The notes under the pieces were generated by a model. That model made no database searches and had not been told where the DNA came from. It worked only from the letters and a program-made list of their open reading frames with translations. The translations under genes were made by a program, and so were the position numbers. A stretch of DNA of 64,000 bases from Blastocladiella emersonii ATCC 22665 (lineage: Eukaryota > Fungi > Blastocladiomycota): NCBI GenBank assembly GCA_025594325.1, contig JANHCV010000001.1, positions 186,001 through 250,000 of the forward strand, read 5' to 3'. Below, piece after piece: positions 1 through 64,000 of this stretch (positions within the stretch are counted from its first letter, which is position 1; each line of letters opens with the position of its first letter).

Positions 1-1109
1 TCACGACGAGCCCGCCGAGATGGTCGTGGCTGTGTCCATGGCTGTGATCGTGGAAGGGCGCGAGGAGCGGGTCGAGGAACGCGGGACCAGTGGTCGCGGC
101 AGCGGCAGTCGTTGGACCCGTCGTCGTCGTTGCGGGCGAGAGCATGAGCGGGACGCTGTTGACGCGCGTCGGCGGCGCCCGCGCCGACCCGCTCGCGGCC
201 GCGGGCGGGATGGCGAGGAGCGACTGGATCGCGGCGGCCGTGCTCTGGTCCGTCCACGCGTGCCCGGCAGCAGGCGGTCCGGGGCTTGCGCGCGCGGCGG
301 GCGTCGCACCCGCACTGCGCGAGGTGCGCGAGGTGCGCTGGCTAGTAGCGAGATCCCCACCAGTGCTGTTGCCGCCGTTGAACTGCGGGAACGTGAACGG
401 CATCATGCCCAGCCCACCGAGCCCCGCGCCGGGCACACACCCGCCGGACGTGCTGCAGTGGTCGTCGTGGAAGTGATGGCCGTTGTTGACGTGGACGTGA
501 CCCGAGTGGATCCGCGGCGCCTTGCGCGGGCGCGCCGCGAGCAGGAGCGGATGCGGGTACTGCTGGAGGTGAGGCTGCGGCTGCGGCTGCTGCTGCTGCA
601 TCGACTGGTACGGGTATTGGCTGAGCTGGAGCGCCATGGCAGCCGCGGCGGCGGCATCCTGCGGGCCGGGAGCGGCAGGTGCGCCGGCCGGCGACGCAAG
701 CGCCGGGAACCCCATGGGTGCCGGCATGAAGCCGTTGCTGGCGCCCGCAGAACCGAGGCCGGTACCAAAGGCGGCGGCGGCGCTCGCCGGGTCGGCAAAG
801 ATGTAGCTCTCGAGGTCGAGGGCGTCGAACGAGTGCGGGTCGCTGAACCCGAACGAGTGGTGCTGCAGGTGCGGCTGTTGCTGCGCCGGGACCGCCGATC
901 CCCACGGAGGCGGCAAGCTCGTCAGCTGCGGCGAGCCGGCAGCCACGGCGGTTGCCAGCGGGTCGTCAAGGAACGAGGCATCGCGCTTGCGCGGGTTCGA
1001 GTTGGCGAGCCCAGGCGGCGGCGGCGGGTGTTGCTATGTGCGCGATGATGGGTGCAGGTCAGCGATCGTGGCCGGAATGCTTGCTACCGGCAAAGCGTAG
1101 CCGTACCAT
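1..1109 (-). CDS. Low-complexity Gln/His/Pro-rich protein, 5' part only (runs off window start); possibly a transcription-regulator N-terminus
   Basis: ATG at 1109-1107 followed directly by a GTAC..TAG intron (1106-1034). Exon 2 is open to base 1: MQHPPPPPGLANSNPRKRDASFLDDPLA...QQQQPQPQPHLQQ...HVHVNNGHHFHDDHC...HDHSHGHSHDH. It is absent from the ORF track because it has no stop inside the window. Confidence 0.6.
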
Positions 1110-1587
1110 GTCGCCAAACGGGTCGATCGATGGGTCGCCGATCCGAGCGGGGCGGCAGAGCGGGTTGCGCACAGCGCCAAGGCGAGAAGTCGAGTGGCAG
1201 TCGGCGGTTTCTGGCGCGGCGCAGCGTTCAGTCGTCGTTGCAGCAAGTCGATACGTTCGGGGAGAGGCCGAGCGGCAGGCCGAGCGGGGGACCGAGCAGG
1301 GGGGGACGGGGAGCGCGCTGCAGCTCGAGCGGCCGCAACCGGACAGGTACGCCGGCCCACGTGCCCGGTCCGCGCACTGATTGGCTGAGGACGGCGCGGA
1401 TCTACACGTGCCCATGGCGCGACCCGCCTGCTGTGGCGCTTCGCGTCTCGCCCCGTGTCTCGCACGCCGATCCCGCCGGGGCAGTCAGGTTTCACGACAC
1501 CGTTTCCCGAGGAAACACGTTGTAAGATATATTGGGACGTAACTGGATAAATGAATCACACTTGTGCCCGCACAGGACGAACACCGC

Positions 1588-3059
1588 TTACTTGATCGCA
1601 CTACAACGGGAGGCCACCTCAAGCAGGTGAGGGAAGTTTGCCGTCCTGCCGACCTTTTCAAGCTCCTCGACCGTGGAATCGCATGGTTTGATCCCGAGGC
1701 AGAGCATTTCATCCACAAGGCAGGCTGTTTCCTTCACGCACCATTGATCAAACTCGCGCTCGATCATGTCCAACTTCGGATCGCCGTGCACGCCTTCGAG
1801 CTTGATGCGGATGAGGTATGCGTAGTACTTGGGCGTAAGCACATTTGGGTGCTTCAACGTCAGCACATATCGATGGAGAATGTCAATCTTGAACAGCGCG
1901 CCGGCCCGTTTGTGCGCTTCCATGAGCGCGACAAACAAACGCCACGAGAGCACTGGAATCTTTTCGGCTCGATGACCGAGGACGTCGAAGGGGAGGTTTA
2001 AGAAGGCGTGATCGTCCGACTGCATGACTGCCAGCCGGTACTTTGCGCGGGTCGTAAGATCGATTCCAAGGTCGCGGGCACGTTCCATGGCATACACGGC
2101 ATCGCGAAGCGAGTCCTTGCAGTAGTCTCGCTCCTCGGTAGCAAACATGGAAAACATCTCGCTGGTAAGCGCAGCCATGTGGCACTCACCTCGTGACTCG
2201 TTTTCCACGATGTTTCGCTCGAGACGTCCAAAATTGTAGGGTTCGTTGTCGTTGGTGTCGTAAAGCGATCTAACTTGCGCGAGGTTTAAAACCGGGTCGG
2301 CCCACGCGTGCGGAATGAGACCCTTCGCCACTGCATCCTGCACAAGTTCATCCACCTCGTCATCGCACTGGGCTCGAGCAGCAGACATGGCTTCAATCCG
2401 AATCTCGTCAAGTGGTGTGCGTCAACCGCGGTTAAGCCCATGCAAACTGTCATCGAGTAATCAAGCGTTCGGAGTGCCTCTGCAAAGAGTGGCACGACAG
2501 CCTCAGCGTGATTGCCCGCCACGGCGACCAAGTCGACGACTGCACTCATGGCATCGGCTCCAAGGCGACGATTGCCAACGATTGTGGCAAGCTTGGTGAT
2601 GAGATCCGGGCGCGACGCGGCAACGTTCTTGATGCCCTTGAGCTTGACGAGGCGCAGAACGGCGTCATTCACACCATTGCACCACTCGTCGTCGGCCGAG
2701 TCGGCCCACGATGGAAGCTTGGCAAACTCGTCGAGCAAGGCTTCAACTGCAGCAGGAGAGCACTTTGAGGCTTTATTGATCCAAGTCAGGTTCTTGACGG
2801 CCGTCTCAAAGCCAGCCGCGTGATAAGCAGTGATGGCCGCGCCGACGCGGTCCAGACCATGACGAAGCTCGGGGGCGATAAAGGCTTGTTGAGCGTTCGT
2901 CGTCACGAAGCGGTGGAGGCCTCGAAGCGGAAGCTCATGGCCGCGAGAAAGCGCGGTGAACTGCCGAGCAGCTTGGGCAGCAATCGGTGGTGCAAGACGA
3001 GCGACGCGGGCAACGACAGTTGCGCGTGCGAGTCGAGGAAGTTGCGAGAAACGATACAT
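1588..3059 (-). CDS. Probable mitochondrial helical-repeat (PPR-like) protein, two exons
   Basis: Track ORFs 2286..3059 (Arg/Ala-rich presequence-like start MYRFSQLPRLARATVVAR) and 1588..2388 join in frame through a putative 44-nt GTTTGC..GAG intron near 2447-2404. The C-terminus has PPR-like text (LVDEMLCLGIKPCDSTVEEL). GC is visibly lower than in neighbouring genes. Confidence 0.45.
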
Positions 3060-3418
3060 GTTTGGTTACGTGGTTGGAGAGCCGCATGGAGGAAGGGGAT
3101 CCGCTCGTTTTGTATCTTAGGATCAAGCGCCAGTACTCCTGACACTTTCCCCCGATGTACTGACGGATATTCGTTCTCCCCCTGGCGCTCTCCTCGTGCG
3201 CAGCAGGGGGTGATCGCACGCGTTGATTTATCACGTGGCCGGCGAGAGACATGAGACACGACGCGTTGGTCAGCGAGTCGATCGCGACTTTCCAGCAGCG
3301 ATCCACTTTGACGCACTCTCCAGCGCCAAGTCACGCAAGTAAAACCGTCTGAGCGCTGAGCTTTAGACGTATTGATGTGTAAAAGGAGCTCAATTTAATT
3401 AATCTTGATTTAGGCCAG

Positions 3419-5352
3419 TCACTCCCGCTCGCCCGCAGGGACCCAGACGTGGCACTTACCCGACGCGTTTCCAGACACGACAATGTTCGGGCGACGCGCG
3501 CTTGGATGGACCGCAACCACGGCCGGAACCGCCGTCATCGAGTCGTCGTCGAGGGTCGCAACGATTCGGCCGCGAGCCGTATCGATCACGTTGACGTTGC
3601 GGTTCATGTTGCCGATCAGGGCGCAGTTGGTAAGCGTCGGGTGCCATTTCGCCCTAGAAAGCGCGTTCATGTCAGTTTCCGCGGCAACGGTGTGTGCGAC
3701 GAGAAACAAAGGACGTACTTGAGGGTCGTGACCCACTTGCCGGTCTTGTTGTTGTGCGAAATCTTGTGCGAGGGTTCAGGAAGCTCGACGTCGTCACCAT
3801 CGTCGGTGCCCTCGCCCTTGCTCGCGCTGAGATCCCTGCTCTTGCGCTTCGCGTCCACAGCAGCGGTGAGGTCCGGGATCTCGTTCCACACCCGCACGTA
3901 GTTGTCGTAGCAGGTGCTGATGATGCCGGTGCCCGTGCGCGGCTGCCAATACGCGGCGGTGCAGCTGTACCCGTGCTTGCCCCACGCCATCTCGGTCAGC
4001 GCGTCGCCAATGTCAGCGAGTGCCGTCGCGCCCTTGGTTGGAGCCAGCGACCGCGCGCCAAACGACCAGCGCGAGTCGAAGATGCGCATCGTCGTGTCGT
4101 TTGACGAGACGAGGAGCCGGGTGGGCGTCGCCGGGTTGACGCTGATGCACCCGATCTTCTTGTCGAGGAGCGACGGCGTCCATGCGGCCTGGTAGTCGCA
4201 CCGAGCCGTGTTCGAGTCGCTCGGCGCCGAGGCGAAGGGCGCGCGGAGGTCCACGACGCCGACGCCACCGTCGGACGTGCTGAACCACAGGTGCGACTCG
4301 CCGGCGGCCATGTCCATGGACTGCACCGTGGTCCGCGACGCGGATGGCAGGATCAGCGCGTTGGAGAAGGTCTGGGTCGCCATGTCGAGGATGCGCAGCG
4401 TCCCGTCGTACGACGCCGAAAACAGGCGGTCCGCGCGGCCGGGCGCGAACATGACCTGCGAGAGGCCCTCGGTGTGCGGCGTGAAGGAGAAGAGCTTGTC
4501 GGAAGCGACCATGGCCTCGTCCATGTCGCCGTCCTCGTCCTCGTGGCCGTCGCCTGAGCGGATCGACTTTGCGGGAGCCTTGGACGATTCCCCGCCGCGC
4601 GCAGCATCCACGGCGTCGTTGTAGTGCTCGGTGAGGTCCCACAGCGCGAGCGTGCCCTCCTTGTCGCCGGCGCAGAGCAGCATCTTGTCGTCGGTCGGCG
4701 CAAACTCCATGGAGTAGATGCGCGACGGCACGACGCGCACCGCGGCCGAGTGGCGCGTCGCGAGCTTGCCGAAGTGGGCCGCGAGCTCGCCCGAGGCGTC
4801 CTTGCGCGCCTCCTCCTCCTCGTCGTCGTCGACAATGGACCCGACGCTCGCGAGCCCCTTCATGAGTTCAGCGGCGCGGCCCGCGTTTCCGTCGCGGTCC
4901 TCACGCAGAGCGTCCTCGAGCGACAGGATGCGCGCGGACCGGCGCTGCTGCTTGGCCTCGACGACCTTGGCGGCCGCCTCCTCCTGCTCGGCCAGCGCCT
5001 TCTCGGCCTCCTTACCCGACGGGTCGAGACCACGGATCCGCAGCGAAGTCCGGCGCGGAGTCGCTTCGGCGCTCGCGGGCGCCGAGGTCTCGGCGTCGTC
5101 GGACGCGCCGCGCTTGCGCTTCGCCGTCGCGGGCGAGGCGGTCTTGGTGGCCCTGGGCTTCGCCTTCGCCTTGGCCTTGGCCTTGGCGGCGGCGGCGGCG
5201 GCGGCCTTCTTGGCGACGGGCGAGGCGGATCGGGAGCTCTCGGTCGACGAGCCGAGCACGCTCGACGCGCGCTTGATGCCGAGCGACGCAAAGAGGTCGG
5301 CGTTGCGGCGGAGGTTCTCCTGGCGCTGGCGCTCAAAGTAGTCGTCGTCCAT
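3419..5352 (-). CDS. CMR1: WD40 DNA damage-binding protein CMR1/WDR76
   Basis: N-terminus YFERQRQENLRRNADLFASLGI, RTSLRIRG motif, then WD repeats (RIYSMEFAP, GDKEGTLALWD, RLFSASYDGTLR, HNNKTGKWVT). Intron 3718-3654 joins TTLK to AKWHP. Confidence 0.85.
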
Positions 5353-5542
5353 TGCACTTGGTGTAGGTTTGTCGATGCGTCGCGGTCGTCGTCTGCTCGG
5401 GGAGGAACAGGCGCGGGACGATCGATCGGCGCGAGTGCGTCGGCGCCCTTCGCTGCAGCTTCGCTGTCGAGGGCGGCGTGCGCCACTACCATCGCACTCC
5501 CGACGATGGCGACGACGAGGGAGAGGACCCGGATGTAACCTG

Positions 5543-8500
5543 ATGCAATCTGCAACCTATCTGTTCTGTGAGCGACATGCGCTGCTCAGCGAGCTAGCGC
5601 AGCCGGCGTCGTCCGCGCCCGCGCCGCCGCCACCGCGGCTCTTCGACGGCGAGCCGGTGCCCGAGCTCGTGGACCCGCTGGTGACGCTGCACGGGTTCCA
5701 GCTGTACTGCGTCGAGCAGTGGGTCTCGGACCCGTCGCGCGTGCTGCACTCGGTCGTCGTGAACACGGGCGACGATCGCCACGAGGTGCGCGCGTGCGCC
5801 GTGCGGTTCCCGGACCTCGGCGCATCGGCCTTCGTCGGCCGCGTCGCGAGCCGTGCCGACGAGCACCACCTGCAGCCCACCGCCACGCCGCACGGCACCC
5901 TGTACACGGCGTCGCTCGCGCTGCTCGACCCGGAGCTCAACCTCATCCCGATCCCGGACGGCGACCTCGACCGCCACCTCACCACCGTCCGCCTCAACGT
6001 CAACCTGCGCCGCCTCGGGTGCGGGACGCGCGCTGCTGTCTCGGCCCGCCCGCCGACCGACGCCCAGGCCGAGCGCTTCCTGCAGGCGTTCAAGATCCTG
6101 CGCCGCGCGCCGCTCGAGACGTGCGTGGCCGAGATGGTCGACGTGTTCCGGACCTCGCTCGTGCTGCTCGGCTACGTGCCGCCCGGCGGCGTGCCGCTCT
6201 CGCCAACCGACGGGTTCCTGTGCGACCGCACCATGGACGTGGTCCGCGAGCTCAAGTCCGCTGCAGCTGCGTCAACCCCCGTCGACGGACCTGCCGGTGC
6301 CGCCGCTGCATCGAACGCAGCGCCCGGTGTTCCTGGTGCGCCGTCGACAACCGTTGCAGCCGACGTCGTGTGCGACCTTCCGCTCGTCATCAGTGTGGTG
6401 ACGCGGCTGATCCACCTCCGAACGAAACTGTCCATGCTGGTCAAGGACGTGGTCAAGGACCCGTACAGCGACCCCGCGCTGTTCCAGAAGAAGATTGCGA
6501 GCTTCCAAAAGTCCAAGCAGCTCGCCGTGACGCGCGTGTTCGACGCCGACACCACCACGGTCCTCGAGATGACGCTCGCGCAGAACGCGGCGGGGTCGTC
6601 GCGCATCGCCAAGCTGCTGCGCACTCGCCTCGACCAGCTCGATGCGTCGCCCTCGCTCGACAACTTCCTCACCCTCACCAACCAGGTCGAGCGCACGCGC
6701 GCCCTGTGGCACGGGTCCGCCAAGAAGCGCATCGACGGGCTGCTGCTCGACCCCGAGGCGCCCGTCAACAAGGTCGAGGGCCTGATCCAGGGCGGCCGCG
6801 AGTTTGCCACCACGCTGCTCAAGGGCGTCGGTAGCGGTGTGCGCGATCGCCGCCCGTCGTCACCGTTCGACGACGACGTGGAGATGCTCGTCCCACCGTC
6901 GCTCGGGTCCACGGCAGCTGCATCGTCGGCCGTCAACCTGGGCGGCGCAGTCGGTTCCGCGGGCACGACGTCCATGTCAACGGCGTCCAATCTGACCGCC
7001 AACACGGGCACTCGGCTCGGTCGTCGGTCTGCGGGTAAGAAGCGCGGCAACTCGGGCAACGCGCTGGGTCTCACCCCCACCGATGGCGCTGCTGCGCGAA
7101 ACCCGGCCGTGTCGCCGAGTCTCGACCCCGCCGCTCTCGGGGGCGGCGATCTCGGGCACGAAAGCGATGCCGAGCCGAAGCGCGCCGTGATCGACATTGC
7201 GACGTCGTTTCTTCGGCGTCGCGAAAAGCACGACGCTGCAGCACCGGTCGACGATCCGACCTCGCCGCCGTCGCACCCGGAGCGGATGCGGTCCACTAGC
7301 CCGCCGCCTGCACCACCCGTGTCGACTCCTGCGACCAAGTCGAAGCGCAAGCACGGGCGGTCGGCGCGTAAGGCCGCCAAGCAGGCGGGCGCCGCCGTCA
7401 CGGACACGGCATCGAGTTTCCTCCGCAGCGCGCTGCCGGCGCAGCTCGGGTTCGCCACGTCGGGTACGGGGCGCGGGCGCAGCCGGTCGCCGCGGTCGGG
7501 CACGCGGCTGCTCATCAACCCCGCTGCAGCGGCGGCTCCAGGTGGGTCGGGCGACATGCGGACGCCGACGTCCACCCCGACGCCAATGCGGATCCTGCCT
7601 CCGCCGTCAGTCCACGCTTCGACAACTACACTCGGTGTACTTGGCGGCGGCGGTGGCGCTCCCAGCGGGCTTGGTGGCCATGTCGCGAGCACGGACCACC
7701 TGGGCGACCCCGCGAGCGCATCGTGGATTCCGCTTCCGCCGCGCCCGACGCTCCTCGACACGCTGCGCAGCGAGGTGCAGGCGCAGGCGCGGCGGCGGCG
7801 CGCCGTATCGCTCCCACGTCTCGCCGCGCATACCGACCCAGTCGACGATATTTACACGCGGCGGCGCGCGCTGAGCGTGTCTCTGGCCGAGCCATGCACA
7901 GCGGGCATGTACTTGCGGTCACGCCTCGCACGCCGCGCGCGGTTCGCACTTGCCGACGACCTGCACGCGGTACGGGCGCGCGTGTACCAGCTGGTGCAGT
8001 ACCAGCAGTACGCACACGCAGTCCTGGACGACGTCGAGGCGGGCGCGGCGCGCGAGCTGGCTCGCGACGTGGCGGCGCTACGCGACGCGTACCAGGTGCG
8101 CGCTATGGAGGTCGAGATGCTGCGGTCGCGGATCATCTCGCTCAAGGCACACGGGGCACGCGTCGCTGAGAGCGTCGACGACATGGCGACGCAGGCTCTG
8201 CGCATCCAGTACACGATCCAGACGACGGCCGACAAGCTGCGCGAGTCGGACGAGATTGTCAGCATGATGAAGGAGGGGCTAGAGGGCGTCCAGGTCCAGC
8301 GCGGGATGCAGGTCGAGGACACGGAGGGGATCGCATCGCGGACACGGCGCGCCGTGATGGCGATTCCTGACGGTACGGCTCCGACCCGGAGTGGGTCATG
8401 CTCAGCAACTGACACTCTCGCTCTCGATCTTGGTAGTGCTCTTCCTCGTCGGCGTCGCGTTCCTCAGCCAGCTGAGCTTCATGATCCGTTGGCTCGACAC

Positions 8501-8567
8501 TCACGTTGGCGGGCGAGCGGCTGCTGCGCGGCCCGCCCTGGCGCCTTCAGCGAACGCTGGGCGATGA
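5543..8567 (+). CDS. STB2/STB6 (Sin3-binding)-like protein with C-terminal coiled coil and hydrophobic tail
   Basis: Motif LHGFQLYCVEQW...VVVNTGDDRHEV and NVNLRRLGCGTR match my recollection of the STB6 N-terminal domain. An intron near 8372-8436 leads to a final exon VLFLVGVAFLSQLSFMIRW...GR*. Confidence 0.65.
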
Positions 8568-8786
8568 TGACCAGCAATACACAATGTACAGCTAGCCAGC
8601 CCGCGCTCCTCGTCGTCCTCTACCCGACCATGGTCGCCGGCCGCGATGGAGTGACTCCCGCTGATGATCGACGGCGTGTGGCGCTGCCGCTGCCGCTGCG
8701 GCTTGCGCTGCGCCGCAGGACGCAGGAGAGTTGCGCGCTGTTGCGAGCTCCTCCATTCCCCTCTCCCCTCCATCGGCGAGACGACG

Positions 8787-8793
8787 TATAAAA
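8787..8793 (+). promoter_or_regulatory. TATA box upstream of the F-box/XPA-like gene
   Basis: TATAAAA about 55 nt before ATG 8849 in an otherwise GC-rich spacer. Confidence 0.5.
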
Positions 8794-8848
8794 CTGCGTG
8801 CAACTTTGCCGCCCGACCACTTGATGCAACTTTGCCTGCGCCGCCGCC

Positions 8849-9910
8849 ATGCCCGCCTACACCCGCTCGCAGCGCCGGCGCGACCTGGCCGAGACCGGCA
8901 CCTCGGAGATCCCCGCTGAGCCGCCCAAGCCCTCGGCCATTGCCGCTGCTGAGGCTGCTGCCGCCGCCGCTGCTGCTCACAAGTCGGCCGCGTCGGAGCC
9001 AAAGCCGAAGCGCAAGCCCGCGACGCGTAAGAAGACGACCACCACGCGCAAGTCGACTGCGCGCAAGAAGAAGTCCGCGGAGCCCGACGTCGCTGCTTCG
9101 GATGAGCCCGCTGAGCCGCACAAACCGGCGGCCAAGCGCCGGCGCAAGACGGGAGCCCGCGCCCCGCCCGCGGCCCCGCGCGAGCCTGCCATCAACCGCA
9201 TGCCGACCGAGTGCTGGGCGCTGATCCTCGAGCACCTCACCGACGCGTCCTCGATCGGCCACCTGCTGCTGTGCCGCGAGGTGTCGCGCACCTGGCGCGA
9301 CCTCATCGAGACCCGCCTCGACCGCGTCCGGAACGACTACATTGCGCGCCGCCTCCGCATCAACAAGATCGAGCGCGCCGGCATCCGCCTCAAGTCGGGC
9401 CGCATCAGCGTCGCCAAGCCGCGCAAGCCCAAGCCGGCTAAGCGCGCCCGCAAGTCCGCGGCCAACCGCGACGACGACGAGCAGCTGCAGCACGAGGTCG
9501 AAATTGACGACCTCGCGATCCCGACGGGCCCCTTCAACACGGTCATGAAGCACGTGCGCACCCGGTGCATGGTGTGCGGGTCCAAGGCGCCCGCCAAGTC
9601 GCTCATGGTGTGGGGCGACATGTTCCAGCTTTGCTGCGTCAAGTGCCGCGTGCGGTCCGTGATGCGGTCCAACCACCCCGGTACCCCCATCACCAAGGCG
9701 CAGGAGACCAAGACCAACTGCGTGACGCGCATGACCGTCATCTCGCGCCTCGGCGTCCCCGCCGCCGCCTTCGACGCCGCCCACCTGCCGTACCGCGAGG
9801 TCCGCAACCCCGTCAACCGCCATTTTGCGCCCATGAAGCTGTACAACCTCGAGCACGTCGGCCAGCTCGTCTTCGCCGTCACGGGGAACCTGGACCCCAT
9901 CAAGATCTGA
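8849..9910 (+). CDS. F-box protein with basic N-terminus and a C-terminal XPA-like Zn-finger/DNA-binding core
   Basis: F-box INRMPTECWALILEHL...LLCREVSRTWRDLI; CMVC-x19-CVKC; LPYREVRNPVNRHFAPMKLYNLEHV resembles XPA KNPHHSQWGDMKLYLKLQI. Single exon. Confidence 0.7.
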   Translation: MPAYTRSQRRRDLAETGTSEIPAEPPKPSAIAAAEAAAAAAAAHKSAASEPKPKRKPATRKKTTTTRKSTARKKKSAEPDVAASDEPAEPHKPAAKRRRKTGARAPPAAPREPAINRMPTECWALILEHLTDASSIGHLLLCREVSRTWRDLIETRLDRVRNDYIARRLRINKIERAGIRLKSGRISVAKPRKPKPAKRARKSAANRDDDEQLQHEVEIDDLAIPTGPFNTVMKHVRTRCMVCGSKAPAKSLMVWGDMFQLCCVKCRVRSVMRSNHPGTPITKAQETKTNCVTRMTVISRLGVPAAAFDAAHLPYREVRNPVNRHFAPMKLYNLEHVGQLVFAVTGNLDPIKI

Positions 9911-10201
9911 GGTTTGGGCGCGTGCAGCTCGGCGAGGATTCGTTTGCATCGTACGAGCAGAGTATATTTTGATCTATTCACTGTACCGTTGTCCGTGGGT
10001 GAAAGATGCATGGATACGGGTCGCGAAGAGCGGGAAGCACTAGCACTTTTCGGCCGACATGTGATGCGAGACACCTCGCACGTGAGGGCAGAACGCGTCT
10101 CCTTGCACGCGTCTCACCGATCGCGTCTTCCCCTTCCCAGCCGCTCGCCCGCTCCCCACCAGGGTCCTCGCAGACAAAAGCGCGCCGCCTTATCATTCGC
10201 A

Positions 10202-13200
10202 ATGCCACGGTGGCTCGACACCGATGTCCCGGACAAGGTCCTCCATTCATGCTACCACCCGCGCCTGCCGCTGGTCCTCGCCGTGACCGCGACGGCCGCT
10301 TCGGTCCTGTCGTCGTCGGGTGAGTCGATTGCGTCGGTCCCGCTTCCGGCCCCGCCGACGAACGCGAGCGTCTTTGCCCAGGTCCCCGCCAACGCCAACA
10401 CCAATGTATCCACCACCGACCTCGCGGCCGCCGCTGCGACACCCGCTCCGAAGAGCCGTGGCGCGTCGTCAAACAACCTGCTCGCCGGTACCCCGGGCAC
10501 GTCGGGAGCCGCCGACTCGATGCTCCCGCTGACCGCGTGCTGGCACCCGAGCCGCCGCGCATTTGCCGTTGGGCTGAGCAACGGCACGCTCGTGACGTGG
10601 ATCGAGGGCAAGTCGACGGTCACGGCGGGCGCGCATAAGGCGGCCGTCGTCGCTGCAGCATGGATCTCGCCGCCGACATCCAAGGACCTGCGCCTCGCGA
10701 CGGTCGACGCCGAGGGCGCCGTGCTCGTGTTCCGGTGCGAGCCGACCAAGACCACGCGCGTGTGCGACTACCGGTTACCGTCGGGCGGGCCCATCGTGGC
10801 ACTCGCGCCGTTCACGCTTCCGCCCGCGGCAGGCACGCAAGCCGACGACAAGTCGGCTCCTGCTGCCGCGCCGCAGCGCGAGAAGCCCGCCGCCATCCTC
10901 AAGTCGACGACACCGTGCACCTTCCTCGTCGCGTGCCCGAGCCAGATCCTCGTCCTGAGCGACCAGCCCGCGACGGTGCAGATGCACCAGCCGCTCTTCT
11001 CCGTATCCACGTCGACCATTGCGCGCGTCCTGCTTCCGCCCGTCGGGCTTGGAGGCGCCGGCGGCCTGCTCGGCGGGAGCAGCGGGGCGGGCCCGCGGCC
11101 GAACCTGCTCGTCCTGTGCGAGAACGGCCACATCTCGCTGATGACGGTCGTCGAGGGCCAGCGGATCACCAGCACGCAGCAGGTCAAGATTGGCGTGGGC
11201 GCCGGTGCCTACAACCGCCAGCAGGTCCAGTGGTCGGCCGCGTGGCTCGCAGCGCCCGGCCTCGTCGCCGTGTCCAACGGCGGGCAGGTCATTCGGCTCA
11301 TCGACTTTTTCGGCGACGACAGCACCAGTCTCGAGCTCGAGGGTACGTCGGCTGCGCAAAACAGGCAGCGACCCGTGCTCATACAGCGTTCCCATGCGTA
11401 GACACCGAGGACGGTCGCATCAACTCCATCTCGTTTGATGCACCGCGGAACCGCATCGTTGGTACGTCATGTCTCCTCGCTACCTTGCCGCAAGCCTTAA
11501 CAACGTCCATGTAGCGGGGACCGACTCGGGCCACTTGGTCCTGTGGCAGTGCCGCGCCAGGACCAGTGCGAGCGAGACCGATCTGCACCAGCAAGAGCAG
11601 CAGCAGCGCGTCTCCCGCGAGTGGACGGTGCAGCCCAAGACGTCGGTCAGCGCCTGCGTCGACCTCGTCCAGTTCCACCCCGTGTACCCGCTGCTCCTCG
11701 CTCTACGCCGGCAGCAGCTCCGGCTGCTCATGGAGCACTCGCTCGTCGTCGCAGTCGGCGCCGAGTACATTGCCGTGCAGACGGGGCTCAACACGATCGA
11801 GGTCACGCCGCTCGATGCAGGGCCGGCCAGCGGCTCGGCAGCCGCGACGTCGCGCGCCGTCTCCACGGTCAGCGTTCCGGCCGCGTCGTCCGTGACGGGT
11901 CTATCGACGGTGATCACCGTCCCCGCAGCACTCAAGATCCAGGGCATCGCCGTCGGCACCAACCACCTGCTCGTGTGGGGCCCGAGCAAGGCGCAGGTGT
12001 GGCACATCCGCGACAAGTCGGCCGTGGCCGAGTTTGGCCACGCCGCCGAGTCCATGTTCGTGGTGGGCGCAGACACGCTGGTCCAGGTTACGCTGACGCA
12101 CGTCCTGCTGTGCGCCATGACGGGCAAGTCGCACACGTCTATCCAGGTGGCGGCGACGACTGGCACGCCGGGCGAGGACCTCGGGTCGGGCGGCGGCGGG
12201 AACGAGGTCGCCAGCGCGGCCGTCATGGGCGACTACCTCGTCGTGGTCACCAAGAGCCTGCTGCTCTCGGTCATTGAGGTCAGCACCGGCCGCGGTGTGG
12301 TCAACGTGCGCGACCTCGGCAAGCTCGCCATTGCCATGGGACCGACTGCGCCAGAGGGCACGCCCAGCGCGGTGACGCCGGGATCCACCGCGAACCCGCT
12401 CCCGCCCGGTGCCGAGCTCGCCGGAATCTCGGCCGTCGCCATCAACCCTGCCGGCTCGCACGTCGCCATGATCGCCCAGCTCGGCCCGCTCGAGCTCCTG
12501 CTCGTGTACTCCAAGGACGCTGACGCGCTCATCGCGCACCCCGTTCAGGTACGTGTTTCCTTCATCGCCGGATCCATCGAAATTGAGCTCACCCAAGCCC
12601 GCGACCGCGTGTAGCCAATCCGCCTGGCGTGGGACCATGCCGACCCGCGGCTGCTCGCTGCCGAGACGCGCGACATACAGGGCGACGACGCGGGTGCCGT
12701 GCACACCTTCTTTGTCCGCGGCGCCGAGCTGTACGTGCACCAGCAGCAGTCGCACCGTGGACGGCTCGCGACGGTCCGGCTGCCGTACTTTGTGCTGGTC
12801 CCGCCGGACGGCGGAGCCGTGCAGCGCGATCTCCTGTCCGACTTTGTCGAGCTAGGCCTCGGCGGCAGCGGTGGCTCGGGCGGCAGCATCAAGCTCGCGG
12901 CCATGACGAGCGCGCCGAGCCGGTCCGAGCTCGTCCCCGCGACAACGGCAGCCGACCCACCAGCGCCCGTCCTCCTCGACCGCAAGCTCGTGCAGGGCAT
13001 GATGGACTTCCGGTTCTCGCTGGCGCGCGGGCAGATCGACGAGGCGTTCAAGCTAATGCCCGTCAAGTCGAAGCCCATCTGGCTCAGCCTCGCGGCGATG
13101 TGCGTCAAGACCCGCATGTACGACGCGACGCTAGCGTGTCTCGGACACGCGGGCCACGCCATGGCGGTCCGACTCGTCCGCGAGGCACATGCGCGTGGCG

Positions 13201-15251
13201 GGATCGTCGAGGCCCTCGGCGTCGCGGCCGAGCAGCTTGGCATCTCGGACGACGACGTACGCGCCTGGTATGCGTCGAACGAGCGGTGGGACCTCGTCTC
13301 GCGCGTACATGCGTCGCGCGGGGACTGGACCGCGGCGCTCACGGTCGTCAAGGAAAGGGACCGGCTCGCGGTCCCGCGTGCGCACTTTGACCACGCCGTC
13401 GCGCAGCTCCGCGCTGGCGACGTGGACTCGGCCATTGTCGTCCTCGCCGCGTCCGACGCTTCGCCCAGCATCCCACTGCGTCTCCTCGCCGGCCCGCGGC
13501 CAGACGCCGTGGCCAACTTCCTCGCGACCGCGACGCACCCGTCGCACATTCGGTGGCACGCGCAGTGGGCCGAGTCGCAGGGCAACCTGCGCGACGCGCT
13601 GGCGCTGTACAGCAAGGTGGGCGACACGCACGCGGTGGTGCGGCTGCACTGCGAGCTCGGGCAGGTGCGCGAGGCGCGCGACGCGGCGGACGCGGCGCCC
13701 AACCCGGCGGCCAGCTACTACCTCGCGCAGCACTACGAGCGCGCGGGCAAGATCAAGGACGCGGTCGCGTGTTTCGCGCGCGCGCGGTGCCTCGCGCACG
13801 CGGTCCGGCTCGCCCAGGAGCACGCGTTGTACGACGACCTCATGCACCTCGCGCTGCGCGCCACGCCGCCCGTCATGCTCGACGTGGCCGCCTTCTTCGA
13901 GGCCCACCCGACGCCTCCGCCCGCGCCCGCTGCGGCGCGCACCGTTACCGCGGCCGGGTCGCCGCGCCGCGGGAGCCGGCCGGCCGCCCTGGCGGCGACA
14001 GGGCCGACCAACATCGAGCGCGCGATCCGCCTTTACCTACGCGCAGGGCACGCAGCCAAGGCACTCGACCTGGCGTTCGACGAGCAGAACTTTGAGCTGC
14101 TGCTGGACATTGTCACATCACTGGCCACGTCGCACGCGGCTGGATCGTCCAAGGCGGCGCTCGATGCGGCGACGCTGGCGCGGTGCGCCGAGTTCCTGCT
14201 CCTGCACCAGCAGTACCGCAAGGCCGTGGACCTGTACGTGCTGTCGGGCGACGTGTCGCGGGCGCTGGCGCTGTGCGTGCAGCACAAGATCGAGATCACC
14301 GAGGCGTGGTGCGACGCCACGTTCCCCGCGGACAGCGGGACGCCGGTGCCGGCGGCGACGTGGGCGGCGGTCGCGGACGCGTGCATGCAGCAGGGGCAGT
14401 ACGACCTGGCGTCCAAGAAGTACGTGGCGGCGGGCGACAAAGTGGGGGCCATCAAGGCGCTGACCAAGCTCGGCGACGTGTCCAAGGTGGTCTTCTTCGC
14501 GTCCGTGTCGGGGCCCAAGCAGCGCGACATCTACGTGCTGGCGGCCAACTTCCTCCAGTCGCGCGACTGGCGCGCCGAGCCGGCGATCCTGAAGCACATT
14601 GTCACCTTCTACACCAAGGCCAAGGCGTTCGACCACCTGTCCTCGTTCTTCGAGACGTGTGCGCAGATCGAGATCGACGAGTACTCGAGCTACGAGAAGG
14701 CGCTGGGCGCGCTCAAGGAGGCGGCCAAGTGCACGACCAAGTCGTCGACGCTGGCGACCAAGGAGGCGCGGCTGATGCTGCTGAACCGCAAGATGGACAT
14801 GGTGGGCAAGTTCACGGCGGCGCAGGCCGCGGCCAAGACGGGCGTCGAGGACACGCTGCAGCTGTGCGCGGCGCTGCTCAACGACCCGGACATTGAGATC
14901 GGCGTGCGCGTCGGCGACATTTACGCGCTGCTCGTCGAGACGTACCTCGCGCACGGGCACGCGACGCAGGCCAGGGATATCTACACGCGCATGCTCGGCG
15001 CGGTGCCGCTCCGGCTTGTGCCCTTCTACCTCGACGCGGGCGCGCTCGCGGCCGTCGACCCCGAGTTCAAGGACCGGCTCGCGGCGTCCCAGCAGCAGCA
15101 GCAGGGTGCGCCGAGCGCGGTGATCCCGGGCAAGCGGCCGGGGACGGCGGCGGTGGCCGAGGTGGTGGATGACGAGGAGGACCTGGCGCCGCCGTCGTCC
15201 GAGACGAGCGAGCTGAGCGGGCGTGGAGGGATGCGGATGGCGGGAGTCTAA
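10202..15251 (+). CDS. IFT140: Intraflagellar transport protein 140 (WD40 + TPR), four exons
   Basis: WD40 N-terminus (ACWHPSRRAFAVGLSNG) and TPR region with AFKLMPVKSKPIWLSLAAMCVKTR, WHAQWAESQG, ASYYLAQHYE and CAQIEIDEYSSYEKALGALKEA. Introns start near 11343, 11462 and 12548. Confidence 0.9.
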
Positions 15252-15362
15252 GCTGCGTTCGGGTTGACTTGAGAATCGAATCCACATTGAACTGAACCGG
15301 CAACAGTCTATGGAGGGCCCAAAAGTGTGCGAGTGCATGTACACTGATGAGGGAGCGTGGGT

Positions 15363-15389
15363 GGGAGGAGGAGGAGGAGGAGGAGGAGG
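15363..15389. repeat. (GGA)n microsatellite between the convergent 3' ends of IFT140 and NEM1
   Basis: About 9 tandem GGA units read directly. Confidence 0.9.
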
Positions 15390-15394
15390 TCGGA

Positions 15395-16528
15395 TCAAGG
15401 GCTGTACAAGCGGAGGCCGAGCACGCTTCGCACGTCCTCGGCAAAGCGCAGGGCGTCGAGGAAGGGGAGGAGCTCGAGCAGGGCCTCGTCCTGCTGGTCG
15501 CTGACCCAGCCCTCGATGGGGATGCCGTTGGCCTGGTTGATGGCGTAGGAGATGGGCGAGTTGTCGAGGAGGCAAACTTGCGAGAGGTCGGGCTCGACGA
15601 CGGCAAGGTCCTTGAGGTAGGTGCCCCCGTGCTGGATGCACGACTGTCGGAAGTAGCGCTTGGCGATGAGGCCGCGATGGCCGTCGAGAAAGTCGATGAC
15701 GGGGTCGGCGTACTCTTGCAGCGAGGCTGTGTAGATGACGACCTTGTACCACTCGGCGACCTTGCGCAGGAAGAAGTCGACGTGCGGGCGCTTGTAGACG
15801 TAGTAGAGGCACTTGTGGTGGTCGATGGTGACCTCGATGAGGTGGTCGCACCGGCGCAGGCCGCGCGAGGTGGAGTGGATCAGGGTCTCGTCGAGGTCGA
15901 GGACCAGGGTCTTCTTGCGCAGGGCCGGGTGGCGCGGGACCCGGCCGAGCGAGGCGGTCACGGACGGCGAGCTCGAGGTGGTGCGGCCGACGCCGCCGCC
16001 GAGCGCGCGTGCCACGGTGCCGGGTGTTGGAGTTTTACTGGCGGCGCCCGAGCCAGTTCGCCGCGCGCGGAGCCCGTTTTTGGGCGTGCCGCTACCCGGA
16101 CTGCCCGGGCTGCCCGGTGGCGACGATCGCGCCGAGGAGCCCGCCGAAGGGACGCGCGATGGTGGTCCCATGCGCGGGCTCCGCAGTGGTACGGAGGATG
16201 CGGCGGCGGCGGCACGGCCGGGTGCGAGCTGGCCGACGACGGCGACGGGGAGCCAGGGCAGGACGAGGCCCATGAGGCGACTGAAGATGCCGCCCATGAG
16301 GACGCGCAGGATCGCGGCGAGGGTGGACGAGTGCGCGGAGGAGGTTGGGGTAGGTGGGAGGGCCGATCGCGACGAGGGCGTGCGTGCGGCGATGGGGCTG
16401 CGCGGTGGGAGCGGGCGCTTGGCCGTGGCGGCAGCGACGGCAGCAGCAGAGGACGCGAGGGCGGCAGCGGCGGCAAAGGCGGTCGCGGACTTTGTCACGG
16501 TGGCAGTGGCGGTGGGTGCCGAGGACAT
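15395..16528 (-). CDS. NEM1: Nem1/CTDNEP1 (Dullard) HAD phosphatase, NIF domain
   Basis: KKTLVLDLDETLIHS catalytic DxDxT motif, YYVYKRPHVDFFL, LDNSPISY, LLELLPFLDALRFAEDVRSVL, and an N-terminal hydrophobic segment. Confidence 0.85.
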   Translation of the reverse strand: MSSAPTATATVTKSATAFAAAAALASSAAAVAAATAKRPLPPRSPIAARTPSSRSALPPTPTSSAHSSTLAAILRVLMGGIFSRLMGLVLPWLPVAVVGQLAPGRAAAAASSVPLRSPRMGPPSRVPSAGSSARSSPPGSPGSPGSGTPKNGLRARRTGSGAASKTPTPGTVARALGGGVGRTTSSSPSVTASLGRVPRHPALRKKTLVLDLDETLIHSTSRGLRRCDHLIEVTIDHHKCLYYVYKRPHVDFFLRKVAEWYKVVIYTASLQEYADPVIDFLDGHRGLIAKRYFRQSCIQHGGTYLKDLAVVEPDLSQVCLLDNSPISYAINQANGIPIEGWVSDQQDEALLELLPFLDALRFAEDVRSVLGLRLYSP

Positions 16529-16688
16529 GGGCGGCGGCCGAGCGATGAGGAGCGCTGGTCACGACGGCGGCGATGGAGCGGTCGCGCGTCAATTCAGATG
16601 CATGGAGCGCCTATGGCGACTTTACCGAGTTCGTTTACTTACTGGCGTGCGCGTGATGCAGGGAAGAGGGGATGGGAGGGAGCGGGAC

Positions 16689-16736
16689 GGGAGCGGCGCG
16701 GGGAGCGGCGCGGGGAGCGGCGCGGGGAGCGGCGCG
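16689..16736. repeat. 12-bp tandem repeat (GGGAGCGGCGCG)x4 in the divergent NEM1/ANKRD40 promoter
   Basis: Four exact copies read directly. Confidence 0.9.
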
Positions 16737-16875
16737 GGCGTCGCCGTCGCTCGCGGGGCCAAGCGCCACGTGGGGCGGCCGCTGCTCTGGCCAAGGGAAC
16801 TGCTCTGGCCGCTGCTGCTCATCGAGCCCGTCGACGTGCGACCCTCTCTCTCCCCCATCAACTCCCCAACCCGCA

Positions 16876-17748
16876 ATGACCGCCACCATGGAGCCGGCAC
16901 AACCGCCCGCAATCGCCTACGACGAGCGCGAGGAGCTGTTCCGCGAGGCCGCGGCGCTCGGCAACCTCAAGACCGTGCTGCACTACCTGCAGGCCGGCGT
17001 CAACCCGAACGCTCGCAACAAGCTCAACGGCATGACTCCGCTGCACTGGGCCGCCCAGCGCGGCCACCTCGAGATCGTCGAGGCCCTGCTGCGCCACGGC
17101 GCCGACCCCGCCCTCGCCGACGCCAAGGGCCGTGCCCCGCACGCGCTCGCCAAGAAGCCCGACGTGCTCGCCGCCCTCGGCGCCGCGGTCCCCGCCGATC
17201 TCGCTCCCAACGAGGCCGCCGCCGAGCTCCCGATCCAGCCCAACTACCTGCGCGAGCCCGACCTCGCCAAGACGTGGCTCGCGCCCAACGAGCTGCCGCC
17301 TGGTGCCGCCCCCGTCATCCTCAAGGAGGCCGATCGCCCTGTCCCCAAGCCCGAGACCGTGGTTGTCGCGGGTCCCGCCGCCGCCGCCGCCGCCGTCGCT
17401 GCGCCCGCCCCGCCGGCACCAACGGCCGCCGCCGCCGAGCCGCTCGAGCTCATTGTCGTCGACCACACGTCGGGCGATTACCTCGGCGCCGTGCTCGTCG
17501 ACCGCGACCTGCCCATCGTGGGCGCCGTCGAGCTGGTGCGCCAGGAGCTGCTGGCGCCCCGCGAGGCCATCGCCGGCCGCGTCTTCCGCGTGCGCGAGCA
17601 CCGCGGCCGCGACGCCATGCTGCCCGTCCCCACCACCCAGTTCCGCCGGTACTCGGTCGGCCAGTTCTGGGGCAACGGCGAGGAGTTCCGCATCGAGACG
17701 GTCACCGCGGGCGACCTCGAGGCCAAGGTGAGCCTCGGCTGCTCGTGA
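16876..17748 (+). CDS. ANKRD40-like ankyrin repeat protein
   Basis: EELFREAAALGNL..NGMTPLHWAAQRGH and LPIQPNYL parallel ANKRD40 (RLREAAALGD..NGWTCLHWACKR..LPFVPNYL). Confidence 0.7.
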   Translation: MTATMEPAQPPAIAYDEREELFREAAALGNLKTVLHYLQAGVNPNARNKLNGMTPLHWAAQRGHLEIVEALLRHGADPALADAKGRAPHALAKKPDVLAALGAAVPADLAPNEAAAELPIQPNYLREPDLAKTWLAPNELPPGAAPVILKEADRPVPKPETVVVAGPAAAAAAVAAPAPPAPTAAAAEPLELIVVDHTSGDYLGAVLVDRDLPIVGAVELVRQELLAPREAIAGRVFRVREHRGRDAMLPVPTTQFRRYSVGQFWGNGEEFRIETVTAGDLEAKVSLGCS

Positions 17749-18006
17749 GAGGGAGGAGGGAAAAATACATTTAGATATCCATGTTCGCGCCGACGGCAGC
17801 AGCGTGGGACGCGATGGCAGGGACCCGACCCCGCGAGCGGGGCGGCGGTTGGCGGCGACGCGGGCCGGCCGCATCGGCGCGCCAAGCACGCGGATCGCGC
17901 CGACGCCGCCCTCTCCTCGCCAACGCCAACGCCATGCAACTTTGACTGCCCGTGCCGCTCCCGCCGCACGCCACTTGCCGCACTGCCCTCGCCCGCGACG
18001 CCCGCC

Positions 18007-21000
18007 ATGTCCACGCCCGACCCTGGGTCCTCGACGGGGAGCTCCGGCTCCGGCTCTTCCATGTCGCCGCCCGTCACCTCCGCCCCGGCTCTGGCCTCGA
18101 CCGCGCCACCCCCATCCGCCCCGGCAACCGTCATCGTCGCGACCCCCGAGTCCATTGCCGCCGCCGTCTCGCCCTCGGGCACCTACCTCCTGCCCGTCAA
18201 GCGCGCCCGCACCTCGCAGGTCCGCTTCCTTTCTCCCGCACACTCGACTGGTCCTGAACCCCTACTGATCTTCGGACCACGATAGGCCTGCGACTGGTGC
18301 CGCAAACGCAAGCAAAAGTGCAACGGCGAGCTACCCTGTCGCCACTGCTACGAGCACGGCCTCAACTGCCAGTACTCGCTGCAGGGCAACCGCCGCTCCT
18401 CGGCCAAGGCAGCCAAGCTCGCTGCTGCCGCCGCTGGTGCTTCTGTCCCGTCCGAGGCCTCAACGGCTCCCGCCGCCGTGCCCGCGACCCGCGCGTCCGA
18501 TCCCGGCCACGCGCAGTCGGGTCCCGCCCCTGCTGTCCCCGTCGCTGCCGCTGCCCCCGATCCGCACGCTCCCGGCCACGCGGCCGGCGGTCCGTGCAAG
18601 AGCCGCGGCTGCGGCCGCAAGCGCGACTCGGTGCCCGTCCACCCGCACATTGCCCAGCAGCAGCACCCGTACGCTCGACCCGACGGATCGGCTGCAGATC
18701 CCGTCGGCTCCGCGTCCTCCGCCACCGCCGCCGTGTGTCCAAACACGGCAACCGCACCCGCCGCTGCGGTCCCGGCGGCTTCTGGCGCCTGCCAGCTGAG
18801 CAACGCGTCGGGCGGGCACTCCTTCTCCCCGGGTGCCGCCACCGCTCCCTCAACCTCGGCGCCCGCTCGCCAGGCCACCGCCGCCGACATTGACGACATC
18901 TCCAACAACATGATGCTGATCGTCACCCTCGACGAGGACGGCAACGCCAAGTCCTACTCGAACCTCGGCCACTCGAACGGCATGTACCTGCTGCAAAAGT
19001 GGTCAAAGTCGCTCTCCGAGGGCGTCGTCTACCAGCAGTCCTTTTACGAGCAGCGCGTCCCCGCCCGCGAGCTGCTGCGCGAGCAGGCCCTGTTCCCGAC
19101 CCGCGCCTTTGCCGAGCTGATGCTCAACGTCTACTTTGACACCAAGCACCGGTCGCTGCCCTTCCTCGACCGCGCCGAGATCTTTGCCGAGCTCGACAAG
19201 CCGAGCCCCAACTACTTTCTGCTCAACGCCGCCCTCGCGTGCGGCTGCATGGGCTTCGAGTTCATCCGCGGCCTCAACGTCCTCAACAGCCGCATGCTGC
19301 TCTCGCGCCTGTTTGCCGAGCGCGCCAAGGCCCGCCTCTTCCGCCTCGTCTCGGCCCACGTCCACTCGGTCGAGTCGGTCCAGGCGACCATGCTGCTCGT
19401 CTGCCACGCACTCAACGTCCCCGGCCACTCGCCCTGGGTCCTGCTCGGCATGGCCGTCTCGATCGCCATCGATCTCGGCCTCCATCTCGACCTGCGCGCT
19501 GCCCAGTTCCGCAAGGTGCAGCTCTGCCTCCCCACTATCTCCAAGACGTGGGCCTTTGTCTTTGCGACCGACCGCCTCGTGTCCATGTCCATGGGGAGGC
19601 CGCTCATGATTCACGACGAGGACGCCTTCCTCAACTTCGACACGTTCCTCGCCACCCCCGAGAACCTCGCCGAGTACCCGGCCGAGATCCTCGTCGCGCC
19701 CGACGACTATTTCGTGTGGTCCGTCAAGCTGCTCGACATTGGCGGCAAGATCATCCGCAGCCTCAACTCGATTGAGCAGCGCCGCCGCCTGCAGTACTCG
19801 ATGGTCGAGCTGCACGCGCTCCTGACGCGGTACCGCGCCGAGCTGCCGCCCAAGTTCCAGTTCTGCCCCGCCGTGCGCGACGTCAACCTGCGCACCCAGG
19901 CCGCAAGTCTGAACCTCCGCTACTACACCCTGATCATCGCCCTGTACCGCCCGCTCGTCTCGGCCAAGTCGACCGTCATCGAGTCGCCGCTCAAGCAGCA
20001 GTACCTCTCGCTCCTTGAGGGCTCGCTCGTCGCCATGATCCAGATCCTGACCCACATCCGCGAGCACATGGTCCTCTACCCGTTTACTCCTGGGCATGAG
20101 ACACTTACAATGCTCTCCGTGTGCGTCCTGCTCGTCGCCAACGACACGTCGCCCACCCGCGCCGTCGCCCGGAACGTGCTGGGCTACCTCGCGCGCATCC
20201 ACGAGATCGTCGTCGCGGCCTCGGTCACCTGGCCCGTCCTGACGCACCTGCTCCGTGCCGTCGTCGAGATCCAGGCCTCGGTCCGCGGCGTGGTCCAGGA
20301 CTTTACGCCCATCGACGCCCACGTCGTCTGGGTCATGTCCCGCGTCGACCAGGCGTCCGAGGCCGTCCACGACCTCCTCGACTCGTCCGTCGTCGAGCAG
20401 CAGGCGCGCCAGGCACGCATCGCCGAGTGGTACACGCAGCTCGCCGACACGCACGCGTCCGATACTGCGTCCGCGTCGGCGACGACAGCCGCGCTCGCCT
20501 CAGCCGCCGTCGCTACGGTCGCGGGCTTGACGAACGGTGTCCAGCCCGTCAACGGCGCTCTTCTGGGTTCCAGCGCCGCGACGCAGTACGCGCAACATCA
20601 GCAGCAGCAACACTACGCCGCGCCGCACACACAGTCGTACCCGGCCGCTGCGCCTACCCCGGCGCCGGCGTCGTACTCGGCGTGGCCTACTTCTTCGGTG
20701 CCCGCGGCACCCGCTCCCGCGCCAGTCGTATACGCCAACGCCGCTCCCGCTCCCGCTCCTGCAGCAGCAGCAACAGCAGCGCCGTCCGCCGACGTCATGA
20801 TGGCGCCGCTCCCGACGTTCCCCGAACCGTTCGCCGCGCATCACCTCGGCACCATCCTCGACTGGTCGTCGAGCGACGACGAGCTCACGGCCGCTGGACT
20901 CGGGTTCGCGCAGCTGCCGCCCGATCCCGCCGCCTTCTTTGGCGACACGTCGGCGTTGGCCGTGATACAGCAACAGCAGTCTGTCGCCGCGGGGCAGCCG

Positions 21001-21204
21001 CACTACCAGCACCACCAACAACATCAGCAGCAGTCGCACCAGCAACAGCATCAGCAGTTTGCGCAGGGCGGCGGCGGCATCACGCAGCAGGCGATGCGCG
21101 AGCTCGAGGAGCTGCTCGCGGGCAACGGCACGGACGACCTGTTCGCGGGCGACTCGGGGCTCAGCGCGCAGGGCGGGCAGGATGGCGAGGCCATGGAGAT
21201 GTAG
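18007..21204 (+). CDS. Zn2Cys6 (GAL4-type) transcription factor with fungal middle-homology region
   Basis: An intron near 18220-18285 joins KRARTSQ to ACDWCRKRKQKCNGELPCRHCYEHGLNC. MHR text includes SVESVQATMLL and LGMAVSIAIDLGLH; the tail is Gln-rich. Confidence 0.9.
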
Positions 21205-21440
21205 CGGTGCTGCTGCTCTTGTCGGATTTACCATACACTACACTACATACCTCGAGAACACAAAGCGGACCAAGCCTTAGAGATGTGAAACGCGCGGTCA
21301 CATGATTGATCGACGCGTCTCGCGCCGTGTCTCGCGTTCCGCACGGGCGCGGTTATGCCCGCAGTCACGACACATAAAACATGTCGGATAAATGTGGTGT
21401 AAAATCAACGAGCGATTTACTGCGATGAAACAAGCAAAAC

Positions 21441-23059
21441 TTACAGCGGCCAGAGCTCGAGCAACCCGCGCAGCAGCGGCTTCCCTTGGACGCGTGGCAG
21501 CGGGAACACGGAGTCAAACTCGACGTCCCATCCAGTGCCGGCCTTGATTCCCTCGGCGTTTTTCCATGATTTCACGGTCGTGTCAAGGACCTGTGAAGTC
21601 TCGCTGACCCGAAAGAGGGTGAGACGCACCCCAAACAACGGCGAGGTCCGACGGTCGTTGTATGTGGACGTTGAGTATGTGGACGTTGAGTAAGAACTTG
21701 GCTCGGAGACTCGAAGTCTACAATTCTGGATTAGTTTGAAGTTTGAACGCGGCAATTGTGACATGCGCACGTACAGTTGTAACTTGAGGACGTCCTCGAA
21801 AGCGGGCTTGGGCGTTGCCGACCTTTGCCAGACTTGAACTGACCATGAGCTGCCAGCAAAATCGAACCTCTGGATGTGATTGTTGTTGATCCCGTAATCA
21901 TTAGGATCCAGTGCGAACTTGAATGGGTACCGGAACACAATGTGCTGGCTTGGCTTGCTGAGGAACGCCGCAAGCGCCGAGTATCGGCCACTACTCGGCT
22001 GCATTTCATTATCGTTGTGGAAGGTGAATTCGGAGCCTACCAGTGGATTAGACTCGATTTCAGTAGTAGCAAACAACCGCTTCGTATCCCGTTTGGCATT
22101 CGCGATGGCGGGCTGGAGCGCGGTCGCGTCGTAACCCGCCGCCTTGATACACGCGCAGAAGGCGGGATCGCGGGCGGCAAAGCCCGAAGTAGTTGGTTTT
22201 CGAAGCTGGCCGCGAGACATGGAGGAGAAGCGGACGGCGTCCAGGATCTCGGTCGGGAGAAGCGCATCAAAGTTGCAAAGAAATGCGTAGCGGTTGACTT
22301 CTTCAAGAGCCCAGAAATCGCTTGTGAGCAAGACGTGGCGAACGAACGATGCTGGACATTGCTTCAGAATAGTTCGAGTAGCAGTGTGCGTGCCCAGGAA
22401 CTTGAGCTGTGCAGCTGTTCGTTCAACGATCGTCGAAACTGCTTCTGGGACAAAGCGGCCAGCATAGTGAGTGATGAGGCGGGAAACTAATAGACCGAAG
22501 CGCTCGAGTGACGATCCGCCAGCGGTTTCGCACTCGGCCAGACGGCAAGCGAGGTACTTGGTCTACACCGAGGAGTCACCTAGGCAATCACGCGCACCAC
22601 GTTGCGGTTAGTCCTTGCACATTGCTTGGACGCTGCTGAAACTGTTAGGCTTTCAAAGGTACCGAAGTAGGTCGCAGTCTCGCTGATGTCGATGAACGAG
22701 TCGGGCGAGACGCGAAGGTCCAGGAGCTCGTTGCAGCCGCCGTAGAGTGACACGAGGAAGGTCTCCCATGCGTACAGCGTGCGTTCGGCGACACATTCCG
22801 CCCCACTATCGGAACAAACCGAGTAATCCAGGTTCAGCGTACAACCATCGATGGGCGAATGCCACGTATCAGTCAAGATGGCTGCAAAGTAGGCGCCTTG
22901 GACCAGGACAGCTCGGTGCAGCGCATATGCGCGACCGTGGACCACGACCGTGATATCCGACTGGTCGCCGCTGATGGCGAGCTTCCGTAGATGGAGGATG
23001 TGGGGCAAGGCCGTGGCAATACACTTGCACTCTGTGGCAAGCGTTTCTTTGGAGCTCAT
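21441..23059 (-). CDS. BTB-BACK protein with C-terminal beta-sandwich (germ cell-less/Btb2-like); possible in-frame stop
   Basis: BTB motif GDQSDITVVVHGRAYALHRAVLVQGAYF, BACK-like TILKQCPASFVRHVLLTSDFWALEE, and FDFAGSSWSVQV. Paralogous to 58600..60304. Splicing at the conserved YF intron puts a TAG in frame at 22565-22563. Confidence 0.6.
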
Positions 23060-23213
23060 TTCGAGTAGCAGTTCGGGTTCGGGCGTCGGGAGAGAGTGTA
23101 ACGAACTGGAGGGTTTGTTTCTTGGTTTCTCTTGGCCAAAAAGGGACAATTCAGCGCGCATTCACTCATGCTGCTAAAGGCGAGGCGTGATCATGATCAG
23201 CAGGGGGTGAAAC

Positions 23214-23258
23214 GCGACGCGTGACTGCGACGCGTCGTTTTCGCATGGCGCGACGCGT
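23214..23258 (+). promoter_or_regulatory. Triple GCGACGCGT (MCB-like ACGCGT core) cluster in the divergent BTB/CATSPER2 promoter
   Basis: Copies at 23214, 23227 and 23250, about 70-115 nt upstream of the CATSPER2 ATG. Confidence 0.55.
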
Positions 23259-23329
23259 TCGCTCGCCCTCTCGACGGTCATGCAATACTCGCACTCCCAT
23301 GCATCTGGAAAAACCTAACTTCTTGCATC

Positions 23330-25512
23330 ATGCCAAAGAGTGATACCGCTAAGAGCCTGGACGGCGGCGACGGCGTCGGCGAGGAAATGGCGCAGGAGGA
23401 GGTCACAGCCGAGCTCGACTTTGCGTTTCACGACCTGTCCTCCCACGCCGCTGTATTCCGCTCACGGCTTATCGAAGAGTTCCAGCTCCTCGAGAACATG
23501 AGCATGTCTGGAGGCAATGCGCTCCCGCCGCAGTACAATTCGCGCGACGTGCGCGACCCGTCCATGTTGAGCAAGATCTTGAACGAGGCGCCCGACCAGC
23601 TCGTCAAGTTCCAGGCTTTCAAACGCTCGCGCATGACAGAAGCAATTGATCGCCGACTGACGCGCATTCGGAACAAGGACAAGGTCCCGATCGGCGCGTG
23701 GGCTGGGTACGCGTCCTGGAGTGACGACTCGTCGCGGCAACTGACTGCAGTGAATCGAAATCGTAGCTGGGTCGTGCAATCGTCGGTTTTTCAAAACTTC
23801 CTTCTCATCATCATCGTTTTGAACGCAATCATGGTCGGCGTCGTCGCAGGTACGGCCTGCACGTTTATGAAAGAACGACATCGACGTACTCACTGCCCCG
23901 AGCCCCGTAGAGCTCACGGACACCCAGGAAGATCACGTCACGCTCTTCCAGGCCATTGACATCCTCGATAAGCTTTCGCTCGTCGTGTTCTTTCTCGAAA
24001 TCTTCCTCAAATGGCTCGACAACTTTGCGCGGTTCTGGACGGACGCGTGGAACGTGTTTGATTTCTCAGTCACCGTCGGAACCACCGTGCCCGAGCTCAT
24101 CGAGGCGTTTGGCGGTGCCTCGGTCGGCAATATCCGGCTGGTCGTGCGCCAGCTCCGCACCTTTCGCATCCTACGTGCTTTGAAGCTCGCCGTGCGGTTC
24201 AGCAGCTTGCGGATCATCGTGGTCACGATTATCGAGGCATTCCGCTCCATGGCGCTCATCATGGTCCTCCTATTCCTGGTCATCTTTATTTTCGCCGTCA
24301 TCGGCGTGTACCTGTGCGAGCCCATGGCGCGGTCCAACATCGACTCAAAGTACAAGTACTCGTTTGCGTACGTGGCTCGACTTTCTGGGTCGACGACTTT
24401 GCTCACTGACCATCACTTGTCTATAGGACGCTCGGAGCTAGCCTGGAGGTTCTGTTCCAGTTCCTTACGCTCGATAACTGGGGCGACGTGGTCGACGACT
24501 TGATCAAGGTCATCGATCCGCTTCCGATTTACCTGTTCGCGATCGCGTGGATCTTTTTCGGTGCCATCACGATGCGCAACACATTCACTGCCGTGCTCGG
24601 TCCGTCACTTTCATCCCGTACCTCGGACCCTCCACCACTGACCCTCTTCCTAGTCTCAAACTTTGACCGCATCAGCCGCGAGCTGCAGGAGCGACACCAG
24701 GAGCAGGTCAAGGCCAAGAAGATGGACCAGATGCGACGCCGCCTCAAGAAGGAGCTCGACCTCGCCAAGTCCAATATGAAGGCCACGTCCATGTACGGCT
24801 GCGTTCTGCGCTTTTCCCCGACACTGCTAACACGGCTTCTCGTGTAGAAACAATTTCAACGAGGCGAGCGCTGGCGGCTCGGGTGTCGACCGTCCGCGGA
24901 CCGCCCGGATCGCTCCGTCGTACGTTTTTCACGAATCAGGTTACTGTCCTGACAACTGACTTCTGGTTTGGTTTTGATTAATGTAGCTCACCGAACTCGC
25001 GCCCGACGTCTTCGCGCGGCATTTCGGGCGCGACTTCCCCAAGCACCGGATTCAGCCGTGGCGAGCTCGCGAGCGAAGCATCCCGCGCAGGCCTCAGCGA
25101 GATTCCGAGCAGGCCCACGTCACCGCCGCAGGGATCTCGCGGTGCCGGCGCGAGTGACGACGCAGCGATGCGCGAGGACGGGGGCCAGGATGGAAGCCAG
25201 CAACTCGTCGACAACATCCAGCTTCTCCTGACGCAGGCGCACGGCGTGTCCAAGGGCTGGGAGCAGACCATCCGCGAGACGCTCACGGCACTCAGCGCCA
25301 AGTCCGAGGAGACCATGTGGCCGCGCGACACGCTGTTCCGGTACTTTCAGCTCATGGAGTCGCTCCAGGAGAATATGCGCGAATACCAAGAGCTGCAGAT
25401 GATGGCCAGTACGCGTAATTGGTGTGTTCGCCCCCGCACGTGCGACAATCTGACTCGCAAACCGCCCGACGAATCTGTAGATTCCGTGCTCGTCGAGTTC
25501 CAGGACACATGA
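23330..25512 (+). CDS. CATSPER2: CatSper2-type sperm/flagellar Ca2+ channel alpha subunit, eight exons
   Basis: HAAVFRSRLIEEFQLLENM, GAWAGWVVQSSVFQNF, S4 RQLRTFRILRALK, pore QFLTLDNW and C-terminal WPRDTLFRYFQLMESLQ. These correspond to CatSper2 hallmark segments as I recall them (RSRLIDTFSLIEHL, SLWAGWVL, TLDHW, WPRDSLFRYFELLEKLQ). All seven introns splice in frame. Confidence 0.85.
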
Positions 25513-25812
25513 TTTGGTCAATAAAACTAGGCTCTCATGAGACCCGCTGAAACATTTTTTTGCGGCTGTGAGCGGAAGAGCGCGCGTGCATGCGCAGAAC
25601 TCCGAGAGCTTGCGGAGCGCGAGACAGCGGGAGACGCGTTCCAATATCACGTGAGCGTCGCGACGCGTCGCACTTGAGCGCCTCGGACGCGATTGCCGAA
25701 CGATGTAGCCGTGTCTCCGTGTGAGGGGTACCGGGACACTTGAGCCATGAATCTCCAAGTACATGCAACGCGCGAAATCATACCGCCGAGGCAGCGTCGC
25801 CGCTTCGCCAAT

Positions 25813-28800
25813 ATGTCGCTGCACCGCCTCGTCCTTCTTTCCTTTGGGATAGTCTTGGCCTGCTTCACGGCTCAGGCCCGGGCGGTCAAGGTCCGGGTGC
25901 TCATGGATCAGAGTACGTCGGCGACTGTGGGATTCGGCAGCCGTGCAGCCGAAACTTTGCTGACGCTTGTGCGCAAGTGACGCTAAATAACACGTATGAC
26001 ATGCTGGTCCACGAGCAAGCGACTGTCAACTTTACGAGGCGGTCCGGAATTGAGGTGGAGTTCATTTATCACGTACGTCCGTTCCGTTCGTTCACGTGCT
26101 GAACTCGATCACTCGCTAGTGTCCTAACTCCCCTGTGGAACCGTGTAGACATCAGCGCTGGCCGTGGGTGCGATTTAATGGTACTTGTGGCCGGCCGCCA
26201 TTTGGCACTGACGTCCCGGATTCCTCACGCATAGAGATGATGGCCGCGATACAGGCGTACTTCGACTCGAACAGCACCTATGTGGACATTATGAGTCTCG
26301 ACGGTACGCACCTGTCATTTCTTGCTGCAGCCGTCCGCACTGAGCACTAATCCGTCGACCAACAGTTGTTTGGACGGGCATGTTCGAGCCCAACCTCGTG
26401 CCCCTCAACTCGCGCATTCCCGCGAGCAGGCTGGCTCAGTACCACCCGACCGTCATCTCGGCCGCCTACGTGCGCGATAAGCTCGTCGCGCTCCCCGACA
26501 AGGTCGATTTCGGCGTTCTCTACAGCCGGTCCGACATTCTCGCCAAGTACGGCTACACAAAACCCCCAGAGACGGTGCGTTCTTCTCTCGTCATGTGCTT
26601 GCTTGACGACTCACCAAGGCCGCGCCATGTAGTGGGACGAGATGGAGAAGATGATGGCGACCATCCTGCCCGAGGAGACCAAGATCCGGCCCGAGCTCAT
26701 GGGATTCATCGGCCAGATAAAGCCGTACGAGGGCCTGACGTGCAACATCATGGAGTGGCTCGTCAGTGAGGGCGCCGGCCCGATCGTCGACCCCATGGGT
26801 GCGCTCCCGGCCTTTGGCAAGGGTCCGCTCGTCGACAAGATGCGGAACGTCGCGACGCGCATGCGGCGGTGGATGAAGCGCGGTTACATCGGCCCCGCGT
26901 CCATTGGCAGCGCCGAGTTCGACTCCTCACTCATGTTTGCGGCGGGCCGCTCCCTGTTCCACCGCAACTGGCCGTTCGTCACCGCGATCATGGCCGACGC
27001 CAACGTCAACTGGACGTGGACCATGTCGCGGCTTCCCGGCGCGATTCCCGGCATGACGGCCGGCGCGCTCGGCGGCGCCGTGTGGGGCGTGTCCAAGTAC
27101 TCGTCCAACGTCGATGCCGCGGTCCAGGTGCTCCAGTTCCTGTCGTCGACCGAGTTCCAGAAGGCGCGCGCGGTCGCGTTCGGCAATCCGCCGTCCATCA
27201 CGTCGCTCTACACCGGTACGTGCATGTGAGCCGCGTTGCTGTTCCTCTAGTCTCACGCGCTGCGACCCCGTAGACCCCGATGTGCGCGCCGTGCTTCAGT
27301 ATCCCGACCTGTTCCTCAGCATTACGGTACGCGATCCCTTTGCTGCGCTCCAAAGCCCTCTCACACTCATCTCGCCGTGATCTAGCCCGCTCCGCGCCCA
27401 GCCGGCATCTCGGGGCCCAACTACGACGACGTTTCAGGCGCCATTTACAGCAACTGGTTCGACGCGCTCATCGGCGTGAAGCCCGTCGACGAGGCGCTCG
27501 ATACCATGCACCGCAGCATCGCCCGGATCGTCGGCATCGACATTCTCGGCGCCCCGACCAACGTCGTTTTCGGTGACCCGCTGGCCGTGACCATGGTCGC
27601 GCTCACACTGGCGGGCCTCGCTGGGACCGTGATCATCGCGCTACACCTCGTCGCCCTTCGTAACCGCGCCGAGATCAAGAAGGCCGCGCCCATCTTCATG
27701 CACGTTGCGCTCGTCGGCATTGCCATCACGTACACGAGCGTCTTCGTCTACGTCGAGCTCCCGACCCGGGCAACGTGCGCGCTGCAGCCCATCATCCTCT
27801 CCGTCGGGTTCACCGTGACCATGGGCACCATGCTGCTCAAGAACTTTCGGATCTGGTACGACTTCGGTTGCTAGTGACTCTGCCTCGCGTGCGTGCTCAC
27901 AAACTCTGGTCCGCTCGTAGGAAAATCATGAACAACCCGTACAGCAAGCGCATCCGCCTTCCGAACCGCACGCTCTTTATTTGGCTCGGCGGCCTGCTGG
28001 GCGTGGACGCGCTTCTCTTCGTTCTGTGGATGGCCATCGACCCGCCAGTCCCGACCGACGTCAAGCTCGCGTCGTCGCGGTACACGGCGTGCCTGAGCAG
28101 CAGCTCCGGATTCCAGAGCGCCATGGTCGGGCTCCTGTACGCGTACAAGACGGCGCTGCTGCTCGCCAGTCTGTGGGTCGCCCTGCAGACACGGCGTGCC
28201 GGCAAGGGCTTCAGCGAGTCCAAGACGATCGGTTTCGGCGTGTATAACGTGGCCCTCATCTCCATCATCGCCGTCCCGCTGAGCTACATGGACGGGCTCA
28301 CCCAGGCGTACCAGTTCGGTGTCCGGTCCATCGCGATCCTGCTCGCCACGTCGACGCTCGAGCTCACGTACTTTTTGCCGAAGCTGTGGGCCGAGTACCG
28401 CGCGCCGTCGACCAAGCCGACGCGCGAGGCCCGCGGCGACAACAACAACCCGGCAGCGGGTCCCGCGGCCTCGTTCCAGGCGGGCGCCGCCGCGCTGTTC
28501 TCGCCCGTCGCCGGCACCCCGCTCGGCGGCAGCCCGCTCGCCATCACCAAGTCGACGGGGCTCATTGCTGCTCCAGGCGGCGGCGGCGGGAACGCACACG
28601 TCGTCCACGGCAGCACCCACGACTCGGTGTCGGCGTCCACGGCCGCCGCGGCCGCTGCCGGGTTCATCTCGCGCGACCTTGGGTTCGCGCGCGAGGGCAT
28701 CCTCAGCTTTCGCGCGGCGCCGAGCCGCCTCCGTCTTCAGCTCGCTCCATGGAAGCCTGCTCGCGCGATTCTGCTGCCAGGACTCGGGATCTGGGTCTTC

Positions 28801-29305
28801 CATCACCTCCAACCGGTATGCGCGAGTGGGAGCGGTCTCGTCCGAGACCCTTGATACTGACTTTTTCTGCGTGTAGCCTTCGACGTCCGACTCCACGACC
28901 ATCGCGCTCGACTCGATCTACGAGATTTCGATGCGTAATGACGCGAGCGCGCTGCTCGAGTCGGCGTCGCCCGCGTCGAGCGGCAACGGACCCGACGGGC
29001 AGAGCGTGATTGGCGTGCGCAGCAACGAGAGCACGTCCGTGGCCGTCGGCGCGCGGTTCATGGTGCGTGCGGCCGGCGAGGTGTTCGAGGTCATGGCGGT
29101 CTCGGCCAACGAAGCCAGCACCTGGGTTGCGGCCGTGTCGGCGGCGCGCAGGGCGGCGAACAGCGAGGGCTGCGGCATGGGGAGCACCGAGGTCGCGCTG
29201 CCGGCCACGGGCAAGGCGCGGTCTGCGTCCAAGGCCGGGCTCGCGCCTGGCGGTGCGCGGACGGCCAAGGTCAAGCAGACCAAGTCCGCGACCCACGACG
29301 ACTGA
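25813..29305 (+). CDS. Class C-type (7tm_3) GPCR with signal peptide, bacterial-type sugar-binding ectodomain and C-terminal PH-like domain
   Basis: Signal peptide MSLHRLVLLSFGIVLACFTAQARA. Solute-binding motifs VDIMSLD.VWTG, KYGYTKPPETWDEM, GQIKPYEGLTCNIMEW, ALGGAVWGVSKYS. 7TM motifs IKKAAPIFM, C.LQPIILSVGF...LLKNFRIW, FSESKTIGFGVYN. Tail REGIL...WK...FEVMAVSANEASTWVAAV. About ten exons; the small exon near 26120-26180 is uncertain. Confidence 0.8.
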
Positions 29306-29350
29306 TTGTTGGGTTGTCAATTGAACTAGCTATATTTTCACAACTACTAC

Positions 29351-32300
29351 TTAGCGCGGACCCCTTGGGTTGCCGCCTTTCCGGTTTCCTCCTTTCTGCT
29401 GCGGCTTCTTGCCCGGCTTCTTGACTTCGGTGAACGGGATCGCCTCCTGCGCCGCGTCGCGCGCGGGCGGCGACGCCGGGGGCTGCGGGGGTGCCGCGGG
29501 CGCGTCGTCGAGGCTCGCGGCGATCGCGCGCGCGAGGTCCGTCTGCTCGTCCTCGACCGCCTGCGCGTTGCCCTGGATCGTGACGGGGCCGGCGGGCTTG
29601 GGCTCGGCGGCAGCCGCGACTGGCGCAGGGACGGTAGCGGGAGCAGCAGCGGGCGATGCCGCCCGGGTCTCGCCCGCAGGCCGGCTCGCTGGGCGGGCGG
29701 CGGGCGCGGGCTTGAGCGCGATGCGGCGGCCGTTGCTGGCGACGAGCGGGTGGCGCTCGATGAGGTCGGCGCACTCGTAGAAGAGGAGGTACGGCTCGCG
29801 GTCGTTCTTGGCGTTGAGCACGTCGGCTGTGGAGACGCGCGCCAGGTCCGTGTCGTCCATGCGGACCCAGGTGCCGTCCTGCTCCGACTCGAGCACGTCG
29901 CACGTGTAGTGGCCGCCGCCCGCGGTGCGCCCGTGGTGGTACACGACGGCGAACAGGCGGAACTTGGAGTGCGGGCCCGGGAGCGGGTGGGCGCCCGCAG
30001 CAGCGGCAGCACCGCCGTGCGTGGTGCGCGTGGGCGAAATGGGCGTGAGCGCCGACCGCGGGGTGAACCCGGCGCGGGTGGGTGACGAGCTGCGGGACCG
30101 CGTCGAGGCGGCAGCAGCGGCGTGGCGGACGCGCTGCGCCCACAGCTGCGGCTCGAGGTCGAGGTAGGCGGGCACGTCGACGTGCTTGGTGAGCTTGACC
30201 GTGTCGTGCGTGTTGTGGTCGTACAGGAACCGCTTGAGGTGCAGGACGAGGACGGGCGGGACGCGCTCGAGCTGCGCCTGCTTGGTCACCTCGGGCACGA
30301 TGCGGCCGCCGGCCGCCGGGTACTCGGTGATGATCTCGGGCTTGATGAGCGTGCGCAGGGCCTCCTGGACCGACGACACGTCCTCGGGCGTGATGTCGAG
30401 CTGCAGCGACTGGAACGGCTCGATCGTGACCGAGTCCTTCTGCCCGGGCACGCACAAGGTGCTGCGAATGCGGCCCGAGAAGAGGCGCGTGATCGGGGAC
30501 TCGGTCGCCTGCACGCTGCGCGTCACGGCGGTGCGGTGCTTGCCGTGCCCGTGGCTGACCTCGAGCCACTCGCCGTCATCGCCCGAGGCGCCGTTCCCGT
30601 TGCCGTTGAGCGATGAGGTGCTGCCCGACCGCTGCTTGGCGGCGAGCGCAGCCGCCTCCTCGGCCTCAGCGGCCGCCTTCATGGCGGCGACAAACTCGAG
30701 GTGCAGGCCGTCGAGCAGGAACCCGAGGAACTCCTCGGCGTCCTCCTGGCGGCCCTTGACGAGCGCCATCTTGCGCTGTGCGCGGACCACGTCGTAGATG
30801 GGCTCGGGGAGCAGACTGCTCGACTTGGTCTCGGGGACAGCCGCAGTCACCGCCGTGGATGGGGTCCCGGCACGCTCGCGGCTCCGGCCGCGGCCGTTGG
30901 TGGCCGCCGCCTCGGAGGCGGCAGCTGCGGCCGCAGCGACGATCTTCTTGGCGTCCTCGTCCGTGTACTCCTTGAAGAAGTCGACAAAGGCCTCGACGAG
31001 GCGGTTGTTGTCGCGCATGCTGCGGGCGACGCGGGTGTTGATGGTGCGCAGCAGGTTGCGGAACGGCGGCGAGTGGAGCAGCGGCTGCAGGATTACGTTG
31101 AGGAAGCACATGTTCCCGTTGTTGATGAGGCCGCGCGGCGGGATGGTGGTGCCGGCAAACTCGTCCGTGTACGACTTGGCGAGCTCAGCGAGCGACACGA
31201 AGCCGGCCTTGGGCAGGCCCGACACGGTCGCGGGCGCGGGCTTGGCGGGCTCGGCGGCCGTGGTCGGGCGGACGAGCGAGGCCCACGACATGGCGGTCTT
31301 GGGTGCCGCGGCGGAGGCAGGCGCAGGCGCGGGGCCAGCGGCGTCGGCCGAGGGAGTGGAGGCAGCCTCGCCGGCGGCGGGCGCATCGACGGGCTCCGTC
31401 TTGGTGGTCTCCGACTTGGAGGTACCAGCGGGCGCAGCAGGCTTAGCGGCCAGCTCCGTCTTGGGCGCAGCGACGGGCTTGCCGGGCGACTCGGACTTCG
31501 AGGCGGGGACCGTAGCCGACTTGGTCGCGGGCGACGCGGGCTTGGAGGAAGCTGAGCTCGACTTGGTCGCTGCGGGCACGGCCGCGGCCAGGGCGGCCCA
31601 GACGGGCGCGGCGGCGGGCTTGCCCGTGAACGACTGCGGGGTGGGGAACTCGTCCTTGACCTCGACCGGCTTGGGCGCGGGCGCCGCGGTCTCCTTGGCG
31701 GGCGACTCCTTGACGGGGTTCGACGCGACGGCGGCCCACGAGGAAACAGCGGGCGCGGTCTTGGGCACCGCGGGGACGGGCGGGACCGGGGCCGACGGGG
31801 CAGCGGGCTCGGCGTTCTTACCGCGCGAGCGGGACCGCGGCTTGGTGGTCGAGGTTGCGGTGGAAGCGGGCTCGGCGACGGGCGCGTGCTTGCCGTTCGC
31901 GCGCTCGGGCTTGGAGGCGGCGCGCGAGTTGTTGGCCGACGGCTTGGTGGCGGTCGGCTGCGCGGGCGGAGCATCGCGACCGCGGGGCTGCTCGGCCGAG
32001 ATCGCGGCGGCGGCAGCAGCAGCCTTGCGCGACGCAGGAGTCGGCACGGGCGAGGGCACGATGGTCTTGGGCGGGGCCGAGGCAGTGGAGGCGGGAGCCG
32101 GGGCCGACAGCGACGAGGGAGGCGGGGGCGGGGGAGGGACGGCACCCCACGCGGAGGGCGCCTTGGGCGCCTTGGCCTTGGAGGCAGGTGCCGACGGCGA
32201 CGCGGAGGACATCGGGGTAGTGGGAGTCGCGGGCGTTGCGGGCGTCGACGGGGCGGCTGAGTGGGCAGGGGCACGCTTATTTGGCGGCTCGGTGGGGGCG

Positions 32301-33120
32301 GGCGACGACTTGACGGCGGCGGCGGGAGCGACGGGAGCAGCGGCGGGCTTCGCGTCGGCAGGGACGGCCGGCTTTGGGGGAAGCGAGGCCGGTTTCGGTG
32401 CAGGAGCAGGGATCGGCTTCGCAGCCACGGGCGAAGTAGGGAGCGCGGCAGCGGCCGGGGGAGCAGCCGCGGCCGCGGGAGGAGGGACGGGGGCAGACAC
32501 GGGTGCGGCGATCGCGACCGGTTTGGAGAAGGAGGGGATGAAGGGAGCGGCAGCTGCGGAGAGCGAGGCGCTCAACGGCTTGGTGGAGGTGGGCGAGGTG
32601 GCGGCCTTGCCGGCCTTGCCCTTGGACTTTGGCAGGGCACCGACGCCAAAGGTCTGCGAGGCGGGGAGGTTGGTGGGCGGCTGGACGAGGAACTCGACGG
32701 GGGCGGCGGCCTTGCCCGCGTGGCAGCCGTCCCGCCAGCGCTTGACGAAGCGGCGGCGGCGGACGGGCTCAAGCGGTTCCTAGAACGAGCGGAGCAAGGC
32801 GATCGGGTTGGTTAGCCGGCCGGCAGATGTGGTGCGAGAACAGAGTAAGCACGGACCACGAGCTCGGTCGGGACGTAGTGGGTGGGCGCGTCGGACATGT
32901 AGGGGAACTGCGAGAGGAGCGCGTGCTGGAGGTGCTGCTGCTGCTGGTGATGGTGGAACATCTGCGACTGCTGGAAGTGCATCTGGTGCGAGTGTGCGTG
33001 GGCGTGGGCCTGGGCCTGAGCATGGGCGTGGGCGTGCTGGAGGTGGTGCTGCTGCTGCATCGGCGACTGCTGCGGGTAGCTCATGCCGGCGGCAACGGCC
33101 AGGAAGTGCGACGGGTACAT
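29351..33120 (-). CDS. UBP3: Ubiquitin-specific protease UBP3/USP10
   Basis: Cys box PRGLINNGNMCFLNVILQ, QEDAEEFL, His box YHHGRTAGGGHY and PAM2-like SLSAAAAPFIPS. His/Gln-rich exon 1 starts at ATG 33120; intron near 32860-32780. Confidence 0.85.
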
Positions 33121-33825
33121 GGTGGCGGGCGGTACAGGGGAACACGGGTCGCAGGGGGAAAAGGTGGCATGGGATGCGGAGCGAGGCGGGGCGCTTGGTG
33201 GCGGCAGGGCGGCGCGATCCGAGTGATGGCAGCGTCGGTGTAGCACAGATCGGGCAGGACGGTCGGCTTGGGGACGGTCGAGAACAGCCAAAGTCGCGAA
33301 GGGGCGGATCAGCAGGTCGGCGCCAGCGCGGAACGAGGGATCGGTTGCCGCGCGCGGGTACGGCGATCAGGCAGGCCGGGAGCGCGGCGAAGAGGGGGGT
33401 ATTGGGCCGGTAGATGGCGGGATTCGGCGCGGCGGGGCGCTCGAGCCGGCCGGGCGTGGTAGGCGGGCGGGGCGGCCTTGGGGGGACGGGCGGTCGTCGC
33501 AGGCGGCGCGGGTCCGAGGGCGAGCGGTTGCGCCGGGTGGGTGCGTGTGCTCGACTGGCGCTCGCAGGGCGGCTAGTCGGGGTGGCGGCAGACGGCTTAG
33601 GGGGCGGCGGGGGCAGCGGGGCGGGGAGGAGGGGCGGGGCGAAGAGGGGCGGGCCGGGACCGACGCGAAGGGCGGCGACTCGATCCGGCGGCCGACCTGC
33701 TCACGCGTCACCTGACCCCACGCGCGTGTCTCGCACCCGGATCGCCGACGCGTCGCGCCGCGCGCTTTCGCCTTCGTCGCCGCCGAGTCGAGCCCACTGC
33801 TCGGCGACCAACTGAACTTTAAACC

Positions 33826-34949
33826 ATGTTATCGCCACGCAACACTGCCGGAATGTAGGCGCATCTGCTGCCCGAGACTCGTTCGTCGATGCTGACCTGA
33901 CGGCCCACGGCGCGACCGTAGCGACGAGACGTCGCGCTTCGTCCGCGCCCTCGTCAACGACACCGAGTCGAACGTGCTCAACCTCCGCAATGGCTTCGCG
34001 AGCCTGCTGCGCGCCCAGGAGCGCATGCGCGCCAAGGGCAACAAGCTGTCCAACGTCATGAAGGTCTTTGCCGAGCGCGAGACCCCCGGCGTCAAGTCCT
34101 GCCTCACCGCCACGGCCGAGGGTATCGCCGAGGTGGAGAAGCTGCGCAAGGAGATGGTATGCCCTGAACGTTCTCGACGCGCTTTCGGCTGCCGGCTCAC
34201 GTTTCCTCGCTCGCTGCTGTAGCAGGACCGCATTGACGTCAAGTGTCGCGAGCCGCTCGGCATGTACGCGTCCATTTGCGACGGCGTTCTGGTACCTTCT
34301 GCTTTCGTGCATTGCATCGCGCCCTGTTCTCACATCACTCCCACCACTAGGACGACCTGAAAGTGCGCGAGGTCGCGATCCGCAAGGAGCAGGAGAAGCA
34401 GTCTGCTCTCGACCGCATCCAGGTCCGCGACAGCGGGAACCGCACGAAGCTGGTACGCGCTCGGACCCGTCCACCCCACTTCGCTTCGTACCAACCCTCA
34501 CGCTTGCGTAGTCGCAAGGCCAGATTGAGCTCTCGGGTGCCAACCACGAGGCCAACACGAGCAGCCTCGCCCTGACCGACACGGTCGAGCGCTTCGAGCT
34601 CAAGAAGGTCAACGACATTCGGGTACGACCTCTGCTCACGCGTCCGTCCCCTGCGCAACATCGCACCGCTGAAACTGCCACATCGCGCCGCCTAGACGTG
34701 TCTCTCCGAGTTCATGTATTCGCAGATGCAGTTCCACGCAAAGTCGCTCGAGATCATGACCGACCTCATGGCCCTCGTCAACGCGACCGACTTTGACAAC
34801 GACGTTGACGTACGCACCGTGTCGACTTGACTCCGAATGTCGGACTCGCTACTCACACCCTGGTCCCCGCTCTATAGGATGTCTGCGACCGGATCCGGCC
34901 CGCGCCACCAAAGGAGCAGCGCAGACCCAGCATGGCGCCTCGCATCTGA
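33826..34949 (+). CDS. CIBAR1: FAM92/CIBAR ciliary transition-zone BAR-domain protein, multi-exon
   Basis: Spliced product ...RMRAKGNKLSNVMKVFAERETPGVKSCL...EPLGMY...DDLKVRE...FELKKVNDIRTCLSEFMYSQMQFHAKSLE parallels FAM92A (RLRDKAD..ETPHLK..EPLKTY..DDLK..FERQKMKDIKTIFSEF...FHGKALE). Confidence 0.8.
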
Positions 34950-35015
34950 TCCCATCTTCACTCGATTCTGATACACGTAATGGACTAAATTGTATTACAG
35001 TACGCTACCTACGCA

Positions 35016-37144
35016 TCACTCCCTCCGCCCGCGAACCTGCGTCGCGACGCTGCTCCACTCGGCCGCGCGCTTCTCGTCGCCGTCCTCGCGCGCCGACCGC
35101 GCCAGGTGCTTGGCCATCGCCGCGACGGCCTCGCGGTCCGGTTCGCCGCCGAACGACCCGTCAACACTCCCGGGGCGCACCCCGAGCTGCGCGAGCAATA
35201 TCTCGAGCACCCGCGCTGTGGCCGCGCGCGGACGGGGCGGACCGCCGGGACTCGTCAGCGCGCGCCCGAGACTGATGAGCGCGCGGGTCTCGGTGCGCGT
35301 CGTGTCGCCGACCACGTCGTCCTGCACCACCGACGCGTAGTGCTCGAGCAGCGTCGCGACGGGCGACTCGCGCGCGCGCCGCTCCTCGGTACCGAGGTTG
35401 CGCCGCGCCGCGGGCTGCAACGCGTCAATCGCGTCGCGCGCGGCAAACAGGAGCGACGCGAACGCGGCGCGTGTCGGGTCGGCTGCGTTCTTGCCGAGCG
35501 TCACGACTGAGACGGTGCCGTCGAACTTGAGCGCGGCTGCGGCCGTCGGGTGGTGCGCCGCAAAGTAGGCGGCAAGCAGCGCCTCGGACCGCCCACACTG
35601 CGCCATGGACGCAAATAGGACCTCGTGCGCGAGCGCGTCGAGGTCGGCGTTGCGCGACTGCAGCCACGAGAACAGGTGCTCGGTGTGGAGCGCCGCCGCG
35701 GGGCTTGTGGTCGAAGTAGACGAGGTGGTCTCGGCCGACGGAGCATCTGCGGCGGGTGTTGCCGTGACATCTCCATGGTGAAGGTTTACGACCAATCCGC
35801 TCGCCGCGTTCTTGGCGTCGGTGCGCAACTTGACGGCGTCCGCGTACCGGTCCTTGTCGACGCGGCTCGCCGCCATGAGCAGCCAGTTGGCGACGCGCGA
35901 CGGGATCGGGAACACGCCCTGGTGCGCGTACCGCTGGCAAAGGTTCCACTTGGCGCGGGGCTCGGGGAGCTCGGCGTCGGCGGGGAACATGGAGCGGCCC
36001 GAGAGCGCCTCGTTGGTGCGCTGGACGAGGTGCAGCGGCAGCGCCGCAAGCTGGGCGTCGGCCGACTTTTGCGCCACGGCGCACAGCGCGCACAGCAGCT
36101 CGGCGTCAAACGCGGGCTTGGCGGCGCCGTGGATGTAGGCCAGCGTGTGGTCGACGACGGCCGCCGCATTCGCCTCAAAATTGGGCGTGCGGGTGCGCGC
36201 GACCGTGTTGAGGGCGATGGTGAAGGTGGCCTGGTCAAAGGCATTCTCATGCTGGTTCGCGGTGATGGACTCGACGAGCAGGTCGACCTGGCCGCTCCTG
36301 GCGAGCGCCTTGAGGTAGCCATTGAACACGACGGGGTTGAGCAGCGACTTGCCGCGCTGGATGAAGCCCGAGTCACTGGTGGTAGCCGCCTCGGGCGCAA
36401 TGCGGGTGAGGAGGGCACGCGCGTCGGTGGCCTTCTTTGCTGGCGGGCTGGCCGAGTTGGCGAGCGACTCGAACAGGTGCGCCCACGTCCGCTCGTCGGG
36501 CCGCGCGCCGCGCTTCTTCATCTGTTCATTTGCGCGCGGAGTATCAGCACTACCCCCGGAGCGGATTGATAGCAGAGACCTGACCATACCTCATTGAACA
36601 GGTCCATGGATTTGCGGTACATGCCCTGGCGCGCGAGGTGCAGGAGCACCAGGTTCCACACGGGCGCCTCGGCGTTGGCGCGCGGCGATGCGCGGATGTC
36701 GAGCAGCGCCTCGTCAATGCGGTTCTGGCGGATCCGGCGCTTGACGTGCTCGGCCAGGAGGTACGCGTCCGAGAACCGGTTGGCCTTGTAGTTGGCCAGC
36801 TTTTTGATGTCGGAGCGCTCGGCCTCGCGCTTGGCCGCAGCGGAAGCGGCGGACGCCGCTTTCTTGGCGTCGGCAGCAGCGCGCGCCTGCAGCATGGTCT
36901 CGCGGGCCACCTTGGGCATGCGGTCGCGCCACGTCTGGCGCTGCGGCGGCGGAGGCAGGTCCTGGCGGGGCGAGCGAGTGGTTCCGACAGCCTTGGTATG
37001 GCTGTTGGACCTGCCCTCACTGCCCTTGCGTGATGGGGACCGCTGGCTGTGAACGTCGATCTGGAGCAGCCGCGCGGCAGGTCGCGCGAGGCCGAGCCAC
37101 GGCCGAGCCGTTGCGGCAAGAGATGTTGAAGATCGTGCTAACAT
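35016..37144 (-). CDS. Mitochondrial pentatricopeptide-repeat protein, two exons
   Basis: Presequence-like MLARSSTSLAATARPWLGL. PPR text PVWNLVLLHLARQGMYRKSMDLFNE|MKKRGARPDERTW and PVVFNGYLKALARSG. Intron 36589-36522. Confidence 0.8.
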
Positions 37145-37342
37145 GGCTGCATGGGATGCGGTTGCGAGAGCAAGAGCAGAGCATCAACGTCGGCCGCTCT
37201 GCTCGGCCAGTTCCCTTGGCTCGGCGAGCTTCAAGGAGCGGCTCGGCTGGCATCACCTGACGCCCCTCGATCTCGCTTCTCCCACGCCCCGATCCGCGCG
37301 CTGCGCCCTCCTCTCTCCCGGCCCTGCTCCCGGCCCCGCTCC

Positions 37343-39592
37343 ATGTCCATGAAAACCCCATGTAACCTAATGAAACGCATCGGAATTGAGTGTCTTCCCG
37401 GCGACGTCGCGCAGCTCGTCTTGGACGCGATCGCGCGGCCGCTGCTGGCCAGCTTTGCCATGGGATCGTGGCTCTACGAGGACCAGACTAGCGCCAAGAT
37501 CGAGGCCCGCCGCACGCTTTGGCGCATTGCGGCCGCCATCCCGGCCTGGCGGGCCGAGGCGCTGCGTCGGTTCTGGCGCGAGGTCGTGGTTCATCCGACC
37601 ATCGACGCGTGGCCGCTGCTTCTTCCGAGCAACTCTTCCTTCAATGTCGCCGATTTCGCCCGTGCCCGCTACGACCCGCGAGTACTTCTCGATAACCGGT
37701 ACTGGGCATGCAACGCGGATGCTACCGCCGAACGCTTCGCTGTCCCGATCCCGAGGTGCATTCAGACCCTCGTCGTGGTCAAGACATCGACGCAGTTTTA
37801 TAAACCAGGGCCCTGGCAAGTCGGCGAAAATCGCACCACCAGCGTCATCCGCCGCTTGGATGTCGGCGCGTTCCTTTGGCGCTTTGCGATCGCGCTCGGC
37901 GACTCCGTTTCCGCAATCTGCGCCCCTGCAACTCTCAGGGATGAGCTTGAGCACGGCTACCCGTCTCTACTCTCCGAGGCCCGCCTGCACCCCCGCCGTC
38001 TTCCACTCAAGCTCATCAACTGGCCGATGGCCAATCCATCCCGTCGGATTGAGCCTCCAAATGTGCGCGCAGTCTCGGCGGTCCCGGCCCGCGCTCTGCT
38101 TCTACGCACCACCGCAATCGACAACGTGGACCGTTTCGCGCTTTACGGAATTGCTTCAAGCGTCCTGACCGCGCTTAACATCACCTGTCGACTCACCGCG
38201 GATGTCTTGCTCTCTCTCGCTAGTCTCGAGGGGCTTCGTCACCTCAAGGTGACGCTGGATGGCGTGATTGATTCGCAGGCAAATGGCTTAGAACCCGGTA
38301 CCGGTCACCAGCCCTTTCCGTGCAGTCTTCACTCCCTATCTGTCACGTCGAGCGACCTCCAAGGACTTGTTCAAATTCTTCGCCGCCTTGGTATCGCATT
38401 CGCGTTTCCGCGCCTCACGCAGTTTGACATTCAATTTTTCTCTTCTACGAGCAGGGTGTATTTCGACGCTTCCGAGCACGCATGGTGCGACGCGATCGCG
38501 TGGTCAACAATGCAAGGTCTTGAACATTTTATGATCAACGGTCTTAACATCGACTCGGACGCGATCACTCAGCTCGGCCAGCTCCCGAAGCTTCGTGTAA
38601 TGCGTCTATACCAGCGCTCGACTTCGACTTATACCACCGATTCATTTGTTGCCATGATCGGTGGCGATGACTTGTCCTCCCCATCTGCGACGACGTTTTC
38701 AGCACTTAAATCCGTAATCTTGCAGGACTCTCACCTTTTCGAAGCCTTCTCGGCACTGGAACTGCCTCGCTTGGTCGAAGCGCACTTTAGCTGCTGGAAC
38801 GAGGTGCCGCTGCAGGTGCCGTTGCTGCCCTGGCCAGCGCTGCGGTCCTTGGTCATCGAAGCGGGATTGCACAAGACTGTCAGCTTCGTGACGGGAATCG
38901 ATTTGGCGTTACCTCAACTTTCGCGACTTGAAGTTCGCAGAAGCAATATCAAAATCACCGCACACTCGACGACGGATTCAACGCTTCCAGGAAATACGGC
39001 GACGACACGCCTCGCCTTTCCCAACCTTCTCTCCCTGAGATTGGAATCCGAAAAGGACCTTGAATGGTTTGGCCCTACTCCGTCACTGCGCCGACTTCGT
39101 CTCGAGCAAGGCGCGGCAGCGAACCTCTCGCGATTCCCAGGGCTCCGTCATCTCACAGCTGAATGGCTTTACGTGCACGCACTTCCCGAGCTGCTGCAGC
39201 TGGAGCAGCTTGAATCGGTCAAGTTCCAACGTAGTATGGCTTTCAGCGGAATGAGGTCCGTTTCACTTACGTATTGTGCGGATGCGACGGAGCGCGAACG
39301 GACCTTGCTGTGGGCGCTTTCCCGCACCTCGGTGGCGGCCTTCACAGGCCCGATTTATGATGTGCACCTCGAGGTGTCGATTGGGCAGGAAAAATTAAGT
39401 GCTGCAAGCTCGCACGATGCTCTGGCCGCGATGCTTGTATGGATCAAAGAGCTCGGCAAATCGGTGGCGCGGGGTCCCTTGACCGTGAAGCTTGTGGGAA
39501 CGGGAAGCGTCAAACGTCGGGACCTGGAACGGATTGCGGACTCCATCCCTCAGAAGCACAATTTTCGTGACATTCAAACAGTGATCGCATGA
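37343..39592 (+). CDS. Lineage-specific F-box-like / leucine-rich-repeat protein
   Basis: N-terminal IECLPGDVAQLVLDAI...LWRIAAAIPAWR, then repeated LxxLxxLxL units (FPRLTQFDI, LPKLRVMRL, LPRLVEAHF, FPNLLSLRL). Single exon with lower GC; the start is taken at the first ATG. Confidence 0.6.
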   Translation: MSMKTPCNLMKRIGIECLPGDVAQLVLDAIARPLLASFAMGSWLYEDQTSAKIEARRTLWRIAAAIPAWRAEALRRFWREVVVHPTIDAWPLLLPSNSSFNVADFARARYDPRVLLDNRYWACNADATAERFAVPIPRCIQTLVVVKTSTQFYKPGPWQVGENRTTSVIRRLDVGAFLWRFAIALGDSVSAICAPATLRDELEHGYPSLLSEARLHPRRLPLKLINWPMANPSRRIEPPNVRAVSAVPARALLLRTTAIDNVDRFALYGIASSVLTALNITCRLTADVLLSLASLEGLRHLKVTLDGVIDSQANGLEPGTGHQPFPCSLHSLSVTSSDLQGLVQILRRLGIAFAFPRLTQFDIQFFSSTSRVYFDASEHAWCDAIAWSTMQGLEHFMINGLNIDSDAITQLGQLPKLRVMRLYQRSTSTYTTDSFVAMIGGDDLSSPSATTFSALKSVILQDSHLFEAFSALELPRLVEAHFSCWNEVPLQVPLLPWPALRSLVIEAGLHKTVSFVTGIDLALPQLSRLEVRRSNIKITAHSTTDSTLPGNTATTRLAFPNLLSLRLESEKDLEWFGPTPSLRRLRLEQGAAANLSRFPGLRHLTAEWLYVHALPELLQLEQLESVKFQRSMAFSGMRSVSLTYCADATERERTLLWALSRTSVAAFTGPIYDVHLEVSIGQEKLSAASSHDALAAMLVWIKELGKSVARGPLTVKLVGTGSVKRRDLERIADSIPQKHNFRDIQTVIA

Positions 39593-40399
39593 GCCACGCG
39601 GCAGTGTCAATAAAAGACTTGATTTGTGCGGCACTAGGCGAATTCGATGGATTGGGAAGCGCATGGCGTCACGTCGCGGGCATATTGCGCGAGCAGGAAC
39701 GCGTGTGGAGCGTGTGTGATGCGCTAAGCGCGAAGAAGGTGATGTTGAGCACGAAGCGCGGCCGATGATGACCTTGGTGAGGACGGACGGACGGACGCGG
39801 CGGGCAACGCACGGCCAACCGTCGATGCCGTGTTGAGAATGTTGGGCGCGACTTGAGGAGCGGCGGAACGACGGGAACGATGGGAACGACGGGCTTGGAC
39901 GCGACGCGCGTTGTCAGTCGAGCGGGATGATAGTGGCGCGACGCAATCCCAGCCCCAGGTGTGGACGTCGGTCGACGGCGCGACACGACGCGACGCGGAG
40001 TCGGCCATACGAAAACGGCGTAGAGCGCGACAAAGGGCGCGGCCGAGAAGACGTTGCAGGCAATGACGATGGGTCGGCTCGCCCGCGTCGTTTTGCGGCC
40101 GAAGGCCACTTGGGCAAGGTCAGTTGACTGGTAGAGCGTGGGGTGCGAGTGGAGCGGACAAGCTTGGGTCACTGGAGGTAACCTTAACTGTGCAGAAGCC
40201 TGGAAATGGTTGGCGATGTAGCTGCGGCATGGGTTCGGAACTAGATTGCAAACTAGTTTCAAGTGTTGAAAGAATTAACCATCAACATTCATGTCGTGCG
40301 CACGCACACCCTGAGTCAAGCTTGTTCCGTGAAGCGCACATTCCCTACACAACGCGGGATCCCATCTTCTTTTCGACCCCATTATTATCCATTTGTTTG

Positions 40400-40431
40400 T
40401 TGCCTTTTGCCTTTTGCCTTTTGCCTTTTGC
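40400..40431. repeat. (GCCTTTT)x4 simple repeat
   Basis: Read directly. Confidence 0.85.
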
Positions 40432-40545
40432 GGCGCGGCGCGGCGCGGGAGACAGCGTCTGAAAACTGGGAGACGCGTCGCGAAATGGCGTGACCCCGCT
40501 GCTCGGATCACGCGCCGCTCTTGGAGACGCGTTTCGCGCTTTCCG

Positions 40546-40579
40546 CTCCTCTCCTCTCCTCTCCTCTCCTCTCCTCTCC
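40546..40579. repeat. (CTCCT)n pentanucleotide repeat
   Basis: About 6-7 tandem units read directly. Confidence 0.85.
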
Positions 40580-41892
40580 GCTTCTCGCGCACGCCAATGC
40601 CGGGTTCGATCCGGCTGGGTTCGGCTTGGTGCGATCGGATAGGCTCGGACGCACGCAAGGGCGAAGCAGCCGCGCCGGCCACACGTGGGCCGCGGTGACT
40701 GACGGTGGCGTTCGTTCCTTCCTCACCGGCCAACGATCTGCTCTCTACTCTCTGCTCTCTACTCTCTGTTCTCTGTTCTTCAAGCCTCGTCGAAGGACTT
40801 GTCCGTCACCCCATGCATCGCTTCATGAACCAACACCAACACCAACCTCCCGTGGCGGCGCAGCTAGGTCCCGCCAGCGGCGCACGCGACATGGACTCTG
40901 GTGGCTCGTCCTGAAGCTCTCATGCACGCGGACGACTTACGGGCTTTACTTGATGCTCGAGCAGACTCGGGTTGTCGTAAGCGGCGGTGGCCGCCTCCGC
41001 CGCGGGCTGCTTCAGCGAACGTTCGCTCGCGCCGGCTTCGACCCGGCCACCGTCAACCCGCGCGTGGTACGGATCGGCATATCAACGAGGGCAAGAACGA
41101 CGCGCGCAAGCTCTCGCGCGAGGGCCGGTTCCTCTTCCTGTGCCCGGTCGGGTGCCCTCGGTGCGACTCGCGCGACTAGCTAAGCTAACCGTGGCCACAT
41201 CTTCGCCCTCCACGACTGACGCATCCCGTCACGCACGCGAGAGTAGAGTAGACAACCTGGAAGCCCTACATTCTGTCCGAGCGACCCGGTTGACAACAAG
41301 CACTCGGGCAAGGGGCTCTCGCTCGAAGCAGCGAGTTCCGCGACGATGGTACGCTGACTTGGCACTCTCCGTCACTCGGCGTTGCCTCACAACGCACCCG
41401 CGCCCGTCCGCCTGGTCGTCTGATCGTCTTCTCCATCCTCGAGGAGTGGCAGCACCTCAGCGAGTCGCTCGGGGCAGCTCGAGAGCGAGAGCGAGATGAT
41501 CATCGACTGCCTCGACATCATTGTCATGAGCATCTGCTGCTTCGTATGTGTCGATCCATGGTCGTGCGACTGGTTGCTGCTGCTGCTCTTCCTCCAGGTC
41601 GGCGCGTCCACACGTCTTGGTAACGGACCCGTCGTCATGGTGATAACGACTCCCCTCCTCCTGTTCGCATGGCCTCAGCTACAACTAGTGTCCAATGAAC
41701 CGGCAACCAATCGTTCTGCTTGCTGCGGCCGCACGCGCCAAGCATGTGCAGCGCGTCCTGAAACCGTCAGGTGAGGACCGCGTGAGTGGCGCCGGCTGGG
41801 CTCGCCCAATCGCAGCCCGCCAAAGCCACCGCACACGTTCGCTTGAACGCCGCCGCTGTGGCGACCGTCGCCAGCTTGCGGCCGGGCCCGAC

Positions 41893-42305
41893 TATAAAGC
41901 GGCCGCTGGTCCCCGCGCCCCGTCCTCGCTCTCCAGGCTGCTGCTTCCGTCACTCTAGCTAGCATCCCATCCCCCCTGTGCACTACCTTCGCGGTATCGC
42001 TTCGCTTCTCGACGCTCTCTTCAGGTGCGCATCACCGCGATCTTCGTCTTCGGCGCGATCCTCCGCCTGCTCGTCGCTGCGCTCCACCCCGGACCATCAG
42101 CGCCCGCGCTGCTGCTCCTGTGCACTCGTCACAGATCGCCCTCGCCTTCTTCGCAGGCGATCGTGCGTGGATCGCGCCGGCTCCCAGTCGCGGTCGCCTG
42201 CGCCACCCGTCGACTGCCCGTCCCGACGCCCGACGAGACGCCCAACTGACCTCCCCATTACTCGCGCGTAGCGTTCAACAACAACACACATCAACAACCG
42301 TCAAC
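41893..42305 (+). promoter_or_regulatory. Alpha-tubulin TATA box and 5'UTR with a putative 247-nt intron
   Basis: TATAAAG at 41893, donor CAG|GTGCGC at 42025, branch ACTGAC at 42245, acceptor TAG ending 42271, then an A/C-rich leader TCAACATG. Confidence 0.55.
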
Positions 42306-43667
42306 ATGCGTGAGGTCATCTCGGTCCACATTGGTCAGGCTGGTGTCCAGATCGGTAACGCCTGCTGGGAGCTGTACTGCCTCGAGCACGGCATCCAGCC
42401 CGACGGCACCATGCCTTCGGACAAGACGGTCGGCTACGGCGACGACTCGTTCAACACCTTCTTCTCGGAGACGGGCGCCGGCAAGCACGTGCCCCGCACC
42501 GTGTTCGTCGACCTCGAGCCCTCGGTCGTCGACGAGGTCCGCGCCGGCACCTACCGCCAGCTCTTCCACCCCGAGCAGCTCATCTCGGGCAAGGAGGACG
42601 CCGCCAACAACTACGCCCGTGGCCACTACACGATCGGCAAGGAGATTGTCGACACGGTCCTCGACCGCGTCCGCAAGCTCGCCGACAACTGCACGGGCCT
42701 GCAGGGCTTCCTCATCTTCCACTCGTTCGGCGGTGGAACCGGCTCGGGTCTCGGCTCGCTCCTCCTCGAGCGCCTCTCGGTCGACTACGGCAAGAAGTCC
42801 AAGCTCGAGTTCTCCGTCTACCCGGCCCCGCAGGTGTCGACGGCCGTCGTCGAGCCCTACAACTCGATCCTGACCACGCACACCACGCTCGAGCACGCCG
42901 ACTGCTCGTTCATGGTCGACAACGAGGCCATCTACGACATTGCCCGCCGCAACATGGACATTGAGCGCCCGACCTACACCAACCTCAACCGCCTCATCGC
43001 CCAGGTCGTCTCGTCCATCACGGCCTCGCTCCGCTTCGACGGCTCGCTCAACGTCGACCTCACCGAGTTCCAGACCAACCTGGTGCCCTACCCGCGCATC
43101 CACTTCCCGCTCGTGACCTACGCCCCGATCATCTCGGCCGACAAGGCCATGCACGAGCAGCTCTCGGTCGCCGAGATCACGGCGTCGTGCTTCGAGCCCG
43201 CCAACCAGATGGTCAAGTGCGACCCGCGCCACGGCAAGTACATGGCGTGCTGCCTCCTGTACCGCGGTGACGTCGTGCCCAAGGACGTGAACGCGGCCAT
43301 TGCCTCGATCCGCACCAAGCGCACGATCCAGTTTGTCGACTGGTGCCCCACGGGCTTCAAGGTTGGCATCAACTACCAGCCGCCCACGGTCATCCCCGGC
43401 GCCGACATGGCCCGCGTGTCGCGCGCCGTGTGCATGCTGTCCAACACGACGGCCATCGCCGAGGCCTGGTCCCGCCTCAACCACAAGTTCGACCTCATGT
43501 ACGCCAAGCGCGCCTTCGTCCACTGGTACGTCGGCGAGGGTATGGAGGAGGGCGAGTTCTCCGAGGCCCGCGAGGACCTCGCTGCGCTCGAGAAGGACTA
43601 CGAGGAGGTCGGCGCCGACTCGATCGAGGAGGGCATGGAGCAGGACGGCGCCTACGACGAGTACTAG
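42306..43667 (+). CDS. TUBA: Alpha-tubulin, intronless CDS
   Basis: [37 protein letters not shown] signature, K40 (PSDKTVG) and C-terminal ...GAYDEY*. Strong codon bias. Confidence 0.98.
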
Positions 43668-43943
43668 GTGCTCTCGCCATGACCAAGCTCAAGACCAAGC
43701 TGTGTGTTTCCTTTCCCGTTGAACGTTGATGTCGATCGTCGTTGCCAAGCCAAGTGTACCACCACCACGACTCGCCGCGCGGCCCCCGCGGTGCGAGCGG
43801 CACGCGTCCTGTGCCTCGCACCCCCCGGGCCCCGCCCTAGACTACTTTCTGTGTGTTTGGCAATGGGATAACTTCAACAATCAATCATAAAAGAGACTTT
43901 CTATTACAAATCGTCACGAATTCCTCGTCCCGCCTACACCGCC

Positions 43944-44762
43944 TTAGTTGTTCTTCTTGGGCGCGAACGGGCTCTCGTGGCCGAGAGCGCGGTACTTGAC
44001 GGCCTGCTTGAACGAGTCCCACAGCTGAGTCCAGCGCTCGTTGCTGGGGACGACGGCCGTCGAGTCCATGTCGACATACTTGCCGTCGAGCGAGCCAAAC
44101 TCGGGGTCGACGCCGTCCTTGGCCTCGGCACACCGCAGCACGGAGCGAGCCACGTCCTGGAAGGTCGTGCACCCGCGGCCGGGCGCGTGCGCAGGCGACA
44201 CGGCCATGGTGTACCCGACCTCGACGGGCGCGGGCGCGATCTGCGGCGGGCACACGACGGTCCACCGCGCGGACGAGGCCTCGAGCAGCTCCTGCGCGTA
44301 CTCGAGGTCGTCGTAGGTCGACTTGAGGATCTCGTGCACGAGCCAGCGGATCAAGAATGGAATCTTGGCAGCGATGGGCTTGTGGCACGAAGACGAGGTG
44401 ACGACGACGAAGCGCGCGGTCGGCGCGAGGTGGCGCAGGACCGCGGCGACGCCGTCCTGGACGACGGTGACGCCCGGCGCGTTGATGCGGGTGCCGAGCG
44501 TCGAGATGACCACGTCGGCGCCCGCCACGACCGAGCGCACGGCGTCGTCCATGGTCACGTCGCCCTGCACGACGGTCAGGTTCGGGTGCGGCGGCGTCAC
44601 GACGCGGCGCGGGTCGCGCACCAGCATCGTCACGCGGTGGCCCGCGTCGAGCGCGTACTGGACCAGAAACACGCCGGTCGCGCCGGTGCCGCCGAGGACG
44701 CCGAGGGTGAGGGGCGTCTGCGCCTGCGTCTGGGTCTGGGTCTGGCCGGGGGTCGAGTTCAT
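43944..44762 (-). CDS. NAD(P)H-binding flavin/biliverdin reductase (BLVRB)-like SDR
   Basis: LGVLGGTGATG, ALDAGHRVTMLVRDP, VQGDV, DVVISTLG, WTVVCPP. TATAAAA on the minus strand at 44849-44843. Confidence 0.8.
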   Translation of the reverse strand: MNSTPGQTQTQTQAQTPLTLGVLGGTGATGVFLVQYALDAGHRVTMLVRDPRRVVTPPHPNLTVVQGDVTMDDAVRSVVAGADVVISTLGTRINAPGVTVVQDGVAAVLRHLAPTARFVVVTSSSCHKPIAAKIPFLIRWLVHEILKSTYDDLEYAQELLEASSARWTVVCPPQIAPAPVEVGYTMAVSPAHAPGRGCTTFQDVARSVLRCAEAKDGVDPEFGSLDGKYVDMDSTAVVPSNERWTQLWDSFKQAVKYRALGHESPFAPKKNN

Positions 44763-44979
44763 GTTGTTGTTTCGTGGGATACTGTTGGTTGCTTGCTGCA
44801 GGTCAATGGAGTGCAAGATGAGAGCATCAGGGAGCCTTGCCGTTTTATAGCCGAGCGGGAGTGAACGGCGAGGGCGGGGACGCGGCTTCGCGGCGCGGAT
44901 ACGCGCTCCGGCCCGGCCACGCTATCCGCCGCCGCCGGCGCCGCCAGAGGGGCAAGATAACATGTGAAAACGCAGCAGT

Positions 44980-46035
44980 TTATACAGCCGGCAACGCGGC
45001 AGCGGGGAGCGGGTGCACCAGCAGGCGGTGCGCGACGACGAGCACGGGCTTAGACAGCCACATGAACGACGCGAGCGGGGCGCGGCCCGCGTCCGTCGGC
45101 CGATCTGCGGGCCACCCGACGGGCGGCGCCCCGGCGTCGGCCTCCTGCGACTCGGCGAGGGTGCGGACGAGCGGCGCCCACGCCTCGACGGCGGGCGCGA
45201 GGTCGGCGAACCGCTGCATCCCGGGCGCCGAGAGCTCGGCGACACGCGCCGCGTCGAATCCGAGGACGTAGTCGCGGCCGACGACGGCGAGCGCGGCGAG
45301 GTCGGCGTACGCGGGCCACGCGAGCGTGCGCGGAGGACCAGCGGGCGGCGCGGGCTTGATTCTGGGCAGGTCGCGGTGCTCCTCCTCGAACCGGGCCAGC
45401 GCCGCAGTCAGCTCGGCGAGCAGCGTGGTGGGAACGGGCGGCGCGTCATCTGGCAGCGTCTCGAGGGCGCCGCGCAGCGCGTGCATCCACCCGCGTGTTG
45501 CCTGGGTGTCGGCGCGCGCGGACCCCGTGGCGGCGGCGACCTGGCGGAGCTGCGCTGCGACCCACACGCGCCACGACGCGAGCGCGTGGCCGGGCACCGT
45601 TGCGGTGGCGGCGAGGGCGAGGAGCGGCTCGGCGGGGCGGTCGAGCACGGGGCGCAGTTTCGCGAGCGACTGGGCGAGCCCGCTGGCCGACCACGTGTAC
45701 GTCTCGAGGGCGGCGAGGGCGCGCGCCTGGTCGGCGACGGTGCCGGGGATATCGCGCCACGACCGCGCCGTCGGCGCCGGGGTCGCCGAGGGCGGGGCGA
45801 GCAGGTCGCGCGTCTCGGCGGCGGCGTCGGCCCACATGCCCACGTCCTCGTGCGCGCGGCGGACCTGCGCGAGCGCGGATGACGAGGACGGCGGCGTCTT
45901 CTCGAGCCGCTCGAGGCGCGCGCGCGCGAGGGCGGCGCGGTGCTTGGCCGACAGGTGCCGGTGCACGAGCGGCGACAGCGGGATGGCGAGGCCGTGTTGC
46001 GCCGTGTTGCGGGTGCTGCTGCTGAGCGGATCCAT
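44980..46035 (-). CDS. Hypothetical helical protein of about 351 aa, no recognised domain
   Basis: Long ORF with coding-like codon bias starting MDPLSSSTRNTAQHGLAIP, divergent from the P450 across about 250 bp. Confidence 0.55.
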   Translation of the reverse strand: MDPLSSSTRNTAQHGLAIPLSPLVHRHLSAKHRAALARARLERLEKTPPSSSSALAQVRRAHEDVGMWADAAAETRDLLAPPSATPAPTARSWRDIPGTVADQARALAALETYTWSASGLAQSLAKLRPVLDRPAEPLLALAATATVPGHALASWRVWVAAQLRQVAAATGSARADTQATRGWMHALRGALETLPDDAPPVPTTLLAELTAALARFEEEHRDLPRIKPAPPAGPPRTLAWPAYADLAALAVVGRDYVLGFDAARVAELSAPGMQRFADLAPAVEAWAPLVRTLAESQEADAGAPPVGWPADRPTDAGRAPLASFMWLSKPVLVVAHRLLVHPLPAAALPAV

Positions 46036-46285
46036 GGTTGGGTTGGGATGCGTGGCGATCGAAGGGAGGGCAGGGCGGCGAGCAAAGCGGGCGGCCAAAC
46101 GCGAAGCGAAGTGCGGCCGACTGCGCACCTCCGCCGGCCTGCCGGAGCACCGCCGCGCGCCTTCTCGGCTGCAGAGACGTGCCAACGCTTGACATGGGCC
46201 GCGCGTGGCCTTGCGACGACGAGTATAAGATGCAGCGAGCCCCCACCGCTCCGATCATGGACCAGACAACAAACGCATCAACGCC

Positions 46286-48066
46286 ATGACCGTCATCAGC
46301 ACCGCCCTACTCTCCGACCTCGCCGAGTGGGTGTCGGACCTCCCGCTAGCCGACGCCTACCACGGCCTCGCCGCCAAGGCCGCCGACCTGATCCCCGCGA
46401 CCATGGCCTCGCCGCACCTCTCGCCGACCGCTACCGTCGCGACTGCCGCCGGCGCCGTCACCGTGGCCGCGGCTACCACGCTTTACCTGCAGCACCTCCG
46501 CGTCCCGTCCGCGATGCGCCACCTGCCCGTGGTCCGCCCGCTCGACCTCGTCCGCCTCCTCGCCAGCGGCAAGTCGCTCCTCGACGTGTGCCGCGCCGAG
46601 ATCGAGCTCGCGCGCGCTGACGCCGTTCGGCGCGGCATCGACCTCGGCGCCGCCGGTATGCCCAAGGTGTGGGCCAGCTGGCTGTTCGGCACCTGGACCG
46701 TGATCGTCGCCAACCCCGCCGATATGAAGCTGATCCTCACCCAGCACGACGCACTCGACAAGGCATACTTCTCAGTCAACGAAGAGCTTGTCGGGTACGA
46801 GAACATCGTGCTCAGTCGTGTACGTTGTCTCTTGCTCGAGCCGCGTACCCGCGACCTGCACTAACGGTCCCGCTTCATCGTACTCAGAAGCACGAGTGGA
46901 AGCGCTTCCGCAAGATCATGAACCCGGCGTTCCGCATGGGCTGGTCGACCTCGCTCTTCGGCGACCTGGTCCGCGTCATGCTCGCCGACTTTGACAACCA
47001 CGCCGCGTCGGGCGCCCCCGTCGACGTGGCCTGCTACATGCAGCGTATGACGCTCGACGCGCTTTCGGTCGGCGCCTTCGGCACCTCGCTCGACTCGCTC
47101 GCGCACCCGGACGGCGACCTCGTCGTCACCTACAACCGAATCATGGAGGTGATCGCCGACCCCATCTACATGACGGTCCCGGGGCTCAAGCTCGTGAGCC
47201 CAACGTACCGCGCCTTCCGCGGCGACATTGTCAAATTCAACCAGCACATCTTCGATCTCATCGACGCCAAGACGCGCCGCGCCGCCGACGAGGGCTTTGC
47301 GTCGCAGGACTCGGACGTGGACCGCCGCGACCTCCTTCAGCGCATGATCGACGCCTCAGCCACGGGCACCGACGACGCGCTGACCCGCGACGAGCTGCGC
47401 ATCAACACCATCGTCTTCTTCATCGCCGGCCACGACACGACCAGCGCCGCCCTGACCTTTGCGCTATACCTCCTCGGCACCCACCCGGCGGTCCAGGCCA
47501 AGGCGCGCACCGAGGTCCTCGCCGTCCTCGGCTCCAGCACCTCGGGCGCGTGCGCCGCGGCCGACGCGGCGTACCCGGACAACGACCAGGTCGCGCAGCT
47601 GCCGTACCTGACGGCGGTCATCAAGGAGACGCTGCGCGTTTACCCGAGCGTGCCGCTGATCCCGCCGCGCGAGACGATGCGCGACGTGGTCCTCAGCGAC
47701 GGCACCGTGCTCCCGCGCGGCACCCGCGTCGCGGGCCACCTGTGCACGGTCCACGCCGACGCCGGCATCTGGGGCGACGACTCGGCCGAGTTCAAGCCCG
47801 AGCGGTTCCTCGTCGGCGGCGACGAGGGGAAGGTTCCGTCCACGCACCCCGGCGCGCACGACTTCGCGTGGGCGCCGTTCGGCGGCGGCCAGCGCGTGTG
47901 TCTCGGCCAAGGGTTTTCGATTATGGAACAGCGCGTCGTGCTCGCGTCGATGCTCGCGCGGTACGAGTGGACCGTGGCGGGCGAGGCGGGGGCGAAGCCG
48001 GATATCAAGCCGGGCGTGCTCCTGCAGCCGCGCGGGATCAAGATCGTGCTCAAGCGGCGGATGTAA
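46286..48066 (+). CDS. Cytochrome P450, two exons
   Basis: I-helix FFIAGHDTTS, K-helix ETLR, PERF and heme motif FGGGQRVCLG. Intron near 46820-46887 joins VLS to HEWKRFRK. Confidence 0.92.
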
Positions 48067-48533
48067 GGTGATGTTATGCTTTGGCTGATGTTGGTCGAGA
48101 CATGAGTGTATTCCGCGACCAAGTGGCGCTTGTTGATCTACTACCTCATGACCCCCGACCACGACCATGAAGACGATGAAGCTATGAAGACCATGCAAAC
48201 ACCCATCTCATGCAAGCGAACACACGGCTGCTGAACCGACCCCGACCAAACGCCCGCACATTGCTACTTTGGCCGCGGCGAAGACCGCTGCGCCGCTCAG
48301 GAGAGGGACGTCGGCCCGATCCCGCTTAGCTGTCTCTTTGCTCTCCATTCCATGCCGACAAGAATGAGGTAGATCGCAATCGCGCATGGAAGGCGCGACG
48401 AACGCTCGCGCAGCAAAGCTGCCGGCCATCTCGTCCCGCAGCCCATGTTCACTCATGCTTGAATCATCCCCGATTCAATCAAAAATGCGAGCTCTATTAT
48501 TTGTGTTGAATCGTAAGTAGTCGTAGCTGTCGT

Positions 48534-51500
48534 TCACGGTCGTGTCGCGCCGACACCCTGGCCATCGCCGCCTTCTTGCGCGCTCTGCGTCTGCGCCGCG
48601 GGGTCCTCGCCCATGCCGATGGCACCGATCTGGCGGCGGATGTCCTGGCACAGGCGGCGTAGGTACGTCTTGAGCGGCGGCTGCTTGGAGATGACGCTTG
48701 GCGGTACCATGAGGAGCAGCAGGCAGTTCTGCTTGATGTCCTCGCGCATGCTCCGCTGCATGCGGTACAGGAAGAAGAAGACGACCACGATCTGGAACAT
48801 GAGCGCGATGTGCAGCTTCTGGTTGATGCCCAGGTAGAAGGCGTACACGTCCCTAGATGCACGAAGGCGGCCGTTAGCAAATGAGCTCGAGGGGAGGTGT
48901 ACGACACCCGCAGACGTACGCAAAGTAGGACAGTTGCAGCTGGAGCAACTGGTAGAAGCCGAGCAGCATCTGGTGCGGCGCGTCGTTGACAAAGTGCGCG
49001 AGCGCCTGGCGGACCTGGTCGTTGGCCGCCGCGTCGGCTGGCGAGAGCGACACGCGCGCGAGGGTGCTGCCCGCCTGGAACGCGTCCTGCAGGACGAACG
49101 CGAGCCCCGTCGAGCTCGTGAGGTTGACGAGCGACGCGAGCTGCGGCGCCGGAGTCGGCGTCGCGTACGGCAGCCGCATCAGGTCAACGAACGGCGACGG
49201 CGACGCGTACATGGCGATGGCGCGGTCAATGGCGTTGAGCTGGGACTTGGCGGTCGTGATGACCGTTTCGAACGCGGGCGCGCGGGACGCGGCCCAGTTG
49301 GCGCCCGGTCGTACCACCTCGAGCGCGATCCCGTTGATCGGGTACAGCGACGTGTACATGTCGAGCGACGTCGTGAACCCGTCCATGATGACGCCGAGCT
49401 CGGGCGCGCCCTTGAGCGCGTTGATCAGCAGCACCGAGAACGACGGGATCACGACGGTCATGTACATGAGCGTGAACACGGCGTACGCGAGGTAGTCGGT
49501 CGGCTTGATCATCATCTGCTCCTTGGCCGCCTTGGCCGCCTTGCGCCGACGCGCCGCGGCCATGAGCGCGGCGGCCGCGTTCGGGTCGCTGGACGGGGCG
49601 AGCACCGCGCCACCGTCGCCGGGCGCTTGCCGCACAAACGACGCGCGGCGGACGAGACGCATCGGCAGCGACTCGGGTTCTGGCACTGGCGGGGGCGCTG
49701 GGACCCCGGACTTGCCGTCCTCGTCGCTCTCGTCGAAGTCCTCGGACTCCTCGTCCATCTCGTATACTTGGTAGGCCTACGGGGTGCCGCGCGTTAGTGC
49801 TGAGGGAAACGACCGTGCGACCGTGGCCACGTACCAGGTACTGGATGACATTGCGCGGGATCTGCGAGATGAGCTGCATCGCCTTGCCGCGCTCGTGGTT
49901 GAGGGCGCGGAGCTTGGGCCAGATCACGAGGAGGTACAGAAACTTTTGCGAAACCAGGTGTCAGTCACAAGAATCGCGCCGGGCGAGGACGTTGGGCGTA
50001 CCACAGCGAACAGGATGGCCGAGATCAGGATCCCGAGCACCCGCGTCTCGTACTTGTACCACGTGGCGCGCACGATGGTCGCAATCTGGGTCGAGAACAT
50101 GGTCGTCGACGTTAGGAACACGTCCTTGTTGGACGTGACGAACCGCCAGCTGCGGTCGGCCGTTGGGTCGCCCGCGACCTGCGCCACGTTGTTGACGGCC
50201 GAGATGAACTGCGACATGGCCTGGAAGTAGTCGGGCATGACGACCGTCGACGCGACGCTCGGGTCCGTGTCAATGTACTGCACGAGGCTCAGGTTCGACG
50301 GCACCGCGAAGCCCTTGTTGAGGATGTTGGACGAGATCGGGATCATCTGCGATGTGGACGCGGCGAGCTGCGCCGACAGCGTCCTGACCGAGGCCGTCAG
50401 GTTGGTCCGCGTGCACGCCGTCAGGAGGTCGGGCGTGGAGCGGCAGATGGGCAGCAGCTCGATGGCCGTGATGGTGTCGCCCATGAGCGCGAGCTGGTTG
50501 AAGCACGGCGTGACGAGCGCGATCTGGCTGCCAATGTTGAGGTACGCGAGCGCGACGAGGATGCACACGGTGCCGCCGAGGAGTAGGAACAGCGCGACCC
50601 ACAGCCGCCGCTGCAGCATGCCGTGCAGCGGGTTGGTCTTCGAGTTCTTCCACACGAGGATCAGCTTCGAGTCGCGCGTGAACCGGTTGCTGTTGGCCTC
50701 CGAGTCGCTGTTAAGCGAACCGTCCGAGTTGCCCGACTGCATGATCGAGTAGCTCCGGTTGAAGCTCGCCGGTCCGCGGTCGTCGCGCGACCCGCTGCCG
50801 TTGCCCATGGCCAGCAGCCCGCTCATCCCGGCCGCGTTGGCGCCCGCCGCGCCCGACACGGGCATCGTGCTGCCAAAGTTGTAGGTCGTCGAGGACATGG
50901 CCGCCTTGAGCTGCGGGATCGAGATGTGCGAACTGCGAGCGGATCCCGAAAACGCCGACTGTGCCGACTGCGACCGCCGCCGCGGGTCCATGATCCGAAG
51001 CGACGGCGAGAGCGACCGGACGGCGCCAATATTGGGCGAGTCGGGCGGCGAGCCGAACGGGTGTGCGGGCGGCGGCGAGCTGACCAGCGGCTCGTCGACC
51101 GCCGTGGTTGCGCTCATCGGCTCGGGGCTCGACGGTGGTGGCGGTGCGCTGACCATCATCGCCGCCGAGGGTACGCGGAACGAGATGGGCGCGGGGATTG
51201 ATGCCGACGACGTGTCGGCGGTAGTGGTGATCTTGATCTCGTACGGGCTGCTGGGGTCGAGCCCATACTCGTCAGTCCCGGGCTGCAGCCGAGTCTCGCT
51301 GCGCACGTTGGACAGCGCGAGCTGCATGGACCCCAGCACGTTGCGGTTGATGGTGCCGCCCCCGGTACCCGTCGTTGGGTGCAGCCCCGATAGTGTGCTG
51401 CCGAGATGTCCATTGTCGCGCAGGTTGCGCAGCACGTCGGCGTGGACCTTGTGCGTGACGCGCGCGTGCGTGATGCGCGCCATGAGGATCGGCCCGTCGT

Positions 51501-54500
51501 CGCTCGTGCGGCGGAGGTACTCGACGACCACGTCAAAGTGCGACCCGTCGCGGTGGACGCCGTTGACGGTCTGCCGCGGGAGATCCGCGGACGTGGCCGT
51601 GGTAGTCGTGCTCGCCGTCACGTCGCCGTCTTCCTCGACCACGTCAAAGTCGGGGAGCAGCTTGCGGATCGACTGGTTCTGCAGCTCCTCGACCGGGAAC
51701 CCGAACAGGAACGCTACGCCGTCGTTGACGCTGACCATGCTGCCCGACTCGGAGATGAACACGAGGCCCTCCTTGGCCATGAGGTCGTCGACGTAGAGCA
51801 CGATCGAGTCGTTGACCTCGGCGCCCGACACGGCCACGGGCGTCAGCGTCTTGTCCTGCCGGTGCATGAGGCCGTAGAACCACTGCTCGGGGTCGGAGAT
51901 GACGCGCTCGATGAGCTCCTTGATGTCGGCGTGCGCTTGGTGGGCCTCGGGCACGGGCGGGAAGACAGCCGCAATGGACCGGCCCGTGAGCTGGGCGGAG
52001 GTCGCGCCAACGAGGTTCGCGGCCGCGTCGCCCCACTCGGCCACGATGCCGGACGCGTTGACCTGGATCCGTTTCTACGCGCGAGTTCATGACGCGTCAG
52101 ACTTTTGGGTCGAAGGGGAAAGGCAAGCCCAACACGTACTCCCTCGAGGGCATCGACCGCGGCCTGTTCCGTGCTCTCGATGCGGACGATGGTGCCCTGG
52201 AACAGCATGTCGGCGCTCGACACGCCGCCATCGAGCTTTTTGACCTTGAGGTTGATGGTGAAGAGCGACCCGTCGCGGTGCAACGCGGGGAGCAGGCGGC
52301 CCTCGGTCGCGCGCTGGATGTTGGGGATTTTGGTCTTCTTGTACCGGTCGAGGAAGCTGTCGTGGAAGGACCGGTACGGCTCTACACGGAACTCGAGAGT
52401 CAGCACTCGAATGCGGTTGCGGCAAGGCAGGTCGAGCAGTGACGGACCGGGCATGATCGTCTTAATGTTCTGCCCGACAATCGACATGCGGTCGTAACCG
52501 AAGAGGCTCAGGAACGCGTCGTTGCAGTTTTTGATGATCCCCTGCGGATCCATGTACACCTCGGCGACGAGCGTACGCATGTCCACGATGGTCCCGCGGA
52601 AGAAGATGTCGCCGTTGATCTACTCGTCGGCTCGGTATCAGTGCACGGACGGCGACCCCAATCTGCAACCGCGGCAACGTACCACTTCCTCGACGACCTG
52701 GAGCGAGATCGGGAACGACTTGCCGTCCTTGTGCTTTCCGACGACTGCGCGGCCCGTGGTCCCGATGACGCGCGAGACGCCTGAGCTGAGGTACCGCTGG
52801 AGGAACGCGTCGTGCTGCGCGGCGAACGACGCGGTCATGAGCAGCGTGATGTTGTTCCCGACCATCTCGACCGGCTTGTAGCCGAACATGGTCGAGGCCT
52901 GGCGGTTGACGAGCTGGATGATGCCGTCGCGGTTGATGAGGACCAGCGCCATCTTCTCGTCCTCGCGCACGGGCGTGACGAGACCGGCGAAGAGGCGCTG
53001 TTTGCCCTTGAGCTCGATGATCTACGAACCGGGCATGGTGGTCAGTTGGGAGTCGGTCCGTCGAAAGCGCTGGTTTACGAACCTGCAGCTCCATCGGAAA
53101 CGACCAACCCTTGGCGTGCAGCCCAAAGGCGGTCTGGCGCATCCCGATGACGCGCTTGACGCCCGTGGCCTTGTACCGCGTAATGTACTCGTCGTGGTAC
53201 GCGCGCCATGGCCACGGCATCAGCGAGTTGATTTTCCTATTGGCGGGTCGACTGATCAGTCATTCCGCTCATGGTCATGCGAAAGAGCAGGGCGTACCGC
53301 TGGATCACGTCGTGCTTGGACTCATAGCCAAAGATCTTGAGCACGCTGCCGTTGATCTCGCACACGACGCCGTTATCGTCGATCGTGATGACCGCGTTGC
53401 GGTTGAACTACGAGTCGAGGTCAGTCAGTCATGCATCGCTGGTGCTAAAGTCGACGGGTGTGAGCGTACCGTGGTCATGTTGGCGGCCCCGACGAGCGCC
53501 GAGGCGTCCTGCTCGACGCCCGCGCCGCTCTTGAGCAGGTCCTCCTCGCGCGCCTTGGCCGCGTCGGCCTGCGCATTGTACGTGGCGGCGAGGTCCTGGT
53601 CGTTGAGCACGAGCTTGGCAAAGTTGGCATACGAGCGCAGGATGTGCGTCGCTTTCGGATACTACGGGACGGAGCAGCGGGCATCAGCGAGGGCCAACCG
53701 TGCTGCCGCATCGAGAGCGCGTACCCGGCTGAGCAGCTGTTTGTAAAAGTCGTCAGCGCGCTTGGTGTTGGTGATGATGGTGCGGACCGCCGACTCGAAC
53801 GACTGGAACCGGATCTTCTTGGACAAGAAGAGAATCCAGAATTGCTGGATCGAGTCGACGCACTTGGCGTGGTACCGGCGCGCCTCGGTCACGTTGCGCT
53901 GGAACTCGACGTACTGCAGCAGGTCGAGCTTGGCGGTGCCCGAGACCACGTTGGCCGTGGCGACCTTCTGCTCGGCGTCGATGAACCGGCAGAAGAGCAG
54001 GAACCGGACGCCGAACGACGGCTCGAGGTTCTTGACCGTCTCGTAGGTCGTGGCCTCGACGGGCGCCGCCATGGCGTTGCACTCGCGCGCCGCGTCGACA
54101 AAGTTGCAGTACAGCAGGTTGATGGTCGGGTTGTTGCTGTTGGCGTCGAGCGCGGCGCGGAGCCACGCCTCGGCCGCGTCCCACGCCATGGACCGGATCA
54201 GCAGCCGCGAGATGATCTCGACCGTGGCCGTGGACCGCAGCGCCCGTGCAATCGCCGGGTTGCGCGCGAGTCGGACGTGGACCTCGGTGTGCGACGGCAG
54301 GTCGTAGTGCACCGTAGCCCGGCGCACGACGGGGCACGCGCTGCCCGACGACACGCCGCCGGCGCCGTGGCCGCCCATGTCGCCGCCGTTCATGTGGGCG
54401 AGCGCGAGGGCCGCGGGACTGTGGCCGGGTCCGGCGTCGCGCGCCGCGGCGGCGACCTCGAGCATGACGAGCTGGCGGAACCGGTGGATGGTCTCGTAGC

Positions 54501-55650
54501 GGTAGCGGGCGAGGCGCATGCCGACCCAGAAGGCGGGCGCGATGCCGAGGATCATGACGTAGTCGAGGCTGCGGTTCTCGAGCGTGTAGTTGGGCGGCGA
54601 CGCGACGCTGACGAGGGCGCAGGCGGCGAGCCAGATGAGCGACATGAGCGAGCCGCTCTGCAGGCGCGTGGTCGACTCGTGGTGGTACGGGACCGTGTAG
54701 ATGAGGACAAACTCGAGGGCGACCAGGGTCACGAGGAAGATGGGCGCCATCCAGGCGGGCCCGTGCACGACGACGCCGAGGTACTCGCCCTCAAGCAGGA
54801 ACACGAGCAGCGCGACGACCGAGAGGAACTGGTACGGCGTAATGCTGCAGGCGAGCAGGTCGTTGGGCGAGTGGCGCAGGCTGACGTTGGTCATGGTGTT
54901 GGCGAGGAGGAACGGCACGAGGATGGCTGTGGCGACGAGGCCGGCGATGAGGGTGGGCAGCACGATGGGCGAGTTGCACGGGACCGTCGAGAAGTGAATG
55001 AGCGTGTTCTTGACAGGGTCGCAGAAGACGGGGCTCAGCAGCGACGAGATGCTGGCCACGGCGAACAGCTTGAAGAGGGCAGCGACGGCGAGCAGCAGCT
55101 TGATGGGCCAGACGTGCTGGAAGTTGCGCTGGTGGAACGAGAGCATGACGAGGACGGTGATGAGCGAGACCATGGCCGTGAGGAACACGAAGATGGCGAA
55201 GACGATGACGAAGTCGGGCATGTAGTATCCGTATCGATACGGCGTGCGGAACTGCAGAAACACAATGACCTGGCCGTAGGCCTTGGTTATAGATCCGCTA
55301 CACGGGGTGGGGTGGGTCAGTGCGGGCTAATCGGGCATGCTCTGCTGCGGAAGATCCCCGTACAAGTTGCTACACGACGGTGGCGAGGGCGGAATTGAGT
55401 TTCGGACCGACTTGCGGTGGTGGTGGGAGCGGGCCACGTACAAGTCTGCTCCGAGAATGAAGCCAGCAAAGTGGATCCAGTCGGCGAAGAGGTGCGCGGC
55501 CGTGACCCAGACATTGGGCCGCAGCTGGGCGCTCGAGGACATCATGACATAGAGGACGAAGAGAAAAGTGTCTTCGAGCTGGCGAAGCCTCGACCGCTTG
55601 CCGCGGAAGACGCTGGACGTGTCGCCCGAGCTTGGGCCCATGGTCGACAT
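48534..55650 (-). CDS. Large multi-pass membrane protein with TPR-like region and five PAS domains (TmcB/FixL-like), multi-exon
   Basis: N-terminal multi-TM block (55650-54500), helical region (AEAWLRAAL..ADDFYKQLL..ILRSYANF), PAS repeats (HDEYITRY, HDAFLQRY, HDSFLDRY plus two more), a Ser-rich linker, then two TM-ectodomain-TM units ending LLLMVPPSVIS...RP*. Confidence 0.8.
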
Positions 55651-56926
55651 GGTTGGTGATGGTGCGGCGGCTCGGCGAGCGAGCGTTGAAGTTGGTGCCG
55701 GGGATCAGGTCGTGGAGCGAGTGCCTTGACGGCGCACGGGTGACGGGCAGGTGACGCTGTGCCCCGTTCAGCGAGTATACATGGATGGAGGGCAGGCGGT
55801 TCAAGATCGCAAGGGACGAGGAGCCCCGCGCACGTGTGCGTGCGGCAGGTCCCAAGGCTTTCGCGCGACCGATGGATGGGTCCAAAAGCGGGCAGCAGCA
55901 GCAGTCGCGACGCGTTCGAGAAGTGGGGGGCGCGGGACGTACGCGCGCGGTCCCTCTGGTCTGGCGCGTCCGATGGCCACTTCTGGGTTGCACTGTGCTG
56001 GCCTTGCGCGCGTGTGCGGGTGCGCGTCATTGTCTCCCGCGGCGGCGCGTGCAGCGAGCGCGACGGCGACGGTGAGACGCGTCGATGCGACGCGACGCGC
56101 TTATCAGGTGATCTCACCTGCGCTTCAAATGGATATCTGGATTGAGTAGCTCTCGCGAAAATGGTGCGAATGGTCACTGATCTCGTCACAGCGCCGCAAA
56201 ATAGTCTAGAATAACCTGGTTTCCTCGAATGTCCCGTGCAGAGTGCGCGAACGGCGCGGTTCTTGGATGGTCGCGGCCCAGCCAACGGTGACCGGCCTCG
56301 ACATGCACGCGTAGGTCCATGTGCATCGCTCGGGACCGTGTGGTCGTGGCCAGATCCAGGGCCGCGGCGGCGGTCCCTGCAGCGGCCCTGCCGCGACCCG
56401 AGCCCCAGCCGCGACGCGAAGCGCCACCCACGCGGGCCGGGCCGGCGGACCGCCGTGTCTCGCAGCGTGGCGCGCATGAATTTGCGTGGACATCGCTACA
56501 TCACTTCTTATCGCCTGACTCCGCGCGTCCCGTGCTGCCCGAAATAGACGGCCCGGGTATCGCCGGTGCTCCTCCCTCCCATGCAAGAGCCGCTCCCTCT
56601 CCCGCAACGTCTTCGCACGGATCACACTTGCTGCTACGCATCGACGCACCGACGCATCAACCACGCCCGCTCGCTCGGCTCTTGTGTGTGGACTCGCTGC
56701 CGCGCCCTCGCTCCTGCACGCAACGCACCAACGGCGTCGTCTTCTGCTTGCGCCATCTCGACTCGGCGCGCCCCCTTCCCCCAAAGCCGACCTCGCCGTT
56801 CCGGTCCTCTCCGCGCCCCGCGCCGCTCGACCCGTCCGCCCGCCGCCTCTTGATCTCCTCGTCCGCGCGCAATTGCTCCTCGTTCTCTCTCCGCCGACGA
56901 TCCCGCCGACCGAGCCCACGATCACC

Positions 56927-58371
56927 ATGCCATCGACTTCGCCACAACGCGCTGCCGCGGCCGCCACGTCCGCTGCGCCGTGGACCGCCGCTGCCGGCGC
57001 TGCTTCCGCCGCGGGGGCTCCCATGCGCGGGGCTGCTGTCGAAGACGACCGCATCGTCGCTGCCGCGCTCCCCGGGCCATACCCGCCGCCCGACGGCCCG
57101 CGCAAGCTGTCGACCGTCGTGTCCTTCTCCATCTCGTCCATTGCGCCCGCCATGGCCGTCATCTTCACCAACCCCTTTGACACGGCCAAGGTGCGCCTGC
57201 AGCTGCAGGGCGAGCGCCTCAAGCAGGCCGCCAAGGCCGGCGGCGCGACACAGCCCGGCGCCGTCGTGTACCGCAATAGTTTCGACTGCATGCTCAAGAC
57301 CTTCCGCATGGAGGGCGTCGCTGGATTGCAAAAGGTGCGCTGCTCTTGCTCGCGCTAGATCGCGACTGAACGCGACCGCAACGGGAACTGACGGCCGAAT
57401 CCGCAACTGCGTAGGGCCTCTCCCCCGCCATCCTGCGCGAGGGCTCCAAGAACCTGTTCCGCCTCGGCATGTACGATCCCGTGATAAACGCCATGCACCC
57501 GAAATCCGTCTACGGCGCGTCCCCGCCGCCGCCGTGGAAGCTCATGGCCGCCGGCGCCATCTGCGGCGCCATGGGCGCGCTCGCCTGCAACCCCTTTGAG
57601 CTCGTCAAGACCCGCCTCCAGTCCTCGGCCCACGGCTCGCTCGCCGTTGGCCACCAGCACGGCTACACGGGCGTGTGGATGGGCCTGCGCACCATCGTCT
57701 CGCAGGAGGGCGTCAACGGCCTGTACCGCGGGTCCGCCATGAGCGTCGGCCGCAGCATCGTTGGCAGCGGCGCCAACCTCTCGGCGTTCCACATGCTCAA
57801 GGACTACCTCATGGACCCCACCGGCCCCGCCTGGGACGACGGCGTCAAGACCGACATGGTCGCCGGCATGGCATCGGGCCTCGCCTCCGTCATCTGCATG
57901 AACCCCATCGACGTCTTGCGCACCCGCTATTATAACCAGCCGTATGTGAACGGCCGCGGCACCATCTACGCCTCGGGCTGGGACGCGGCACGCACTGTCG
58001 TCGGCAACGAGGGGTGGGGTGCCCTGTACAAGGGCTTCAGCAGCCACTTCCTCCGCATCGGCCCGCACTTCTGCCTCACCTTCGTCTTCCTCGGCGTCCT
58101 GCGCCGCGCCATCACCGACCTCCAGGACACGCGCACCATGACGTCCACCTTCTCGGCCTTTGACCGCGACGGCGACGGCGTGCTCAACGTGGCCGAGGTC
58201 GCGCGCGCCGTCCGCTTCGCCATGCCGAGCGAACCGGCGCCCGTCGTGCAGGCCATCACGGAGCGGCTGATGCAGGGCAGCAGCGCCGTGTCTGCGACTG
58301 CGTTTGCCGGCATGACCGAGGAGCTGCGCGCAGAAGTCCGCGCCCACGCGGCGGCGGCCGCGTCCGAATGA
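56927..58371 (+). CDS. Mitochondrial carrier (OAC1/SLC25A34-35-like) with a C-terminal EF-hand, two exons
   Basis: Three carrier signatures PFDTAKVRLQ, PFELVKTRLQ and PIDVLRTRY; GLQK|GLSPAILREGSKNLFRLG; EF loop DRDGDGVLNVAE. Intron near 57334-57414. Confidence 0.85.
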
Positions 58372-58599
58372 GACCAGAGCTGAACGAGGAAATTATAATA
58401 CAGTACCCCACTATTTAGCCTCATTCCTCGCTCGTCTTGCAACCAGGGTCCCTGCCGCGCAGGGATGGGACGCGAGCTGTTATCACATGATGCGATGGAG
58501 CGAGTCGATGTCGAGAGGTCGCGAGGTCGCCACGGCTCTGCTCGCTCTCTTTGGACACCCCCACTTCCATGTATCCTAGGCCTCGGCGCCACGTCTAGC

Positions 58600-60304
58600 A
58601 TGGAGCAAATGAATGAACCGGCTATGAAACCGACCTACAAGGAGACGCTCGCCTCGCCGTGCGGGTGTCCCGACAAGGCCCGCCCGCTAGGCCGCCACTT
58701 CCAGCGTCTTGCCGTGACCGGCGAGCAGTCGGACATCACCGTCACTTTGCACGGTCGAATCTACTCGCTTCACCGCGCGATCCTTACCCAGAGCCCCATG
58801 TTTGCCGCTCTGCTCAACGACGACTGGCACGTTCCGCAGGATGGCTGCGGGCTTCGCCTCGAGTTCACGCTCTCAAAGGACACGAGTGGTGGCTTCGAGA
58901 ATACCTTGTACGCTTGGGAATCGGCGCTCGTTGCGCTTTACGACGGCTGCAGCGGCCTCATGGCCTCCCGTATGTCGGCCGACACATTTCTCGGCGAGCT
59001 TGAAGCGGCGATCTACTTTGGTACGCCATCGTACTCGGTCGGTGCCGCTCGAACAGCCGCCTGACTGCTCCTCCGAATCGCTCGCTCCTAGACCTTCCAC
59101 AGCTCATCGCTGCCTGCTCTTCGTTTTACACCAAGTTGCTCGCCGAGTCCGCGGCTACAGCTAACAGCCCGTCTGCTTCCTTCATTGCGCTGGCTCCGCG
59201 TCTCATGGAATTTTGCTCAACGAAGCGAGTCCCCGTCGCAGTGACCTCGCTACTTAACGCTACAATTTCGCACCTCAAATATCTCGGGCCGCATCCGGTC
59301 ACGCGCGGCGTTCTTCAACAGTGCCCCATGTATCTCGTCCACAACGTCCTGCTTGGTGGGAGCAACTTCTTTGCCCAGTCGGAGCTCGCGCTGTTCAACT
59401 TCCTTTGCGAATTCGACATACAAGTCGCCGATGTTATTCGCGCGGTGCGCTTTAACTGCATGCCTGCTGCTGATCTTGCCCTTGCAACCAAATCTCCGCT
59501 GGCTGCGCGCGATCCCGGCTTTTGTTCCCTCATCATGGCCGCGGCGTACGACACAAATTTACTGCGCGAAGACGTGACCTCGCTTGGCGAGGACGACACC
59601 CGATTTCCCCAAGGGTGGCACCCGATCCAGCAGCAGGCCTTTGGGCGCCCTTATCTTCGCCCAGCTATCGCTTTATTGCCGAGAAGATCGGCTATCGTAG
59701 TGACCTCGGACGACGAGGACGAGGTTGGTGACGGGCAGATTCTCCCCAATTCTGTGGCGGCTGGTGTCCGCGCGGCTGAGCGCGCAACGTACCGCTCTTT
59801 CCTTCAATTCGAGGTCGGTACGGTGCTCGACACCAATGCAACGCTTTGGGGCGACAAGTTCTTCTTTGCAGGAAGCATGTGGCGGCTGCGCATCACTTTC
59901 AAGCGCGACGAAGGGGATGACGACATAACCCTCAGTATTCGATTGTACGCCATCGCCTTGACGCTCAACAGACTTGGTATTGGTAAAAGACGATCGTGCG
60001 GCTCACTTGGTCAACTGCTTGTAGGGCTCGACTGGAACCAAGCGGTGGTTATCGAATGCTCTACAAGGACCCGCGTCGCGCGCCTCACTTTGTGGCCCTC
60101 AACACCACGTACGTGGTCGGCAACGAGCAGGGCGCCGCAACTTCGTACTCGTGGGTGTCGAACGTGCAACGCGGTCAGGCATGGCTTCCTTCGCCGTTCG
60201 AGTTGGGGGCCACCAAGTCCTCCCGCTACTCGAAGCGCGCCCCGCTGCCCGTGATTGATGGGAAGCTTTGCCTTCGGCTGATTGTTGATCTTCGGGCTGT
60301 TTGA
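58600..60304 (+). CDS. BTB-BACK protein, paralogue of 21441..23059, three exons
   Basis: GEQSDITVTLHGRIYSLHRAILTQSPMF, VLQQCPMYLVHNVLLGGSNFFAQSE, FFFAGSMWRL and C-terminal PLPVIDGKLCLRLIVDL. Introns near 59021-59089 and 59945-60025. Confidence 0.75.
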
Positions 60305-60572
60305 ACGCCCTTGTCGTCGAATGCAAATATGTGGAACTTCTCATCCACACAATTTGACCCGATCAGTTGCTTGAGAGGCACGAACGCTGCACGCGTTTGA
60401 GAGTGACCGACGAGTCTTCCAGCAGATCGTTGGCTGACAAGACAGGAAAGTCCCTTTGTGATCGATGCAAGGCACGCGTGACCGTGTCCACGGTCCGTCC
60501 GTCCCTGGCGCCATACAAAAGGAGGGCGTGAGCGTGCTCCAGCTCCCTGCACTCGAGTCGCGCGCCGTCAAC

Positions 60573-61538
60573 ATGTCGGTCCGTGATCAACGCGCACATC
60601 ACTGCAAATGAAACCGCAATGTAACAATGATGATCTAGACATCCTTTGGCGCCGCAACCAACGTACCAGACAACGATCTGCTCAAGCGCCGCCATGTGAT
60701 CAACTACGCGGCCAACAACAGCTATTACAATAGTGGCTACGGGATCGGTCATCCTAGCACTAGCTTCAGCAGCTCCACAACCACTTTGCCGCCGGACTTT
60801 GCCAAGGGAACATACCGCGTTTCCATGGAGCATTACGACAACGGACAGTTTAACTGCAACCTTTCGATCAACTTCAGCCGCCAGGATACGTTTGGCATCA
60901 TGTGTCGGGTCACCTTTGGCAAGGCGGGCACCTTGGCGCTTGCCGCTGACACGGAGGCGAGCTTGTCTAACTGCGAGATTCGGTTTCCTGGCAAGATCGA
61001 TCTTAAACTCAGGCCAGCGCACATGGATGTTGAATTCTCAAAGATGGGCACCGCTTTGCTTTGGCAGCAGCCCTCGACCACTGCTACTCCTCAAATCATC
61101 TCGACCTTCAACAAGTCCGAGCTGTGCGACGCCTCGATCCTTCCCGCGTCCTCGACCGTCCCGCTTTACGTGTCGCGTGCAGTGCTTTCCTCGGCGTCCT
61201 CCTTCTTCAACCGCATGTTCACTGGTGACTGGGCCGAATCTACTTGCAACAAGCGAGCCATTCCGATGTCGTCTTGGCGACCCGCCGCGCTCGTCCTTGC
61301 GATCGCTCACCTTTATTCCGGCTGGCTGCCTGGCGACGACCTTCACCAGGAGATCACCTCGGCTCTTGATGACTACAATCTCGAGTACTCGAAGCTTAGC
61401 ACTCACGACTGGCTCAACACGTTCGAGCTTGCCGGAATGCTCGAGCTCCCGACCTTCGCGGCCAAGGTCCGCTACCAGATGATGGCCGAGATGGATCGAC
61501 AGCTCGCCGTCATGGGCAAGGGCCAGTCGACCCGGTAG
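60573..61538 (+). CDS. Protein with N-terminal beta-rich domain and C-terminal BTB/POZ domain
   Basis: ATG TCG, then a GTCCGT..TAG intron (about 60579-60636) into the track ORF 60696..61538. BTB text CDASIL...LYVSRAVLSSASSFFNRMFTGDWAES...FELAGMLELPTF. Confidence 0.7.
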
Positions 61539-61777
61539 AGGCCAAGGTCTAGGCGCTGATGTTCTGTTGTATGAATGTTGTTCAATTGTTTCGTTTTGAC
61601 TTGATCGTTCGCGTCCGTGATGGTTTTCGTGATCGAGGTCACGCCAGCTCGCGACGCGACGGTGACTCGAATCGCGCGGCGCGCCGTCGCGCTCCGAATC
61701 GGCGGCTGCCCGAATACCCCACCTCCTCGTGTAAGCAGAGCACTTCTCATGAATCGGCGGGACTCTATGCAATCGCC

Positions 61778-64000
61778 ATGAACATCCAGCCTCGCTCCAC
61801 GTATACCGCGGGCGGCACGCTCGACGACGACCCGCCGCCGCCGCTGCCGCTCGCCTTCCAGCGCGAGCTCGTGACCGAGGTCCTGTCCGAGGACAGCGGT
61901 CTCGTTGTGATCGCGCGCGGCCTCGGCTGCACCCAGATCATCCGCTTCTTCGTCGAGACGTTTGCGAAGCCGACGTGTCTCGTCTTCGTGCTCGACGCGG
62001 GCCGAAAGTCGACAGCACCCGACGCGGCGATCGTCGACGTTGACGGGACCGGCATGCTTCGCGCACACGTCCACGTCGTGACGGCAGAGACCAACGCGCA
62101 GCAGCGGTACGCATGGATCTGGATCTGTCGGACTTGACCTTTTCGCAGTGCTGACTTGCCACGCTGGTCTGCAGCCAGCAGTCGTACCTCAAGGGCGGCG
62201 TGTTCCTGGTCACGCCGCAGATTCTCGTCGCCGACATGCTCAACAACGTGGTCCCGATCCACTTGATCACCGGCTTCCTCATCCGAAATGCGGAACGGTA
62301 CGGATTTCTTCGCCACCCAGGCTCGCCACAAAACGTTAACCTCACTCCCGCTACAGAGTCACCGACCTGTCGACCGAGGCTTGGATCCTGCGGCTGTTCC
62401 GGCAGGGTAACCAGGCGGGCTTCATCCGCGCGTTTAGCGAGCGCCCCGAGCCGCTCGTAACGGGCTTCGCGGCGCTCGAGCGCACGCTCAAGAACCTGCA
62501 GGTCCGCAAGGTGTTTGCGTGGCCGCGCTTCCACGTCCACGTCGCCGAGAACCTCGCTGCGCAGCCCGTCGACACGGTCGAACTCCACGTCGACATGACG
62601 CCGTCGATGCAGCTCGCGCAGTCGGCGCTGCTTCGCCTCATCTCCATGTGCATCGCCGAGCTGCGCCCGCTGCTGCCCGACCTCGCCTTCGAGTCGTTCG
62701 AGGAGGGCACAGGCGCCGACGTGGATCCGAACCTCGAGGTGGCCCTCGACAACCCGACGACGCGGCGCCGGCGCACGCGGTTCGTCAACCGGTCCGCCGC
62801 CATGTCGCTCGCCGATGCGTACGTCAACTACGGGCCCGCGGCGATCGGCCTGGTCCGCCCGCCGCCGCCGGGGACCCGCGCGCGCGGGCTGTGGCACGAC
62901 CTGCAGCTGCTGCGCGCGCTGCTCGACTACCTCGCCGAGTACGACGCGGTCTCGTTCCTGACGTTCCTCGAGACCGTGTACGCCGAGTGCGCGCCGGGCA
63001 CCGGCAGCGTGTTCCGTTCGGCCGCGCGCGAGTGCATGTGGATCCTGACCGACGAGGCGGCGAACCTGCTGACGGTCAGCCGCGAGCGCGTGTACCGCAC
63101 CGTGGCGGCGCTCGAAGATGATGTGGACCGCGACGCGCACCTGCGCCGCGCCGAGCACGCCACGGGGACCCGCGCCACGCTCGAGGTGCTCCCCAAGTGG
63201 CAAATCCTGCGCTCGGTGCTCGAGGAGGTGCACGCCGACCCCGTGTACCGCGACCCGGAAACGGGCGCGCCGACCGCGCCCGACGGCCACCGCACCCGCA
63301 TCCTCATCGTGTGCCGCGAGCGCAAGGCCGCCGCGCAGATCGGCTCGTTTCTCGTCAGCGGCGAGGCCGGGATCAAGCGCCACTTTTTGCGGTACCTCGA
63401 GTGGAAGGGCAAGCTCAAGGGTCTCGAGGACCTCGTCCGCGGGAGTGGTACTGGACCGGCGGCTGAGGAGCAGGCGCCGGCTCGTCGGACGACCGCGAGC
63501 GCGCCCGTACTCCCTGGCTCGATTGCAGCCAAGCGCCGGCGCGTGCGCGGTCCTCAGGCGGTTCCCGAGGTGCCTTCCGCGCGCAGGGCGACCGCCAACC
63601 CCGCGCAGCCCATGGATCCGCTCTCGGTGGCGGTGCGCTCGGCCGAGGCGGTCCTGTACCAGGCGCTGTTCGCCGAGGACGAGTCGAGCGGTGTCGAGGG
63701 GTCGGCTGCGGCGGAAGGCGAGAGCGAGGACGAGGACAGCGCCGAAGATGGAGCTCACGGTGACGACGAGGAGGAAGAGGAGGAAGAGGAGGAAGAGGAG
63801 CCTACGCACGACTCGACCCTCGCGCCGGCGCCGCCGTTCGTCGCGCACGACTCGGAGATCTACGTGCGGGTCGCGTCGCACATCAACTCGGACCACGACG
63901 ACCGCATGCTGGCCGAGGTGCGGCCGGACGTGATCATCTTGTACGACGCGCTGCCGTCCCTCGTGCGCCAGATCGAGCTGTACCAGGCGACGCGCCGGTC
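61778..64000 (+). CDS. ERCC4: DNA repair endonuclease XPF/RAD1/ERCC4, 5' part (truncated by window end)
   Basis: LPLAFQRELVTEVLSEDSGLVVIARGLG, YLKGGVFLVTPQILVADML, STEAWILRLFRQGNQAGFIRAFSERPE, KVFAWPRFHVHV, LEVLPKWQILRSVLEE and RPDVIILYDA..FVRQIELY. Confidence 0.9.

Follow-up and report, generated by a model that had tools for sequence, protein, structure and literature searches.

Analysis of a 64-kb stretch of DNA from Blastocladiella emersonii ATCC 22665 (hereafter the window) reveals an intact gene for a multi-pass membrane protein of the TmcB family, P0054, in which three of the five PAS domains are of the FixL type. The assignment of these three (PAS1, PAS2 and PAS3) as FixL-type heme PAS domains is supported by sequence comparison and by modelling, all computational tests being in agreement, and P0054 is a strong candidate for a gas sensor with putative heme binding. 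The reading that explains the observations best as a whole, to which we give a probability of roughly 0.75, is that of a TmcB-family membrane protein whose three cytosolic FixL-type PAS domains serve as heme gas sensors. We regard P0054 as a new addition, so far uncharacterised, to a kind of sensor that is already known.

The gene is located on the minus strand between positions 55650 and 48534 of the window and is rich in introns; its coding sequence starts with an ATG at 55650 and ends with a stop at 48534. Our own splice model, based on GTNCGY donors, CTGAC branch sites and YAG acceptors, gives an open frame of 2115 aa, while the public model H9P43_000122 (P0054), which carries the name "hypothetical protein", is of 2117 aa. 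The sole difference between the two is a 6-nt micro-exon inside intron 1. The gene is laid out as follows.

48534–55650, minus strand: whole coding region of H9P43_000122 (P0054), 13 exons, from splice sites and the open frame
55650–55442, 55369–55364 (micro-exon), 55297–53725, 53661–53470 and 53407–53298, minus strand: exons 1 to 5
53236–53083, 53021–52683, 52619–52448 and 52381–52140, minus strand: exons 6 to 9
52074–50002, 49942–49835, 49776–48920 and 48852–48534, minus strand: exons 10 to 13

The three PAS peptides quoted in the first-pass annotation were all found on the minus strand, and the third of them spans a 66-nt intron (52447–52382) which is spliced in our model exactly as it had been there. 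Six-frame translation of the window contains three matches to the motif HDx[YF][LI]xRY (53196–53173, 52814–52791 and 52364–52341), every one of them within the P0054 gene, against about 0.0004 matches expected from composition. It is hardly credible that the frame is an artefact of annotation or assembly, or a decaying pseudogene with the motifs as relics. The gene does carry only a hypothetical annotation; however, the 6.3-kb frame stays open through 12 consistent short introns, an independent public gene model yields the same protein, five paralogues are present in the same genome, and orthologues of four other fungal genera keep all the domains.

P0054 begins with an 8-TM N-terminal module and a TPR_TmcB domain; five PAS domains in tandem come next, and a disordered linker then leads to two TM-ectodomain-TM units. 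Hydropathy and the AlphaFold model place eight membrane helices in the N-terminal and four in the C-terminal part, giving a 12-pass protein. The earlier description as a multi-pass membrane protein with five PAS domains is borne out by hydropathy, AlphaFold and Pfam, the last of which, proposed as a check, returns TPR_TmcB together with PAS, PAS_9 and PAS_4 matches that cover the five PAS domains. The features of the protein, in window coordinates, are given below.

54499–55575, minus strand: N-terminal 8-helix membrane module of the TmcB family, from hydropathy and AlphaFold; includes intron 1
53542–53940, minus strand: TPR_TmcB helical domain (PF25474), Pfam 88.8 bits; spans intron 53724–53662
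53013–53401, minus strand: PAS1, FixL-type; His codon 53196–53194 (P0054 His711)
52683–52955, minus strand: PAS2, FixL-type, in a single exon; His codon 52814–52812 (P0054 His818), distal Arg 52751–52749
52176–52571, minus strand: PAS3, FixL-type; His codon 52364–52362 (P0054 His925), distal Arg 52298–52296
51790–52068, minus strand: PAS4, Pfam PAS_4; conserved His and heme motif absent in the orthologue alignment
51466–51774, minus strand: PAS5, Pfam PAS_9/PAS; F-helix heme motif lost
50611–51465, minus strand: low-complexity Ser/Pro/Thr-rich linker of about 285 aa, from translation, with no Pfam match
48762–50610, minus strand: C-terminal module of two units, from hydropathy
48537–48761, minus strand: cytosolic C-terminal tail, from translation

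In each of PAS1, PAS2 and PAS3 a His aligns with FixL His200, so the claim that three of the PAS domains keep the FixL heme-His motif stands. Alignments place the equivalents of His200, Arg206, Tyr207, Leu236 and Ile238 (FixL numbering) in all three domains. The equivalent of Arg220 is present in PAS2 and PAS3 but not in PAS1, where a Gln (53136–53134) occupies this position and an Arg is found one residue earlier. Equivalents of Val188, Leu191, Met192, Ile215 and Ile216 are retained or conservatively replaced in PAS1 and PAS2. PAS3, which is split by the intron 52447–52382 and is recognised as PAS_9/PAS by Pfam, has a Gln at the Ile216 position, an FG loop two residues longer than that of FixL and no IIG motif. 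A distal Met ligand of the DosP type was considered for PAS1 and rejected, as Met occurs at the equivalent position in the P0054 gene only and is not conserved in the orthologues.

Searches of the PDB sequences agree with this picture. PAS2 matches FixL with an E-value of 7.7e-16 and the E. coli sensor DosP with 3e-10 (phmmer), and below DosP there is one weak row, a multi-sensor histidine kinase (10jx, E 8e-4) deposited as the heme-binding PAS of FG214. The pocket of PAS1 matches FixL (E 3.2e-9), below which stands one chance-level row, a mannosyltransferase (E 0.27), and the pocket of PAS3 matches FixL alone (E 8.5e-5). All matches of PAS1–3 with E of 0.001 or less are FixL, DosP or FG214 heme PAS domains. 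In the AlphaFold model of PAS2, pLDDT exceeds 90 throughout the core and His70 (model numbering) sits on a long F helix; the same PAS fold with a long F-alpha helix is assigned to PAS1 and PAS3 from Pfam and PDB sequence alignment. The structure prediction that had been suggested as a check against the FixL fold gave a close superposition: Foldseek aligns the PAS2 model with FixL heme domains at an rmsd of 0.7–0.9 Å over 84–89 residues with 36–40% identity. FixL heme domains occupy rows 1–20 (rmsd 0.7–1.4 Å), followed by EcDOS/DosP and the FG214 heme PAS, and the first 32 rows are heme PAS proteins throughout.

Pfam and the orthologue alignment also agree with the first-pass annotation that PAS1–3 are followed by two PAS domains free of the motif. 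Local His residues in PAS4 were considered as heme ligands and rejected, being not conserved among the paralogues. In PAS5, an acidic, Thr-rich insert takes the place of the F-helix heme motif. Orthologues outside Blastocladiella keep this motif in PAS5 (alignment of Sorochytrium, Quaeritorhiza, Coelomomyces and Rozella), whereas in PAS5 of all six Blastocladiella paralogues the His is gone and the entire motif is gone with it, a pattern expected for a cofactor site.

Conservation of the pocket extends far beyond P0054. Of 1027 related PAS domains in the best 150 of 34,793 hits, 993 (97%) retain the His, and in an alignment of 108 PAS domains only G33, G47, H70, R91 and G100 are conserved at a level of at least 90%. 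Orthologues and paralogues with 30–56% identity (from Blastocladiella, Sorochytrium, Coelomomyces, Quaeritorhiza and Rozella) retain His, Arg206, Tyr207 and Arg220 in PAS1–3, except that two homologous PAS1 domains share the Gln of P0054 at the Arg220 position while the remaining PAS1 domains have Arg. Orthologues from four fungal phyla and from algae share the proximal His, Arg206 and Tyr207 as well as the hydrophobic residues of the pocket.

The combination of TmcB with heme-type PAS domains occurs in five paralogues of P0054 in B. emersonii, making six copies in total, and also in other zoosporic fungi, Rozella, glaucophyte and green algae, and Euglenozoa. TPR_TmcB is located directly upstream of PAS1 in P0054; fungi, Cyanophora, Mesostigma and Chlorokybus likewise have it immediately before the first PAS domain. 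The C-terminal module is kept in Blastocladiomycota and partly in Cyanophora, Mesostigma, Rozella and Chlorokybus, and is much less conserved overall. None of the homologues with this architecture has a functional name. The fungal ones are called hypothetical protein or PAS domain-containing protein, and a name in Sorochytrium derives from a merged ndufs8 model. Neither PAS nor FixL is mentioned in the B. emersonii genome paper, and in the openly available literature we found no paper describing the family. These uninformative names and the silence of the genome paper are consistent with the earlier statement that there is no characterised fungal example.

The TmcB assignment is confirmed by Pfam, the TPR_TmcB score lying well above the cut-off of 27 bits. 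Helices of the N-terminal module are modelled with pLDDT values mostly of 80–95, and the loop between TM3 and TM4, which is presumably extracellular, bears a Cys pair (C164/C179) that forms invariant alignment columns. Foldseek with a 660-aa model of the N-terminal membrane part and downstream residues (pLDDT 76.8) found no PDB match for the membrane part, which is no demonstration of a new fold: no row has E of 0.001 or less, and the best rows are TPR proteins with E of about 0.04 and above. VIA-align with this model yields nothing beyond helical hairpins at residues 527–617, and the TRP family (PF06011) appears among the Atlas rows with TM-scores of 0.33–0.53, too low to be of use. At the C-terminus, the repeated TM-ectodomain-TM layout is real by hydropathy. 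Each unit comprises a TM helix, an ectodomain of about 170–175 aa, a second TM helix and a conserved juxtamembrane helix, and an acidic/basic cytosolic stretch lies between the two units. Comparison of the units with each other gave no BLAST similarity and an hhalign probability of only 7%; the module has no Pfam or PDB family match, and the hint of a PilJ-like relationship given by the Atlas (score 0.87) falls short of the reliable range. Pfam found no kinase, cyclase or phosphodiesterase domain in P0054. An identity as a class III nucleotide cyclase, with a catalytic domain or a cyclase transducer element, was rejected, since Guanylate_cyc has no Pfam match even at E 10 and a PDB search with the juxtamembrane helices gave no cyclase match.

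PAS1–3 resemble rhizobial FixL (Bradyrhizobium japonicum and Sinorhizobium meliloti; PDB 1DRM, 1DP6 and 1D06) in the PAS fold and in the proximal His on the F helix, and the equivalents of Arg206, Tyr207, Ile215/216, Arg220, Leu236 and Ile238 are present in PAS2 and mostly in PAS1 and PAS3. P0054 differs from FixL in the Gln of PAS1, in the longer FG loop of PAS3, in having three heme-type PAS domains in tandem within a 12-TM eukaryotic membrane protein, and in the lack of a histidine kinase or other two-component output. Bacterial relatives of the PAS domain carry HisKA/HATPase_c, whereas Pfam found neither in P0054; therefore P0054 is not a FixL but only a carrier of FixL-type PAS domains. 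DosP (EcDOS; PDB 1V9Y, 1S66 and 9BGV) belongs to the same heme-PAS cluster and is the second-best PDB match of PAS2 also in structure (rmsd about 2 Å) but, unlike P0054, it couples to GGDEF/EAL and uses a distal Met ligand.

Among eukaryotes, FixL-type PAS domains are reported for Chlamydomonas FXL1 and FXL5 (Murthy et al. 2012, FEBS Lett). Another likeness is to Chlamydomonas FAP49 and FAP154 (Cre08.g362050 and Cre08.g362100), and it is one of published layout alone: seven TM helices at the N-terminus and at least four at the C-terminus, with a PAS domain in the centre (PMC9561859). Both proteins need FAP47 for assembly into flagella (PMC6548120, PMC9561859). A homologue from Chlamydomonas incerta, P0175 (2806 aa), matches FAP49/FAP154-type proteins in size and has TPR_TmcB, C-terminal TM helices and one His-bearing PAS, compared with three in P0054; it aligns with its query, Mesostigma P0104, at 32% identity over 47% of the query region. 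P0054 shares with the TmcB family (Dictyostelium tiny macrocysts protein B; PF25474) a TPR_TmcB domain placed after a multi-pass N-terminal membrane module, to which its subfamily adds the heme-type PAS array and the C-terminal 4-TM module. In the three nearest Atlas clusters, TPR_TmcB is found in a minority of members in two and a common PAS family in none.

For heme occupancy, ligand, direction of coupling and output of PAS1–3, we infer the following scheme. A b-type heme would most likely be held by the F-helix His of each domain (His711, His818 and His925). Binding of a diatomic gas, most likely O2 with NO and CO possible, would shift the FG loop, along with the distal Arg of PAS2 and PAS3, by analogy with FixL and DosP. 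The altered packing of the PAS domains might then be passed to the directly adjoining TPR_TmcB domain and membrane module. In view of the absence of any kinase, cyclase or phosphodiesterase domain, the output probably comes from the membrane modules themselves or from a partner protein; as no solved structure resembles the N-terminal module, the step of signalling is a matter of conjecture. Counting against the scheme are the disordered linker of about 285 aa that separates the PAS array from the C-terminal module, the Gln at the Arg220 position of PAS1, the longer FG loop without IIG in PAS3 and the lack of a known output domain.

Two other readings of the PAS array have to be weighed. It is unlikely, yet plausible, that heme is bound but the physiological signal is NO, CO or redox state, feeding NO/cGMP control of zoospore biogenesis. 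FixL-type hemes bind O2, CO and NO alike, the PDB matches include all three ligand states, and PAS1 is without the distal Arg by which FixL discriminates in favour of O2. In B. emersonii, moreover, zoospore biogenesis is reported to involve a Ca2+-NO-cGMP pathway (PMC10889981, PMC9730499). However, PAS2 and PAS3 share with the O2 sensor FixL both the equivalent of Arg220 and the hydrophobic residues on the distal side, this Arg is at least 90% conserved in the 108-domain family alignment, and searches with P0054 revealed neither a cyclase domain nor a segment resembling a cyclase.

It is improbable, on the other hand, that the PAS domains bind no heme at all and act as dimerisation, protein-interaction or other-ligand modules in a flagellar membrane protein with a structural or scaffolding role. 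In favour of this, numerous PAS domains lack a cofactor, the heme motif is missing from PAS4 and PAS5 of P0054 itself, no output domain is present, and FAP49 and FAP154, with the same published layout, are flagellar components (PMC6548120, PMC9561859). Against this, conservation of the His in 97% of related domains, and of Arg206, Tyr207, Arg220 and the pocket hydrophobics across long-diverged fungi, is hard to explain without a cofactor, and where the His is lost the motif decays as a whole. In addition, the isolated FXL1 and FXL5 domains of Chlamydomonas reportedly bind heme and O2 (Murthy et al. 2012). A heme gas sensor of the FixL type, with O2 as the most likely ligand, is our preferred reading of PAS1–3.

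FixL-type direct heme O2 sensors are textbook bacterial devices. To our knowledge, they have barely been studied in eukaryotes and none has been characterised in fungi, in which the known ways of O2 sensing involve sterol/SREBP, heme-responsive transcription factors and 2-oxoglutarate dioxygenases. B. emersonii, a zoosporic fungus long used as a classic laboratory organism, has six copies of this membrane protein with its three intact FixL-type pockets, which makes P0054 a candidate for sensing of O2 or NO by zoospores and offers a first way into the function of the TmcB family; a link to zoospore aerotaxis or to hypoxia-controlled sporulation is speculation. The architecture of TmcB with heme-type PAS domains runs through many flagellated eukaryotes. 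A wider and doubtful proposal is that TmcB-linked heme-PAS arrays are pan-eukaryotic, flagellum-associated O2 receptors which gate ion flux or signalling of the TmcB module and steer cells along O2 gradients. If this were true, such receptors would steer fungal zoospores, algal cells and euglenozoan flagellates alike, and in P0054 a direct O2 receptor for the behaviour of zoospores would have been identified for the first time.

The gene for P0054, the public protein model H9P43_000122 (2117 aa), lies on the minus strand as a run of long open frames in which the frame is switched at short gaps. The following features of the gene and its surroundings are considered here.

55650-48534, minus strand: gene for P0054, from start to stop codon
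55369-55364, minus strand: micro-exon (6 nt, CAACTT) of the public model
about 55010-55060, minus strand: codons of C164 and C179
53021-52683, minus strand: the single exon that holds PAS2
52447-52382, minus strand: intron interrupting the third FixL-like peptide
51466-51774, minus strand: PAS5
46669-48066, plus strand: cytochrome P450-like frame

The gaps in the gene start with GTACGT, GTACGC, GTTCGT or GTCCGT, carry an interior CTGAC motif resembling a branch site and have YAG as their last three bases, and joining the frames at these splice-like sites yields a single unbroken frame of 2115 codons. P0054 came out of a profile-free search against 1.84 billion representative proteins, and the spliced 2115-aa model differs from it by only two residues. 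The micro-exon of the public model has a YAG acceptor on one side and a GTACGG donor on the other, and its inclusion divides a first intron of 144 nt into two, of 72 and 66 nt. Because these two lengths agree better with those of the remaining introns (58-67 nt; 58-72 nt for the complete set, a very narrow range), the public model with the micro-exon was adopted. Both ends of the gene as placed by the first-pass annotation coincide exactly with the stop and start codons. The neighbouring P450-like frame, which has an FGGGxRxCxG heme-thiolate motif, is convergent with the PAS gene and ends about 470 nt from its 3' end.

Analysis of the translation reveals eight N-terminal membrane helices (hydropathy and AlphaFold model), followed by the helical TPR_TmcB domain (PF25474; 88.8 bits against a cut-off of 27) and the tandem domains PAS1 to PAS5. 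The five PAS domains and the TmcB assignment had been proposed from the nucleotide sequence and are now covered by Pfam PAS-family and TPR_TmcB matches; Pfam finds no other family in P0054. All three FixL-like peptides noted earlier are present in the translation, the third being correctly spliced over its intron. In all six frames of the whole window, the motif HDx[YF][LI]xRY is present at three places, each of them in the PAS gene, against 0.0004 occurrences expected by composition. The PAS array is followed by about 285 aa of low-complexity linker and then by two units of repeated layout, each with an ectodomain of about 170-175 aa held between two TM helices. The TM3-TM4 loop contains C164 and C179, which every one of the 16 aligned family members shares (these come from fungi, green algae and a glaucophyte); this suggests a conserved extracellular disulfide of the TmcB module. 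The NxS/T sequons and basic loops of the translation would place this loop outside and TPR_TmcB with the PAS array in the cytosol.

PAS2 compared with all PDB sequences matches FixL heme domains best (7.7e-16 to 2.4e-14), followed by E. coli DosP/EcDOS (3e-10 to 7e-9) and one weak row at 8e-4, while the pocket half-domains of PAS1 (3.2e-9) and PAS3 (8.5e-5) match FixL alone. Residues were mapped on the printed alignment with B. japonicum FixL, taking chain position 61 as His200; this puts Ile157, Val188, Leu191, Met192, Arg206, Tyr207, His214, Ile215, Arg220, Leu236 and Ile238 at what we take to be their positions in the FixL literature. PAS2 retains His200, Arg206, Tyr207, Ile216, Gly217, Leu191, Met192 and Leu236, as well as Arg220 after a one-residue insertion, and positions 157, 188, 215 and 238 are conservatively replaced. 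PAS1 keeps the same FixL residues except for Arg220, which is Gln, with an Arg one residue earlier. In PAS3, His200, Arg206, Tyr207, Arg220 and Leu236 are retained, Ile238 is Val and the FG loop is two residues longer than in FixL. The AlphaFold model of PAS2, built from a curated 108-domain alignment, reaches a pLDDT above 90 in its core, and its His lies on the long F helix. Comparison with the FixL PAS fold bears out the first-pass annotation: FixL heme domains make up the first twenty Foldseek matches of the model, superposing at rmsd 0.7-1.4 Å over 80-89 residues with 35-40% identity, and EcDOS/DosP and the FG214 heme PAS domain come next. Given the sub-Angstrom superposition and the almost gap-free alignment, the model would leave little room for displacement of the PAS2 His from the pocket.

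Only G33, G47, H70 (equivalent to His200), R91 (equivalent to Arg220) and G100 are conserved at 90% or more in the 108-domain alignment. PAS2 as query gave 34,793 matches at E up to 0.001, and among the best 150 of these the His is kept in 993 of 1027 PAS domains, Arg220 in at least 74% and Tyr207 in at least 87%. The nearest PAS relatives include bacterial proteins, and these are true histidine kinases with multiple PAS domains. Of 152 proteins (the best 150 matches plus the proteins P0001 and P0002), 33 also have the TPR_TmcB region or the membrane modules in common. Family members include the following.

B. emersonii, five more paralogues: H9P43_007579, 007534, 004478, 009995 and 009988
Fungi: Sorochytrium milnesiophthora, Coelomomyces lativittatus, Quaeritorhiza haematococci and Rozella allomycis
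Algae: Cyanophora paradoxa, Mesostigma viride, Chlorokybus atmophyticus, Chlamydomonas incerta and C. schloesseri
Euglenozoa: Papus, Entosiphon, Artemidia and Diplonema, with TPR_TmcB and at least 13 His-bearing PAS domains in single proteins
Amoebozoa: Clastostelium

Seven giant proteins with TPR_TmcB (P0005, P0011, P0023, P0029, P0031, P0033 and P0089; 2.5-3.6 thousand residues) are listed with 6 to at least 13 tandem His-bearing FixL-type PAS domains, and the named ones are euglenozoan; these giants are potential multi-heme arrays. A further orthologue, 45% identical in the N-terminal module, is present at positions 4781-10896 of L001, a 26-kb eukaryotic contig of JGI metagenome 3300047125, where a prokaryotic gene caller has cut it at introns into TPR_TmcB and PAS pieces. 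The Sorochytrium milnesiophthora orthologue P0169 is annotated 'ndufs8, ubiquinone oxidoreductase 23 kd subunit' and has N-terminal 4Fe-4S ferredoxin Pfam matches; it is probably a merged gene model and not a true fusion.

From Rozella to Blastocladiella, PAS1, PAS2 and PAS3 each keep a separate signature and retain His, Arg206, Tyr207 and Arg220, except that PAS1 of P0054 and of two homologues has Gln at the Arg220 position. PAS5 has the full motif in Sorochytrium, Quaeritorhiza, Coelomomyces and Rozella (proteins P0169, P0087, P0083 and P0108), whereas in all six Blastocladiella paralogues the entire F-helix motif is gone along with the His, either deleted or replaced. The loss is therefore specific to Blastocladiella among the sampled taxa. 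In the ancestral array PAS5 provided the fourth heme-type pocket, and the joint loss of His and motif points to decay of a cofactor site rather than drift of structural residues.

Pfam finds no HisKA/HATPase_c, GGDEF/EAL, cyclase or MCP domain in P0054, so it is not a FixL orthologue but a carrier of FixL-type PAS domains. The two C-terminal units gave no BLAST match to each other (hhalign probability 7%), and their juxtamembrane helices no cyclase match. The N-terminal membrane module, searched within a longer model, has no match among solved structures, and its Atlas matches are uncharacterised eukaryotic membrane proteins. By published descriptions, the layout of P0054 is like that of Chlamydomonas FAP49 and FAP154, in which a central PAS stands between seven TM helices on the N-terminal side and at least four on the C-terminal side. 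Vegetative cilia contain both proteins in abundance, and their axonemal levels depend on FAP47 (PMC9561859, PMC6548120). The C. incerta family member (2806 aa) has TPR_TmcB and one His-bearing PAS, and its mass, which we estimate at roughly 295 kDa, fits FAP49. Two Chlamydomonas FixL-like domains reportedly bind heme and O2 (Murthy et al., FEBS Lett 2012).

Beyond the architecture, homology, fold and conservation established here, PAS1, PAS2 and PAS3 would each hold one heme, ligated by the F-helix His. On the distal side a diatomic gas would bind, hydrogen-bonded by Arg in PAS2 and PAS3 or by Gln in PAS1, and the FG loop and PAS packing may then shift by analogy with FixL. We favour transmission of the signal to the TmcB membrane module and not to the C-terminal units, because TPR_TmcB directly adjoins the first PAS in fungi, in streptophyte algae and in a glaucophyte, and the C-terminal part shows little conservation and lies behind a long disordered linker. 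Retention of the FixL distal Arg makes O2 the most likely ligand. NO is a serious alternative, since NO-cGMP signalling has been reported in B. emersonii zoospore biogenesis (PMC10889981, PMC9730499). The genome paper of B. emersonii never mentions PAS or FixL (PMC9730499), and the names of all fungal homologues are uninformative (hypothetical, PAS domain-containing or taken from a merged model). Thus PAS1-3 belong to a familiar type of sensor domain, in a protein new to description, and P0054 is a directly testable candidate sensor.
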